Below are positions 1 to 64,000 of a DNA stretch of 64,000 nucleotides, piece after piece. The stretch lies in contig JAPETS010000005.1 in NCBI GenBank assembly GCA_026023565.1, positions 248,001 to 312,000 on the forward strand, in the 5' to 3' direction. A program made the position numbers and the translations under genes. Under the pieces are notes generated by a model. The model made no database searches and was not told the origin of the DNA. It saw only the letters and a list, made by a program, of their open reading frames with translations. Each line of letters begins with the position of its first letter. Position 1 is the stretch's first letter. Source of the DNA: Cirrosporium novae-zelandiae (Eukaryota).

Positions 1-963
1 CTAGCCAGGCTGCTTGCATGTCCACCCAGAGTCCAGTTTCTTGAGAAACAAGAAGGTAGTGTAGATGTTTTAGAGAGAGGGGATGATGGTGGAGGGGGTT
101 GGTTTCTCTTCTAGCTATGTAATCTTTTTTTTTTGGTCAAATACTACTAACATCAAAGCTATCAGTAAGTAGGATGTACTATGTGTATGTACGCATTCGT
201 TGGTAGGTCTCTATCTGTCCGTTAAGGAAACAATACATATTTTCAGGCTAGCTGCGTGGAATAAGGAAACCCCCCCACTTTCCCATTGTATTGGGGTTGG
301 GTGGTAGACTATCATGTTATATTATAATCCCCAAGGGCCCTCTTCTCCTCTCCGCAAAACTACTTCCCCTAGGATTAATGATATTGTAGATCTTGTAAAC
401 TTTTCCGGTTCATTTTGTACGCTAATTTTTTTTTTACTTTTTGGGGGGCTATTATACAGATTCTGCATAGAAACATGAATGAGATGAGGCCCTGGCTTCG
501 TTTTCCATGGCCTGACCTGAGTATTCTTGACAAGCAGGTATCTATCGCATCTCAAACCATGACTTCGAGAAGAAGAAGAAAAAAAAAAAAGAAAGAAAAA
601 AGACCATCTGGACTAAGAGCAAGTGTACCAAAGATAAAAAATTGTCGTTTGTGGAGTCTGATCCTCCTGAGATATAGATAAACCAGTTTGTGCCAAGTTC
701 AATCTACCGAGGCACTCATAGTTTCCTCCAATCCTCCTTGTCCCCTGCCTGCCTAGCAAACCATTAGTTTGTGAGTGAAAGATCAGAAGGGATGGAGGGA
801 GGGCCTTACAGAAATGATTTGAATTTTAAGAAAAAGCCGTGGAGTAGTTGTTCAAATCGCCCGAAAACCCATCTGACCAGATTCCGTAAACCTTGATCAA
901 CTAGACTCTGAGCCAAACGAGATGCTTGAATGCGTGGATGGTGTAGTGATATCTAGAAAGGCT

Positions 964-2535
964 TCATTTGATGCTTCTGGAGGCCCGGACACCTTTCCTC
1001 CCAAGCACTCTTGTGACCAAATCCTCTTTTCCTCGGGTCATGGAGTTTACCAAATCCCCTTTGATACTGCGGTGAATTTTTGAAGGCCAATAGTCAGGAT
1101 AGCCACGGTCGATGAATACCTTTTCGGCCTTGACGGTAGTGAGAGCTTGTAAGAACTTGTGATCGGTAGCCGCTACAGTTCTCTTTCCATGAAATCTCAT
1201 ATTAACAGTTTTAAGGCTTTTCCCGTACTTTCCAAGAAGTATGAGTAGGCTGAAAAGATGGTTGTCGTTTACAAAGCGGCGGTCATCGGCGAAGAGGCCT
1301 GGGGTATCGCTGATTGATGCGTCCTCAAAGTGAAGAGTGATGCTTCGAAGAAGACCGATGTTGCAGTTGTCGATATCACCAAGGAAGCGATAAACATCGG
1401 CCCATCCAACTTCAGTCCAGTTATTATCCCAGTAATTGCCACGACGACGAGCACACCTTTCTAGGTGAAAATGGTTTTCGCCATAGAGAATGGTGCGCCC
1501 CTCCTCATGAATTTGCTTGCAAGTGGCGAGAAAAGCGCTGCTCCGACTGAAGTTGGTACCACGACCGAAATCAACCTTTGTACCCTTGCCTCCAGCCATC
1601 AGCAGACGATAGACTTTGTTGCGCAACTCTGAGGGAAGCGATAGAAACCCAACTTTTGAAGATTTATCCTCTCCTACAACGGTGAAAACGTGCTTTATTG
1701 CTTGTGGAGCATGCAAAATGAATGACACGTTTTTGTCATCGAAAGTTTGAGACTTCTGTAGAACAAGCGACGCAAGGTCAAAATTGAGAACGATCCGACC
1801 AGAATATCCTTCAGGGAGCCCTCGACGAAGGTTCTCCACGATCAAATGGACTTGGGGCTCTTGTTCTGGCTGATCTTCCTCTGCACTGTACATGGTGATT
1901 GAGGCAATTTTTGCTGTTCCAAGCTCAAGTTGAGATGGAAGCTTCTTGAGCCTTTTGATTTCATGAGATTCTCCATCGTGATTCTTGCGTTTAGAGCCTG
2001 TAGGCTCCTCGTCGCTAGATTGAACAGTCATGGCGGCGATTGGAGGTGAGACTATGGTGAATGTTGTAATTGTGGAGTCACTGCTTGGGAGGCTGAGAGA
2101 GTTATGGTTGAAAGAGCGCCGAGCAAAGAGAGGTTTGGGAGGCATGGGGGCGAGGATAGGACTTGGGGACCGCTCACGTCTCTTGGTCTTATATTTATGC
2201 TGGTTCTTCATCATAGCTTTACGGACACTTCCCGGGGTATACTCTTCATCACTACTCTCCACGATCGTCTTCTTGTGCCTGCGGCCGGAACTGTAAAAGA
2301 CCTCTTCAACTTCATCAAAGTCAATGTTGCTCAGAAGGCTATCTGTATCTTTGCGAGAACTAAGAGAATCAAGGTCCTCGATATGTCTGTTCTTATGTAT
2401 GATGAAATCAATTGGCTCATTATATGTGATATTCACTAGGGCTTCATCATAATTCATGAAGCTCATCCCAGCGGACTCACTAGGAGCATTAAGCAAAAGT
2501 GAGTGCAACCGACTTGAACGTCGAAGGAGGTTCAT
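964..2535 (-). CDS. Fungal hypothetical protein with an F-box-like/DUF7730-like C-terminal domain
   Basis: 523-aa ORF with a disordered S/R/K-rich N-terminal half. It then has 'GFLSLPSELRNKVYRLL' and 'LATCKQIHEEGRTILYGENHF', a motif pair common in ascomycete F-box-like proteins. Start codon uncertain. Confidence 0.7.
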   Translation of the reverse strand: MNLLRRSSRLHSLLLNAPSESAGMSFMNYDEALVNITYNEPIDFIIHKNRHIEDLDSLSSRKDTDSLLSNIDFDEVEEVFYSSGRRHKKTIVESSDEEYTPGSVRKAMMKNQHKYKTKRRERSPSPILAPMPPKPLFARRSFNHNSLSLPSSDSTITTFTIVSPPIAAMTVQSSDEEPTGSKRKNHDGESHEIKRLKKLPSQLELGTAKIASITMYSAEEDQPEQEPQVHLIVENLRRGLPEGYSGRIVLNFDLASLVLQKSQTFDDKNVSFILHAPQAIKHVFTVVGEDKSSKVGFLSLPSELRNKVYRLLMAGGKGTKVDFGRGTNFSRSSAFLATCKQIHEEGRTILYGENHFHLERCARRRGNYWDNNWTEVGWADVYRFLGDIDNCNIGLLRSITLHFEDASISDTPGLFADDRRFVNDNHLFSLLILLGKYGKSLKTVNMRFHGKRTVAATDHKFLQALTTVKAEKVFIDRGYPDYWPSKIHRSIKGDLVNSMTRGKEDLVTRVLGRKGVRASRSIK

Positions 2536-3833
2536 CTTGTGAAACAGATGCCTTGACGTTTAGAGGGACGAATGGTTGTGTGAATAAGTAACGTAGGGTC
2601 ATTCATTCACTTCTATTTCCTGTCATTAGCGACTGTGTTGGCGTGGCTTTGTACGGGGTTGTATCATACCGTATTGTATAGCGGAAGAGTGAATGTAAAC
2701 GAATTTTGAGGAAATTGTAAGACTAAGAAGGTTCCGGTTGTTGTTATTGGCGATGGAAGGTGTAAGTCGGCTGAATTGGGAAATATGTACGCGATCGAAA
2801 ATGTTCTGCTCTGGTATTTAGCTTAGTGTTGAATGGCTAGATGATATATTACGAAGTCACTATAAACTCAATTTAAAATACGTTGAAGGTTTTATGGCTT
2901 AATCTTCAATCTTGTCTAGAGCATGTCCCTCGGAATTTCTAGAATACGGGTAGATAACTGGAATGTATCTGAAGACTATTTTTTCCTAATGCGCGTCGGA
3001 CAAAACACAGACATATTTACTATCAAACTCATTTTGTGGGAAATAGGCACTCACTTGAGACGAAAAGTATGGTACAGAAACATCTAAAATTGTTAGAGAC
3101 ATTTAAAATAAAAATTATGGGAAGTCGGTAACCATGAAAGGGGCAGGAAGTGATATTCTTTCTCTCCAGTCAGATCATAAAGACCTTCAACATGTCGAAT
3201 AATTATATTACTGGAGCGTATTATAAATTGGTTTTCATTAAAACAAGTAGAATGGAAATATAGTATTACTTTTATCCACCCATGCTATGTCTTTCAGGTA
3301 ATACGTGCACATACAGGCTAGGACATATGCCCAATAGTACATCAGCGTAATCCATGACACCGATATGCGGGGTGAATATTCAGAGATAGAGCATTGTGTT
3401 CAAATGGGAGCCATTTAGAAAGATAAAAAGCAATTAACATTCATGAAAAAGACACAACATATCCAATCAGACGGTTTCCTGTTCCTTTAAGGTGGTATGG
3501 GGACCCGGAACATATCAGCAGCGCCCACGTCGAAAGGACAAAAATCCCCCAAGTGAGTGCTGAAACTGGTGTGGAGGTCATCTCTTCATCTCGGATTTAG
3601 TTGTGTGAAGAGAAAAAAAGAAGTTTGGAGGTTTAGGCGGGGAGAGAGGATGAAATCCTTCGGTCGGTCGGAGCTGAAAGGAACACTAAACTACAATGGG
3701 ACTAAAGTAGGCATTCACGGTAGTCATAGATAGAAAAGATGATTATCCTCTGCAATAATTCAACAAAGCTTGTGATATTCCACTCTGGTTTTTGAATCCG
3801 AAGCATGGTGTGATTTTGTCTCTTCTTGCGCCA

Positions 3834-5651
3834 ATGACTTCAGTGCGCCCTTTGTTCTATGCTCACAGAGCTTCGAGAGCTTTCCTCTCCATCGCACACA
3901 GACCTGTGTGCCACAAACAATGTGCGGTGATTGGGCGGTTCAGATGGCCGTCGCAAAGGCAAGCCGTTTCCTCACTGGCCATTGAGGGCCAACAAAATGT
4001 AAGATATATTCATACGTCAATTTAAGCCATTACTAATATAGCTCTACAGCTTCTCGCTGCTCCTCTGGCAGATGCAGATAATGAAATATATGATATATTG
4101 CGGAAGGTTAGTAAATATCGATCGCATACTCCGAAGGAAGATTGTTAATTTCTTACATAGGAGAAACAACGTCAAAAGCATTTCATTAATCTAATCCCTT
4201 CCGAAAACTTTACGTCGCAAGCTGTCTTGGAAGCTCTGGGCAGTATTATGCAAAGTATGTCTAGATTGCTGGATATCTGTCAAGTGTGATACTGATGGAG
4301 GAGTTTTCAAGACAAGTACTCTGAGGGCTACCCTGGGGCTCGATATTATGGTGGAAACGAGCATATCGACGAAGCGGAGCGACTGTGCCAAAAACGGGCT
4401 CTTCAGACATTCGGTCTTAGTGAAGAAGAATGGGGAGTAAATGTTCAACGTGCGTACCACGTTTTCCACTTGGGGTAGCCTACTTACTGAACAAATATAG
4501 CTCTCTCTGGTTCTCCTGCTAACCTTTATGCATATTCTGCCCTATTAAATACCCATGAAAGAATCATGGGTCTTGACTTGCCCCATGGGGGCCATCTTTC
4601 GCATGGCTACCAGACAGCCACAAAGAAGATATCAATGGTTTCCAAATATTTCGAAACTCTACCATATCGATTAGATGAGTCCACTGGTCTGATTGATTAT
4701 GACAAGCTTGAAGAGCTTGCTACGCTATACCGACCTAAACTCATTGTTGCCGGCACATCCGCATATAGCCGACTCATTGAGTATGAGCGAATGCGGAATA
4801 TTGCAGATAAGGTAGGCGCATATCTACTCAGTGATATGGCACACATCTCTGGTCTGGTTGCAGCTGGTGTCATCCCATCTCCTTTCCCGCACTCTGATGT
4901 TGTTACCACAACAACCCATAAATCCTTACGCGGCCCTCGAGGCGCTATGATTTTCTTTAGAAAGGGGGTTAGGCGGATAAACAAAAAGACCGGAAAACCG
5001 CTGATGTATGATCTTGAAAACCCCATCAATGCTTCTGTATTTCCTGGCCACCAAGGTGGCCCTCACAACCATACAATCACAGCCTTAGCTGTTGCTCTAT
5101 ATCAGGCACAGTCTAAGGAGTTCAAGGAATATCAAAGAACAGTTTTGTTGAATGCCAAAGCCTTGGCAGACCGGCTTGGGAAACCAAAGGAGCAGGGTGG
5201 TTTAGGGTATACCATTGTCAGTGGCGGCACGGATAATCATCTCGTTCTTGTTGACTTGAAAGACAAGGGGGTTGATGGTGCTCGAGTGGAGAGGGTCCTA
5301 GAGCTTGTAGGGGTTGCAAGCAACAAAAATACGGTACCTGGAGATAAGTCTGCCATGAAACCAGGAGGTCTGCGTATGGGTTCACCAGCCATGACTACCC
5401 GCGGATTCCAACCAGACGATTTTGTCAGAGTGGCAGAGATTGTTGATCGAGCTGTAACCATCACACAAAGGTTAGATCCGACAGCAAAAGAATATGCTGA
5501 ATCCAATGGAAGAAAAAATCCAGGTAGTGTCAATGCTTTCCTGGAATATTTGAGTGAGCACCAGGATATAGCAGAGATTGTGCAACTACGTCGTGAAGTG
5601 GAGGAATGGGTTGGGACCTTCAGTCTTCCATGGATGAATGAAGATTTATGA
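3834..5651 (+). CDS. SHM1: Serine hydroxymethyltransferase, mitochondrial
   Basis: Exons 3834-3998, 4050-4106, 4161-4254, 4312-4449 and 4501-5651 splice in frame. Motifs: [35 protein letters not shown]-lysine [15 protein letters not shown]-rich N-terminal presequence. Confidence 0.96.
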
Positions 5652-6620
5652 GCTTTGACTTTAACTGTCCGTTGAATACCAATTTGACAACTGTATAACA
5701 TATTCCACCCGATTCACTATCGCAGAATTAACATATGAACTACAGTTGGGTTGAGTGGTCTCTTTCTCTCAAATTGGTAGATGATTATGATGGTAAAGTA
5801 GTAACAGTACATTCCATACTTTTGTGACAGTGGAGGAATTCTTCGTTGGTGGTATTGTATGGCATGACGATTGGATTTGGTTTCATGATTTCCAAAGACT
5901 ACATTAAGAGCATTACTTCAGCTTCGATGTGATCTACGTTGTGTCTCTCCTAAGATGTAATTTTTTATCAACTGAACCTTTCTTTGCATCTTCATATGTT
6001 CTTTGTCATACTTTCCCATACTCTAACAGCACACTCTCTGCCCGAAGCCTCATAGCCGTGGTGACCATCAAAATAATCTAAGTGATTATTGTGAAGGTGA
6101 GTTAATTACTTCATATTTGTTTATTTTTACCTCAGCGACGTGAGGAGTAATATCAAGCTCCTGCTCGGGATTACTATCGGAGATTTTTTTCTGGTCTAGA
6201 GTCCATTTTGTTCTCTGTGGCTGTAATTCTCCTCTCACTTCTGGATATTTATTTCACCCGACTAGATTTGCTCATCAACAGCGCTTATCATAAAGTCCAT
6301 GCTAATATCTCAACTTAAGCTCACCTCGCCCGCCAAAAGGGGTTTTAAGCATTCAAACCTCGACTCGATTAGTATGTACATCTCAACCACCGGGGTCATT
6401 TTCATCATACTGACACGAATGTAAAGGGAAACCCATAGTTTTCCTCAGTTTCCTTTTCGAATAAAACATTTCAATTACAATTTTATTTCTCACCCAGCTT
6501 AGGTACGTACATGGCCAAAATACTTCTGAAATGTACATTGCAGTTTTCGTAAATGAAAGATCGTGAAGATATTCGAAAGACCCGAGCAGAAGTCATGACT
6601 AATAGTTCATCAGAGTCACG

Positions 6621-7285
6621 ATGAACCCATACCTACTTATCCGCAAAAGCCTCCCAGAGGGATTCGATGACAGCTCGGACCCTTCCACAACCTCAGATGC
6701 TGCATCCTCTATTGTCAGCGGGACAACCGATTCAACCGGGGCAAACACTACTGCACTCTTCAACCCAACAGTGATGGTCATAATCATACTAGTTTCAATC
6801 ACCGGAGCAGCGGTTCTTTTCTTCTTGGGCTTGTGGGTTATCAGAAAATGGGTAAAGCCCCTCCTCCTTGATTTACTCGTAAAAAATTTTTTTTAATTCT
6901 TTTGTTACATATTTCTCATATGAGATACATGTTTATTTCTTTTCCTGGCTCTCTTCGTATTTTCGAAAAAGCCTCTCTCTCCGACCCTTGCCCCTTCTTT
7001 TTAGTTGTTGTTGTTGTTGTTGGGGAATTTCAAACTGAATGACTAATTAACCACCCCCCTTTTCTTTCCATATAGAACCGACACACCATGAAAAAGCGCA
7101 AGAAACAAGAGGAATGGGATGAGATGATTCGGAAGACAGACGAGCATGTCCAGCAGTACCGTATGAGACTCAATCTCAAAATCTACCAGTTGAACCATGC
7201 TGCCGCGGCTGCCTTGGATGCCGGGGACGAGGTTACGTTCAAGGAAGTTTCCAAAGAGCTCCGCCTCTACAGTGGGATGCGGTAG
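6621..7285 (+). CDS. Small single-pass membrane protein (146 aa), unknown function
   Basis: Exons 6621-6851 and 7076-7285 join in frame across a GTAAAG...ACTAAT...TAG intron. S/T/D-rich N-terminus, hydrophobic helix (VMVIIILVSITGAAVLFFLGLWVI), then a basic stop-transfer segment. Confidence 0.7.
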
Positions 7286-7585
7286 TTGGATAACACGATT
7301 TAGTATTGGCGGCACAAAACAAAACAAATATATTCGTTTGTTTAAGGCTCAGGCTATGAATTTGAATGATTGGCTGTCTATAAGGAGATGAAAACGTGGT
7401 TTCTCGTGGAAAAGGTGTTCTAAGGACGGATGAATGGATATACACGGGAAAGGCGGACGGATGACGGAGTCTATGGGGAAAGGTACATACACCATGTCAC
7501 AAACTATGAGCCTTTCGAGTTCATTTAGTGTGTACATTTGTGATAAGGCGACACTGTGATTAGTCATTTTCATAAAACCTGAGAT

Positions 7586-9313
7586 TTATTTCTCTACTTT
7601 CTCATCTGCCTTGCCCATCAAATACGCCGTAATACCCCATAACGCTTGAAATGCTTCGCTTCTATCACTTGGGCTCAACAGATCGAACCACCGGGAGCGG
7701 CAGATATCTAACTTCCCCCAATCCGGTGATGGCGGATGGCTCGGGGGTTCACCGCTGGTAAGGTATTCCATATATGCAAACGGTACTCGAAAATGAATGA
7801 TAGAGATGTGATGGTTCAGAGAAGAGACCATGTAAACATCATCAACATCACCAGAGGCCACGCCAATGCGTTGATATCTGACTCGTCGGTCCCAAAGCTC
7901 CATGGGTGGTTTCAGTGCTTCCCATCTGCTTCTTTTATTGACTCTAGTCGACTCCTTTGATCCCTCTTTGACTCCCACCTTCGATGCTTCATCGCTGTTC
8001 CCATTCGGATTCCCGACCTCCCCTCCAGATCCTCCACCCCAGCGTGGCGCTGTGGTCCACCATTGGCCTTCGCCAGGTTTTACTTCAGTATGTCCATCAC
8101 GACTCCGCTCCTGTGCGGTTAGCAAGGAGCTTGCAACCTCGCGGAGCAGGTCCAGCCTTTCCGCCTGTGCTTCGCCAGGCTTTTCGCCTTCGCTCTGAAA
8201 AGAAATCTCAGGTCGGCATTGAATAACCATCACAGGACCTTCCAGGATACCTCTCCGAGCTTGCTGGCGATCATTTGGCAGACGGTACACAACTGCAGTT
8301 TGTCGCACAGGAAAAAGGGTCTTATTGAGAGCTAGACGAGGTGGCAAGCGTGGCTGCGAGACCGAACAACCAAAAGCATATACAATACCTTGTATAAAGG
8401 CAATTACTGCATCCTCTCGGTATATCTCTGGCATCTCTGTCCCGTTGCCTAGCCGCCGACCTTTGTACACTAGTCTTGTATGCTTCTCTTCTCCATCGAC
8501 CTCCATTGCATTTTCATCTTTGCTTCTAGTCGGGTTTGAATCATTTGCCGCTTCCTCGTCCTCTATAGTATAATAATTGTCTGCACTAGAATCCCAATAT
8601 TGAGCCATTAGGAGGAGCTTCTCAAAGAAACTTCGGAAATATGCAAGCTTCCGCCTTGGTTTTCCCTCTGGGGGTGGCCGTCTTTGAACCACTCTCCATG
8701 CCTCATCGTTCTCTATCATTAACTCCGATACTCTCGTCTCAAAGTCAACTAGGTTTGGTGCTGGACGACCATTGGCCATTAAATATCGGACAGACTTTGG
8801 ATCGCCAGAGGTGATGGGCTGCAACGGCCCGGGGGGGCCTGGTATTGGAAGGGGAGGGATATAGGAAGTGCCATCTGGTCGAGACGGAGGCACCAAGTCC
8901 TGGATGTCCACATTTGCATGGATTGAGATTCCCAACGCCTCAGCATACTGTGCAGTAATATCTGAAGGCTTTCTGATGGAGTTGAACAAATTGATAAATT
9001 CATTATATGGTTTATCAGAGATGCTTGCTGGTTTAGGAATATACTCCGGAAAAGTTAGTGGCGTGGGCTCCCTCACAGGTTCTCGTTCCTTGTTGACATC
9101 GGTGGACTCTACATCGCCTGAAGATAGAGTTAGCGATAACTGATTATTCGAAGAAGAAAAAAACTTATAGCTACTGATATGCTGGAAAGCAGAGGCGTGG
9201 AAATGAGTTTGCCCGATTTCTCTTAGTCTTTCGAGGGGTTTTTCTAGACATCTCATCTTCTGGTACATCTTTTCCGGCGTTGAATTGGAACTAACAATGG
9301 AAGGTAGTTTCAT
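7586..9313 (-). CDS. Conserved-looking fungal hypothetical protein
   Basis: 575-aa uninterrupted ORF with globular-looking motifs (WWTTAPRWGGG, VYMVSSLNHHISI). No family recognised. Start uncertain. Confidence 0.75.
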   Translation of the reverse strand: MKLPSIVSSNSTPEKMYQKMRCLEKPLERLREIGQTHFHASAFQHISSYKFFSSSNNQLSLTLSSGDVESTDVNKEREPVREPTPLTFPEYIPKPASISDKPYNEFINLFNSIRKPSDITAQYAEALGISIHANVDIQDLVPPSRPDGTSYIPPLPIPGPPGPLQPITSGDPKSVRYLMANGRPAPNLVDFETRVSELMIENDEAWRVVQRRPPPEGKPRRKLAYFRSFFEKLLLMAQYWDSSADNYYTIEDEEAANDSNPTRSKDENAMEVDGEEKHTRLVYKGRRLGNGTEMPEIYREDAVIAFIQGIVYAFGCSVSQPRLPPRLALNKTLFPVRQTAVVYRLPNDRQQARRGILEGPVMVIQCRPEISFQSEGEKPGEAQAERLDLLREVASSLLTAQERSRDGHTEVKPGEGQWWTTAPRWGGGSGGEVGNPNGNSDEASKVGVKEGSKESTRVNKRSRWEALKPPMELWDRRVRYQRIGVASGDVDDVYMVSSLNHHISIIHFRVPFAYMEYLTSGEPPSHPPSPDWGKLDICRSRWFDLLSPSDRSEAFQALWGITAYLMGKADEKVEK

Positions 9314-10778
9314 GGATCCATCTTGAACGCTAGATTATATCTTCACCCAAAGCACAAGGATAGTACAGAAGATTTGAATCCCTCGAATTGACCTGGGATC
9401 TGCATAGATGGGTCGACATTGCATTTGCTCTTTTTCCCAGCATACCACGCCTAGACTGTCAAGAAGTGCACCTACCCAGAATAGACCAACTACCAAACAT
9501 GATTAACAAAAATTAGGAGTGAGTGCAACACCAAAGTCTATTACATCCCATGGTTATTTTGGATACTTGTACCAAGCAGACAAAAGAAGCTTCTCTCGTG
9601 TGGAAAGATGGAGCCGTGAGGGCTTCTCTCACGGGTAAAACTGGAAACGGAAGATCTCTGGAGGGTGAAGAAGGTATCAATTGGCGGTGATAAAAATATT
9701 TATTATCAACAATCAATAGTGTAACTATCTGTAGGAAGAGGAAAGTTATTGAAGAAAGATGGATAGTAAAGATTGTTGGAAGATAATAGAGGGGCTCTCG
9801 CACAAATCCAAGTGACAGGCTGAGAGATGTCCTGTCTGGTGCTTTCGCCGGAAGCCGTGATCCGCTAATTAATTAATTAATTAGTTCATAGCACACGGAG
9901 CATCACCCTGCTTGGAGTTTTTGTGACCGAAAACCCCAGAATCCCTGTGAGCTGTTAGCTATTTAGGTGGTTTACTATTACCACTGAAGTGAACCGTTTT
10001 GCGATCCGAACCTTCATCAAGAGAAATCAGGGCCTGGAGGGCCTTGGGGTCTTTGGGGGCTTGGAGGGCTCTGAAGCTTCAAGCCTCCCCGCACAACTAC
10101 AATGACATGCATGTTTCTCTTTTTATACTACCTATTTCAACTAGCTAACCAAAAAAATACTCATCAAGTATTTATCTTGTCTTCCCCTCTTCATATCCCA
10201 ACCCTTATCTTCCATTTCTCTTCGTAATCACCATTCATACACACCCTTGTATATATTTTTGTCATGCTTATTTATGATCCCTCAACTCCCACACAAACTT
10301 ATTGTTAACAAAATCAGGCCTACAACTAGGATTCCCACTTGATAGCCCCTCTTTTTTGTCCTACTTGTGGCACATCTATGATAAATACCCCCAAAGGTGA
10401 ACAGATCCTAGACGGACAATTGGTGATCAATGTATGTGCATGCTTATTTCGTTGTCCGGAAGACTGCCGATTTATTTGTATTGCTTTGGTGAGCGTTGTT
10501 GTTGACTTGGAGGGTGTTTTGCGGGATATTGTAGGTTTGTATGGTCAAGAGTGTCGATGTTGATGCGTTGAAACTCAAGAAGGTAGATATGACCTGGATG
10601 TGGAGACTGGGGTGGAATAGTATTCTCTCGTGGGAGCCATGGTGTAGGAGGCCACGAAGATTAGGTGGCTATATTAAGGAGGCTTTGGGTATTTGATGAT
10701 CCACATATAGTTAGCCAAATCATAGAAGATGTTGATAGGACACATTTCATCGATAGTAATAACTGTGATTCGGATTCA

Positions 10779-12323
10779 TTATTCATCAACATGTATATGA
10801 TCTTGTTGTATGTCGACCCCATTCAGATGGGGTTGCTCTCCGCTCTCTTCTTCCTTCCAAATCCGGACTGTTCTATCCAAGCCTCCAGTGACTAATGATC
10901 GCTCGGTGGGATGTGTGTCCACCCCCAAAACAACATCTCTATGCCCTTCCAACTTCTGCAGTATCTTCTTGCTAGAAACATCCCACAAAAAGATGCTTCC
11001 ATCTTCACTCCCAGATGCAGCAAACGCCTCGTCCCTACATACTCCATATCTTCCGAAAGCTCCCCCAATACTGTACTTGACATTCTTGTGTCCCTGGTAT
11101 GTTTTCACGCACCGCCCCTCAACGTAATTCCACAGCCTCACGCATGAATCCAATGTCCATGCAAGTACATACTTTCCATTTGGGCTGAATTTTACATTCG
11201 TTACAGGCGCGTTATCCTCATGGACGAGTGTGCGTAGGCATTGACCGGTGTAAGGATCCCAGATACGGATAAGCCCATCGCTAGCGCAACTGGCGACTAG
11301 GGTGCCGTCGTGAATGAAGTCAATGCCCCCGACGGGATCGGAATGCGCAGGCAGCGAGCGAAGGACGTGGGCAGAGCGGACATCCCAGAGGAAGACGGCT
11401 TCGTCGTAAGAGCCGCTGGCAATCATGTTTCCCTTTGGGGAGAATGAAAGACTGTAGACATAGTTGGAATGGCCTAGAAAGGGAACTGGATGGGCACGGC
11501 CCTGAGAGGGAGGTAAGGGTCTAGTTTATTGTGCGTGTAGGATTCAGATTTAGGGTTGATAGGGGTCTTACTGTTGTTATGTCCCAGAGACGGATGGATT
11601 TGTCGTCAGAGGCAGAGGCGATCATCTTAGAGTCGGGACTCCAGGATATAGCAGAAATTCCAGTTAGATGACCTTCGAAGGTTTCTGTGTGTTGACCGGT
11701 ATGTGCATCCCATATTCGTATCGAAGCGTCAGCAGCTATGGAAATTAGCTTCATCAGATATCAGAAGAGCACGTTGGATGTGAGACCAACATACAACAAC
11801 TTGCAATCCAATGTCCATCCGGTGAATACTTTATTGCCGATACTCCCTTCTTATGTCCTCGCAAAGTCCAAATAGGACGGTAATTTAGATGTTCCGGTTT
11901 GGTAGAAGAAGTAGGGTCTAAAGCAGGGCGTTGGATAGGTGTCACATTTGATTCTTCCATTTCAGGGTCGTATTCATCCCTCTCCACTCTGGAAGGGGGC
12001 TCAGAAGATCCTTGTCGCGAGCCATATCTGTAGAAAGTGCCATCATGGTTACGATGACCATTTCGCTCATCTTGACTGTCCTCGCCTGACCTATCAAGAT
12101 AGCCATTATCTCTTGGCAGTAAACCAACGGCGTTTGTCTCAAGGTAATCATTATGCTGTGGGCTTGAGGCTTGTTCGAGATCCGATTGTAGGCCGAAATC
12201 ACGAGGGGAATCGTAGGTATGTGGAGGTAAGTTCTGATCGTAGGTCGGCTCTGCTATGCGACGGCGTTTAGGAGATCTTGGAGAGGAGGCTGGGGTATCA
12301 GAAGGAGATGCAATAGTAGCCAT
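10779..12323 (-). CDS. SWD3: WD40-repeat protein, WDR5/Swd3 (COMPASS subunit)
   Basis: Exons 12323-11795, 11735-11572 and 11501-10779. WD repeats include WDR5-like 'LPAHSDPV', 'GQCLRTL', 'VKFSPNGKYVLAWTLDSCVRLW' and 'CVKTYQGHKNVKY'. Confidence 0.9.
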
Positions 12324-12479
12324 TTTGTTGGTGTAAAGAGATGAAAACTCTTATGTAAGGAAATGGAAGGAATAAAGTACACAGCTCCTCGGTATTAAAA
12401 ATATACTTCCAAGGGCGGACCCCAGATAATTAATTTAAATTTAAGGTTGTTTAAAATAGGTAATTACCAAGTATGTCAA

Positions 12480-13560
12480 GATTAGATTAGATCTAGATAA
12501 TCGTCTTGTTCCATCGATTTAAGAAACACACTACTAACGTTCAGAAGTCCCCATACAAGCTTCGCGAAAATGTTGTAAGTATATGGAGCCTGAGTCCAAA
12601 TGTACACCCGCCTTCAAACAGCTATTTATATATAGCAGTGGTTATGATGCTGCTGCTGCCCACCAGGAAGCTTTCTATAAAGGTGATCAGAAGTAATCGC
12701 AGTCCTGTAGTGATATATGGCATATAGTGTATGCCCTAATATTGTATGGGACAATGTAGTTGTTTGTTCGTGTTGTGTTACAATCGCTAAGGGTGGGGAT
12801 AAGCTTTCATTCTCCGTAGCTTTATCTACCTATCCTACATTTCGAAACTAGGCCATCCATGTGCAGGAGTGTAAAGGTCGGGAGAGTATGTTGTGTGACC
12901 TAGCTTGTGTAGCACAATCCTGGAATTTGACTATTATGCTCCAAACCATGCTAAAGATTGGTCTATTCAAATCAGTCAACTACCTACGTCTATTAGGCTC
13001 AAAACACTTTATACATTTGACATGGTCACCGCCGGTACCGATCTTGCAAGCTTTTTCTAACATGGGTATAAGTTAGCTAGTACACAAATATGCTTACGCA
13101 TCGTCTGTTCATAGTAATAGCACCGGTGAGGCGGCGTAGTAATTAGCTACTATGCTATAAATGCAATCGATGGCGACCCAGATGCCTTTTAGAACGACGA
13201 CCGCCTAGAGGAGTTCCCTAATTGGTTGATAATTTATCTTACATACTCTGTCAATCTATCAGGCCTGATCATTGTTTCTCAAGGTGATGGCTATATCACT
13301 GGTTTCACGGTCGAAACTAGGAGTGAGAATATTAATCAAATGGTTGGCGACTTCGGCACCTTCGACGTAGTTGATGCTATACGTATTGTCGTGAAAAATG
13401 CCGTGATAGCGGGCGAGAATCTATTATATTCGAGAATCGTAGAAGTTGAGTCACTATATGCTGCTGAGAATAATCCTTCTACAATCTCTTCGTCTTCAAA
13501 AGCCCTTGTCGCAGTATCAAGTCCCCTGTCCATTTACTATTTACAATGACATCTGTAGGT
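12480..13560 (-). pseudogene. Degenerate intron-containing gene relic, identity unknown
   Basis: Protein-like frames broken by TAA/TAG (LNFYDSRI**ILARYHGIFHDNTYSINYVEGAEVANHLINILTPSF). Canonical short intron at 13097-13057 (GTAAGC..GCTAAC..TAG). Boundaries approximate. Confidence 0.4.
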
Positions 13561-13860
13561 GGGCTCCGCTTCAATACTTCAAAGTACATAATAAAATATA
13601 TAAAATCATACTGCTATATTTTGATGATACGTTAAAGGTAGCTGTAAATGTATAAATGCCTTATTTTAGACACTTGAATATATTTTTGATATCATTTAAG
13701 TATTCAAAGTAGAATATATTCTAACCAATGGTAGTTACTTTTGATATCCGTTTGGTAGGTGGCGATAATCACCTCAGGCACTAAAATAAGCTTTGGGTCA
13801 TTATTTTCCCAACGTCCAAATGTCACTAATCTTCATTCTACTGATACCTCATCAAACAAA

Positions 13861-15563
13861 ATGAATAACTCTCAATTCCGTCGTCTATTACTAGATACAC
13901 CAAGGCGAAGCTCAAACCAGAGTCCAAATGGCGAAAACTCAACCCCAAGACGAAATGCGACGACACTGGGGTCGAAAATGCACTCCAGCATTCCCATGAC
14001 GCCGTGAGTGCTACCCTTTCATTCTTACTACATAATACTGATGTCTACGAATTACTGCTAACTTGATATCTTCATCATAGTCGCTCCGTCTCTAGCATCG
14101 ACTTCGCTCGTCAACTCGCAGAACGTAGTCATCAACCTCCGCCCCATAAGAAATTCAAATCGTCTGCAGCACCCAAGGGCACCAAGCTTGCTGCTGGATA
14201 TCACGATCGCGTCAAGGTACGGCAAGAGACTGAAGAAGATGAAGATGAAGACGAGAAGGCTCAGAGGGTCAAGGCGCTGGAGGAGATGGTGAAGCTTGGG
14301 CAAATCGATCAGGGGACATTCGAGAAGCTGAGGGGCGAGATTGGCGTGGGAGGGGATGTAAAGAGTACACACTTGGTGAAAGGACTGGATTTTAAGTTAC
14401 TGGAGAGAGTGAAGAGAGGAGAGGATGTTTTAAACCCTGTAGCAAAGAAATATGAGGGAGAAGAGCTTAGGGAGAAAGTTGATGTGGACGAGGCACTGGA
14501 TGCATTGGAGCAAAAAGAAGTCGCACCTGTGGCCAGAGAGCAGAGAGAGAAGCATGGGCAAATGGCTCCTATGAAGGGAAAGAAAAGAACCAGGGACGAG
14601 ATCATGGCGGAGTTGAAAGCGGCTCGGCTGGCAACGATGAAGCCTCCACCAGCACCAGAATCTACATTAGGATCAAAGTTTAGGAAAATCGGGGAGAAAA
14701 CACAGGAGAGAAGGCTCGAGATCGACGATAAAGGGAGGGAGGTCTTAATCATTACTGACGAGAATGGGAATGTTAAAAGAAAGGTTAGGAAGGTAGAAAA
14801 CGAGTCAACTGCAAGCAAAAATGGGCTCTTAATGCCAGATATACATGCAAAACCACTTGGTATTGAAGCTTCAATTCCAGAGCTGAAAAAACCATCCGAG
14901 CCCGAAGACGATGATGTTGATATATTTGATGGCGTTGGCGACGACTACGACCCCTTAGCAGGAATAGAAGACGAAGACGAAGATTCTTCTAGCGACGAAG
15001 AAGGCGAATTATCTATTGAAAATAGAAAAAAACCTCCCAAAGACACAGTAGACGAGGTGACCACTAAACCCTCCAAGTCACCTCAACTACAAAAGCTATC
15101 TCAAGGAACCCCCGCAGAATTCAAACTACGCGATTACTTTGCCAGCACTTCAACCACTAAAACAACTGAAGAACCATCTCGCCTAAATCCCTCGCTCTCC
15201 GATCCCCTCATCCTCGCCGCCATAAAAAAGGCTTCTACCATTTCCACGGCCACCGAAACCTCCTCCACATCCCCTCCATCATCGGACAAGGACCGTCTCA
15301 AGAGGTTACTTGAGGCCCAAGACCGCGATGCACAGGATATGGACCTAGGCTTTGGAAGTAGTAGGTTTGAAGATGAAGAGGATATGGAAGAGCGAAAAGT
15401 AAAGTTCAGTGTTTGGGGAAAAAATAATGGTAACGATGATGAGGTTCAGGAAAGAGGGAGGCAGAAGAGGAAGCGGGGACCTAAGAAGAAGAAAGGGGAT
15501 GGGGAGAATGCAGCACATGTTATTGGGCTAGTTGAGGAGAGGAAAAAACGGGAAGGGAGGTGA
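13861..15563 (+). CDS. RED/IK-like spliceosome-associated protein (RED_N domain)
   Basis: Exons 13861-14003 and 14081-15563. 'MNNSQFRRLL', 'GYHDR' and the RED signature 'GGDVKSTHLVKGLDFKLLERV'. Confidence 0.85.
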
Positions 15564-15914
15564 AGTTGCGGGATTGGTTGATATAAATTTAAATGAGGAT
15601 GGTGTAATAGAAAAATGAATTTTCATAATTCGACTTCTATTTCTTGTTATATAGTTTGCGCCTCTTTCCCAAGTTTCATTCTCATAACCATTCGTATTTA
15701 CCATAGCAGAAGTAAACAATAATCTATACGCCAAGGAATGCTATTCAAGGGTAACTATACCACATTCACGATATTCCAGCCAACAAGGAACAACACTCCA
15801 TATCACCCATCCCTTCCCTTTCGATAACGGTCCTCCATACCTACTCTAGGCGCCAGTTAATGCCGCAGAATGCCAAAACCATACATGACCCTCTCAGCTT
15901 TTAGATAATCTACA

Positions 15915-18900
15915 TCACAATGTCTCCCATCCCCCAGTATTAATTTCTGCTTCTAGTCTCCGTGAGATGGTGCTGGGGATCTGATGTTGTAGCCACACGT
16001 TACGAAGAAGAGCATCATATCGTTTCTGATTGAGAAAAAGCTCACGGCCGCGGCGGAGAGAAGGGTCTACCTCGCCATGCTTGTCGAGATATGGAGCGTG
16101 GGTCCAGCTGCCATGGCGGTTGTGCAGGTAGAGAATCTCGCACTTGCGAATGTTGATAAAAAGACCGACGTTTCCACCGCATCTGTAATGTTAAATGGTT
16201 AATATATGTTATTTTGAAATAACAAGTTTCAGAGATTTCATAATCTTACTTTGTCATATGATCGTTACATCCACCTACGGATTTCTCTTGGGTGCAACAG
16301 TATGCTTGGCTGCAGAATATCTCGCCGCAAAATAGACAGATGGCTGGGTCACTCAAGTCTTTTCCAGTAGTAGGACAGCGACGTCTTAGAGCTTCGTCGA
16401 GTAAGACGTAGTATCGTTTTGGTAACCCCACAAGCTCTGGTATACTAGGATGACTGAGTGAAAGCATAGTGGTAGAGTCACGTGGTGAATATGTGTTGCG
16501 CGGAGGTAAATCTTTAGCATGGTGCAGCCATCCCTTAATGATTGGTTGGATGATTGGGTCTTGAAGAGAGAATCCAAGTTCGTTTAGTGTAGGTAATTGT
16601 AAAATTCTTGTTAGTCGTTCAAGCTCAGGCTCGTCGACATCTGCAAAGCCAGTACTCGGAAATTCAACACTATACCTAACGTGTAAAAGGATCACAGTTT
16701 TTCGTAAGAAAGTCAATGCATAGTTGCGAACTAGTCTGTATAGTGCACTAAAGGAAGGACCGTTACATAGTGGATGCTGCGGCTGGTCGGTGAGGAGGAG
16801 TACCAGCATTCTAAACCCTAATAACTGCGAATAATCAATTGCCATATCCTCTGCACGTATTAGCAATGGTAGAGCATCATGATTCGCTATGAACGTTATG
16901 ACGACCTTGACGACTTCGGCAAGATAGCAAAGGCGCAAAACGTGGTGGACAGTAAGCTGTGCTACCGGAATGAGGCACACAGAGCATTCTGCAAGGAAAA
17001 TAAATATATCTTCAGCAAAAAGAGGCCGTGCTTTCTGTGATACAGGAAGTTTGTTTGATTCTTCGGCAATCTCTGGCTGTCCGACAAAAAGTTGGCTTAC
17101 TTGACGAGCGAAGCATTCTTGGAATTCCCTAGGAGCAAGATTTTTGTTTAAATCCTGAAGTCCACCAATTACAGCATAAGAATAAGCTGTTTCGGCAAGG
17201 ATTTTCAAATGAGTTATTGTGGATTGAGGAACCTTATCAAGTAATGTTGAGCCAACCTCTGATTCCACACCGCGCTGAGCCATTTCGGCAGCAGAGATAG
17301 TAAAACCTAGGGCAGACGCTAATACTTCTCTACCCTTGAGGTCCTCCGCCTGACCTTGTAAAAACTCTTGGTAGGGACGCCTGGAACTGGTGACGTTGAG
17401 ACTCATAGAGTCTCTGAGACGCATATAAACAGACATCATCTCTGACCTAGGGTTCGAATCACCCGGAACTAAGGATATGCCCTCAGCGGGATATGCCCCA
17501 GGAACAAAATGGAACGGTGAAGTACGTGGTTGCCTTGAAATAGCATGTGATACTTGGGAAGCTAACGATGGCATGATTGCTTCTGTGCTATATTTGGAGA
17601 ACTGCTCTTTCGGTTGTGGACGTCGAAAAATATTCAAATAGACTTCATAACGCAACCAGTCATTAAACAAGGTTTGCGATCTGAAGAATAGTGGTGCCAT
17701 TTTCTCTTCCTTCCCTTGCCAAATAATTGGGTAAAAGACGTTTCCAAGAGCCTTACACAAGGGGCAGACAAACTCCTTAGCTGGCAATCGATCAGGCTGA
17801 TTGCGGGCAACTTGCTGGGCATGGCGCCGTTCAATAGCTGTACAATACGTTTCAAAGCATGAATAGTGCATAATATGTCCACAACCAACACTGACCGGGC
17901 CTCGCCTATGACATTGTGAAGGGAAACCTTTGGAGAGTTCTTCACGCTTAGAGACTATTTCACGACCATCAGATGTTAGTTTGCGGACTGTCTGGGTATT
18001 CAATCCCGCAACGCCGAAAGGTCGAATATTATCAGCGTTTCTGTCTAGACTTGGCGGGATAGAGGCAGCCTCTTTGACCCAATCAGGATCTGTCACTTCA
18101 GTCTGTCTCAGGATATTGCTATCCGAAAGTAGTGCAAAAGTGCCGTAAAGTCGGGAATCGTTAGTTTCTTCTCGACATAAAACACAGGTACCTGTTGGGA
18201 ATTTCCACGTTTTTTTGTTCTCGTCTGGTAATGTTGAAGGGGAATCAAGATCGCTGAGATCTTCTTCGCCCCAGTCAATATCACCTTGATTGGCAAGGAA
18301 GTTCTTTTGTTGCTGCTGGAATTGCGCTAGAACTTTTGCTTGTCGTTCAGCTGCTTGCTTCTTCTTTTTCTTCTGTAAATCGAGCTGCTCGGATGAAATG
18401 CTGGCAGGTGAATCTGTGCGATCGATCTCACCGAGTAAGGAGATATGTGAACTCGCAACATCATACATCCTAGGTCTTTTTTGCCAGAAACGGCGAAGAA
18501 CTAGTCGAACCTTGGCGTTGCAATTTGAATATTCGTCCGTCTTAGACAATTTAGCTAAAATGCCAACAATAGTCGACATATCCGGACCACCATATATTTT
18601 TGCGAAAACCTCATTTGCTGGTACACATAGAGCATTATTAACGAATGAAGGTGCAGAGCCATCGAAATTGTCGGTCTCTTCTGTTTTGTCTTCATGAATA
18701 GCAACCAATATTAAATGAAGGAGGACTTGGAGGAAGGACTCTATTCTGGAACTTGCTACTTTTGGAGTCTTCGTCTTGGCATTGACTGCGTATGCAAGTA
18801 ATGAGTAAATAACTTGTAAAAACAACGCAGTTCGAGTGAAAGCGGCCAAGTCAGAAAACGCCCCGGATTGAATAGACAAGAGCCTAGGTTCATAAACAAC

Positions 18901-21900
18901 TTCGGAAGGATTCTTGCCAGTCTTTTTGGCTACCCAGTTTCGATAAGCATTTTCGGCCTCATCACGTTGATTTTTATTGTAGTGAGACATGTAAGGATCA
19001 ACCTCCTCGAGATATTGCGGCTTTAGTTCAAATGTCCCGGCATCTGAAAGCCCTTCTGGTGGGCGGTAGATGGTCATTTCATCTAAAATCTCTTGGAAGT
19101 CATCAAGGTCGGCAAATTTATCGGCCAACCGATCCGTAAGTGTAGAGAATGACAGAGGCTTGAAGCAGAGGATATGAACAACATCTCGGCGGAACGTTCG
19201 AAGTTGCGGGTTTGGTTCTTGCTCCATTGGAAGGAGCGAGATACGGTCAGACAGAAGAACGATCAATAGATGTAAGAAATCTTCAGTAAGATCTACAAGC
19301 TGTGTATCGTCATATACTGACCGAGTAGTAAAATCTCCTCTTATCCAGTTTGTGACATCATATCGGTCAATCATGTTGGCAAGGAACCTGGAAGGATCGC
19401 AGATTACCATAGCGGTTTGCAAGAGAACAATATCCCGATGATGTGTGATGTCTCTTTGGCTAGGTCCACGATAAGTGGTCATTTGATGGCGAAGGCTTAG
19501 ACCGTTACGGACCCACATGCCAGTCTTCATCTGGGACAACCATACGCAGACACGGAGTGGGTAATCAAATATGGACAGCACATAGTCCTCAGGAGTTAAT
19601 TTTAAAATCTCCTCCACCTTTTCAGGATCCTTGACCACCGGCCTCTTCTTGAAATGTAGAGCCTCTCGTAGTTCTTCTTTGGACATGCTTCTTGCACATT
19701 CGACAAGCCATGAAAGTGTGTAATGCAAAGGATGGTGGAAACTGATGTAACCTTTGTGAACCTCAAATGCTACAACGCGATGGCCCCTGTTACATTCAAA
19801 ATCAAAGGGCTGCAATTCATGGAATTTGATCACGTCCTTGATCTCCGACTGCTCCGATTGTTTCCTTTCTATTCCCATTGAGATATTCATTACAACTTTG
19901 GCAGTGCGCCTGATAGCCTTGCGGATATAGAAGTTGTCCTCACCAGTCTTTCGCTTGAAACAAGCAGAAAATTGCCGACATAACTGATTGATTTGACGTG
20001 TGAGAAGAGAGGCGCTCACCCAAGAATCAGCTTCGTATTCGACATGCTCTCCAACTGCTCGCTTGTAAGCACATATTCCCTGAGGAAGTTTGAAGAGATC
20101 GAGGAACTGTAGTAAGTATCGCTCTTCCTTCCGCACAACACTTTTTGTGTAATCCGCTTCAAGGAGATGGCTCAGATCCATGAAGAAATGCCATAATCGA
20201 CGATTGTGGAGAGATGCCTCATCAAAATCCAATGCTGCCTTTGGAGTAACTTGATGAGGATAGCCGACTTGGCGAGTAGTCAGAAAAGTGTAAATGACCG
20301 CAAGCAATTTTGTTAGGAAATTTCCACGTTCAATGACCTCTTGGATAATGGACGGGGTTGTTAGCATCTGGAGGGATAGTTTGATAATAGATTGATCTGG
20401 CTCTCGGTCTCCAATAAGATACAGCTGAGCCAGAGGAGTATATAGCCCAGCAAACCGAAGACCTATAATCCGTTTAAATTCTGGGATGGAGACCACAGTC
20501 CCAATGTAGAGGTCCCGAAGATCAATGCGAGCCTTCTTCCACAACCGCAAGTCGAAAAGAAGCAACCAATCTAATCTTAAACGCTTGCGAAGGTCATCAT
20601 GAAGCGGTAGATTGTCCTTGTTGACTTGGTTTCGCTCAAGCCAGTGCCTAGGCAGCGTTCCACCCTTCTTGTTTTTATTTGGAGTTTTGGGTATAACAAT
20701 GTTTGCCGTCAAAGGATCTTCGGATGCTTGCCCATCAGCCATATCTTGGTCCTGCCTTGATAGGGTTGCTTGCTCTTCACCGTCATGAACCCCTCCCATG
20801 GCTGTATCCCCATCGCCATCTTCCTCATCCTGAAGCATTTCAATCTCCACCATGTTGTAATCATCATCAGTGTCCTCATCCTCATCGCCGCCGTCATCTT
20901 CATCATCTTCCTCGTCGTCTTCGTCATCATTGTCATCATCATTTTCATCATCATCGTCATCATCGTCATCATCATCGCTTTCAATGTTCACCTCCAAGTT
21001 ATCAATTGTAATTCTGGCTCTAATGATACGACGATAACTGAAAGACTGGTTATACCAATGATTTTCCTCAGTTTCATGGTCATATATTCCATCCTTCCCG
21101 ATCTGCGCATTGGAAGCACAGCTGCCAACACGCCATTCTTCGAGCATTTGCTCACAGATGGTCTGCCGTAAGATATAAGGATCGTCTCCAACACTGCAGC
21201 CCGATATATTTAAGAGCCACTCTATCATAGTTCCGCACATTTCCTCCCTGAATGTATCTCGAGATGACCGAACACTAACAGTAAGTTTGATTTGCTCAAT
21301 GATCCTAGCCATATCCACAAGTCTGGGAAGATCTATCGAATGTAGAAGTATACTACGACCTATGTCGTTGGTTTCAGTAGCCTTCTCTCTCCCCCATGCT
21401 CTTGTGTTCTTGCAGGCCCTGGAGACCTGATGCTCAACATCTCGAATTGTATGCTTCTCGTCATTCCATATTACTAAAGAGTATTCCGATTCAGAGCTCT
21501 TCACAGGCTCCTTTTGCTTGTAGATCCCGTCAGTGAAAAAGGAATTCGCCTCATCTTCTTTAACGCTTTCAACCGTCTTTGGGAGTCGAAGTTGTTCAGG
21601 ACAGCAGGATATGACATCGCAGAGAAAGTCGAAAGTCCTACCGATAGTGGTCTTGATACTTTCAGGGACTCCATCAGGTAAACTAGAGCCTGTTGTGTGT
21701 GTAGAATCTGAAGCATCTGCGGTGTGAATGGCGCACTTGACAGGTATCTTCCAAGCTTCTGGGTCCCCACAATCACAGCACCCACTATTGCCCGAACCAG
21801 GTGAGACATAGACGACATGGCCAGTGTGATCTGAAGCTTCAAAGCATCGACTACAAAGCACGCAGGTATCATCGGTAGTACAAGTCTTGCATCTATAGGT

Positions 21901-22200
21901 CGACTCCCCATTCTTTAATATATGCCCGCATGCCTTCCCTCTCGCAGCTTCTGTATACTCAGCTCCTTCAACAGCTCCCTGGGCAGCTCTTAAATCCCAA
22001 TTTTCAAGTTCATTATCGTCGATTACGTTGGCGGAAACACGGTTAGGGAAGAGTAAGTGTAAATATGACTCCCGGTTGCCGACCAAACTGTGAAAGAGGA
22101 TTTGAAGAAGCTCACGTCGGGCTTTGGAACTGTATTTGTTTTCAAAGCGGGCGGATAAAGCACTTAGATCGGCGCAAAGCTGATTATCAAGATAATTCAT
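15915..22200 (-). CDS. UBR1: N-end-rule E3 ubiquitin ligase
   Basis: Exons 22200-16250 and 16182-15915. UBR box (CGHILKNGESTYRCKTC..GCCDCGDPEAW), ClpS-like WNDEKH, split RING (CVLC..CGHIMHYSC..CPLCK) and C-terminal APYLDKHGE. Confidence 0.96.
20860..20977. repeat. Imperfect (TCA/TCG)n trinucleotide tract encoding the UBR1 poly-D/E stretch
   Basis: Visible TCATCATCG repeats that translate to DDDDDDDDDDENDDDNDDEDDEEDDEDD on the minus strand. Confidence 0.85.
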
Positions 22201-22826
22201 GTTGACGGGGAAAGGCCTTCATAGGGCCCATACGAGGATGAGTTGAGATATCAGTAGGTTAGGTGGGGTAAAGAAGGCAATTTAGGGATGGATGATCTCA
22301 AGAGTTTCAAGGTACCAACTCCCTGTTCAACGCATGTACTAAGTAAGTAGGTACTGTGTATGTAGCAAGGAAGCGAGATGACCTAACACGGATTTTGTGT
22401 CGATGTGATGTTTGACAGCATCAGCGTTTCAATAACTACTGCAATTAATTACATACCTTCTGGAGTGACTTTGTTTGACTTCAATTATGTATACATTTTA
22501 CGTGACGTAGCCCCGGTTTTATTGGAACCACTGGAACCACTTGGTTGCCAACTAAGTTTCACTAGAATAGCCGCGTACTCATCACCAATTTACTGAAGTA
22601 TTATTCTAGAAAGATGGAAGAGGTACTGTTCATATTAGAATAATTTATATGTATTATTTTAGGGGAGAACAAGAAGCCGTCTTGATATACGAGCACTAAA
22701 TCTTTCAACGGAGTTATTCACAAGGAATCAATATACAGATTTGCAGTCCGTAATTAAGTACGAACGGTCTTATATCGTTCCACCACCTCCTCCCCTGAGG
22801 ACAACATCATGCTAAGCTATTGCCGC

Positions 22827-23298
22827 TTACTCTTCATCTTCATCACCGCCCTGCTGCATGTATCTCTGTTTTATATCCTTCCATTGTCGCTGGGTTCCTA
22901 TTAGCATCTATCCATTCGCCCGAAACAAAGGCTTGTCTACATACGCCTTTATTCAAAGTGTCCCATACTTTTGTAGATGTGGTGTCGAAAGCGCTATCAT
23001 CATAAAATCCATATTAGCCAATCATTCCCTCCACACCCCGCATCCAATTTCACGTATAATTCATGTGATTTGAAACTCACATCTCAAAGGCGAAAGCACC
23101 AGTGAAGATCGCGGCTAGGAATACTTGATTCCTGCGGAATATAGAGCTTTAAGAATATTAGCTTGAGCTGTAAAGCCCAACAATCGGAGAACCGGCCGTG
23201 GGGAACTTGCTTGTAGATGTTGGAAGCGATCTGTAGAGAAGACGGGTTAGCTTTCAAATCCCAAGTCCACACAGAAAATATCTACTGACGCCTGGCAT
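22827..23298 (-). CDS. QCR9: Cytochrome bc1 complex subunit 9 (68 aa), absent from the ORF track
   Basis: Exons 23298-23290, 23230-23211, 23146-23081, 22993-22945 and 22889-22827 give MPGIASNIYNSIFRRNQVFLAAIFTGAFAFEIAFDTTSTKVWDTLNKGRQWKDIKQRYMQQGGDEDEE, with the signature N-KG-R-WKDIK. Confidence 0.93.
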
Positions 23299-23815
23299 GA
23301 TGATTGAGAGGAGATTTGGTCAAGTGGTGAAGGGTAAGATTTAGCTTCTTTCTGTGAATAATTGAAGTCGGCAAGGTTCGGATTGACTTTTCAATGTTTG
23401 GTTGGTTTCGGTCGGTTTGGCTGATTTGGCCGGAAAAATAGATTCTGCGCTATTGAACCAATGGAACGAAGCTCGGCGTTTTCAAGTCATCTTGAATTTC
23501 TAGAATATTAGAATTACTCAAGGGTAACTGTGAATAGCTACTTTTTAGGATTCAAGTATCTTTGTATAGGTCTTCGAGGCAGCCTTGGGCTGTCTATGCT
23601 ATCTCGGGAAGGCCTTTGATCTTTGACCTTCCTTTCAAGCTGCCTCTAAGAATGTACAGTGTCTAATCCTCACCCCACAAAACCCCACCATCAAACGCCA
23701 GCTCTCTACTATTCACCGGCTTTCAACTCACCCCTTATTCTTCACATCTATCCGGGGAAGCTTCAACTATTCCACCTTTTTTGAACACCCAGGGCCTCAT
23801 CATCACTCCACAACC

Positions 23816-24439
23816 ATGCCCTCTGTTGAAACCCCGCCCTCAACGACAGCCCACTCTGGCATTATCATGTCTTCCACTGGAGAACGTCATATTCCTTCAT
23901 CTACCCGTGCTGATGGGTCTAAGCGTAAAGAAATAAAGATTCGCCCTGGGTATCGGCCACCCGAAGATGTCGAGGTCTACAAGAACCGCACCGCTCAGGC
24001 TTGGAAGAACAGGGGGAAAGGAGGGATTCCTGGGATGGAAGGGTTAACAGATGACGGAGATATGAACGCCGGTAGTAAAGCCAACAATAAGAATGCGAAG
24101 AGAAGAGAGGCGAGGCGAAAAGCTAAGGAAGCTGGGACTTCTACTGAAAATATGGAGAAAGAGGCGGCTGCTAAAGAAGATTGGCGCTCCTTCTCTGAGA
24201 ATCCTCAAGGGGCCGCCTCTACCGAGGCCGATGAGGATGCTCAAAAAGAGAAGAAAATCCGTAATTTGCGCAAAAAGCTTAAGCAAGCGAAAGAGTTAGC
24301 CGAGAAGAAAAATCATGGGGAGAATCTGCTACCGGACCAATTGGGCAAAGTCATAAGGATTCACGAATTGATACGGGAACTACAAAGTCTAGGGTTTGAT
24401 CCTGCGAGAGAGAATGAAGTAAAGGGCGGTGAGCCTTGA
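23816..24439 (+). CDS. PYM1: PYM/WIBG exon-junction-complex recycling factor (Mago-binding domain)
   Basis: 'IPSSTRADGSKRKEIKIRPGYRPPED' Mago-binding motif and C-terminal 'KKIRNLRKKLKQ...LLPDQLGK'. Confidence 0.9.
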   Translation: MPSVETPPSTTAHSGIIMSSTGERHIPSSTRADGSKRKEIKIRPGYRPPEDVEVYKNRTAQAWKNRGKGGIPGMEGLTDDGDMNAGSKANNKNAKRREARRKAKEAGTSTENMEKEAAAKEDWRSFSENPQGAASTEADEDAQKEKKIRNLRKKLKQAKELAEKKNHGENLLPDQLGKVIRIHELIRELQSLGFDPARENEVKGGEP

Positions 24440-24915
24440 GGATATTGGAATCATTCATTCGATTCTACAACACCGACAATCACGTTGTGTCAAAGTCAAC
24501 TGGCGACATAAGTTTGCTCGAATTGAGTGTAAACGTGGAACTATGTTCGAGCAACTGCTGTTTTAGAACACAGCATAAGATCTCAGGTATCTGCATCAGA
24601 GGCCCTGATTCCCTCCGCACTCTCGCATCTTCCTCCACCTCCTTTGATGCATAATCATCAGAGACGACTGTTTCGACTAAGCAAAAGAAGCACTATAGAC
24701 GAGCAAATTGAGGTGGACTTGGTTCTTTTTTTTCATCTGGGGCAGTTAATGGCAAACGTGCATAATAAAACGTCAAAAGATGAATAATACTGGATGGATA
24801 TAATTGGCTGTGCATAAAGGAAGATAATAACATCCAACCAAGAGTGCCAATCGGATAATTATAGTAGGCAAAGTCCTAATCCGTGAACGGCTTACAATGT
24901 ATCTTGTCTTAAATT

Positions 24916-26774
24916 TTATACCTGAGCTGATATTCCTCTCTTCGGTAGCTTAACCCAATGTTTCTTCTCTCCTAGTCCTTCTAGTCCCGTCATCCACCCA
25001 TTCTCAACAATACCCCTAGTCGTATCATATGCACTCCTTATACAATCATTTAGCCCCACCCCTTTATAACTTGCGCCAGCTACACTGATTCTCCCCTTCC
25101 CTTCTACTTGCAGAGTTTCCCTAAGCTTTTTCATATTCTTCTCGTGGCCAACCTCGTACTGTGGGATGCAGTTTCGATGCAATCTCGCCTCAGCGAGGAG
25201 GGGTTGCTCAGTGATGCCTAGGTGACGAGCAAGGATCGTCATTGCCATCTCGACGCCCTCATTTTCGGAGGGGAACGATGTCCAACCGGACCAGTAGTGG
25301 CCGCCTAGCATAACGGTAATTTTGGTTCCTGGTTTGGAGTCATGCTGGGGAGCGACATTAGAATCCCAAATAACGCCCAATGCGCGCTCGGGATTCAGAT
25401 CGAAAGGCACGGATTGGGGTATTAGATAGCCAAATCCAGGTTTAAGATGAGGTGTTGGGTAATAGAGGTTTACAGTCATCACGTGAACAGAGGAGGGAAC
25501 GGTAATGCCATATTCAAAGACAGGTTTTGGGAGGGGTGAGACATCAGAAGGAGATGTAGTTACAACGACATGGGAGAAAACTTCGGTGGTGATCCTGGGT
25601 TTGGGGTTATTAGTTTGAGATGACATGAGCTGATAGAAAGAGGGGAATTAGTTAAGGTGACATGTAAATTTGGGGTTGGGAAAACAGCTTATTATATACC
25701 TTGACGGATTCACCTTTTGTATCCACCTTTAAGCCTTCAACCTTCGTCTGCGTTCTTATATTCACTCCTTCAGCTAGCAAGGCCTTCTTCAATCCGATAA
25801 CGAGCTGTTCCATCCCATGATTGAATGTATATACCATCGTTTGGTTCATATTAGTAAGGTTTGCATGATAGCCTCCGGCCATCCTAGTCTCGTTATTGAG
25901 AATTGACAAGAGCTTTTGATCCTCCATGAGTATCATTCCAGGTTTCCAGCCAAAAGTTACATTAACATGGTATTCGGCAAGTGACCCAACAGTGTCCTCT
26001 GCCTCCCAGTACAACGGTAGTAAACTCCTAGCACTGAGTTTCCAAATATCGCCCGCATATATACCATGAATCATCGCTGACATTAGATTATTTACCAGTA
26101 GGTCACTTCCAAGTCTCCGGGAGAAAAAATCACCAATTGATTCATCATCGAGGCTTTGGGGGCGTTTCGGAGTATTTAGCTCATGATAAAGGCCTGATAG
26201 TAGGCCACTGTACAAGGGTTCTGTAAATAGCCTCCAACAACGAAGGAACACATTCGTCCAGCGATCTGGCAATGCTACCAAATGATCTGGATAATAAAGG
26301 TAGCGCCGTCCAGAGTTGATGTTGCTCTTGTTAACTTTGATGACTTGATCTGCGATACCTAATTCTTCAATCTTACCACAGAAGGTCAGTGCTAGTAATG
26401 GAAAAGTCTCCAGAAGCAAATCTCACCAAGTTCAATGTCAATCTACCATTAACACTGTATGGCCGGAGTGTCCTAGGGCCCCTCTCGAATAAGACATGTC
26501 TATCCTTGAGGTTGACTACATCAGATCTAATCCAGCCTCCCAGCCTGGTCCCACTCTCGAAAAGTGTTATACTCGCACTGGGTAAATCTCTGGCTAGGTA
26601 ATGAGCAGTAGCCAATCCAGTTATCCCGCCTCCAACAACAGCAATCCTCTGGTTTTGCCTAGCGACTGTAGTGGTCGAGAAGAGGCGGCGTCTGGAGATA
26701 CAACGGTGAACCGGTTGAATAGAGTATTGTTCTAGGACGGACCCGAGAACATTCTCCGTTGGTTGTAAACGCAT
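24916..26774 (-). CDS. HEM14: Protoporphyrinogen oxidase
   Basis: Exons 26774-26427, 26371-25700 and 25629-24916. Mitochondrial presequence, FAD motif VVGGGITGL, RLGGWI, FERGPRTLR, GIYAGD, GFGYLIP, CIPQYEVGH and GVGLNDCI. Confidence 0.94.
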
Positions 26775-27252
26775 GGCAACTGTCCACAAAAGAACAGTGG
26801 ACTATAAATCTGCTGCATGCCACGAATGGTTTAGGTTCTAATTGGACAGACCTCCATAAATGCCCTTCAAGTTTGTTTTCGTTTCGTATGGAGGGGCCTT
26901 GCGTTTTTGGGTGTAGCTTAAGCGAGTACTTACTTGTAATTTACATCCTCTAGACTCGTCGTGACTAGTCTGGTCACCATAGCGTGTTTCTACTACTGAG
27001 TAAGTATCACTCTACATAATACACTATGGCGTAAAGTACATGTACATTACTGTGTATCAAAGTGTATGAATGTCTACTACTGTGATATAGAGCAGTATAC
27101 ACTGTAATTGGAAATAATGTCAATTCATTGCAAGATTCAGTCATCAATCCTAATTAAACTCATAGTGGGAATCTTAAAATAATCATACTACCTAGCCGTC
27201 CTAAAGAATCATGATAATTAAACATATGAAAGAGTTTGAAGCGTCACTATAA

Positions 27253-29409
27253 TTAGTATATTGGCCGCCCTTCATCCCAGTGTAATCTCTCCATCTTCGA
27301 TTCATCAGTAATAGGGTTGTTCCTGCTCATAATAGGTCCCATACTAGGTCTTCCACCCTCTCGTCGACTAGACACCATAGAATCCTCAATCTCCTGAGTA
27401 CTACCGATCCATTCCCAAGCCCTGCCCCATTCGCCCCCCTTTCCCTCCCGGGAGTTTGCTCTCACGTTTGTATTCATCTCCACGATAGCTTTCACCTTTT
27501 TCCACATTTCCTCTCTTCGACGGGGTGAAAATTCATCCCGAAGAATATCATCCCGGAGTTGACCAACGCTTATCCAACCTTCTTGTGTAGTCCCTTGAAC
27601 ATGTAAAGCAGCTTGTGTCATTAATCGACCGAGAGTAGTCCTCACTAAAGTCGGAACCCTTGCATTATCGTTTCGACGTGTTTTATAGAGATTTCTTAAA
27701 TATGCAATAAACAAAAGCAGAAGAGTTAGACCCCCAAGCTCGATTCGATGTCTTGCCAACGCGAGGCGGATGGATCTTCTAATGGCACAAGAGACGGGGA
27801 TTCGTGCGAGGGAGGTGGAGCTGAGGATCTGCCGCCCTTGTCTGTGGTGGTAACGAGGAATCTGTTAGTCGTAACCCGGTCAGAAATGCATGTATGGATT
27901 ATTTAGAGTAATATCTTACCCGTCAGAACTAGTCACAACCTCATCTTTCGCTACAATTTCCCCAATTGCACCTTTCCAGAGTTCATTGAAGTCGTCATCG
28001 GTCATACCTTTGCGACGTTTCCTCGACATTTCATTCTTTAGGTCATCTTCGACAATTTCCACGGCAGGTGCCGGCTTCCCAGACTTGTCAGCTAGTGTAC
28101 CACACTCCCAGGATGCTCTTCGTTCCCTTAGAGCTTCGACGGCTCGATCTGCAACAGCTTTAACTCGACGTGCCTTCTCCCCATCGGGTTCACACGTAGG
28201 TGGTAAAGGTACGATTCCCCCTAATGACAAAGGATGCTGCAGTAGAACGAAGTCAGGTTCACATCTCGTCTCAAAGTTCGGAAAGCAATAGGCATGTGGA
28301 GGACACGGGTCGCATTCGGGCTGGATTATTGAAGCCCACTCCGGGATTTGGGGATTTGTTACAGTCCATGAAGATTTGCCCACACCACAGTATCCAACTT
28401 CAATTTTCTCATGTCTCCACCATGTCCCAACAGCTGTAAGCACCGACAAAATAAGGGCCCATGGAGCAGATTTTGTCGCGATGCTGCGTTCTTTGGGCCT
28501 CCGTTTCTTTTGCTTGACAATAGATCGCTGTCCTGTTCTAGCTTCTTCCCTATCTAGTTCCACTTGTTCCTCGGGAGTAAACTCCTCCCCAGGCTCTAGG
28601 CTTTGGCCAACCGGTTCAACTTTAGGTTTTCTAACGGTAGCGATTGGAACTTCGAAGGTGCTGGAGGTTGGTACAACTACACCATCCTCCTGCTTAATAT
28701 AGTCATCTGTAGATGATTCGCCTCTTGTATGGTGTGGCCGGGAGCTTTTTCTTCTATCTGTCTTATTCAACGTAGTGCCCTTACTGCGGCGTCTATGTTC
28801 GCCGCCTAAACTTCCTCGAGAGACTCCATAAACTGGCGAGCCACCACTTTGAAATGGATTGTCATCACTAAAGACGCTTTCATTCCCTGCTTCTTGTTTC
28901 CCTGGGAGCACAGGTTCCGGGCTGACAGGTTCGATTTCACTGAGCCGAGTCCTTCGGCGGGCAGGCTGTCGCATGGCTGTATCTGCACCATTTTCAGTAT
29001 CTGATGCTCGAGCATGTTTGCTTGCGCTTCTACGAGATCTCGACTTCCTCGTAGATGAAGTTTCAGTATCTGCGGTGGTTCCCCTTGTTCCCCGCCTTGA
29101 CGTTCTGCGTGGTGTCTTAGTTGAAGGTGGGAGCATTTGGTGTGTTTCCTCATCATCACTAGGAACGGTACCCTCTTGAGAAGGCATATCTGTTATTCCC
29201 ATGCTAGTTCGCTTGACCCTAGCTCTAGCTGCAAGAAGCTTTTTTCTTTGAGGTCGTACATTCTCTTCTACCAGTTCGATGAGCTTAGCTTTTTTCGCTG
29301 ATGAGGGATATGAGATATTATAGGAAACTAGGATTGACCGGAGGCGAGGAACGGTAAATGAGGACAGATCAAAATCTGGCTCAAGGAAGGCCAGTTCATC
29401 ATCTGACAT
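27253..29409 (-). CDS. SRC1: Inner nuclear membrane LEM/HEH protein Src1/Man1
   Basis: Exons 29409-27920 and 27841-27253. HEH domain (FDLSSFTVPRLRSIL..KKAKLIEL), transmembrane helix, Cys-rich CDPCPPHAYC and an MSC C-terminus ending WEWIG. Confidence 0.92.
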
Positions 29410-29923
29410 TTTTATCGTCTAGCGTGTATTCTCAGCAGGACCAACAATGCTTTTGAAGTTCGTTAACAAAATGTTTGTTAATTGATGATGGATGCTTCCG
29501 ATGGAAGAAGGATGTCAATAATAAGCTGGCACGACTGGGTTAGGTGGTGCGCTAAACAACTAAACAATGAAACGACGTAAACATCGAAAGTTAAAGACCT
29601 AGGTGATAGGATCACGTGAGATAGAACAACACCACTCTGAAATTGAGACCGAGGCACCGATGTGCAAATACAGCCATGTGACAGCATACTTAAGTACAAA
29701 CCTTCAAGTTACGACAGATATATCTATACAACAGTACAGGGGGAAAAGTTAGATGGATAGGTAAGTTAATTATCTTCAGTCACTGAATCCCTATCCATTT
29801 CCAATTGTGTCAACTTATATGATCATATCTTTGAACTTATATCCCAATTTCATGGATAGCAGTTCTTCTAATTAGCAGGAATATCATCATGATCCTGTTA
29901 GTGTTAAATGACTTAAGCTTTTC

Positions 29924-30768
29924 CTACCACCATATCCCTCCCTCCTCTGGACCCTTGCCCTCATGACATCCGCAGAGACAGGCCTTGAGGCTCAATACCA
30001 TATGTAGGGTGGATTCATGACTGATGCCATATGATTGGCGAGTCAGTGCATCTTCTTGAAGTAGCCTACCGTTATGAACGAGGCGGATTTGTTTTTTTGG
30101 AGTCCCCTCGATTTCTTAATTCTCCTCTTCAATTTAAGGACAGTATCAGATAGCGACATGTTGTTGAAGGTCCTAGTTGTATTGCAGACTTGAAATACTA
30201 ATTATCAGCATGCTTCTAACATAAAAACTAATGATATGGGAATGCACTTACGAGTCTTGACAAAAATGGTTGATTCCCCCTGATCAAATACATCATTGCC
30301 CATGGTATCATCTGAGGAGGTTTCCTCAGATTCAGACGATGGATCGACCAGACCAGCGTGAGTCACATCCTGATAGATGTTTTTGACTTTTCGCTCTAAG
30401 ATCCCCTCGTATTCACTCATATCCATATCGCCAGAATACATTCCATCCTCAGAGTCAAGTTTCAAGTCATCCTTATATAATTGGGATATAAGTTTATTTC
30501 CCTAAACGTCAACCATAGTAACCACCACATCAGGCTTAACATCAGAGACGGAGCTGGTTGTATTTTTGGGTTTGGCCTTAACAGCTTTTTCTTCATATCG
30601 TTTTTTGCGTTGTTTTTTGTTGATTTTCGTGGTCTTACGGCTCATGGGCTCGGTTTCAGATTCAGAGGAGGAGATTTCAGAATTCCCATTCACCTGAGCA
30701 CGGAGAATTTTTCCTTCCCAGCGGGCACGAGCACGCTTACCGGTAGGGGTTTGAGCGAATGGTGGCAT
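29924..30768 (-). pseudogene. Disrupted gene with a C-terminal ubiquitin-like domain
   Basis: Splicing intron 30251-30198 gives TIFVKTL...SDTVLKLKRRIK, a 1-nt frameshift near 30113, then IEGTPKKQIRLVHNGRLLQED...YGISHESTLHMVLSL. In-frame TAG at 30504-30502. Confidence 0.72.
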
Positions 30769-33007
30769 TGCTAGAAGCGTGTGGAGGCTTGGTGGAGTTC
30801 GAACGCAGGAAATGAGGAATAATGAATCACTTGTGAGAGGAATTGGATAAAAGTAATATGTGTATGATGGGCAGTGTATGTGTGAAGGGAAAATATGCAC
30901 CCTTCAAATAAGGTTATGCTGTGGTAAACGTTTTAGTAAACGCATAGATTTTCTAATATACTGTGTATTGCTACAGCGAAGGACTTAGGCCTAACATCTC
31001 CTAGCAGAACTATATAGCCCTACTGACATCAATATAGAATGAACTGAATAGAATTAATTATTACCTGGCAACATTCCGTTGATAAAAGCATCGCTTCATT
31101 AAGGTTGTCACTCTATCAAATGTCTCAGACAGCGCCTTGTACATGATTTCCAGGCTACCTGCCTTCTCGTTGATATTTCCCATACATCATTCTACTTGAT
31201 GGTTTCCTAAATAAAGGTACTTCATGGTGCATGTGCTTGGATAGAGTAAATATTTTTATATTGAGGTATTTAGAATATATTGTAGTATAATAACGTACGC
31301 AGAGTATCCTCTCCTAGGAGCTAAGGGAAATTAGGCAAAGTAGATGTCTCATTGACAGATACTACAGGGCATTCTATTTTTTGTATCAAAAATTCTATGA
31401 CTTACCTGCATACCAGTCGCTGGTTTCTTCTTGAACGATACTGCCTAGGAGTTTTATCCTTAAAATACCATTTCCAGATTGATGCTATCAGACAAGTTGC
31501 CCATATATTCCGTACAATAGGCATTCATAGTATAAGCACCGTGTCTCCTTCCCTAAAGCCATAACCTATCACTCGAAAGTAGGTTTCCAGGATTATATAT
31601 CTCAAAAGGAAATTTATTCCACTACCATTGCTGGGGAAGATTGAGTTCGTGTGGTTGTGGTAATAAAAAAGAGGAGATTAACAGCAGTGGATATAGAGGG
31701 TCATTTCCCACAACGTAATAAGGTGTGATGTAATATGAATTCTTGAATAAAAACTATTAGATATGATACTGCCGTTGGATTAATACAAGGAACATTATGA
31801 TTGTGGCAGTGCCAATAGTACCATATATGTTATATCTTTATAGTATCAAACAGTGTTAGCATTTCCTTATACTAAAGGGTCTAGAGATAGATTGTGAGCG
31901 TTCTGTCTTAAATGTGAAGATACAGTGCAAAACTGGACATCTGCTTAGACTACCTCCGGTTCTTTGATCCTCCTTGTACTGTACAATTGCGATGCTTAGA
32001 ATTCTGCTCCATTCTAAGCTCGGCCGATCTAATTCTATCAAGCTCCTTCTCAGAAGGATGAAGGGGAGTTGTCTAACCTGGGTTCAAACTAACCGATATC
32101 TTTCTCCGATGCTATTTTGACTGAAGGGCTCTCGATGATCTTATTTTTCTTTTTGTGAGCAATTAAAAAGAGATTGAAATCACTCTTGAGTTATTCTAAT
32201 TATTATTTTCCAACCTGCTATCTCATGACTTCTGAAATTGTCACACAAGCTTTAGGCAGTCTCTTTTTTGGATGCTATTATAGTTCTAACAGGGGCGATG
32301 AATATAGCAGAGGCTGCATGAAGCTAAACAAAAACAAAAGTTCATAGGAGTGGAATGATGATGTGTAAAGGTGAAGAACGCTGTGAGGCGTAATATCAAG
32401 GCAATTGACATTTACAGTAATTGGCGAGCTCTCCAATCAAGAGGAAGGATTGAGTGTAAATAATTCTTCTGCCTGGTGAGTTCAAAAAATAGCATTGGGT
32501 TTCGGTACTATGGATCCGCACTTACCGTTGGTCCCGCCAACGCCAAGGTCTTGGAGCCACGCGGCGGGGTGCATTCCCGGAGCGGGAAGGCAGCTAAGCC
32601 AACTAATACGACTAAGCGAGCTTTGATCCAATGACAAGCTACGCTATGAACCCCAAAACTTGGGTTGTCCCTCTACCCAGTATCCCCCACTTTCCTCCAG
32701 TGGCTGTGCCTGCAAGGAGAAATGTGACAAACTAAGCTTTGTAGAACCATCAAATGTAAAACTAGAATATTATCGTGCAAGGGCGAACTCTGCCTTGCTA
32801 TCTTCGTCACTAGACTGCCTTGTATACCTTCTTGATTTATTACGCGAGTATATCCCGTATTCGTTATTGAAAATTAGCTGAAGCCGCTCCTTCTTTTTCA
32901 TGCTGTGGTTAACTAATTATTATCAACTTGATTTTCTATCTCCTTGATTAGGTAGTTCCTTCCCAAACCGCCCAAAACATTTACAATCATCGCAATAAGT
33001 CGGAGGC

Positions 33008-34578
33008 ATGCTTGACGAGAATCTTCCCAGTGAGTAATCACTTATTTTAAGACAGTTAACTCTATAGAGGCTTTCACGGGGAATAAACCCTCAAGCTAAC
33101 AATCTGGAATCGCAGCCTTCTACCTTCAACCTCCAACCAATAAAAAACAGAATGAAACCATACAACTCTCCCAGTATGGAAACGAAGCATCGCCAGTCTA
33201 CTCACTCCGTCGTCTTGACCCTAACACCACCAAGGGCAAGAATCAATACGCCATAGCTATATATGATTCCTACAATCCCAACGTCCTTTTTGCGGAGGTT
33301 CTCCTGGTCCCAGAATGGACCAAGTCTAGTCCAACGGCTGAGGAAATACGTCTCAATAATAACGTCCCACCACCCCCACAACCTATTCTCCCCACCTCGT
33401 TCACAATACAGTTATATAACCCAGACCAGCAAATCGTAGTGAGCCAGAGGAAGAGATCATGGAACACAAATCCTTCTTGGGGGTTTGAAATGCCCATGCA
33501 AACTTTTCGGCAGCCGTCGGTCTCAACGATAGACCGTACATTAGATGATCCAGCAGCGTCGGCCATAACACCTAAGCTCCGCTTCCGTTGGCGCAGAGAT
33601 GGAATTGCGAAGAAAGATCTTGTCTGCACTCTCTCCGGTCGGTCCACGAACCCAGATGGCAGTAAACAGAGGAATCGTGAACCAGACATAACAATAGCGC
33701 TCTTTCGCCACCTTAGGGAAATAACAGTATATGAACCTAATTTGTCTCGCGTGGAAATGGAAGACTTTAAGGGTCTAGAAATTGTGTTATTACTCGGGGC
33801 AGCAGTCATCAGAGATGTCTATTACACCCCCATTAAGGAGGCATTTAATATTGACAATGTCGTTCCATCACCAACTATCCTTCCATCCCTCCCCATCCGA
33901 AAGAACTCCTCCCCCATCACATCTCCAACACAAGGACGCTCACAATCTCTTTCCTCATCAACCCCTAACCCAGATCCTCTAGGTGACTGGGCTAAAGCCC
34001 GCGCGGAAGCTGCCTCCCAACAAAGAATCGTCAAGATTTTAGCGGATGAGGAAAGTGAAAGGCAAAGGCGGCAAGCGGAAATTGATAAGGAAACCGAGCG
34101 TTTAAGGAAAGCTTATGGGGAGGAAGAAAGGAGAGCTAGGACAAGTATTGGACATCGTACACCGACTCTACAGATGCCTGGGCGGCCGCATAGTGTGGCT
34201 GCGCCATTGCAGACGCTACATGAAAATAGTGATATGGGCGATGGAGGCTGGTGGAATACATCGCAGAGGCCTGGGCATGGGGCAGCTCATCTAGCGCCTC
34301 CGGCAACTGGACCGTATCTTCAACCACCTACGACCAATTCATCCTCATTCTTTGGTCGCAGTAATCACTCTAATGCCAATGGACCATATTTACAACCGGA
34401 TGCGGGCTCAGTGTCCACATTTTTCGGTAACAGTTCCAGTGCTAATCTTGCTCCTGGCCCCCGTATGAAACAGAAAAGGAGTTTCTTCGGGCTGAGGAGT
34501 CGAGGGATGAGTGAAGATAGTAGCAGTGGCAGTGGTAGTGGTTCGAGGCTAAGCAAGAAACGAAGTTCAATGTTTTGA
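33008..34578 (+). CDS. Conserved-looking fungal hypothetical protein
   Basis: Exons 33008-33029 (MLDENLP) and 33116-34578 in frame. Globular N-terminal domain (YEPNLSRVEMEDFKGLEIVLLLGA), a coiled coil and a low-complexity tail. Confidence 0.85.
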
Positions 34579-35970
34579 ATTAACTACAGTGTTGTACCGA
34601 CACGAAATGAGCATATGAGCATTGTTAAGGTCGTCAAGGCGTTTATTATATTTTAGGTTTCGGGTTTGAATAGGATGGGCTCTTGGGCGCGGTATAGTGT
34701 TGTTATGGATATCAATAAGGCTGCCATTTTTTTTATATCAGAATGGCAGGACTATGATGATTATAGGACATGCCAATAAAATATTCAAATACCTTTATTT
34801 TCTAACAGTATATCATCATCCTCTGGTTTCAAGTTAAAATTTCTTTGGCTTAGGTAGTTTTGTTCCATGGTAAGATTCTCCATTGTTTCGAAAACTGATG
34901 GTCTCCAAACAAGTTCATAGAGCTAGGATTTATAAACCCCAAGTTGAGTTGATAGCGGTTGAAAATAGGTTTTTTTAGTGTGCCGAATTTGAAGGTTGTA
35001 TGGTATGAGCATAATTGACATATAAGTTGAGGAATAGCCTTCCATCTTATAAAATAGAAGATCGATGGACAGCCATGGGACGAGATCATCCTGCCAATAT
35101 ATAGTGGATAGTGATACTGACTATCTGGACTATTGACATTTGATACTGAGTTATGACAGTGAAAATGCCAAGACACTTTGCCTTGTTATGGATCTTCAAT
35201 AATATAACATGTTTGGCTTTGTGTGTTGATGGGACAAGGGTATCTTTGGCAACCAAGTATCACTTTGTCACCTTGTTCTTGGCTTCTTCTAGGAGGTCTT
35301 CTGACTTTGACTTAGAGAAAGAATGGTCATGCTATTTGATAGGTTAACAACAACTTTGTATAGAATAGAGATGTGGAACCATGTTTGGATCCCGAAACAA
35401 ATCAAGGGACGCATGTGAAAGCACACTGCTGAAAAAAAGAGTTTCTGGACTGGAGTTGTTGAATCGGAATGCATGGAGTGTGTATTATATTACAGTATAT
35501 GTATCATCCTCGTTCGTAAACCATTCCTTTGCTTGCGTACGATAATTATACTTTATTAGTAAATTGCAAGTTTTAGCTGACCAATCCTGTTAGATTTAAA
35601 AGAAGAAAAAAAGGTTGCTTGGCACCTCGGATCCTAGCATTTCCGTGTCGGAGTGTCGGTATTTCATAGATGAGTTGTGCTGCTGTGGGAGTAAACTTGG
35701 AGTGCACTCCACAACAACAGCACAGCCCTATCATCCTTGGATTCCTTCCTTACTAAAGTAGGCCATCAATTACGTCAGTACTGACATAGGCCAATACACA
35801 ATGATCCTGGAAGCTCTCGGAATTTCATATACTTTCTGGCTTCCTGAATCCCAAAACATTTGTTTTCAGGAATGTAATGCATTCATATTTTACACATAAT
35901 TGACAGAAAAAAATACAATAACGACCTGTTAACATTTGATACGAGAGAGTACACGAAAACTATATTTAAG

Positions 35971-37226
35971 ATGGAACGCCCTCGGGTTACCTTCACTCAA
36001 GAAAGTCATGACAAGTCCGAAGACGCTGCTTCGCTTCCCACTCTAGACGGCCAGGGGTCTTCCCGTGATCGTCGTTCCTCAGATAAAGGACGACGGCGCT
36101 CGAAAGAAAGCAAAAGAGGGGCTGAAGAGGATGACGCGCCGGCATATTATGACAGTCGAGCCAGCACGCAGTTTGAATACCGTCGTCGAGCAACCACCCT
36201 TCGTGAATACTACGCTGCAAACCCAGACCTTCTCCCTCAGCTACCATTTACCTTACGCCATGGATGGAGGAGAACAAAAATCGGACTGATGGCATTAGCA
36301 ATTCTTTTTGATACCTGCATTGTTCCTATAATATTATATTATGCCATGACTGTGGCTTCGGGCGTGAAAGGATGGATCAGTAAGTATATTCCATTTGACG
36401 AAACCCACCCCTTCGTTGCTAACGTGTGGTCATTCTTATAGCATTCGCCGTCATGTCATCCCTATGGGGCGGCCTCACATATGTTGAATTCGCTGCCCGT
36501 TCTTTTCGATTAATCAAACCCGAACGCTTTTACCGTCCTATAGGTATTAAAGATAATCGATGGACATTCGACTCCACTCATTACGTATTCATAGTGGCAA
36601 TTACCGCTGTCACGGCACTCCTCATTGTAGGATCGGCTCCACATGATCCTTTTGTCCGTGTTTTGGCTATGCCAGGGCCAGCACTGCTGTATTGTTTTGC
36701 AATTCCCATTTTTCTGGAGACAATCTGGTATATGAAAGATTGGAAGGCGCCATTCCGCATTAGCTCAACAGGGAAAGGAGAGGCTGTCAGACCAGGGGTT
36801 TATTATATCATTGAAGACATTATTGCCGTGGATGGAAACGCTGGACGGCCGTTTCGGGAAGGAATTGATGCGCGGTATGAGGCTAGCCTAAGGTTTAGGT
36901 TGTTGATGCGAAACATATCTTTGTTCTGGTCAATCCCAGCATTGATCGTGGCAATTGTCTGCACAGCTCTAGTATGCGTGCATGAAGTTAAGAAGGAGGT
37001 TGCCTATGGACTCGGTATGGCCTATACTTTCTTCGTTCATCAAGATTTGAACAAAATTGCTAATATATTTTTCGTAGGATGGGGAATTCCTTTTGCTTTT
37101 GCAACAATTTGGGGACTGGCCACCACTCCAATAGTTCAGAGAGAATTGGATAAAGAGGAACGGGAGTGGGAAATAGAACACGGCAAGGATACTGCATCCG
37201 GTCCTAAGGAGGCTGCTATGGCTTGA
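35971..37226 (+). CDS. Multi-pass membrane protein, unknown function
   Basis: Exons 35971-36379, 36442-37014 and 37078-37226. Several hydrophobic helices and 'IIEDIIAVDGNAGRPFREGIDARYEAS'. Confidence 0.82.
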
Positions 37227-37692
37227 TGAACAAATTGATCGGTGATTATGTGAATGAGATTATTTTCTGTACAACCTTTGATTAAGGGAATGGGCCGTGT
37301 CAATATAGAATTAGAAAAATATTTAATCCTCTCTGCAAATAGTTAGACTTATAATTCAGATGTTCTCATTGGCCATCTTTGCTTTTGGAATAAAATTATC
37401 CATTGGACCAGGCAGATGAGGGTATAAAATATTTGCGTACCTAATTTCATTCTGACTTATTTAGTAGAAGATATTTTGATATCGCGAACTCGGAAGTACT
37501 AGAGACTTTATGTCACGGGTATCTAAGTCACGTGGCTTGACTTATGTAAGACGATGGTATGGAGTGAGAACAAATTTATTAATTAGTAAAGCTCCGAGGT
37601 CTGCGATTTGGGCGCGCGCAAACGCAACGCGAACATCTTCATTCAACCAAGTCCGACACGAGATACCAACTCACACTTGCAGCTTTTTCAAG

Positions 37693-39954
37693 ATGCAGAT
37701 GCAGGATCCAGCAAGTAGTGTTCCACAGCCATTGGTAAGTATTAATCAATTTAACTAAGCGGCATATCCCATAACCGTGTTCACCTAAGGGCGCACAAGT
37801 TTGCCATGATTCGTTTGCACACCAAACGCATTATATTATTTGTGCATTTAGGCCACTGCTGATACGACATAGCTTCCCCACGTTCACCTCGTTTCTACCT
37901 ATCGATTTCCCGTCCTAAGCCAAGTGTCTCTCGAGAAAGTTGTCGACTTTCTCCAACAGGGACTTCGAATCACCCGCGATGTAGCTCCGATGCACTGGCA
38001 GTTTCTTGATGCTCCTTCCGATGGATCGCTGATGCTTGTTTGGCAACCTTTGAATCATATGAATACACACTTCGCTAGCGATGGATATATTTGGGCGGAT
38101 GCCGAACAAATGTTTACGCAGGAGACGAGAGGATATACCGTGGAGATGTATGTTCACAGGAGTGGTTATCGACTTGGTCAGGAACATTTCGCGTCGCATA
38201 GCCGGAAACGCTACCGATTAATGCCATCACGGCATAGTGCCAATTCTCCCCAATGCGATCCTGCGTTGTTCATGGTTCATTACACTACCGCAGACCCACA
38301 AGATCGAGTCCCTGTTAACTCAATTCGATTGTCCCAGCAAGTACAGGCCAGTTTAAACACTCGTCACTTCCTCCAAAATCAAGGTCGTTTAGTGCGTAGC
38401 GAATTTATGCTCTACGACCGCGCGAAGTGGCCGCAAGTGAACCTGCCTGGCGCATTACCTCCCAATTTTAGCCAGGCGCCGGCGATGTATCAGCAGAACA
38501 TGCTCGCGCGGATGGGTGCAAATCAACGGCAATCAATGTATCATTCATCTAATGGTCCTCCGGCCAAGAGGCTGCAAACTGCTGCTGCTCATTCAGCAGT
38601 GAATAAGCCATCAGCTGCTATTGTTGCACCTAACGGTCGAGACCCCACACTCATGGACGAGGAAGACTATTCTTTAGGTGATGCTTTTGACTTTCTCACT
38701 CCGCGAGAAATTAGCAGCATGAGATACAAGCAACATCATGAGTGGGTTGAAGAAGTTTTCTCTTCTGCTTATACTGCCGATTCGATCATTCCAGTTGACC
38801 TTGGCCTTGGACGAAAAGGCGAACTTGAAAGTCTCACAAGAGGCTTCTTTAATGCACCAACTGCTGGAATAGAGAAACGGCCAAATGAAGATCCGATGAA
38901 TCGTACATTGAAAATTGAGTCTGGGGACCAGGAAGGGGCGGTCAGCAAAGATACTCTTGCACGTATAGGCAGGATGGAGGATGGGAAAGCTGACGACTTT
39001 GCCAAATGCGCAGAGGCGAAGATTGCCTCTATGAACATAGAAATGGAAAAAATGCAAAAGACCCATAAAAAGCGCTTGGCTAAACTCCAGAGATCTGCCA
39101 CGTACAAGGAGGCCGAAAAACAATTACGAATCGAAATTAGAGATCCGATCGACACTGATGCCGAGCCCTGGAGAATCACTGGCCATACGGAGCATGATGA
39201 AAGCGAGGAGGACGAAGAAGAGGACGAAGGCCGCAAGGAACCACATATGATGAGGGAAAGCATACCCCTAGGTCCGAGGCCCAAGGTCGATGACGTAGTG
39301 AAGAAAGTCGAGAAAAAAACAGGGAAGCATGTTAAGCCAATATCGGCGGGTGTTGTGTGTGTGCGAAAAGGTGTGGAGGAAGAAAAGGCTCCTTCAAATA
39401 CTGGAGCACAGAGCATCGCTGGCACTGTACAGGCATCTGAGCCTTTGAACCAAGCCCTACCATCTACGAACGCCCCACAGGAACAAAACACGATTCTCTC
39501 ATCATCAACACCAAACACCGCCCCAACTACTACAGCCCCTCCACCCCAGCCTGTGCCCACACCGACCACCGAACCTGCTGATATAACTATGACGGGTACA
39601 GAAGATATCCCCTCCCTTACTGCTCCCACCACCACCACCACCGATGACTGGGTCGTTATCCCTAAGGATGGCATCCAACTCTCCCCCTCAGAAACCGCTG
39701 GGAGCAGCCTGGAGAACCCTCCAAACCCTAGCGCACCTCACCCCCTTATAGATACTCCTGGTGCTCACGACATTAGCGTCGAGACTCCTGGAGATTTAGA
39801 TATGAACACAGCAGGAGATGCGCTGGCGGCGTATGATAGCGAGCAGAATAGCGGGGATTTAGGGGAGGATTTGGGGGCCTTTGAGGACAGTGCATTTGCA
39901 GACGCATTTCATGGGACGGAGGGGCATGCAGGAGAAGGGGGGATGGAACAATAG
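37693..39954 (+). CDS. SSR4: SWI/SNF and RSC complex subunit Ssr4 (DUF1750)
   Basis: Exons 37693-37734 and 37873-39954. 'LPHVHLVSTYRFP', 'FASDGYIWAD', 'HSRKRYRL' and 'GDAFDFLTPREISSMRYKQHHEWVEEVF'. Confidence 0.85.
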
Positions 39955-40369
39955 GCTCAGGTAGATGGGAAATTGAATTGGGAAAGGAATGGGAAAAGGC
40001 ATTTACGGGGACAGTTGGAGTAAACAGGATTAATCGTTATCTAGTGCATACAAATATCCTAACTATTCGGGTTTTGGGGGATGGATTATGAATAGGTTTC
40101 ACCGCATTTAGCTAAAATATTATGCAGTACTATGACACGGGGAGAGAAAATCTGTCCTTCCACTCTTGCTTTTGATTATCCGGTGACCATAACAAGTTGT
40201 GGCGGGAAAGGAAAAGCTGCATAATACCTTTTTCAAGAACAGCTTACTTATATATATCATAATCATTCACTGCCTCAAAGTCGTAGCGGGGAATTATATA
40301 TCCTTCTGTCGTCCCTTCATACCTTTTGACCAAGCTCTTACCATTTTATTTTCTACACCTGTCTATTCT

Positions 40370-41755
40370 TTACCGGGTTGGTCCCTGGTAAACAGTATCA
40401 TCATCTCCTCTGAGAACTCCTACCCTGACACCCCCGTCATCGTCAACCCACGCTCTCCACATTCCACCGGAATTGAAATCAAAGGCTACTTTCCCCTTGC
40501 CCTCCGCACTAATCTCAATACCTATTAAGCCCCCCTCTCCTTCCCCGGTTCGGCCCCATCTGTTTCCTGCGGAACTTTGCATTATTCCACTGGGACCAGA
40601 CATAGCTGTCACGGCACCTTGGAGGGATGCAGTCGGATCCGGGGAAAGTTGAAGGAGGGACGCACACGAGCGAGCTACTTGTAGACGGAGGAACGTGTCC
40701 CCGTTACCGGTGCCGGATAGGGCGAGGGAGTGAGTGTGGGCTCCTTTGACTTGGGGGGTAGATTTCTGGTCGGAGTTTGGGGTGGGCGGAGTTTGGGGTA
40801 GTTGGCTGTATTGGGGGCTTGAGAATATAGAAGGCAGACAGGCATATAGGAGGCTATGGAGGGCCGGAGGGATGGACGATGGTGTTGAGGAATTCTGTTG
40901 CTGTTGAAGGGAGGAAATGAGCATTTCTGTCGGAGAAGAGCCCTTGACCCATTCTTCGGCCCAGAATCCAGCACCTACGGTGGGGGTGTCGCCAATGCGG
41001 CCAGGAAGCTTATTTGTTAGGCCCCCAGTGCTGGTTGCGGTAGCAAGGTCGCCATAGCGATCGAGACAGACGCAACCGACGGTTCCTTGGGGAAGAGGTT
41101 CCCCTGTATCTTCTTGGGGATTGGGGTTTGTACGAGCCGCCAAGGGGTTTTGCCGTAATTGCTGTCTGAGCTTCTTTTCTCGTTCTAAACCTCGTATATG
41201 CTCGTTCCACCTCTTTTCCGTAAAAAAGTATTCTGGTTCCACCATTTCTAATCCCCAATTCTTAGCGAAGATCTCTGCTGTCTCCCCGCATAATTGTACG
41301 TGGCCGCCAGCGCATCCTTCATCTCCCATCCCGTCCTCCCCTGGGAGCCATCCAAACCCTATATCCATTTCCCTGTCCCCACGAACTAACATCTCTTTTG
41401 CTAGCTGTATAGGGTGCTTAACACGTTTCAACATATTAACACCAACAGCTCTCTTCTTGCTTCCGGGGCCCCTGCTGACCATTAAGCTAGCCTCCAGCTC
41501 AATAGTTCCAGTACGAGTGAAGACAGCTCCATGGGAGCAATTGAAGAGCGGACAGTCTTCGAAAAGGGTGACCGCATGAACAGAAGCGTCGACAGCGGTG
41601 GCACCTGATTCAAGGAGAAGGGAAGTAGAGAGAAGAATAGAGTGAAGGGCCTTGAAGTACTCAAGCCGGGAGGGGACAGGGAGTTTATGGGGGTCTATGG
41701 AACCGGCACCTCCATGTATTATGACGCGAGGTGTTGTTTGTAGTTTTTCCTCCAT
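40370..41755 (-). CDS. Isoaspartyl peptidase/L-asparaginase (type 2, Ntn-hydrolase)
   Basis: IIHGGAG, LFEDCPLFNC, autocleavage site G|TVGCV, TSTGG, GRIGDTP and SGTGNGD. Confidence 0.93.
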   Translation of the reverse strand: MEEKLQTTPRVIIHGGAGSIDPHKLPVPSRLEYFKALHSILLSTSLLLESGATAVDASVHAVTLFEDCPLFNCSHGAVFTRTGTIELEASLMVSRGPGSKKRAVGVNMLKRVKHPIQLAKEMLVRGDREMDIGFGWLPGEDGMGDEGCAGGHVQLCGETAEIFAKNWGLEMVEPEYFFTEKRWNEHIRGLEREKKLRQQLRQNPLAARTNPNPQEDTGEPLPQGTVGCVCLDRYGDLATATSTGGLTNKLPGRIGDTPTVGAGFWAEEWVKGSSPTEMLISSLQQQQNSSTPSSIPPALHSLLYACLPSIFSSPQYSQLPQTPPTPNSDQKSTPQVKGAHTHSLALSGTGNGDTFLRLQVARSCASLLQLSPDPTASLQGAVTAMSGPSGIMQSSAGNRWGRTGEGEGGLIGIEISAEGKGKVAFDFNSGGMWRAWVDDDGGVRVGVLRGDDDTVYQGPTR

Positions 41756-42247
41756 GGTTCACCGCCGATAGGTTAGTATGGATATATAAAACTAAATATG
41801 GAGCCTTGAAGGAAGGGATTATCCAGTGGGTATACCTCTTGTTTGGGGTTAATGTAAAGATTTCGGGATTTATAATGCTATTCCAACTCCAATTGACGGG
41901 AAATTGTCTGCTCTATATACCTAAGTAATGTGAGAAGCCTCGATAAGTGAACATCACATGTTTAAGAAGAAATAGTGGGAGTTAGAGTACTGTGAGTAAG
42001 TAAGGACCACTGCGAAATCGGCATATACAGGGTTAGCAAAAGATAAGGCCGATAAGAATCGGAGTTTACCAGTCCCGACCTTTTTTTTTGAAGCTTTGGA
42101 GACATCGATATTGCTCCACAGTTCAACAATCTCAGGACTAATTGCCCTCATTAATATTCATCAAAGTCTTTTGATTTTACCACATAGTCCCTAAAGGTAT
42201 TATTAGACGGCGAACTTCAATCAAATCACAACCGAGCCCCAGCTACC

Positions 42248-44638
42248 ATGACGGACGATAGAAAACAAAAATCTGAAGGCGGAACCAAAATTACACATGA
42301 ACACCAGTTTCCTGACCTAAAACCTATTAGTCGGAAAAGAAGGCGAGATCATGATGCTGAATCTGCTCGTTCGGCGCCCCCTAAACCTGGATCTTTGTCG
42401 TCATCCCAAACCTCGTCTCTAAAAGAACACGCCAAGCAACTTTACAAGATTCGCAAAGCCCTACCAATTTTTTCCCATGCTAAAGAAATACATGGCGCTC
42501 TTCGCGAACATGATGTAATGTTGTTGGTTGGTGAGACGGGCAGTGGGAAATCTACACAAGTGCCCCAATTTTTGATAAACGAACCATGGTGCAAAATGCA
42601 AAATGTGAAGTTGGATAACTCCCCAGACGGTGCCGACGGAACTACTGTGAAAGTTGGTGGATGCATTGCTATCACACAGCCTAGGAGAGTTGCTGCTACT
42701 TCGCTGGCGCGCAGAGTTGCTGAAGAGATGGGTACGCCACTGGGATCTTCTTCTCCCGCTTCCAAGGTGGGCTATTCGGTTCGTTTTGATACGTCTACCT
42801 CACCATCTACGCAAATCAAATTTTTGACGGAGGGTATGTTGCTACAAGAAATCTTGAAGGATCCATGGTTGAGACAATATAGTGCCATTGTTGTAGATGA
42901 AGTACATGAGAGAGGCGTGAACGTGGATCTTGTATTGGGCTTCTTAAGGAATATGGTGGCTAAGAAAACTAAGGGAAATGGGAGAGGCGGAATACCCTTG
43001 AAAGTGGTAGCGATGAGTGCTACAGCCAATATAGAAGGCCTCCTAACGTTTTTCAACGAAGGATACAAGAAAGAGAAGGCTGAAATTTCTACTAAGAAGA
43101 CGGAAAGTGTTGAAGGATCTGGAGACTCAGAAAATGATAATAGGACTACTAAAGGCCAGGAGAGCAAGGCAGAATTGGACTATGTCTCAGTCTGTCATAT
43201 TGAAGGTAGGCAGTTCCCAGTCAAAACTCACTATACCAAAGAGCCTGTTGCGGAATGGCCAGAAGCAGCATTGAAACGGATACTCGAGATACATATGAAA
43301 GAACCATTACCTGGAGACATTCTTGTCTTTCTTACTGGCCAAGAAACTATCGAGAACCTTGAAAAAGAGATAAACACTCTTGCTAGTGGCATGGATCCTA
43401 AAATACCTAAACTACTTATTCTGCCCCTCTTTGCTGCTCTACCGCAAACTGTACAGCAGCGGATATTTGAACGTACCCCACATCGAACTAGGAAAGTCAT
43501 TCTGGCGACCAATATCGCAGAAACATCCGTTACTGTTCCGGGTGTGCGCTACGTAATTGACTGTGGTAAAAGTAAGATCAAACAATTTCGTGCTCGACTT
43601 GGCCTTGAATCCCTCCTTGTCAAACCAATATCGAAATCCGCTGCCATCCAAAGAAAGGGAAGAGCAGGAAGAGAAGCCCCTGGCGAATGCTACAGAATCT
43701 ACACAGAAAATGATTATCTCGAACTGCAGCAAGCCAACACTCCTGAAATCCTAAGATGTGACCTTAGCCAAGCAATATTGACTATGAAAGCTAGAGGAAT
43801 AGATGAAGTCTGGGAATTTCCTCTCCTCAACCCTCCAAAAATAGAAGTTATTGAGAAAGCATTGTTACAGCTCTTTCATCTCCAAGCTCTAACGGATGAA
43901 GGGAAAATTAGCAAAATCGGGCTTCAAATGGCTAAATTTCCATTATCTCCTCGGCTGGCTAGAATTTTGATTGCGGGAGCAGAATCGGACTGTCTATTGG
44001 AAATCATCGATATAATCTCTTGTTTAAGCGTTGAAAACGTGTTTATACACTCAAAGGACCAGGAAGAGGAGGAGAAAATCGCTTCTGCAAGGCAAGACAT
44101 CTTTCGGCGAGGAAGTGACCATCTAACCCTGCTAGCAACCGTTCAGGGGTTTGCAGGGGAGCTGGGGAATAGGAAAGCATGGGCTGAAGCTCGATTTCTA
44201 TCTCATAGAGCTATGAGAAGTGTTATGGTAGGTTTTAATTTCTTCACGTTCGTTATATTGACATTGCTAATTCTTACCATTGAATAGGATGTCCGCAAGC
44301 AACTCCGCGCTCAATGCATATCGGCCCATCTCACCAACCAGTTTCCAGAAATCCTCAGCGCTTCCTCCGTCTCTTCGGAGCAAGAAATTGCGATTAAGAA
44401 GGCCTTTTTGCGGGGCTATTGTCCGTTCAATACAGCCCGGTTAGTCCCAGATGGAAGCTATCGAACAATGATAGGGAACCAGACGCTTGCAATCCACCCT
44501 TCAAGTGTTCTCAGGGGAATGAAGGCCCCCGCTGTAATGTATAATGAATACGTGTTCACGACCAAGAGTTTTGCTAGAGGTGTAAGTGCCATTGAGCTGA
44601 GCTGGATAGGTGAGATGATGGGTAGTTCAATTGGTTAG
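42248..44638 (+). CDS. DHR2: DEAH-box RNA helicase, Dhr2/Prh1 (DHX33-like)
   Basis: GETGSGKST, TQPRRVAA, DEVHER, SAT, ATNIAETSVT and QRKGRAGR. Intron 44228-44287. Subfamily inferred from the short N-terminus and 'GLESLLVKPISKSAAIQR'. Confidence 0.85.
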
Positions 44639-45085
44639 GCTCAAGAATCAGCAACAATCGACCAATAAAAATGGCGTGTATTACGGTCACATATCGAAAG
44701 GCCAACATAAAGGCTGGCGCACAATCTTCGACCATTCCCTACCAGTTATAGATCCTCCGCTATGCATGCAAAACGCGTAAGATGGTTATTGGAAATCCAA
44801 CCAGATCATTTCGGAATCCTAGTTTAGCTGGCACCAAGAACTAGACTTGAGGTATATTTGTAGGATTCGGTCTTTGAGGGTTGAATTAAGCTGAATATAT
44901 ACCACCTCAAAACTATGGAAAATCCAATTCCTTGGAGGCTGACGCAAACATTTTATCCGCAATATGGTATCAACATACACAGATAGGCCTCTCTGAGTAA
45001 CATTTATCAATCACTACATCTGACTGGGCACAAAAGGGCATCCATACCATTGCTTATACTCGCCATCAAGTTGTATCCATCTCAT

Positions 45086-45457
45086 TTAAAAATCCTCCAT
45101 TTTGAAAATATCATAAGTGCATTCCTCATATGGATGGGCTTTCTTTAATTCTAGTATAGCCTTCTTTACAACTTCTCCGCCCACACACATCACCTCAACC
45201 CTTGTTTCTTCCACCGCCTCCGCTTTTCCTACTTGACCAATATCCGGATGCGCGCCCTCGGTCGGTATGAAGTGACCGATCCCAGAAGTTTCGAAGCATA
45301 CATTTTTGTAGGTGGAGTTTGGATGTGCTCCAGCGCCAGCAGAGAAGACGGCGGCTTTACAGGGCGCAAGGTGGGTAGTGGGGACTGTGAAGGCGAATTT
45401 GTAGCGGGGAAGTGAGGTTGGGGAAGAGAAAGTAGGACGGTTTAAAGGAGTGGGCAT
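45086..45457 (-). CDS. Stand-alone YqfO/NIF3-insertion (PII/CutA-like fold) protein
   Basis: Intronless 123 aa. 'YKFAFTVP', 'AGAG..Y..VCF..G.GHF.P.EGA.P.IG', 'EETRVEV' and 'AHPYEE..YD'. Confidence 0.8.
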   Translation of the reverse strand: MPTPLNRPTFSSPTSLPRYKFAFTVPTTHLAPCKAAVFSAGAGAHPNSTYKNVCFETSGIGHFIPTEGAHPDIGQVGKAEAVEETRVEVMCVGGEVVKKAILELKKAHPYEECTYDIFKMEDF

Positions 45458-46053
45458 TTTGAATCAGATTATAGTTATCAATGATAATGCGTTATATGGC
45501 TGCTTGTTTTCCTAGTTAATTTTGTGGTTGTGGTTGTGGTTGTGGGAAAAGGTGGGGTCATTAACTGAGGCGGTCGGAGAAGATAAAGCAAATTCATTCT
45601 AGATACATAGCGATAGTGATATGAAAGTATAAGTACATGAAATGATACATAAAAATTTCCATACTTATAGTTCATCTTTCCTCAACCCCTTGAAAATATT
45701 AAGATAATATGATTTGTATTGTTGATTTAAGAGATTGAAAGATTTTACCATGACTCACTACTAGTGATGTCATACCCACCATCATTTTCATCCTCCATAC
45801 GTTCGAATGTACAGGAACAGAAGTATGTAGATATAAATCCAAAATACCAACCTTTAGAACTCCCTATGTTACCAATCAACATTCTAATATTACATAGATC
45901 CATATAGCTTAGATTATTTAAATAGCCCCCCCCCCCCCCCGGGGCCTCTGCATCAAAACGACATTTCTCCGCGCCAATCTTAGTCGGCTCGCAGGACGAG
46001 TATCGCATCTCCTCCTCCGCCGCACTGGCCCCCGCTCTCTTACAACCGCCAAA

Positions 46054-47427
46054 ATGACTGTCGCAAACACCTCTGAAGCCCACAATGGGAATTCTGGATC
46101 TTCTTCAAAACCGCACGTACAGTTTGATACGCAAATCCTTCGTATCAACCCCCACGATGTCGGAAATATCATCCACACGGACCCAACCGTGCCCTTTCTG
46201 TCAGGCTGGACCCTCACACCTCCGTCTCCACCTACACCCTCCTACAAATCTCTAAACACAGCGGCGCAATCACTCCGCGAAACCTCGATCTCGCTGGCAT
46301 TCCCCACCGAAACCGTCTACGGACTCGCGGCATCCGCTCTCTCCACCTCCGCGGTCCAGAACATCTTCGATACGAAAAACAGACCCGCCGACAACCCCCT
46401 AATCGTGCATATCCACTCCCTCCCTCAGCTAATGGACCTGCTAAAACCTCACGGCCTCCCTAAAATCTACTCGCCTCTAATCGACCGCTTTTGGCCCGGT
46501 CCTCTCACAATCATTCTACCGCTCCCTTCGACCTCACCATTAAGCCCCCTCACGACCGCCGGCCTCCACACCTTCGGAGCCCGCATGCCATCCTCCCTGC
46601 TCTCGCTGCTCCTCCTAAAACTCACTAACGTTCCCCTCGCCGCCCCCTCAGCTAACACCTCCACAAAACCCTCCCCCACAACCGCGGGTCACGTCTACCA
46701 CGACCTACACGGCAAGATAAAATACATCCTCGAAGATACCACGTCCCCTAGCTGCCCCGTCGGTGTCGAAAGCACCGTCGTAGATGGAACGTGCAACCCC
46801 CCTGCGATACTGCGCCCCGGGGGTGTGAGCCTTGAACAAATCCAGCAAGTACCTGGCTGGGAAAGCACCGTCATCGGGTACAAAGACAAGGCGCTGGAAC
46901 AAAACGAGGTCGCACGAGCACCGGGGATGAAATATAGGCATTATGCACCTAGGGCACGGGTTATCCTGTTTTCATCCGAATGCCCGCAGCCGCAGCTACG
47001 CGATTTGCTCCCATTTCTTCTATTATCATCACCATCATCACCATCGCTAGTCTCAGCAGAAGAGAACATAAAAGATACCATCGGCATTGGCATCATTCGC
47101 ACTCACGCCTGGACTCCCCTGATCTCCTCTCCCTCTTCAAAAATAGAGCCATCAACCACTGCTAACGCTGACATCCCTCCTACGATTCCAATATCATCCT
47201 ACGCTACAGACATCTCCATAGAGTCGATAATATCTCTAAAAGTCCACGATATCTGGTTGGGCCCTAAAGCCGCGAGTGTGGCGCATGGGCTGTTTTCTGC
47301 ACTAAGGGCATTGGATGACTACGAAGCAAGTGTGATTTTTGTGGAGGGGATTAAAGAAGATGAGGGGCCAGTTGCGGCGGCGGTGATGAATCGTTTGAGG
47401 AAGGCGAGCGAGAGGGAGATTATGTAG
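46054..47427 (+). CDS. SUA5: Threonylcarbamoyl-AMP synthase (t6A pathway)
   Basis: AFPTETVYGLA, KNRPADNPLIVH, FWPGPLT, APSANTS, GVESTVVD, APGMKYRHYAP and C-terminal AVMNRLRKA. See findings for an upstream in-frame ACG extension. Confidence 0.96.
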   Translation: MTVANTSEAHNGNSGSSSKPHVQFDTQILRINPHDVGNIIHTDPTVPFLSGWTLTPPSPPTPSYKSLNTAAQSLRETSISLAFPTETVYGLAASALSTSAVQNIFDTKNRPADNPLIVHIHSLPQLMDLLKPHGLPKIYSPLIDRFWPGPLTIILPLPSTSPLSPLTTAGLHTFGARMPSSLLSLLLLKLTNVPLAAPSANTSTKPSPTTAGHVYHDLHGKIKYILEDTTSPSCPVGVESTVVDGTCNPPAILRPGGVSLEQIQQVPGWESTVIGYKDKALEQNEVARAPGMKYRHYAPRARVILFSSECPQPQLRDLLPFLLLSSPSSPSLVSAEENIKDTIGIGIIRTHAWTPLISSPSSKIEPSTTANADIPPTIPISSYATDISIESIISLKVHDIWLGPKAASVAHGLFSALRALDDYEASVIFVEGIKEDEGPVAAAVMNRLRKASEREIM

Positions 47428-47640
47428 TTGATAGCTGGGACTCTATGGAGGGGGGGATGGGAAAGTAATTGGAAGGATACCATAGATTTGGTTGGGAAAA
47501 GTAATTTAGTCTTTACCATCTTGAAGGTCATTTACTAGACCGGATTAGACCAACTTTTGAGAGGGATTGAAAATAATCTATTTACCCATAAATCTCTACT
47601 CCTCATGATATACCCAAGCAACTAATCATGTATTCAACCC

Positions 47641-50600
47641 CTACCAGATTCTTTTTCCCCACATAGCATACCTGTTAACCGGCCCAAACCTATCCGCCTT
47701 GCCCTCGGCCTTGGCTTCCTTTTCTCGCCCTCTGACCTCCCTCTCCCTCATCCTTCTCGCTCCCTCCTCATCATCTGCATAAATCCACCTTCTTTTATCC
47801 TCATCCACTTCCACGACCGCCCCAATTCCCATCCTTCTACCTTCCGCATGATAATGCACACGTTCTCGTTCCTTCATACCACGGTATCTATTGCGTGCGT
47901 ACGCAAGCAGACACATGCCAAGGAGGAGCTTGAGGGCTAAGAGTACGAGGTATAGGAGGAGAAAGAAGACGAGCATGGTAAGTAGCGCGATTAGGTCATC
48001 CGTACTCCAAGTGCGCCAGGCTGAGAGCCACGATGCGGAGTTGGTGGTAGGATCGGTGCCGGCGCCGAAGGAGGAGCGGCCTAATGCACGCCGAAATATG
48101 GTGTCAATGTGTTGAAGAGCAGCAGTTGTGGCAGGCGAGGTGGATGGAGAAACTTCGGAAACGGAGAGAGAGGTTGCAGTTGAGGGGATTGGGATCGGGA
48201 CATGCGTGGCGAGGAACATGTGGTATGTTTGAAGGGAAGCTCGGATGAAGAGACAGGAGAGGGGAATGATAGGAAGGCCGAGGCGGCGAGTGAGGTTGGG
48301 GTCGGCGAAGGCGTTAGAATAGTAATCTTTTGTGAGGACATCCAGGAAGCGACCGTATATAGCAGGTTTCGTGTTGTTGAATTTGGTGATATATTGGTGT
48401 TTGAGCCAGTCTACAAGCACTTCACTGCCAAGGACGAGAACAAAAGGTCCAATTATAGCGCTACTCCAATCAGGTAGGACGGTGAAACTTTTAGGAAGGA
48501 TGGTAGGTCCGTGATGTTGAGTATTTGACGAATCGGAGAATAAATCGGGGTGAGAAGAGGTCAGACTAAGGCCACCTGTTTCTACAATATTTCGAGACGC
48601 GATAATTGTAAGCATTAGCCAAAGTTGAAACCGTTCAACTATATCGGCGCATGTAATTTGGAAGAGATTTTCCTTCTCAAATTTCTTGAATACTGTAGAT
48701 TTGATCTCCACAAACTGGTTTGACATAAGCAGCGTAAGTAGAGCATTCGAGTAGGAATTCACTGCCACGTTGAGGGTAATGACTTGATAGAATAGGGCTG
48801 TAGCATGGAGGACGTTGTAGACAAGTGCAAGTCCAAAAAGCCATAAAGGTCTAAAAACTTTACTTCTACCGTTAGGTTTTCGTTCGAGAGCTTCTTTTGA
48901 AAACAGGCATTCGAGCACATCTTGTCCGAGAGCTGAGAATAGGCGATCGCCAACCTAGTAACAAGTTAGAGTTGCTACTTTGAAATTATGGATATACGCA
49001 CCTCAAGCACACTATATATGACATATAGTTTGATTGCTGCCTGACCACGGATTCCGTGATACATCCGACTAGCATCAAAACATAGCAGGATAGCACAACT
49101 CAACAATATCAGAGCCCCTTTCAGAAGATCCGCTTTATGGTCGGGGAGAAGGCCAGATGGCATAGATTTCGTCCTACGATGCTTTGAAAATGAACTCCAT
49201 CGACGCTTACTGTCAGCTTCTGGGATTGTATACTCTACTTCACGGTTCGTTGGTTTTTCTGTACGCATGCGTGGCGTGTGTTGACCGGAAGAATCAGAAA
49301 TTGCAGAAGGTGCTGTCTGAGACTGAGCTTCACCCTGGGTAGAAGTCTTCGGTGCTATTACACTGCTACCTGTTCTTCGCGTCCGAGCCCTTTCCCAAAC
49401 CCGATATATACCAGCAGACATGAACGAATAAAAGAATTGGATCTCAAGACTGAGATTTCGGCCCCAGGACTGCAAAAGGATCCAGAGAGCTTTGAAAAAC
49501 CGTAAAGGAAGTATCGTAAATGTATAAAGCCAAGTGTCAAGGCAGGCAAACGCTCCGAAACATAACACTTGTTCTAATTCCCATGGAAGACTGATAAAAC
49601 TCCATAAACGTTCAAGCTTTACCTGGTTGGACTCGTAAGGAAAGTCACTAGTCGCTGATCGGTGGATGTAAAGGGGGGACGGTCGATCTGAGGATAACTC
49701 AAGTTGTAGGTATGTAGGGAAAGATAGGGGGGGCAACGGGATCGAAGTAGGCATAGGAGACGGCAATGGATCAGGAACTAGCGGTTTCACTCCAACCTTT
49801 GTACTATCCAAATCAAGAGGCGCAGGGACTGGACGGATACCCTTTTGAGTCAACAGAGGGCCAGCAGCAAAACTGTTTGGCCGAGAAGATGACTGCTTTC
49901 TTCTTATCGGTGGAGGAGTCGAAACAGTCCGCGACAAATGGCGAGGACGTGATGCCTCCGGATGGTTTTTGTGCTTTTCATGACCGAGAAGAGTTTGCGA
50001 AACAGCATCCAGATCATCTAATATACGGTCCCTACCCTGCAGGCGGAGCTCACTTGATTTCGTATGAAGGTTCTCTGATTTTCCGCCCCTAACATCAGCT
50101 GAAGACCGGCTCTGATTTGTGCTCTGACCAGTTGTCAATGTTTGAGAGTTAATTTCTGCTCGAGGATCTGGATCTGGGGACGCTACTCGTACTGGGATGG
50201 AATTAGGTGAAGTAGTAAGCTCCTGTATTTGAGCTGGCGAAAGTTTGAGAATTTTTTCCTTCTCTGTAGACTTGGATGCTCGTCGCTGATGGGAGCTTCT
50301 TCGACTGGCATTCTGGCACTGGGGAACCTCGATCATGTTTTCATCCACGTCTGTTAAGGCACACCCGGTCGATACCGAGGATTTTCTCAAGTCATGTTGA
50401 TCCATTTCTTCATTTACATAATCCCCATTTATAGAATTGGTATTGTTTGTAATGTCTCCATCAGTCTTTCTGCTCTCGGTACCGTCCTCGGGACACTCAA
50501 GGGGGTCCAAATGAGGGGACAGCGAGGGAGAAGGTAACTGATCATTAGGCTGAAACTGAGCTCTCCCGAGGAGTCCATTCAAAATTTCCGGGTTCGCCTT

Positions 50601-50687
50601 TTCATCATTATCATTGGTGTTCAAAGAATCACGAAAGGCCTTTGTAAGGTCACCGAAGACATTGTTGACAACTTGGATCTGTGCCAT
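47641..50687 (-). CDS. EMP65: ER membrane protein TAPT1/Emp65 (DUF747)
   Basis: Exons 50687-49002 and 48954-47641. 'DASRMYHGIRGQAAIKLYVIY', 'LLMSNQFVEIKSTVFKKFEKENLFQ', 'DIVERF' and 'VDWLKH.YITKFN'. Confidence 0.92.
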
Positions 50688-51009
50688 TGGTTGGACTAGG
50701 ATCAAGCGCAGGTATTCAGGCCATATAATTTAAATATGACGAATCGTTTAGCTTGTCTCTTGGTATTATCCATCGAAGACGATAATTTAACGTGTCGAGG
50801 TTGAGTATTTTGACAATAGAAGGAGGAGCTCTGTTCATGTCAACAATGGTTTAGCGGCTTACCAAATTAAATCCGGTATCATTTAGGGCTCCCCGTCTAA
50901 ACTCATTTCCCTTAACTTAATAATTCACTAATTACTCTGGTGCAGTACTTTATAATTTTCTAATACATCTCTAAGCAAATATTAGTCATATTTCAAGGTT
51001 TATATTACA

Positions 51010-52007
51010 TCAAGGGGCTACTTTCGAGCCTTCAAATGCCTTCACAATACCCATTGCTGCACCTGCTGCTATACCTCCTACAAGAACCACCTTGAGCCCT
51101 TCTACGGCTCCTTGGTAAATCTTCCTACTTCCCTGCCAACCTACCACGGAACATGTCTTTACATAGCCAAATATGAACAGCGTCACTACCATGACTCCAA
51201 TTGACCAGTATAAGGCATATAACACTTGGTCGGGTGTAACAAAAAAGTAAGGAAGTAGTGGGATGAAGCCGCCGACAAAGTAACTAAGGGCGATGGTGAG
51301 AGCACAAGTAATAGCATGAGATTTAACGGGTTCTGGCAACATGTGTTCGAATCGTACGAGGAAGTCAATGGCTTTTGGCGACTGAGAGAGGTGTACTATA
51401 AGGTCGTCGATTGTAGATGTGGGTAGATCGTAGGGCTCGAAAATGGCTGAAATATTCTCTGAGATTGACGAAGGAGATGTTGCCAGGAGATTACGAGTTT
51501 CATCCAGTGTTGCCCGATATGATTCTCTGTTAATTACCCTCGTTAGCTAATATTCGACAATTGGGTTTCTAGGCATCTGGTAAATTACTTTTCGCTTTTT
51601 GCGCCTAAAAATCCTCCCAATCCCATGGATATACCCCCCGCAAATAGCTCAGCCAATCCGCCATATATGACAACATTCGTGTTTCCTAGAGCAGATAGAC
51701 CAGCTGTGAGAGCAAAGGGGACAGTAAGACCATCAGAAAGGCCAATTATCGCATCCGAGACAACTCGAGTATCAATCTTGAATCTTCTTTGCGAGTCAGA
51801 ATTCGCATCCGAGTACCCTGATGCAGACTCCAAAGACTCCAGATCCGAAGACTCTCTCGCGGATTTGTACTCATTGCCGTCCTCTAACAAGGGCATATCC
51901 TTTTCTGAGAGCCATTCACGGGAGAGAAATTTTTTGAAAGTTCCAAATGACATCTTCTTTCGTTTTGTATTATTCTTTGGCCTTGGTATCTGGGGATCCT
52001 TTGACAT
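51010..52007 (-). CDS. CCC1: Vacuolar iron/manganese transporter, VIT1/CCC1 family
   Basis: Exons 52007-51589 and 51526-51010. 'DAIIGLSDGLTVPFALTAGLS', 'GLAEL.AG.ISMGLGG' and 'GGFIPLLPYF'. Confidence 0.94.
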
Positions 52008-52173
52008 AAATTCTAACGCAGATTAATAGAGAGGAAGAAAGAATTCGAGGCAATTGTCAAAAACTGCTGGGGGAACAGTTGATCTAGCAAGCTGGGAGTA
52101 TGACCAAACTACTTAGACCTAACTATATATTGAAGCCCCACCTTGATATATCCTGGTCGTGATTCGAATTGCG

Positions 52174-52200
52174 CCAATGAAAGATGAAATGATTGTCAGC
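52174..52200 (+). promoter_or_regulatory. CBC-HapX bipartite site (CSAAT-N12-RWT) in the CCC1 promoter
   Basis: CCAAT (52174-52178), exactly 12 nt, then GAT (52191-52193) followed by TGTCAGC. About 170 bp upstream of the CCC1 ATG. Confidence 0.75.
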
Positions 52201-52644
52201 TTCCATAATAATTACACGTCAATGGTTAGGAGTTATCTATGGAACGAAACAAGCAAAGAAAAGTGACATTAATAGAAGAATGCCGATAAAAGGAGGGGAA
52301 AGTGGGTGTGGTGTTACGAATAGGACCCGAACGATAGGTCAATGTCCGAGATACTCAACTATAACCTAATAAATAAAAACAATAGACAAAAATAGTTGGT
52401 CAATGAGGGTCGTCAACGCATCAACGTGCTATCCACGAAGGATACATTGCAGATAATAGAACAAAAAGTAATATAGGAAGTGGATCGCCGTCTTTTCGGG
52501 TTCATGGTTGTGGACTGGGGAGAAATGACGGAAGAGGAAGGGATATGATAGTGAGTAGATAGATAGAAAATAGCAGAAGGATCTAAGATGCATGCACTTT
52601 GTTTTGGTCAATTAATATTTGTCCCTTGCAGAGAAGCTTGATAG

Positions 52645-52784
52645 TGCACGTGGGGGGGGGGGGAAGAAATGTGGAGGAAGTACTTTCCGAAAGGAAATGA
52701 TAGGAGAAGCTTCTCTTAGTGGTATCTACGTACGCTACTGTGGTACGCTACTGTGAACTAAACTTGCTAAGCTTCCCACGTGCA
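52645..52784. promoter_or_regulatory. Two inverted TGCACGTGGG boxes (Pho4/NUC-1/PalcA-type bHLH sites)
   Basis: TGCACGTGGG at 52645-52654 and its exact reverse complement CCCACGTGCA at 52775-52784, upstream of the phosphoesterase locus. Confidence 0.6.
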
Positions 52785-53205
52785 TCCCTACCTTACCCTA
52801 TCCTCCCTACTCCCTATACTACTGACGTAACTTCCTCCACCCCTCTTCTTCGCCCTTCATGACTATAGAGCCATTGTTTGAAATCTGTAATTCCCAATTG
52901 ATCAATTGGCTTATCTTTAGCACAATATCGCGTCTCCGACATGCATCCGAGGGGTCAACATGCATCTCTAAGGAGAGATCCAGGATACATGTGTTGCTGC
53001 TACGTGATGCTATGGGTCCCGATCTTGTAAGCTCGTGAAGTAAGGGACCCATGGGGATACAAGAACGCAAAAATTAATTATTCGTGCCAATATGCCTCCG
53101 AGGCCTGGGGGGATGTATATATATCGGGATGAGCTCTTGCATCGGTGGTAGCAACAGTGTGCTAAGGACCTTTGAACCGATAACTAGATCCTCAGAGTTT
53201 CAATC

Positions 53206-54729
53206 ATGAGGTCCCCTTCTACTCTAGCCATTTGCCTGGTGGCAGCAACTGTTACCTCAGCATATCCTACATTCATCACTCCAAGAAGCGCCAACGATAC
53301 TGCATGGAACGATCTTCGAGGAAAGGTGAGTATCCCGCGATTGGGGATAAAGATAGATATCGCATACGTTGACTAGAACATTGTTTCTATCATACAGATC
53401 AAGCATGTTATATATCTCATGATGGAAAACCATTCTTTTGATAACATTGATAACTTGAGGAACATCAGTTACTGCAATAACTACACCAACACCAATTGGA
53501 CAGTCTGGAATGAGCCCATCTCTATCTGCGATCAACCTTACGAGGATGAAGTTCCTCTCAAGGATCCAGACCACAATTTTGCCGGAACTAGTTATGAGAT
53601 TTATCAAAAATGGCTACCCACCAACGAGGACACTCCTACTGGGTGGTTTCATTGAACGCTAGTCGGAAAAGTACAGCGAAACCCCAGGTGATGCTTCGTT
53701 TGTCATTAAGGCATATGATGAGAAGAAGACTCACACTCTAGCTACAATTGCAAAGAATTTTGCTTTTTGGGACAGTTATGTAAGTCACCTTCACTTTGAA
53801 CTATGAGAAGTATGCTCATACAACATAACCTCCAGTATGCTGAACACCCTGGCCCAACTAACCCCAATCGCCAATTCGCTACTTCCGGATCTTCTTGTGG
53901 CATGGTCGAGAATGGCGACCAATCCTCCGGCTGGTTCAATAACGTCACAGGTACTTCCTGCGCTAAATCCATTTTCGAAGCCCTAAGCGATAAGAACATC
54001 ACCTGGAAGAACTACTACGAGACCGACATTATTGACTCCTACATGTATAAGTAGGTCCAAGACAATGCCATGGATCAAATCGTCCATGCAGACGAATTGT
54101 ATTCTGATCTTGAAGCTGGAACTCTTCCCACTTTCTCGTACATCAACCCTGAATGCTGCACTATTGACTCCATGCATCCTACCAGCAATATGGCTGCCGG
54201 AGAACAGATGATTAAGCATATGTATGATGCTGTCAGGAGATCCAAATGTTGGGACAACGTCCTTATTATCCTTAACTTCGACGAACACGGCGGTTTCGCG
54301 GACTACGTGGCACCGCCAGTCAACGTTCCTATCCCCGAAGATGGGATCGACTTTTCAGGTGAATCAGACGACCACAACGTCACCTACGACTTCAGTCGTC
54401 TCGGCATTCGAGTTCCTGCTTTCGTCATTTCCCCATATAAACCTGCAAATACCTTAATCCACGACCAAGGTACTAGCTATGCAAACAATAGCGCCTACAC
54501 CCATACTTCCTTTCTACACTTTTTGCAAAATCTGTGGGAGCTTGAAGGTATGAACAACCGCGTCCAATGGGCCAAGACGTTTGAGTACATTTTCTCCGAA
54601 TCTAGCCCCCGTCAAGACACTCCCCAGAAATTGCCAATCCCTATCTGGTACGGGGGTTTGGGAGAGCCAGAGCCAGATGCCTTTTATGAATTAAATAGGG
54701 ATGAGTCATACTACGAGAGCCTTTCATAG
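53206..54729 (+). pseudogene. Secreted phosphoesterase (acid phosphatase/PLC family), inactivated
   Basis: Signal peptide MRSPSTLAICLVAATVTSA and introns 53326-53397 and 53780-53835. Motifs MENHSFD, PGPTNPNR, SMHP, FDEHGGF and LGIRVP. Frameshift near 53641 and in-frame TAG at 53660-53662 and 54052-54054. Confidence 0.85.
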
Positions 54730-55357
54730 AGGAAATAAAAGGGCTGCAGCGCCCTAAGGGTTGTTTAGGCCACAGGAAGTAGGTTGAATATTATATTATA
54801 TCAATTATATTATATCAATTATAATAAAGAAATCTAGGCGAATCACAGTGAATATACAGATGAAGAAGAAAAAAACCTTTGTATACATATTTATATCTTG
54901 CTCTAATTATTACCATACAATGTAGTCCCACATTATTAATATTTGTCCTTTCCATTCCAACCTAGTATATCCATCACCCATCTTTATTCTCTAGCCCCGG
55001 CGGGCAATTATTCGTCCCGAGTTGAATCTAGTTAAATCCCCGAGTTAGGTTTGCGTGCGTTTTATGTAGAAATAATCCTATTAATAACATACTAAAAACC
55101 AAGCAAGAGGATATAAGAAACAAAAAGAAAGAAAGGGAGACGTATACAGATAACAAAAGTTTTTTCATTCATATATATGTTCATTTATTCAACTCCGCCT
55201 CCCCCCTTTTCTTCATTGCCCCTTCAACAGCACCATCTACTCATACAAAGCCAACACCCAATCTCCGATCAAATTAACACGAACCCCCTCAGAAGTCCCA
55301 GGCGCCTTATACTTCCTCCCTCTCTCCCGGAACTACCTTATTCCTCCCCCGCCTCCT

Positions 55358-55876
55358 CTACCTCTCATCAACCTGCCCATCCACAGCACCCCTATGACTC
55401 TCAACACCGCTCGCGCCTACACCCTGCAATCCGCCCCCCTGCTTCGTGCGCGTGTACGCCCCGTCATGGTGGAGCTCACTGGACGTCTGACCTGAGCCCG
55501 GGTGCCCGTATCCCGTGTGCACATCTGCGGATGTGGCGCCCGCGAGGGTCGAGGATGCAGGTGCGTGGGCGAGGACTTCGGAGGACGCGTCTGGTTGGAA
55601 TGTGTGTTCTGCGGGGGCTGTGCCTGCGGGAAGGGTTTGTGCTTGGAAGGAGGGGGCCGCTTCATTGCCTACTTGGCGGCCGGGTTGGTGCTGTAGAAGG
55701 TGGGCGGGGTGTGAGTTTGGAGAGTGCAAGGGATTTGGATTAGGGGATTGGATGGGAAGGGAGGGGGGGCATACGCCTTTAGTTTCCATGGGTTCGCTGG
55801 GTGGAATGTGCGAGGCGAATTGGCCTTGTTGATTAGAGACGGCGGCGGTGGCGTTGGGGTTAATTGTTGCAGACAT
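55358..55876 (-). CDS. Small hydrophilic G/A/S/H-rich fungal protein (possibly stress or conidiation related)
   Basis: ORF with a probable intron at 55774-55691. Motif 'LAGATSADVHTGYGHPGSGQTSSELHHDG'. The 3' end is uncertain. Confidence 0.7.
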   Translation of the reverse strand: MSATINPNATAAVSNQQGQFASHIPPSEPMETKGVCPPSLPIQSPNPNPLHSPNSHPAHLLQHQPGRQVGNEAAPSFQAQTLPAGTAPAEHTFQPDASSEVLAHAPASSTLAGATSADVHTGYGHPGSGQTSSELHHDGAYTRTKQGGGLQGVGASGVESHRGAVDGQVDER

Positions 55877-56284
55877 TTTGTTTTTTGTTTTTTTTTTGGA
55901 GTTGGTTTGTTCTTTAGGTAGATATTGTATGTATGTTGTTTGATCGATTTCGGATCAATTGGGTTGGATTGGAGAGGAATATGAAGGATTATGAAGGATG
56001 TGATGTAGTGGGAGCATCGTTTTGATATAATTTAGATAGCCGTTGAAGTAGTTATGATGTAATGGGTAATGGCCGATTTGCAGGTTGGCTTGCAGGTCGA
56101 TGATCTCACTTTGAAGATCTTTTTCCATCGGCTTGAGATGATATTGTCGTATTTGGGTCTACTGACGTTATTGTGCACTAATCTTGTTGCAGCCTTCCGT
56201 CCATACGTCTTAATTATCTAAAATTATTTAAAATTTGTAACTGTCTAAGATGCTGATTGTATGCTCACGATTTTCAATTTCTAT

Positions 56285-57520
56285 TTATCCCATCAACTGC
56301 AACTGATCATCAGGTGGCCATCTTGTTTGAGCGAAGCTCAAGCACCGCTTGATGCTTTGCAGGAACTTTCGTGTAATTTCATCACTCATGATATGGGCTT
56401 CACCTTTGCCACTCTCGTGGAGCTTTTCTCGTGCTGAACGCTCGTGGATACCAACCATAGTCACTCCAATTGGCCATGCACTGGGGAATATATATGTCAG
56501 CTATCTAACCTTGGTAGAATATAATGAGACCGTTCATAGACAGAAAAAGACAATACGAGGAGAGGTAGAAAAATGGACTTACGCTTTCCCAATACTCAAT
56601 CTCAGGTATCCATCATTAGCATCCACATATCGCCTCTCCTGTGCAGCTCTTACAATCTCCACCACCGGTTCTAAGATACCATCTTCTAAATCTCCTTTCT
56701 CGAACTTCCGAAATAAAGGTTTCAAGTTTTCTTGACTCTGTAGCATAGCCTTTTCTGCAGCTTTGCCCTGGAAGCTCTGCCTAACATCTGCATCTCGTTG
56801 TGCCAGTGCCCTTTGCCATTCCGTGAGAACGAGAGTGAAGTAGCTAGCCAGTTGGCGGAAGATGTATGTGCGCTCCGGTCCTGATTTGGGGACTGTAGAT
56901 GGGACCTTCATTTCAGACTCGGGAACAAGGACGAGGGTCGTTGGGATAGGACCTTTGGTCATGGTAACAACGACACCATCTGTAGAGCTCAGGCCACGTG
57001 AAGCAAGTAATCTTTTGTACCGCTTCAATCGAGCATTGTCTGTTTCTGCAAATAGTCTGGTAGGTTCTCCTATAGCTCTTAAAGACTTCACAACTGTCTC
57101 CTCATCGAGTTGCATTTCCTCTCCATCCTCTTGATTCTCCTGATTCTTCTCTTCATCCTTGTTCACCTCCTCCAACGGCGGCAACCCTAGTCTCTTCCTC
57201 CTTCTCGTCTCCTTTTCTTTTTCTTCCTGTTCTCGCTTTATTCTCGACTCCTCAGCCAGTCTTTGTCTTTTCTCTTCTCGCTGTTGGGAATGTTCTGCTT
57301 CTTGTTCCTCTACTTTGCGCTTTTGGATGCGACGGGCTACCCGTTCGGCTTCAAGAGCAGCCTGTTCTGCACGGTAGGCAGCTTCGCGAGCAGCTTCAAT
57401 CTCAGCACGAGATTGATATTTTGGTGCGGTTGAGGCCTCTGGTGATTTCGATTTTGAGTTGGAGGTTAAAGGTTTCTTGGCTTTGGACATTTGTTGTTTC
57501 ATGAGGGATGCGAAATCCAT
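56285..57520 (-). CDS. PRP18: Pre-mRNA splicing factor 18
   Basis: Exons 57520-56583 and 56480-56285. PRP4-like 'LRAIGEPTRLFAET' and signature '[32 protein letters not shown]'. Confidence 0.96.
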
Positions 57521-57836
57521 GATGGGTGACTGTGGATATACTTCTCTCCGGAAAAGAACTTCGTAACTAGAAACCAGGAGAAACAAAATATATTTTGAGA
57601 GGAAGGGGCCTAATGTGGTGTTGAAATGGCAGATGAGTCCAAAAGCAGCACGAGCCTTCAGTTATTGCTGATCAAAGATGCCAAGCTGTAAGGCTTAATT
57701 AGCGTTGAAGCTCTTCTCCAAATCATCTACTTTCTTTAAACTGAACTTACTGAGTAAATATTTCAAAATAGTCGCAATTGCATACTCTTCACAAATCGTT
57801 CTTTCCCATTTAATATTATTTTCCTCCATTTAAACA

Positions 57837-58739
57837 ATGGCCGATCCACCGCCCACACAACCACAATTTCCCAAGATAGATCGTCAAACCACAACGCCAT
57901 TTCACCTAAAGCTATTCTATCGCCCAAATGAGTTTCATCGGTACGTCCGTCTCTACTCTCCTTACAGCAATCCCTTCCAACTACAAGGGGAATAGATAAA
58001 CTAACTTCCCGATAGCCTCGAGGAATTCCAACCCGCCTCCTCTGAAAAGAGTATACCCCTCCCTCCCCACCTCCAAATATACACCTGGCCCACCTGTACT
58101 CTCCTCGAGCTCTCTCACCTCCTCACTTCCGCCCTCGCCAACAACACCTCTATTTTCCCTTCCCCTCTCCCTGGTACACGTCTCGCATTCCGTCTCATCT
58201 ACCCCGATACCCGATTCACAGGGCCCGGAGCACGGTTTCTATGGAAGGCATTAGGAAGTGTAGTGCTGGGATCAGAGGATGGCACTGATGTTGGAGGTGG
58301 AGGGAACGAAAGGAAAAAAGAGGATGAAGCAGATGCGAAAAAGACATTACAGGAGGCTCGATTCGTCATTGGTGACTATATTAGTGTGTGCATTTTACCT
58401 CCTTTAGCGAATGGAGACATTGCACCTATGCCACCAGCGCCTCCTACCGGGTCATCGAATTTACCTCTAGGTCCCCCGGGATCGTTCCCATACCCCGGAA
58501 GAGGAAGAGATTATAGAGGCGGCGGTTATGGCGGGGGAAGAGAGAATGGGTACGGTGGGAGAGGAGGAAGAGGTGGCAGGGGAGGAAGATTTGGGAGCGG
58601 AGATGTGCCAATGGGCGAGTGGAGGAGAGGGGAAAGGTTACCCGATGGACCTATGGGAGGATCAAGACTGGAGGGTGGAGGAAGAGGATACGGTGGCTAC
58701 GGTGGAGGCTATGGTAGGGGTAGAGGAAGGGGTTGGTGA
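57837..58739 (+). CDS. SAP18: Sin3-associated protein 18 / ASAP complex subunit
   Basis: Exons 57837-57940 and 58016-58739. 'IDRQTTTPFHLKLF', 'LQIYTWPTCTLLEL', 'KTLQEARFVIGDYI' and an RGG tail. Confidence 0.93.
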
Positions 58740-58941
58740 GCAAATGTAGGGCAAAACAGAAGTCATTAATTGTACGATAGGCTCATCAGAATTCATACAG
58801 CGTTTCGCAGTATCGGATGAGGGGGACGAGGCACCGGTATCGATTTGGAGTTGGCTAGATGGGATTTCGTATGGACAGGGAAAATGATATACCCTTGAAT
58901 TAATGTAGCAGGGTCTTTAATAATATCAAGTCACACCTTTT

Positions 58942-60722
58942 TTAATCGTCTCCAAAGCCTTCCCACTCTTCATCTTCTCTTAGGCTTTCATGTCTTTCAC
59001 CACCATCACCATCACCATCCCTAACGAATCCAACGACGAAGAAGCCCATAGTGCCCTCCTCAGTCCCTTTACTGCATCTAATACACCCGTCCAACACGTC
59101 ATCTTCATCGATATTGTCTTCACCTTCACCTTTCATACCCCTAGTTCCCCACTTCCTCAGTCCCTCTGTCTGTTCCTCCCGTTTTAGTACTCTCCATCCC
59201 CTCTTTCTTCCGATGTCTGACCCCAGCGCTTTGGACACCACGCCTTCATTTTCCTCGAAATGTACTGAGCATGTTGAATAAGTGATTCGTCGTGCATGAG
59301 GGAAGCTAAAAGCATGCGTAATAATACGAAACTGGAATGCTGCAAGATTTTGCAAACGTTCGCGGTCAACCGATTCAGGTTCTTCGACTTCTGGCTCCTC
59401 CGTAATGGCCACGGTCCTCGATTCTGGCTCTACTTTGGGAGACATGCCATTTCGCCTCTTTCTCTTCTTACCTCTCTTACTATCTTGTGCCTGAACAACC
59501 TCCGCGGTGCTAGGTAGTACCAACTTCGGCATGTCATCTCTCCCTACGATACCACTACCTGAGCAACTTGGATCCAAAAGCAGCGATGTCACATTTTGAA
59601 ACCTCCTATCCTTCGGGTCTAAAGCCAAGAAGTCCTGGCCAGCTAGAACTTCGACGATGTTTTGGGCACCAGCTTTTTGCACCATTTTGGCCAGGATCTG
59701 AGCGCGACCTTTGTTACGCTCGCATGCTATAACCTTACTTTTTTTGGTGTTGGAAGACCGGCTCTCCTGGGCAAGAGCAGCTAAGTGTGTTGTTTTATTG
59801 CCTGGAGCAGCACATGCATCGATCGTATCTCCAACTTCAATACCGCCAGGGGAGCCAGAATGCGTTTCCGCGATAAGGAAGGCGGGAAAACAGGAAGCTT
59901 TATCCTGAAATATAATTTCCCCATTTGCATATGCGCTTGTAGATGATAGATCAGTTAAGGCAGGCAGGCATAGAAGGTTCGGAATATGATTGTCAATATG
60001 ATATATTTTCGGAGATGGATGCGGGGCCTTCAGGATCTCGGAAATGGCAGAAACAGCTTCGTAAGATTTAAACGTAGTAGCCAATTGGTGCTGTAGCGTT
60101 GTTAACAAAGTATTGATTCGCACCCAGCGGGGATGCGACCATGTCTTAGGGACCACTAGGGTCTCTACATCTTGGTTTTCAAAGGCGTCCAGGGCAGTGT
60201 CGTGATCTTGATTTTGGGATTCAACCTGCTTTTTGAGTGCCTGCAATGTATGACACTTCCGTCTGAGCCTAGCCCTTACAAGCTCCGAGTTAAGTCTTGC
60301 TTTATGCCTTTCAATGGCCAATCGTAACGGATGTGCCTTGGGCGCTACGATGCCTTGTTTCGATATTAAATGATCATGAACGAGTAAGAGAGCAAGTATT
60401 GGAGTGAGCTACAGCAGTCACGTTATACCTCGATGGTCAGCCAGTCAGCATCTTTGCATGATATCTAGATATATAAAAAGTCAAGGAAGAACGGTGGTGA
60501 ATGCGCCCAAAATATTCTTACCTTTTTTTCAAGATTTAGGATTCGCGACTTTTCAATAACCTCTTTCAAGATAGGCGACCATTTTGTAGACTCGCTGACT
60601 AGCGCAAATACTTGAGCTGGCGAGCAACGTAGGGTTCTATCATTGTAGATACGCGATTTGAGAGAACCACCGGCAGAGGAGGGTGAAATAAGAATGCGAG
60701 CTGCATCCTGGTACAGGGACAT
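58942..60722 (-). CDS. RCM1: 25S rRNA m5C methyltransferase, NSUN5/Rcm1
   Basis: Exons 60722-60522 and 60408-58942. 'PRWVRINTL', 'QDKASCFPA', 'DACAAPGNKTTH', 'LLDPSCSGSG' and 'YSTCSVHFEENE'. Confidence 0.93.
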
Positions 60723-61306
60723 AGTTGAGAATGGAGTCTCAATACTTAGAGAGGATTTCAGAGCTGTAACTTTGACATGGTTTGTGGGCAAAACCAAGAT
60801 AGAGTACCTTGAAGGCAATTTTCATGTAGCCTATAATTTTATGCAATTAATGAAATGTCCAAAATCAGCAATATTTATGTGTACTACTGTAATTATGCAT
60901 TTTATCACTTCAACTTCATCTCAATACACACGCACACACAGTATTTTACACTCCTTCTAGAAAATTTCTTCTGATTTAGAATATGCACATTTGACCTATT
61001 GACGACGTCTCCGAGGAAACCATGAATCCTTAGCTACTCAACTACTCTACGCGCCCTTTGATGTAACTCTAACCATGTCATGGGCTCATAAATCAGTATC
61101 AATACATATCAACTAATCACAGCGTCCTATGTCTAAATATTATTTAATAAAACGACTTTCCCTTACCTAAAGACACATACATATCAAACATCTCAACCCC
61201 ACCTAATAACCCTCATCTACATAATTCCGCCACACCAAACCAACCACTCGAGGTGGCGACCATCCAACTCAGAACACAACCCATTAAATACACTCCCCTG
61301 CCCATC

Positions 61307-62044
61307 ATGTCTATCACGGAATTCATATCACTCCAAACGCCCCCAGGCCCCATTGTCCTCTCTTACACCACACCCCCGAACAACCCGACCAACGCCCCCA
61401 TCCCGAAAATATTTATCGAATCCATGGCAATCCGTCACGAAGTCTTTGTAAAACAACAAAACGTTCCCTGGGAACTCGAACTTGATCTTCTAGATCCTCA
61501 CAGCTACACTTGGGTGGCCTACGCTTCCGTCGCCCAAAATGCAACGGAAGATAGACAAGCCAGCGTTGGGGAACGCACACCTGTGGGAACCATCCGGCTC
61601 GTCCCCCCAGGCCACGACACTGATCCCTTGGACGACAAAGTATCCGTTGTTGACGGGAATGAAGTCTTTGTTAAACTCGGCCGGCTAGCCGTCCTCAATC
61701 CCTTCAGGGGACTCGGCCTCGCCCGCCTGCTCGTCAACACTGCCCTCGAATATGCCATTCAGCATCCCGAGGAAATTGTTCTACCTTATATTCCCCCTAG
61801 AGCAAGTGAATCTGAAATTTCCGGCGGTGCAGCTGTAATTACAAGCTCGATAGAAATAAACGTAAAGAGTGCGAAGAGTGCTATAGGGCCGTGGAAGGGG
61901 CTGGTGGTCATTCATGCGCAGGTAAACGCGGTAGGGATTTGGGAGAAGATGGGCTTTGTAAAGGATGAGGGGATGGGGACGTGGGATGAGGCTGGGATTG
62001 AACATGTTGGCATGTGGAGGAGGGTTACTCCCATGAAAAATTAA
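61307..62044 (+). CDS. GNAT-family acetyltransferase (ElaA/YjcF-like)
   Basis: 'IRHEVFVKQQNVP..ELD..D', 'VGTIRL', 'KLGRLAVL..FRGLGLARLL', 'HAQV' and 'DEAGIEHVGM'. Confidence 0.9.
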   Translation: MSITEFISLQTPPGPIVLSYTTPPNNPTNAPIPKIFIESMAIRHEVFVKQQNVPWELELDLLDPHSYTWVAYASVAQNATEDRQASVGERTPVGTIRLVPPGHDTDPLDDKVSVVDGNEVFVKLGRLAVLNPFRGLGLARLLVNTALEYAIQHPEEIVLPYIPPRASESEISGGAAVITSSIEINVKSAKSAIGPWKGLVVIHAQVNAVGIWEKMGFVKDEGMGTWDEAGIEHVGMWRRVTPMKN

Positions 62045-62489
62045 TTGGATGGGGTGGTTGTGGGTATAATTATGGATGGGATTGGGATGATATGATCATT
62101 GCGGTGCGCATCATTAAATATGCTATGCTTTGGCCTCATGCTATACGATAAATGGCTAATGGGAAATTAGACTAGATTTTTATCCGCTTACTTGCTTCCC
62201 TATTTGTTTTTACACATCGTCAAGGAAAAGAGCATCATATAGGAAACTAAATAGAAATATAGATTTTTTCTTTTCCTTTACGCCAACGCCAAATTTTTTT
62301 TTCCATCCTACCTTATCTCTATCCAATTATCTATTCCTTATTTCTATCCCCTATACAAAAATTATATATCCGTTAAGTAATATCACATCATATCCCGCAC
62401 CTAATAATATACCCCTCCCCCCTTTTTTTCTAGTTTGGAGCCACATGTTGAAATGACCCCTTACCAAGGTATTTGCCCCATCTTTTTAT

Positions 62490-63685
62490 TTAGACTTCAA
62501 CAGCCACGGTCTCCTCCCTAGCCTCCGCCTCCACCTCCTCCATTGACCTCCCCCCAACCTCATCCCTAATCAACGGTTCATACGTCTCCACCACCTTTTC
62601 CAACTCCCCCCTCAGCTTTACCTTCCTCTCCTTACTACACCAACTCCCCTCCACGCTTCCCTTTACAATCTTCTCCCACTCCCTCACATTCAACCCCCAC
62701 ACGCGTTGCACCTCCAAATAATTATCTAGCACCCCACCGCGGAAATATGCCGGGTCATCCCCATTGATACTGAACCGCACGCCCGCATCTAGGAATGCGC
62801 GGATCGGGAACTCCTTCACCGAGGGGATGCAGCACAAGCAGACGTTCGAGAGCGGACAGAGCGTGAGCATTGTTTTCGAGGCTGCAAGCGAGGTGAGGAG
62901 AGCTGGGGATGTTGCAGATGTGAGACCGTGATCAATGCGGGTGACGTGCAGAGCCTCAAGGGTGTCTGTGATGGCGGTGTGTGGGGTCTCCTCGCCAGCG
63001 TGTGCGGTTAGGTGGAGGGTGAGGGCGGCGGCTTGGGCGTAGACTTCTTTGAAAAGCGGGGCAGGGAACCCTGCTTCGGAGCTATCGAGGCCAACGCCGG
63101 TGATGCGGCCAGATTTGAGGTCAGGGGCTAGGAGGGCGAGGGTTTTGAGGGCCTCGTCACTACCAAGATGTCGCAGAAAGCAGGCAATTAAGAGGACGGT
63201 CAGGTCTGGGAATTGGGATTTTGCTTGTGCGATTCCTTGTTCGATACCTTCGAGGATGACGGCATAGGGAATTCCGCGCTCGAGGTGGGCCTGGGGATCG
63301 AAGAACATTTCGACGTGGCGGACACCGTCAGCGTGGGTGGACTTTAGGTAGGTGTAGGTAAGAAGGGCGAAGTCGGACCGGGTGAGCAGGACAGACATGC
63401 CGACGTAATAGTGATCGAGGAAATCTTGTAGGGAGGTGAATGCCTGGTAGCGGGATTGGAGGGCCGAGATGGATTCGTACGCTGGGGTGGATGGGAGGGT
63501 GACATTGTTCTGTCTGGATAGTTCGAAGAGGAGGGAGGGCGTGAGGGTGCCTTCAATATGAAGGTGGTGCTCGCACTACGGGATAGAAAAGATGGTTAGC
63601 TAGTATGTCAAGGTGGGGAGTTGTGAGGGAGACCAACCTTAGGCAGAGCTTTAAGGAATTTATGGAAAGTATTAGAGACGCCCAT
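62490..63685 (-). CDS. AAH1: Adenine deaminase (adenosine/AMP deaminase family)
   Basis: Exons 63685-63638 and 63575-62490. 'LPKCEHHLHIEGTL', 'FFDPQAH', 'GLDSSE', 'TAHAGEE', 'RIDHG', 'CPLSN' and 'NGDDPAYF'. Confidence 0.94.
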
Positions 63686-64000
63686 CTTAAATATTGTATC
63701 TTTGCGGCTAAGGGGGAATATAGATATAGAAGTAAATGGGAAAGAAAGGGAGCTCCTAGATTTCGTCTGATGAGATTTTTTGGTGGCCTTATCGATTAGC
63801 GACTACCGTTACGCAACTTGACGTAAAGTACTTTCGAAAATAGGTAAGGGTAGGTAAGGGTAAGAAGTTTAAAATGGGTCTGCTGCCTGAGGCAATCAAG
63901 TTCTTAACAGTCTATGTTCCCATAAGTATTTTGAGAAAAAGTTGGTACAAGATAAAATTATTATCGTCATAGGATGTATATATATATAGTCATTGAACAG

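What the first reader, a model, noticed from the sequence alone, without database searches (positions are those of the whole stretch)
45958..46056. Probable non-AUG (ACG) initiation adding a mitochondrial presequence to Sua5
Seen: the frame is open upstream of the SUA5 ATG (46054) back to a TAA at 45919-45921, with no ATG in it. An in-frame ACG at 45958 has context ATCAAA-ACG, like the GCCAAA-ATG context of the main start. It would add 32 aa, (M)TFLRANLSRLAGRVSHLLLRRTGPRSLTTAK: 6 Arg, 1 Lys, no acidic residues, and an R-S-L|T cleavage-like site. Known: Sua5 supplies both cytosolic and mitochondrial t6A synthesis, yeast makes both isoforms from alternative AUGs, and near-cognate starts create presequences in yeast ALA1 (ACG) and GRS1 (UUG). 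Inference: this fungus dual-targets Sua5 by leaky ACG initiation, which gene callers would miss.
Basis: partly seen in the sequence, partly recalled or inferred. Interest (0 to 1): 0.8.

Follow-up and report, generated by a model that had tools for sequence, protein, structure and literature searches.

The report
Likely non-AUG mitochondrial leader on Sua5
A fungal gene for the tRNA-modification enzyme Sua5 carries, just upstream of its annotated start, an ATG-less in-frame stretch that looks like a mitochondrial import signal and probably starts at an ACG codon; this is a known trick, apparently not yet reported for this enzyme.

Summary
The SUA5 frame is open from TAA 45919-45921 to ATG 46054, holds no ATG, and has an in-frame ACG at 45958 with A at -3 to -1.

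Openness alone means little: 45-59% of composition-matched shuffles are open. The encoded peptide is what stands out. It has 7 basic and 0 acidic residues and a strongly amphipathic helix, matched by 0.4-4% of shuffles and by none of 23 other ORF leaders in the window.

About a quarter of fungal Sua5 gene models carry an AUG-started, presequence-like extension at this position. A Penicillium clade keeps a conserved in-frame extension with no internal Met, and NCBI models omit it.

The best reading (about 0.58) is leaky near-cognate initiation, most likely at ACG 45958, which makes a minor mitochondrial isoform. ATG 46054 makes the cytosolic one.

Not shown:
- The transcription start; no RNA run was listed.
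- Any translation evidence.
- Conservation of the ACG; no protein at or above about 50% identity exists in the libraries searched.

Rivals are a spliced upstream AUG micro-exon, a non-functional leader and a base-call error. This is a new member of a known kind (dual targeting by a near-cognate start), of moderate interest.

The parts
45832..45837 (+). TATAAA, a TATA-like element 121 nt upstream of the ACG. A second A/T-rich TATA-like stretch lies at 45915-45924.
   Evidence: Read. Its role is inferred. If the first is used, the transcript should include the ACG. If the second is used, the transcription start could fall at or beyond the ACG.
45866..45907 (+). Last upstream ATG in any frame, heading a 13-codon uORF in the +1 frame. 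From 45869 to 46053 there is no ATG.
45919..45921 (+). In-frame TAA that closes the SUA5 frame upstream.
45926..45940 (+). C15 homopolymer at the sharp switch from AT-rich spacer (C 15%) to C-rich sequence (C 45%).
   Evidence: All three frames have a stop and no Met codon just before it. An error in the run length therefore cannot connect a contiguous upstream ATG.
45952..45957 (+). ATC AAA (Ile-Lys codons), forming the -6 to -1 context of the ACG. ATC is itself a weak in-frame near-cognate codon.
   Evidence: An invariant Ile-Lys pair also precedes the conserved block of the Penicillium extensions.
45958..45960 (+). ACG, the candidate near-cognate start of the mitochondrial isoform.
   Evidence: In frame, with A at -3, -2 and -1. 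Context score 0.80 against -1.03 (ATA 45922) and -1.17 (ATC 45952). Its use is inferred, not shown.
45958..46053 (+). 32-codon presequence-like extension.
   Evidence: 7 basic and 0 acidic residues, hydrophobic moment 0.53. Codon-usage log-likelihood favours this frame by 2.2 nats over the other two.
46054..47427 (+). SUA5 coding sequence as annotated (457 aa, stop included), taken as the start of the cytosolic isoform.
   Evidence: PF01300 at 1.9e-47 and PF03481 at 1.1e-26. The database protein P0002 starts here.
45823..45828 (+). GTATGT, the only strict splice-donor match in the spacer. It belongs to the rival reading.
   Evidence: With ATG 45807 and the AG at 45924-45925 it would give an in-frame 103-nt intron.

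Best explanation
One SUA5 mRNA yields two proteins by leaky scanning. A minority of scanning ribosomes start at a near-cognate codon, most likely ACG 45958 in its AAA context. This adds 32 residues that form a positively charged amphipathic mitochondrial presequence. That isoform would be imported to supply threonylcarbamoyl-AMP for t6A on mitochondrial tRNAs, and the presequence would be cleaved close to the cytosolic Met.

Most ribosomes pass the ACG. They meet no ATG in any frame for 96 nt and start at ATG 46054, giving the cytosolic enzyme.

Shown:
- The sequence anatomy.
- The presequence-like character, which exceeds composition-matched chance.
- Equivalent extensions in orthologues.

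Inferred:
- A transcription start upstream of 45958.
- Initiation at the ACG.
- Import and cleavage.
For: 1. Anatomy. The frame is open with no ATG, ACG has A at -3 to -1, and the leader from 45869 to 46053 is ATG-free.

2. Peptide character. It has 7 basic and 0 acidic residues and a hydrophobic moment of 0.53. Only 0.4-4.2% of 20,000 shuffles reach this, and 0 of 23 other ORF leaders in the window do.

3. Need. The AUG form has an ordinary N-terminus with 2 basic and 2 acidic residues.

4. Orthologues.
- Of 118 classifiable homologue models out of 133 examined, 27 have a Met, then at least 20 residues, then a second Met at the cytosolic position.
- 20 of those 27 are net at least +5 with at most 1 acidic residue, against 2 of 104 other models.
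- Among representatives of 50% clusters, 17 of 49 have at least 17 residues upstream.
- Locus L001 shows the two-AUG form, with C at -3 of the first AUG and A at -3 of the second.

5. AUG-less extensions elsewhere, from 31 members of four Penicillium clusters.
- 11 are calls that start with Leu and run 30-50 codons through an extension without an internal Met.
- 5 are Logan or ENA calls with Met at a site where sister calls read Leu or Val. This implies TTG or GTG there.
- 13, including the NCBI models of five named species, start at the cytosolic Met.
- The remaining two are an NCBI model with a different four-residue start (P0122) and a fragment.
- The extension is 13/20 to 24/27 identical among four of them, against 79-97% for the rest of the protein.
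- L002 has 48 open codons without ATG.

6. Literature.
- Yeast Sua5 is dual-targeted from two in-frame AUGs (PMC4615747 and PMC5951830, passages).
- Swaps between weak AUG and near-cognate starts are described for fungal tRNA synthetases (PMC7049704, passages).
- ACG with A at -3 starts mitochondrial AlaRS in yeasts (PMC3245939, passages).

7. Codon usage favours the SUA5 frame by 2.2 nats. This is within the range of true coding windows (mean 1.1, sd 2.3).
Against: - There is no transcript or translation evidence of any kind.
- A TATA-like stretch at 45915-45924 and the C15 tract just upstream could place the transcription start at or beyond the ACG. This is inference.
- Openness is not significant. 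The +1 frame is open too.
- The crude context matrix, built from 23 ORFs, ranks the ACG only 4th of 20 near-cognate sites in all frames. Its score of 0.80 is below the main ATG's 1.71.
- There is no downstream RNA hairpin (z = 0.27).
- No close relative exists to test conservation. The protein is its own representative at 50% clustering, and the best other hit is 48-50% identical.
- The L002 extension is not significant on its own; 11.8% of shuffles match it.
- I could not see Penicillium DNA, so the start codon there is unknown.
- In Cryptococcus neoformans, deleting the Sua5 presequence or QRI7 gave no phenotype (PMC10826353, passages). A mitochondrial isoform is therefore not obligatory in every fungus.
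- The shuffle metrics were chosen after seeing the peptide.
Confidence: 0.58

Rival explanations
1. The presequence is real but is translated from an upstream AUG in a small 5' exon. ATG 45807 would be joined through the GTATGT donor at 45823 to the AG at 45924-45925 (a 103-nt intron) or to a later AG. Initiation would then be conventional.
For: - One search finds one strict donor, one CTRAY branch-like site (45884) and six in-frame ATG/donor/acceptor combinations, three of them using the strict donor.
- The NCBI model of one Penicillium species (P0122) replaces the residues before the conserved block with a different four-residue start. That may reflect a predicted splice.
Against: - Three AGs (45897, 45907, 45912) lie between the branch-like site and the AG at 45925 and would normally be used first. 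They lead to stops.
- The frame of the 45925 option depends on the exact length of the C15 run.
- The pyrimidine run lies after that acceptor, not before it.
- In L001 the extension is contiguous with the coding sequence.
- One in three random joins is in frame.
Confidence: 0.1
2. The stretch is an untranslated C-rich 5' leader that resembles a presequence by chance. In this fungus Sua5 either does not enter mitochondria or enters by other means.
For: - Openness is expected by chance (45-59%).
- C-rich sequence favours Arg, Pro, Leu, Ser and Ala codons and disfavours Asp and Glu.
- The mitochondrial role of Sua5 is dispensable in C. neoformans (PMC10826353).
- Lin et al. raise the possibility that cytoplasmic TC-AMP enters mitochondria (PMC5951830, passage).
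- There is no expression evidence.
Against: - The joint peptide features are reached by only 0.4-4.2% of shuffles and by 0 of 23 other leaders.
- The stretch lies exactly where orthologues carry presequences.
- A Penicillium clade conserves an AUG-less extension at the amino-acid level.
Confidence: 0.2
3. Near-cognate initiation is real but uses another codon, either ATC 45952 (which would add 34 residues) or ATA 45922.
For: - Both are in frame.
- The Ile codon of an invariant Ile-Lys pair heads the conserved block in Penicillium, so an AUH start there is conceivable.
Against: - Both have T at -3 and low context scores of -1.17 and -1.03.
- From recall (Wei et al. 2013, not held), AUC is among the weakest near-cognate starts.
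- A start at the ATA would require translating four consecutive Pro codons, and the ATA directly follows the stop.
Confidence: 0.07
4. Base-call or strain artefact: the organism really has ATG at 45958, so this is an ordinary two-AUG SUA5.
For: A single C-to-T difference would give ATG. The two-AUG layout is common in orthologues.
Against: - Nothing indicates an error at this base.
- AUG-less extensions occur independently in other fungi.
- This could not be tested because no reads were available.
Confidence: 0.03

Closest known systems
Saccharomyces cerevisiae SUA5 (Thiaville et al. 2014, as described in PMC4615747 and PMC5951830; passages)
   Same: It is the same enzyme with the same logic. 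The upstream in-frame start adds a mitochondrial signal, and the downstream AUG gives the cytosolic form.
   Different: Yeast uses two AUGs only about ten codons apart. Here the upstream start has no AUG and the extension is 32 codons.
Yeast ALA1 (two ACG codons), GRS1 (non-AUG) and Vanderwaltozyma ALA2 ACG(-23) (PMC3245939, passages)
   Same: A near-cognate ACG with A at -3 starts an acid-free mitochondrial presequence upstream of the cytosolic AUG.
   Different: The enzyme family differs (tRNA synthetases). Those cases were tested by mutation and localisation, and this one was not. ALA1 has two consecutive ACGs, whereas here there is one.
Cryptococcus LeuRS (ACG-AUU) and ArgRS (AUU), 'DualNCC' genes (PMC7049704, passages)
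   Same: A strong-context near-cognate start precedes a predicted presequence. The paper notes repeated swaps between weak AUG and near-cognate starts across fungi.
   Different: Those are supported by ribosome profiling and mapped transcription starts. Sua5 is absent from the main text and from the one supplement held.
Neurospora cpc-1 N-terminal extension from conserved near-cognate codons, including an ACG (PMC5487733, passages)
   Same: It shows that Pezizomycotina use ACG starts in good context to extend a main ORF, and that annotation misses them.
   Different: That extension is not a targeting signal, and conservation was shown across 100 species.

Membership tests
Sua5/TsaC2 threonylcarbamoyl-AMP synthase | YrdC-like catalytic domain (PF01300) | tested here: met
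   E = 1.9e-47, residues 113-288 of the extended protein.
Sua5/TsaC2 threonylcarbamoyl-AMP synthase | Sua5 C-terminal domain (PF03481) | tested here: met
   E = 1.1e-26. The best hits are fungal proteins that their sources name Sua5 or threonylcarbamoyl-AMP synthase.
Near-cognate-initiated dual-targeted genes (DualNCC) | In-frame upstream stretch with no stop and no AUG between the near-cognate codon and the main AUG, and no out-of-frame AUG between them | tested here: met
Near-cognate-initiated dual-targeted genes (DualNCC) | Near-cognate codon in a favourable context (purine at -3) | tested here: met
   A at -3, -2 and -1. It is the best of the three in-frame candidates but only 4th of 20 sites in all frames by a crude matrix.
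Near-cognate-initiated dual-targeted genes (DualNCC) | Extension predicted to be a mitochondrial presequence | tested here: inconclusive
   Simple measures fit. MitoFates and TargetP were not available.
Near-cognate-initiated dual-targeted genes (DualNCC) | Transcription start upstream of the near-cognate codon | not testable with these tools
   No read data were available to map the transcription start.
Near-cognate-initiated dual-targeted genes (DualNCC) | Initiation at the near-cognate codon shown by profiling, proteomics or mutation | not testable with these tools
   There are no data for this organism.
Near-cognate-initiated dual-targeted genes (DualNCC) | Extension and start codon conserved in relatives | tested here: inconclusive
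   No relative above about 50% identity exists. Distant orthologues carry AUG-started or AUG-less extensions at the same place.
Two-AUG dual targeting, as in yeast SUA5 | Upstream in-frame AUG contiguous with the ORF | tested here: not met
   There is no Met codon after the last stop in any of the three frames before the C15 run.

The most novel reading that the evidence does not exclude
Non-AUG initiation of the mitochondrial Sua5 isoform may be a recurrent state in Pezizomycotina and not a private quirk of this fungus. It would occur in this lineage, the L002 lineage and a whole Penicillium clade, reached by repeated swaps between weak AUG and near-cognate starts, with a conserved Ile-Lys-coding context directly before the start. 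If so, most 'short' Sua5 gene models in public fungal genomes (89 of 118 classifiable here) may lack their true mitochondrial N-terminus.
Probability: 0.4. Interest if true: 0.55.

Novelty: new member of a known kind. Interest (0 to 1): 0.4.

Why it matters
Sua5 makes the intermediate for t6A, a tRNA modification needed in both the cytosol and mitochondria.

If the mitochondrial form is made from a non-AUG codon, standard annotation misses it. Localisation predictions for this enzyme in many fungi would then be wrong, and the supply of t6A to mitochondria would depend on how strictly start codons are selected.

There is a curious twist. Loss of t6A itself loosens start-codon selection, since sua5 mutants initiate at non-AUG codons (PMC4615747, passage). 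A non-AUG-started Sua5 isoform could therefore be part of a feedback loop. That idea is speculation.

Tried and rejected
- Whole genome: none is held for this window. A second Sua5 paralogue and Qri7 could not be looked for.
- Earlier findings: none near this place or like this sequence. Word searches gave unrelated Sua5 notes and the known yeast HFA1 case.
- Metagenome scan: 80 loci were kept of 582. I checked GC for 11 and read only L001 and L002 in detail. I took the rest to be prokaryotic from identity and coverage, without checking.
- Prokaryote genome scan: all 80 of 80 titles are prokaryotic, so it was of no use.
- Search for short N-terminal fragments: the nine I read looked like yeast or bacterial fragments, with no close relative. 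Four of them showed the two-Met layout.
- Downstream RNA hairpin: none (z = 0.27).
- Homopolymer error linking a contiguous upstream ATG: excluded.
- Significance of the visible likeness between the window's extension and the Penicillium extensions (an Ile-Lys pair and a few further residues): not tested.
- Wei et al. 2013 on Neurospora start-codon stringency: not held. Its ranking of near-cognate codons is recalled.
- Supplements of PMC7049704: one file is held, with no Sua5 term in it. Other supplements I could not see might list Sua5.
- Literature searches: none turned up a report of non-AUG initiation of SUA5 itself. In one search all 25 listed papers had 0 occurrences of 'sua5'. In one search the papers holding all three terms were seen as listings only, except PMC4615747, where 'non-AUG' refers to the mutant phenotype.

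Full report
WHAT IS THERE

The window holds a single-exon SUA5 gene on the + strand, from ATG 46054 to a stop at 47425-47427. It has the YrdC-like domain (PF01300, 1.9e-47) and the Sua5 C-terminal domain (PF03481, 1.1e-26).

Upstream, the same frame stays open for 44 codons back to TAA 45919-45921 and contains no ATG. The in-frame near-cognate codons in that stretch are ATA 45922, ATC 45952 and ACG 45958. The ACG is 32 codons from the ATG and is preceded by AAA, as is the ATG. No ATG in any frame lies between 45869 and 46053. The last upstream ATG (45866) heads a 13-codon uORF in another frame.

A C15 run (45926-45940) marks a sharp change in composition. The spacer before it is AT-rich (C 15%, GC about 0.3). 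The sequence after it is C-rich (C 45%, GC 0.55-0.60), like the coding sequence. All three frames have a stop just before the run, with no Met codon after that stop. A homopolymer length error therefore cannot bring in a contiguous upstream ATG.

IS IT MORE THAN CHANCE?

The open frame is not. 59% (96 nt) or 45% (132 nt) of 20,000 dinucleotide-preserving shuffles are open, and the +1 frame of the same stretch is open too.

What is unusual is the encoded peptide, which has 7 basic and no acidic residues and a hydrophobic moment of 0.53.
- Open plus acid-free plus at least 7 basic occurs in 4.2% of shuffles. With the moment added it is 0.76%. For 132 nt the figures are 1.8% and 0.37%.
- I chose these measures after seeing the peptide, so they are indicative only.
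- As an empirical control, none of the 23 other ATG-ORFs of at least 180 aa in the window has such an upstream stretch.
- Codon usage favours the SUA5 frame over the other two by 2.2 nats. This lies within the spread of true 32-codon windows of the gene (mean 1.1, sd 2.3) and is weak evidence.
- No RNA structure stands out (z = 0.27).

RELATIVES

The protein has no close relative in the libraries.
- The best non-self hits are 48-50% identical.
- It is its own representative at 50% clustering among 1.84 billion representatives.
- Conservation of the ACG therefore cannot be tested.

At family level the picture is informative.
- I examined 133 homologues and could classify 118. Of these, 89 start near the cytosolic Met, 27 have a Met followed by at least 20 residues and then the cytosolic Met, and 2 start with a non-Met residue.
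- The first 32 residues of 20 of the 27 long forms are net at least +5 with at most one acidic residue. Only 2 of 104 other models are like that.
- The window's extension (7 basic, 0 acidic) falls with the long forms. Its AUG-form N-terminus (2 basic, 2 acidic) falls with the others.
- Among cluster representatives whose alignment reaches the N-terminal region, 17 of 49 have at least 17 residues upstream.
- The fungal metagenome locus L001 shows the two-AUG layout in DNA. The first AUG has C at -3 and the second has A at -3, as expected for leaky scanning.

AUG-LESS EXTENSIONS ELSEWHERE

A search with the N-terminus of P0115 found four Penicillium-type proteins with an extension. The other 20 of the 24 hits start at the cytosolic Met.

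Their four 90% clusters hold 31 members.
- 11 are calls that begin with Leu and run 30-50 codons through the extension without an internal Met.
- 5 are Logan or ENA calls beginning with Met at a site where sister sequences read Leu or Val. This implies a TTG or GTG chosen by a prokaryotic gene caller.
- 1 is an NCBI model with a different four-residue start.
- 13 start at the cytosolic Met, among them the NCBI models of P. rolfsii, P. ochrochloron, P. daleae, P. brasilianum and P. cataractarum.
- 1 is a fragment.

The last 20-27 residues of the extension are 13/20 to 24/27 identical among four of these proteins, while the rest of the protein is 79-97% identical. The frame is thus kept and the peptide conserved without an AUG.

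Residues upstream of an invariant Ile-Lys pair vary, and residues after it are conserved. The window also has Ile-Lys codons (ATC AAA) directly before its ACG. I could not see Penicillium DNA, so whether the codon after Ile-Lys there is a near-cognate start remains a prediction. I did not test whether the likeness to the window's extension exceeds chance.

Locus L002, a second fungal contig, has 48 open codons without an ATG and a CTG with A at -3 and G at +4. Its peptide is not significant on its own, since 11.8% of shuffles match it.

HOW IT MOST LIKELY WORKS

The best reading is leaky scanning on one mRNA.
- A minority of ribosomes start at ACG 45958 and make a precursor with a 32-residue presequence.
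- The rest go on, meet no other ATG, and start at 46054.
- ACG is preferred over ATC and ATA because both of those have T at -3 and low context scores.
- AAA before a non-AUG start fits the 'AAR' context reported as most favourable in yeast (PMC3245939, passage).
- By my crude matrix the ACG context (0.80) is below that of the main ATG (1.71) and is only 4th of 20 near-cognate sites in all frames.

The main gap is the transcription start. A TATAAA at 45832-45837 would put the start upstream of the ACG. An A/T-rich TATA-like stretch at 45915-45924, together with the C15 tract, could put it at or past the ACG. This is inference.

RIVALS

- A spliced micro-exon is possible in silico. The only strict donor (GTATGT, 45823) with ATG 45807 and the AG at 45924-45925 gives an in-frame 103-nt intron, and five other in-frame combinations exist. 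Against it, three AGs lie between the only branch-like site (45884) and that acceptor, and they lead to stops. The frame also depends on the C15 length.
- A non-functional leader cannot be excluded. The mitochondrial role of Sua5 is dispensable in Cryptococcus neoformans (PMC10826353, passages). Import of TC-AMP has also been raised as a possibility (PMC5951830, passage).
- A base error turning ATG into ACG could not be checked.

COMPARISON WITH WHAT IS KNOWN

- Yeast Sua5 is dual-targeted from two in-frame AUGs (PMC4615747 and PMC5951830, passages).
- Near-cognate starts that add presequences are established for ALA1, GRS1 and Vanderwaltozyma ALA2 (PMC3245939).
- They are also established for Cryptococcus LeuRS and ArgRS. 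That paper notes repeated swaps between weak AUG and near-cognate starts (PMC7049704).
- Pezizomycotina use conserved ACG starts in cpc-1 (PMC5487733).
- My searches and the passages read turned up no report of a non-AUG start for SUA5.

This is therefore a new member of a known kind. It is plausible and testable but not demonstrated.

WHAT COULD NOT BE DONE

- No whole genome was held.
- No read data for this organism were available.
- No DNA of close relatives or of the Penicillium genomes could be read.
- No dedicated targeting predictor was available.

Noticed in passing
window 47641-48954 (-) and 48975-50687 (-): Two adjacent minus-strand ORFs both match DUF747 (PF05346). The downstream one matches profile positions 51-314 and the upstream one positions 3-51. 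They are probably one membrane-protein gene split by a short intron or a frameshift near 48955-48975. It is convergent with SUA5.
   Followed up: partly
window 45086-45463 (-): A 125-codon ORF with no Pfam match lies divergent from SUA5. The two genes share a spacer of about 590 bp that is AT-rich and dense in short uORFs; 12 ATGs lie between 45481 and 45866.
   Followed up: partly
window 45524-45546: A short hexamer microsatellite (about four copies of a GTGGTT unit) lies in the spacer between the two divergent genes.
   Followed up: no
window 45926-45944: A C15 run is followed directly by four G. It sits exactly at the boundary between the AT-rich spacer and the C-rich leader. It could be a core-promoter pyrimidine tract, and its length is prone to sequencing error.
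   Followed up: partly
window 42248-44287 (+), continuing to 44638: A DEAH/HA2-type helicase gene (DEAD, Helicase_C, HA2_N and HA2_C domains) lies upstream. The open frame continues in a second piece at 44288-44638.
   Followed up: no
proteins P0258, P0259, P0268, P0273, P0274, P0279 (NCBI Penicillium models): Public gene models of Sua5 in several Penicillium species start at the cytosolic Met. Sister sequences at or above 90% identity show a conserved in-frame upstream extension without Met. The annotation is probably missing a mitochondrial isoform across that clade.
   Followed up: partly
protein P0285 (1465 aa): One representative has the Sua5 region at residues 1026-1463 of a 1465-residue protein. 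It is either a fusion or a merged gene model.
   Followed up: no
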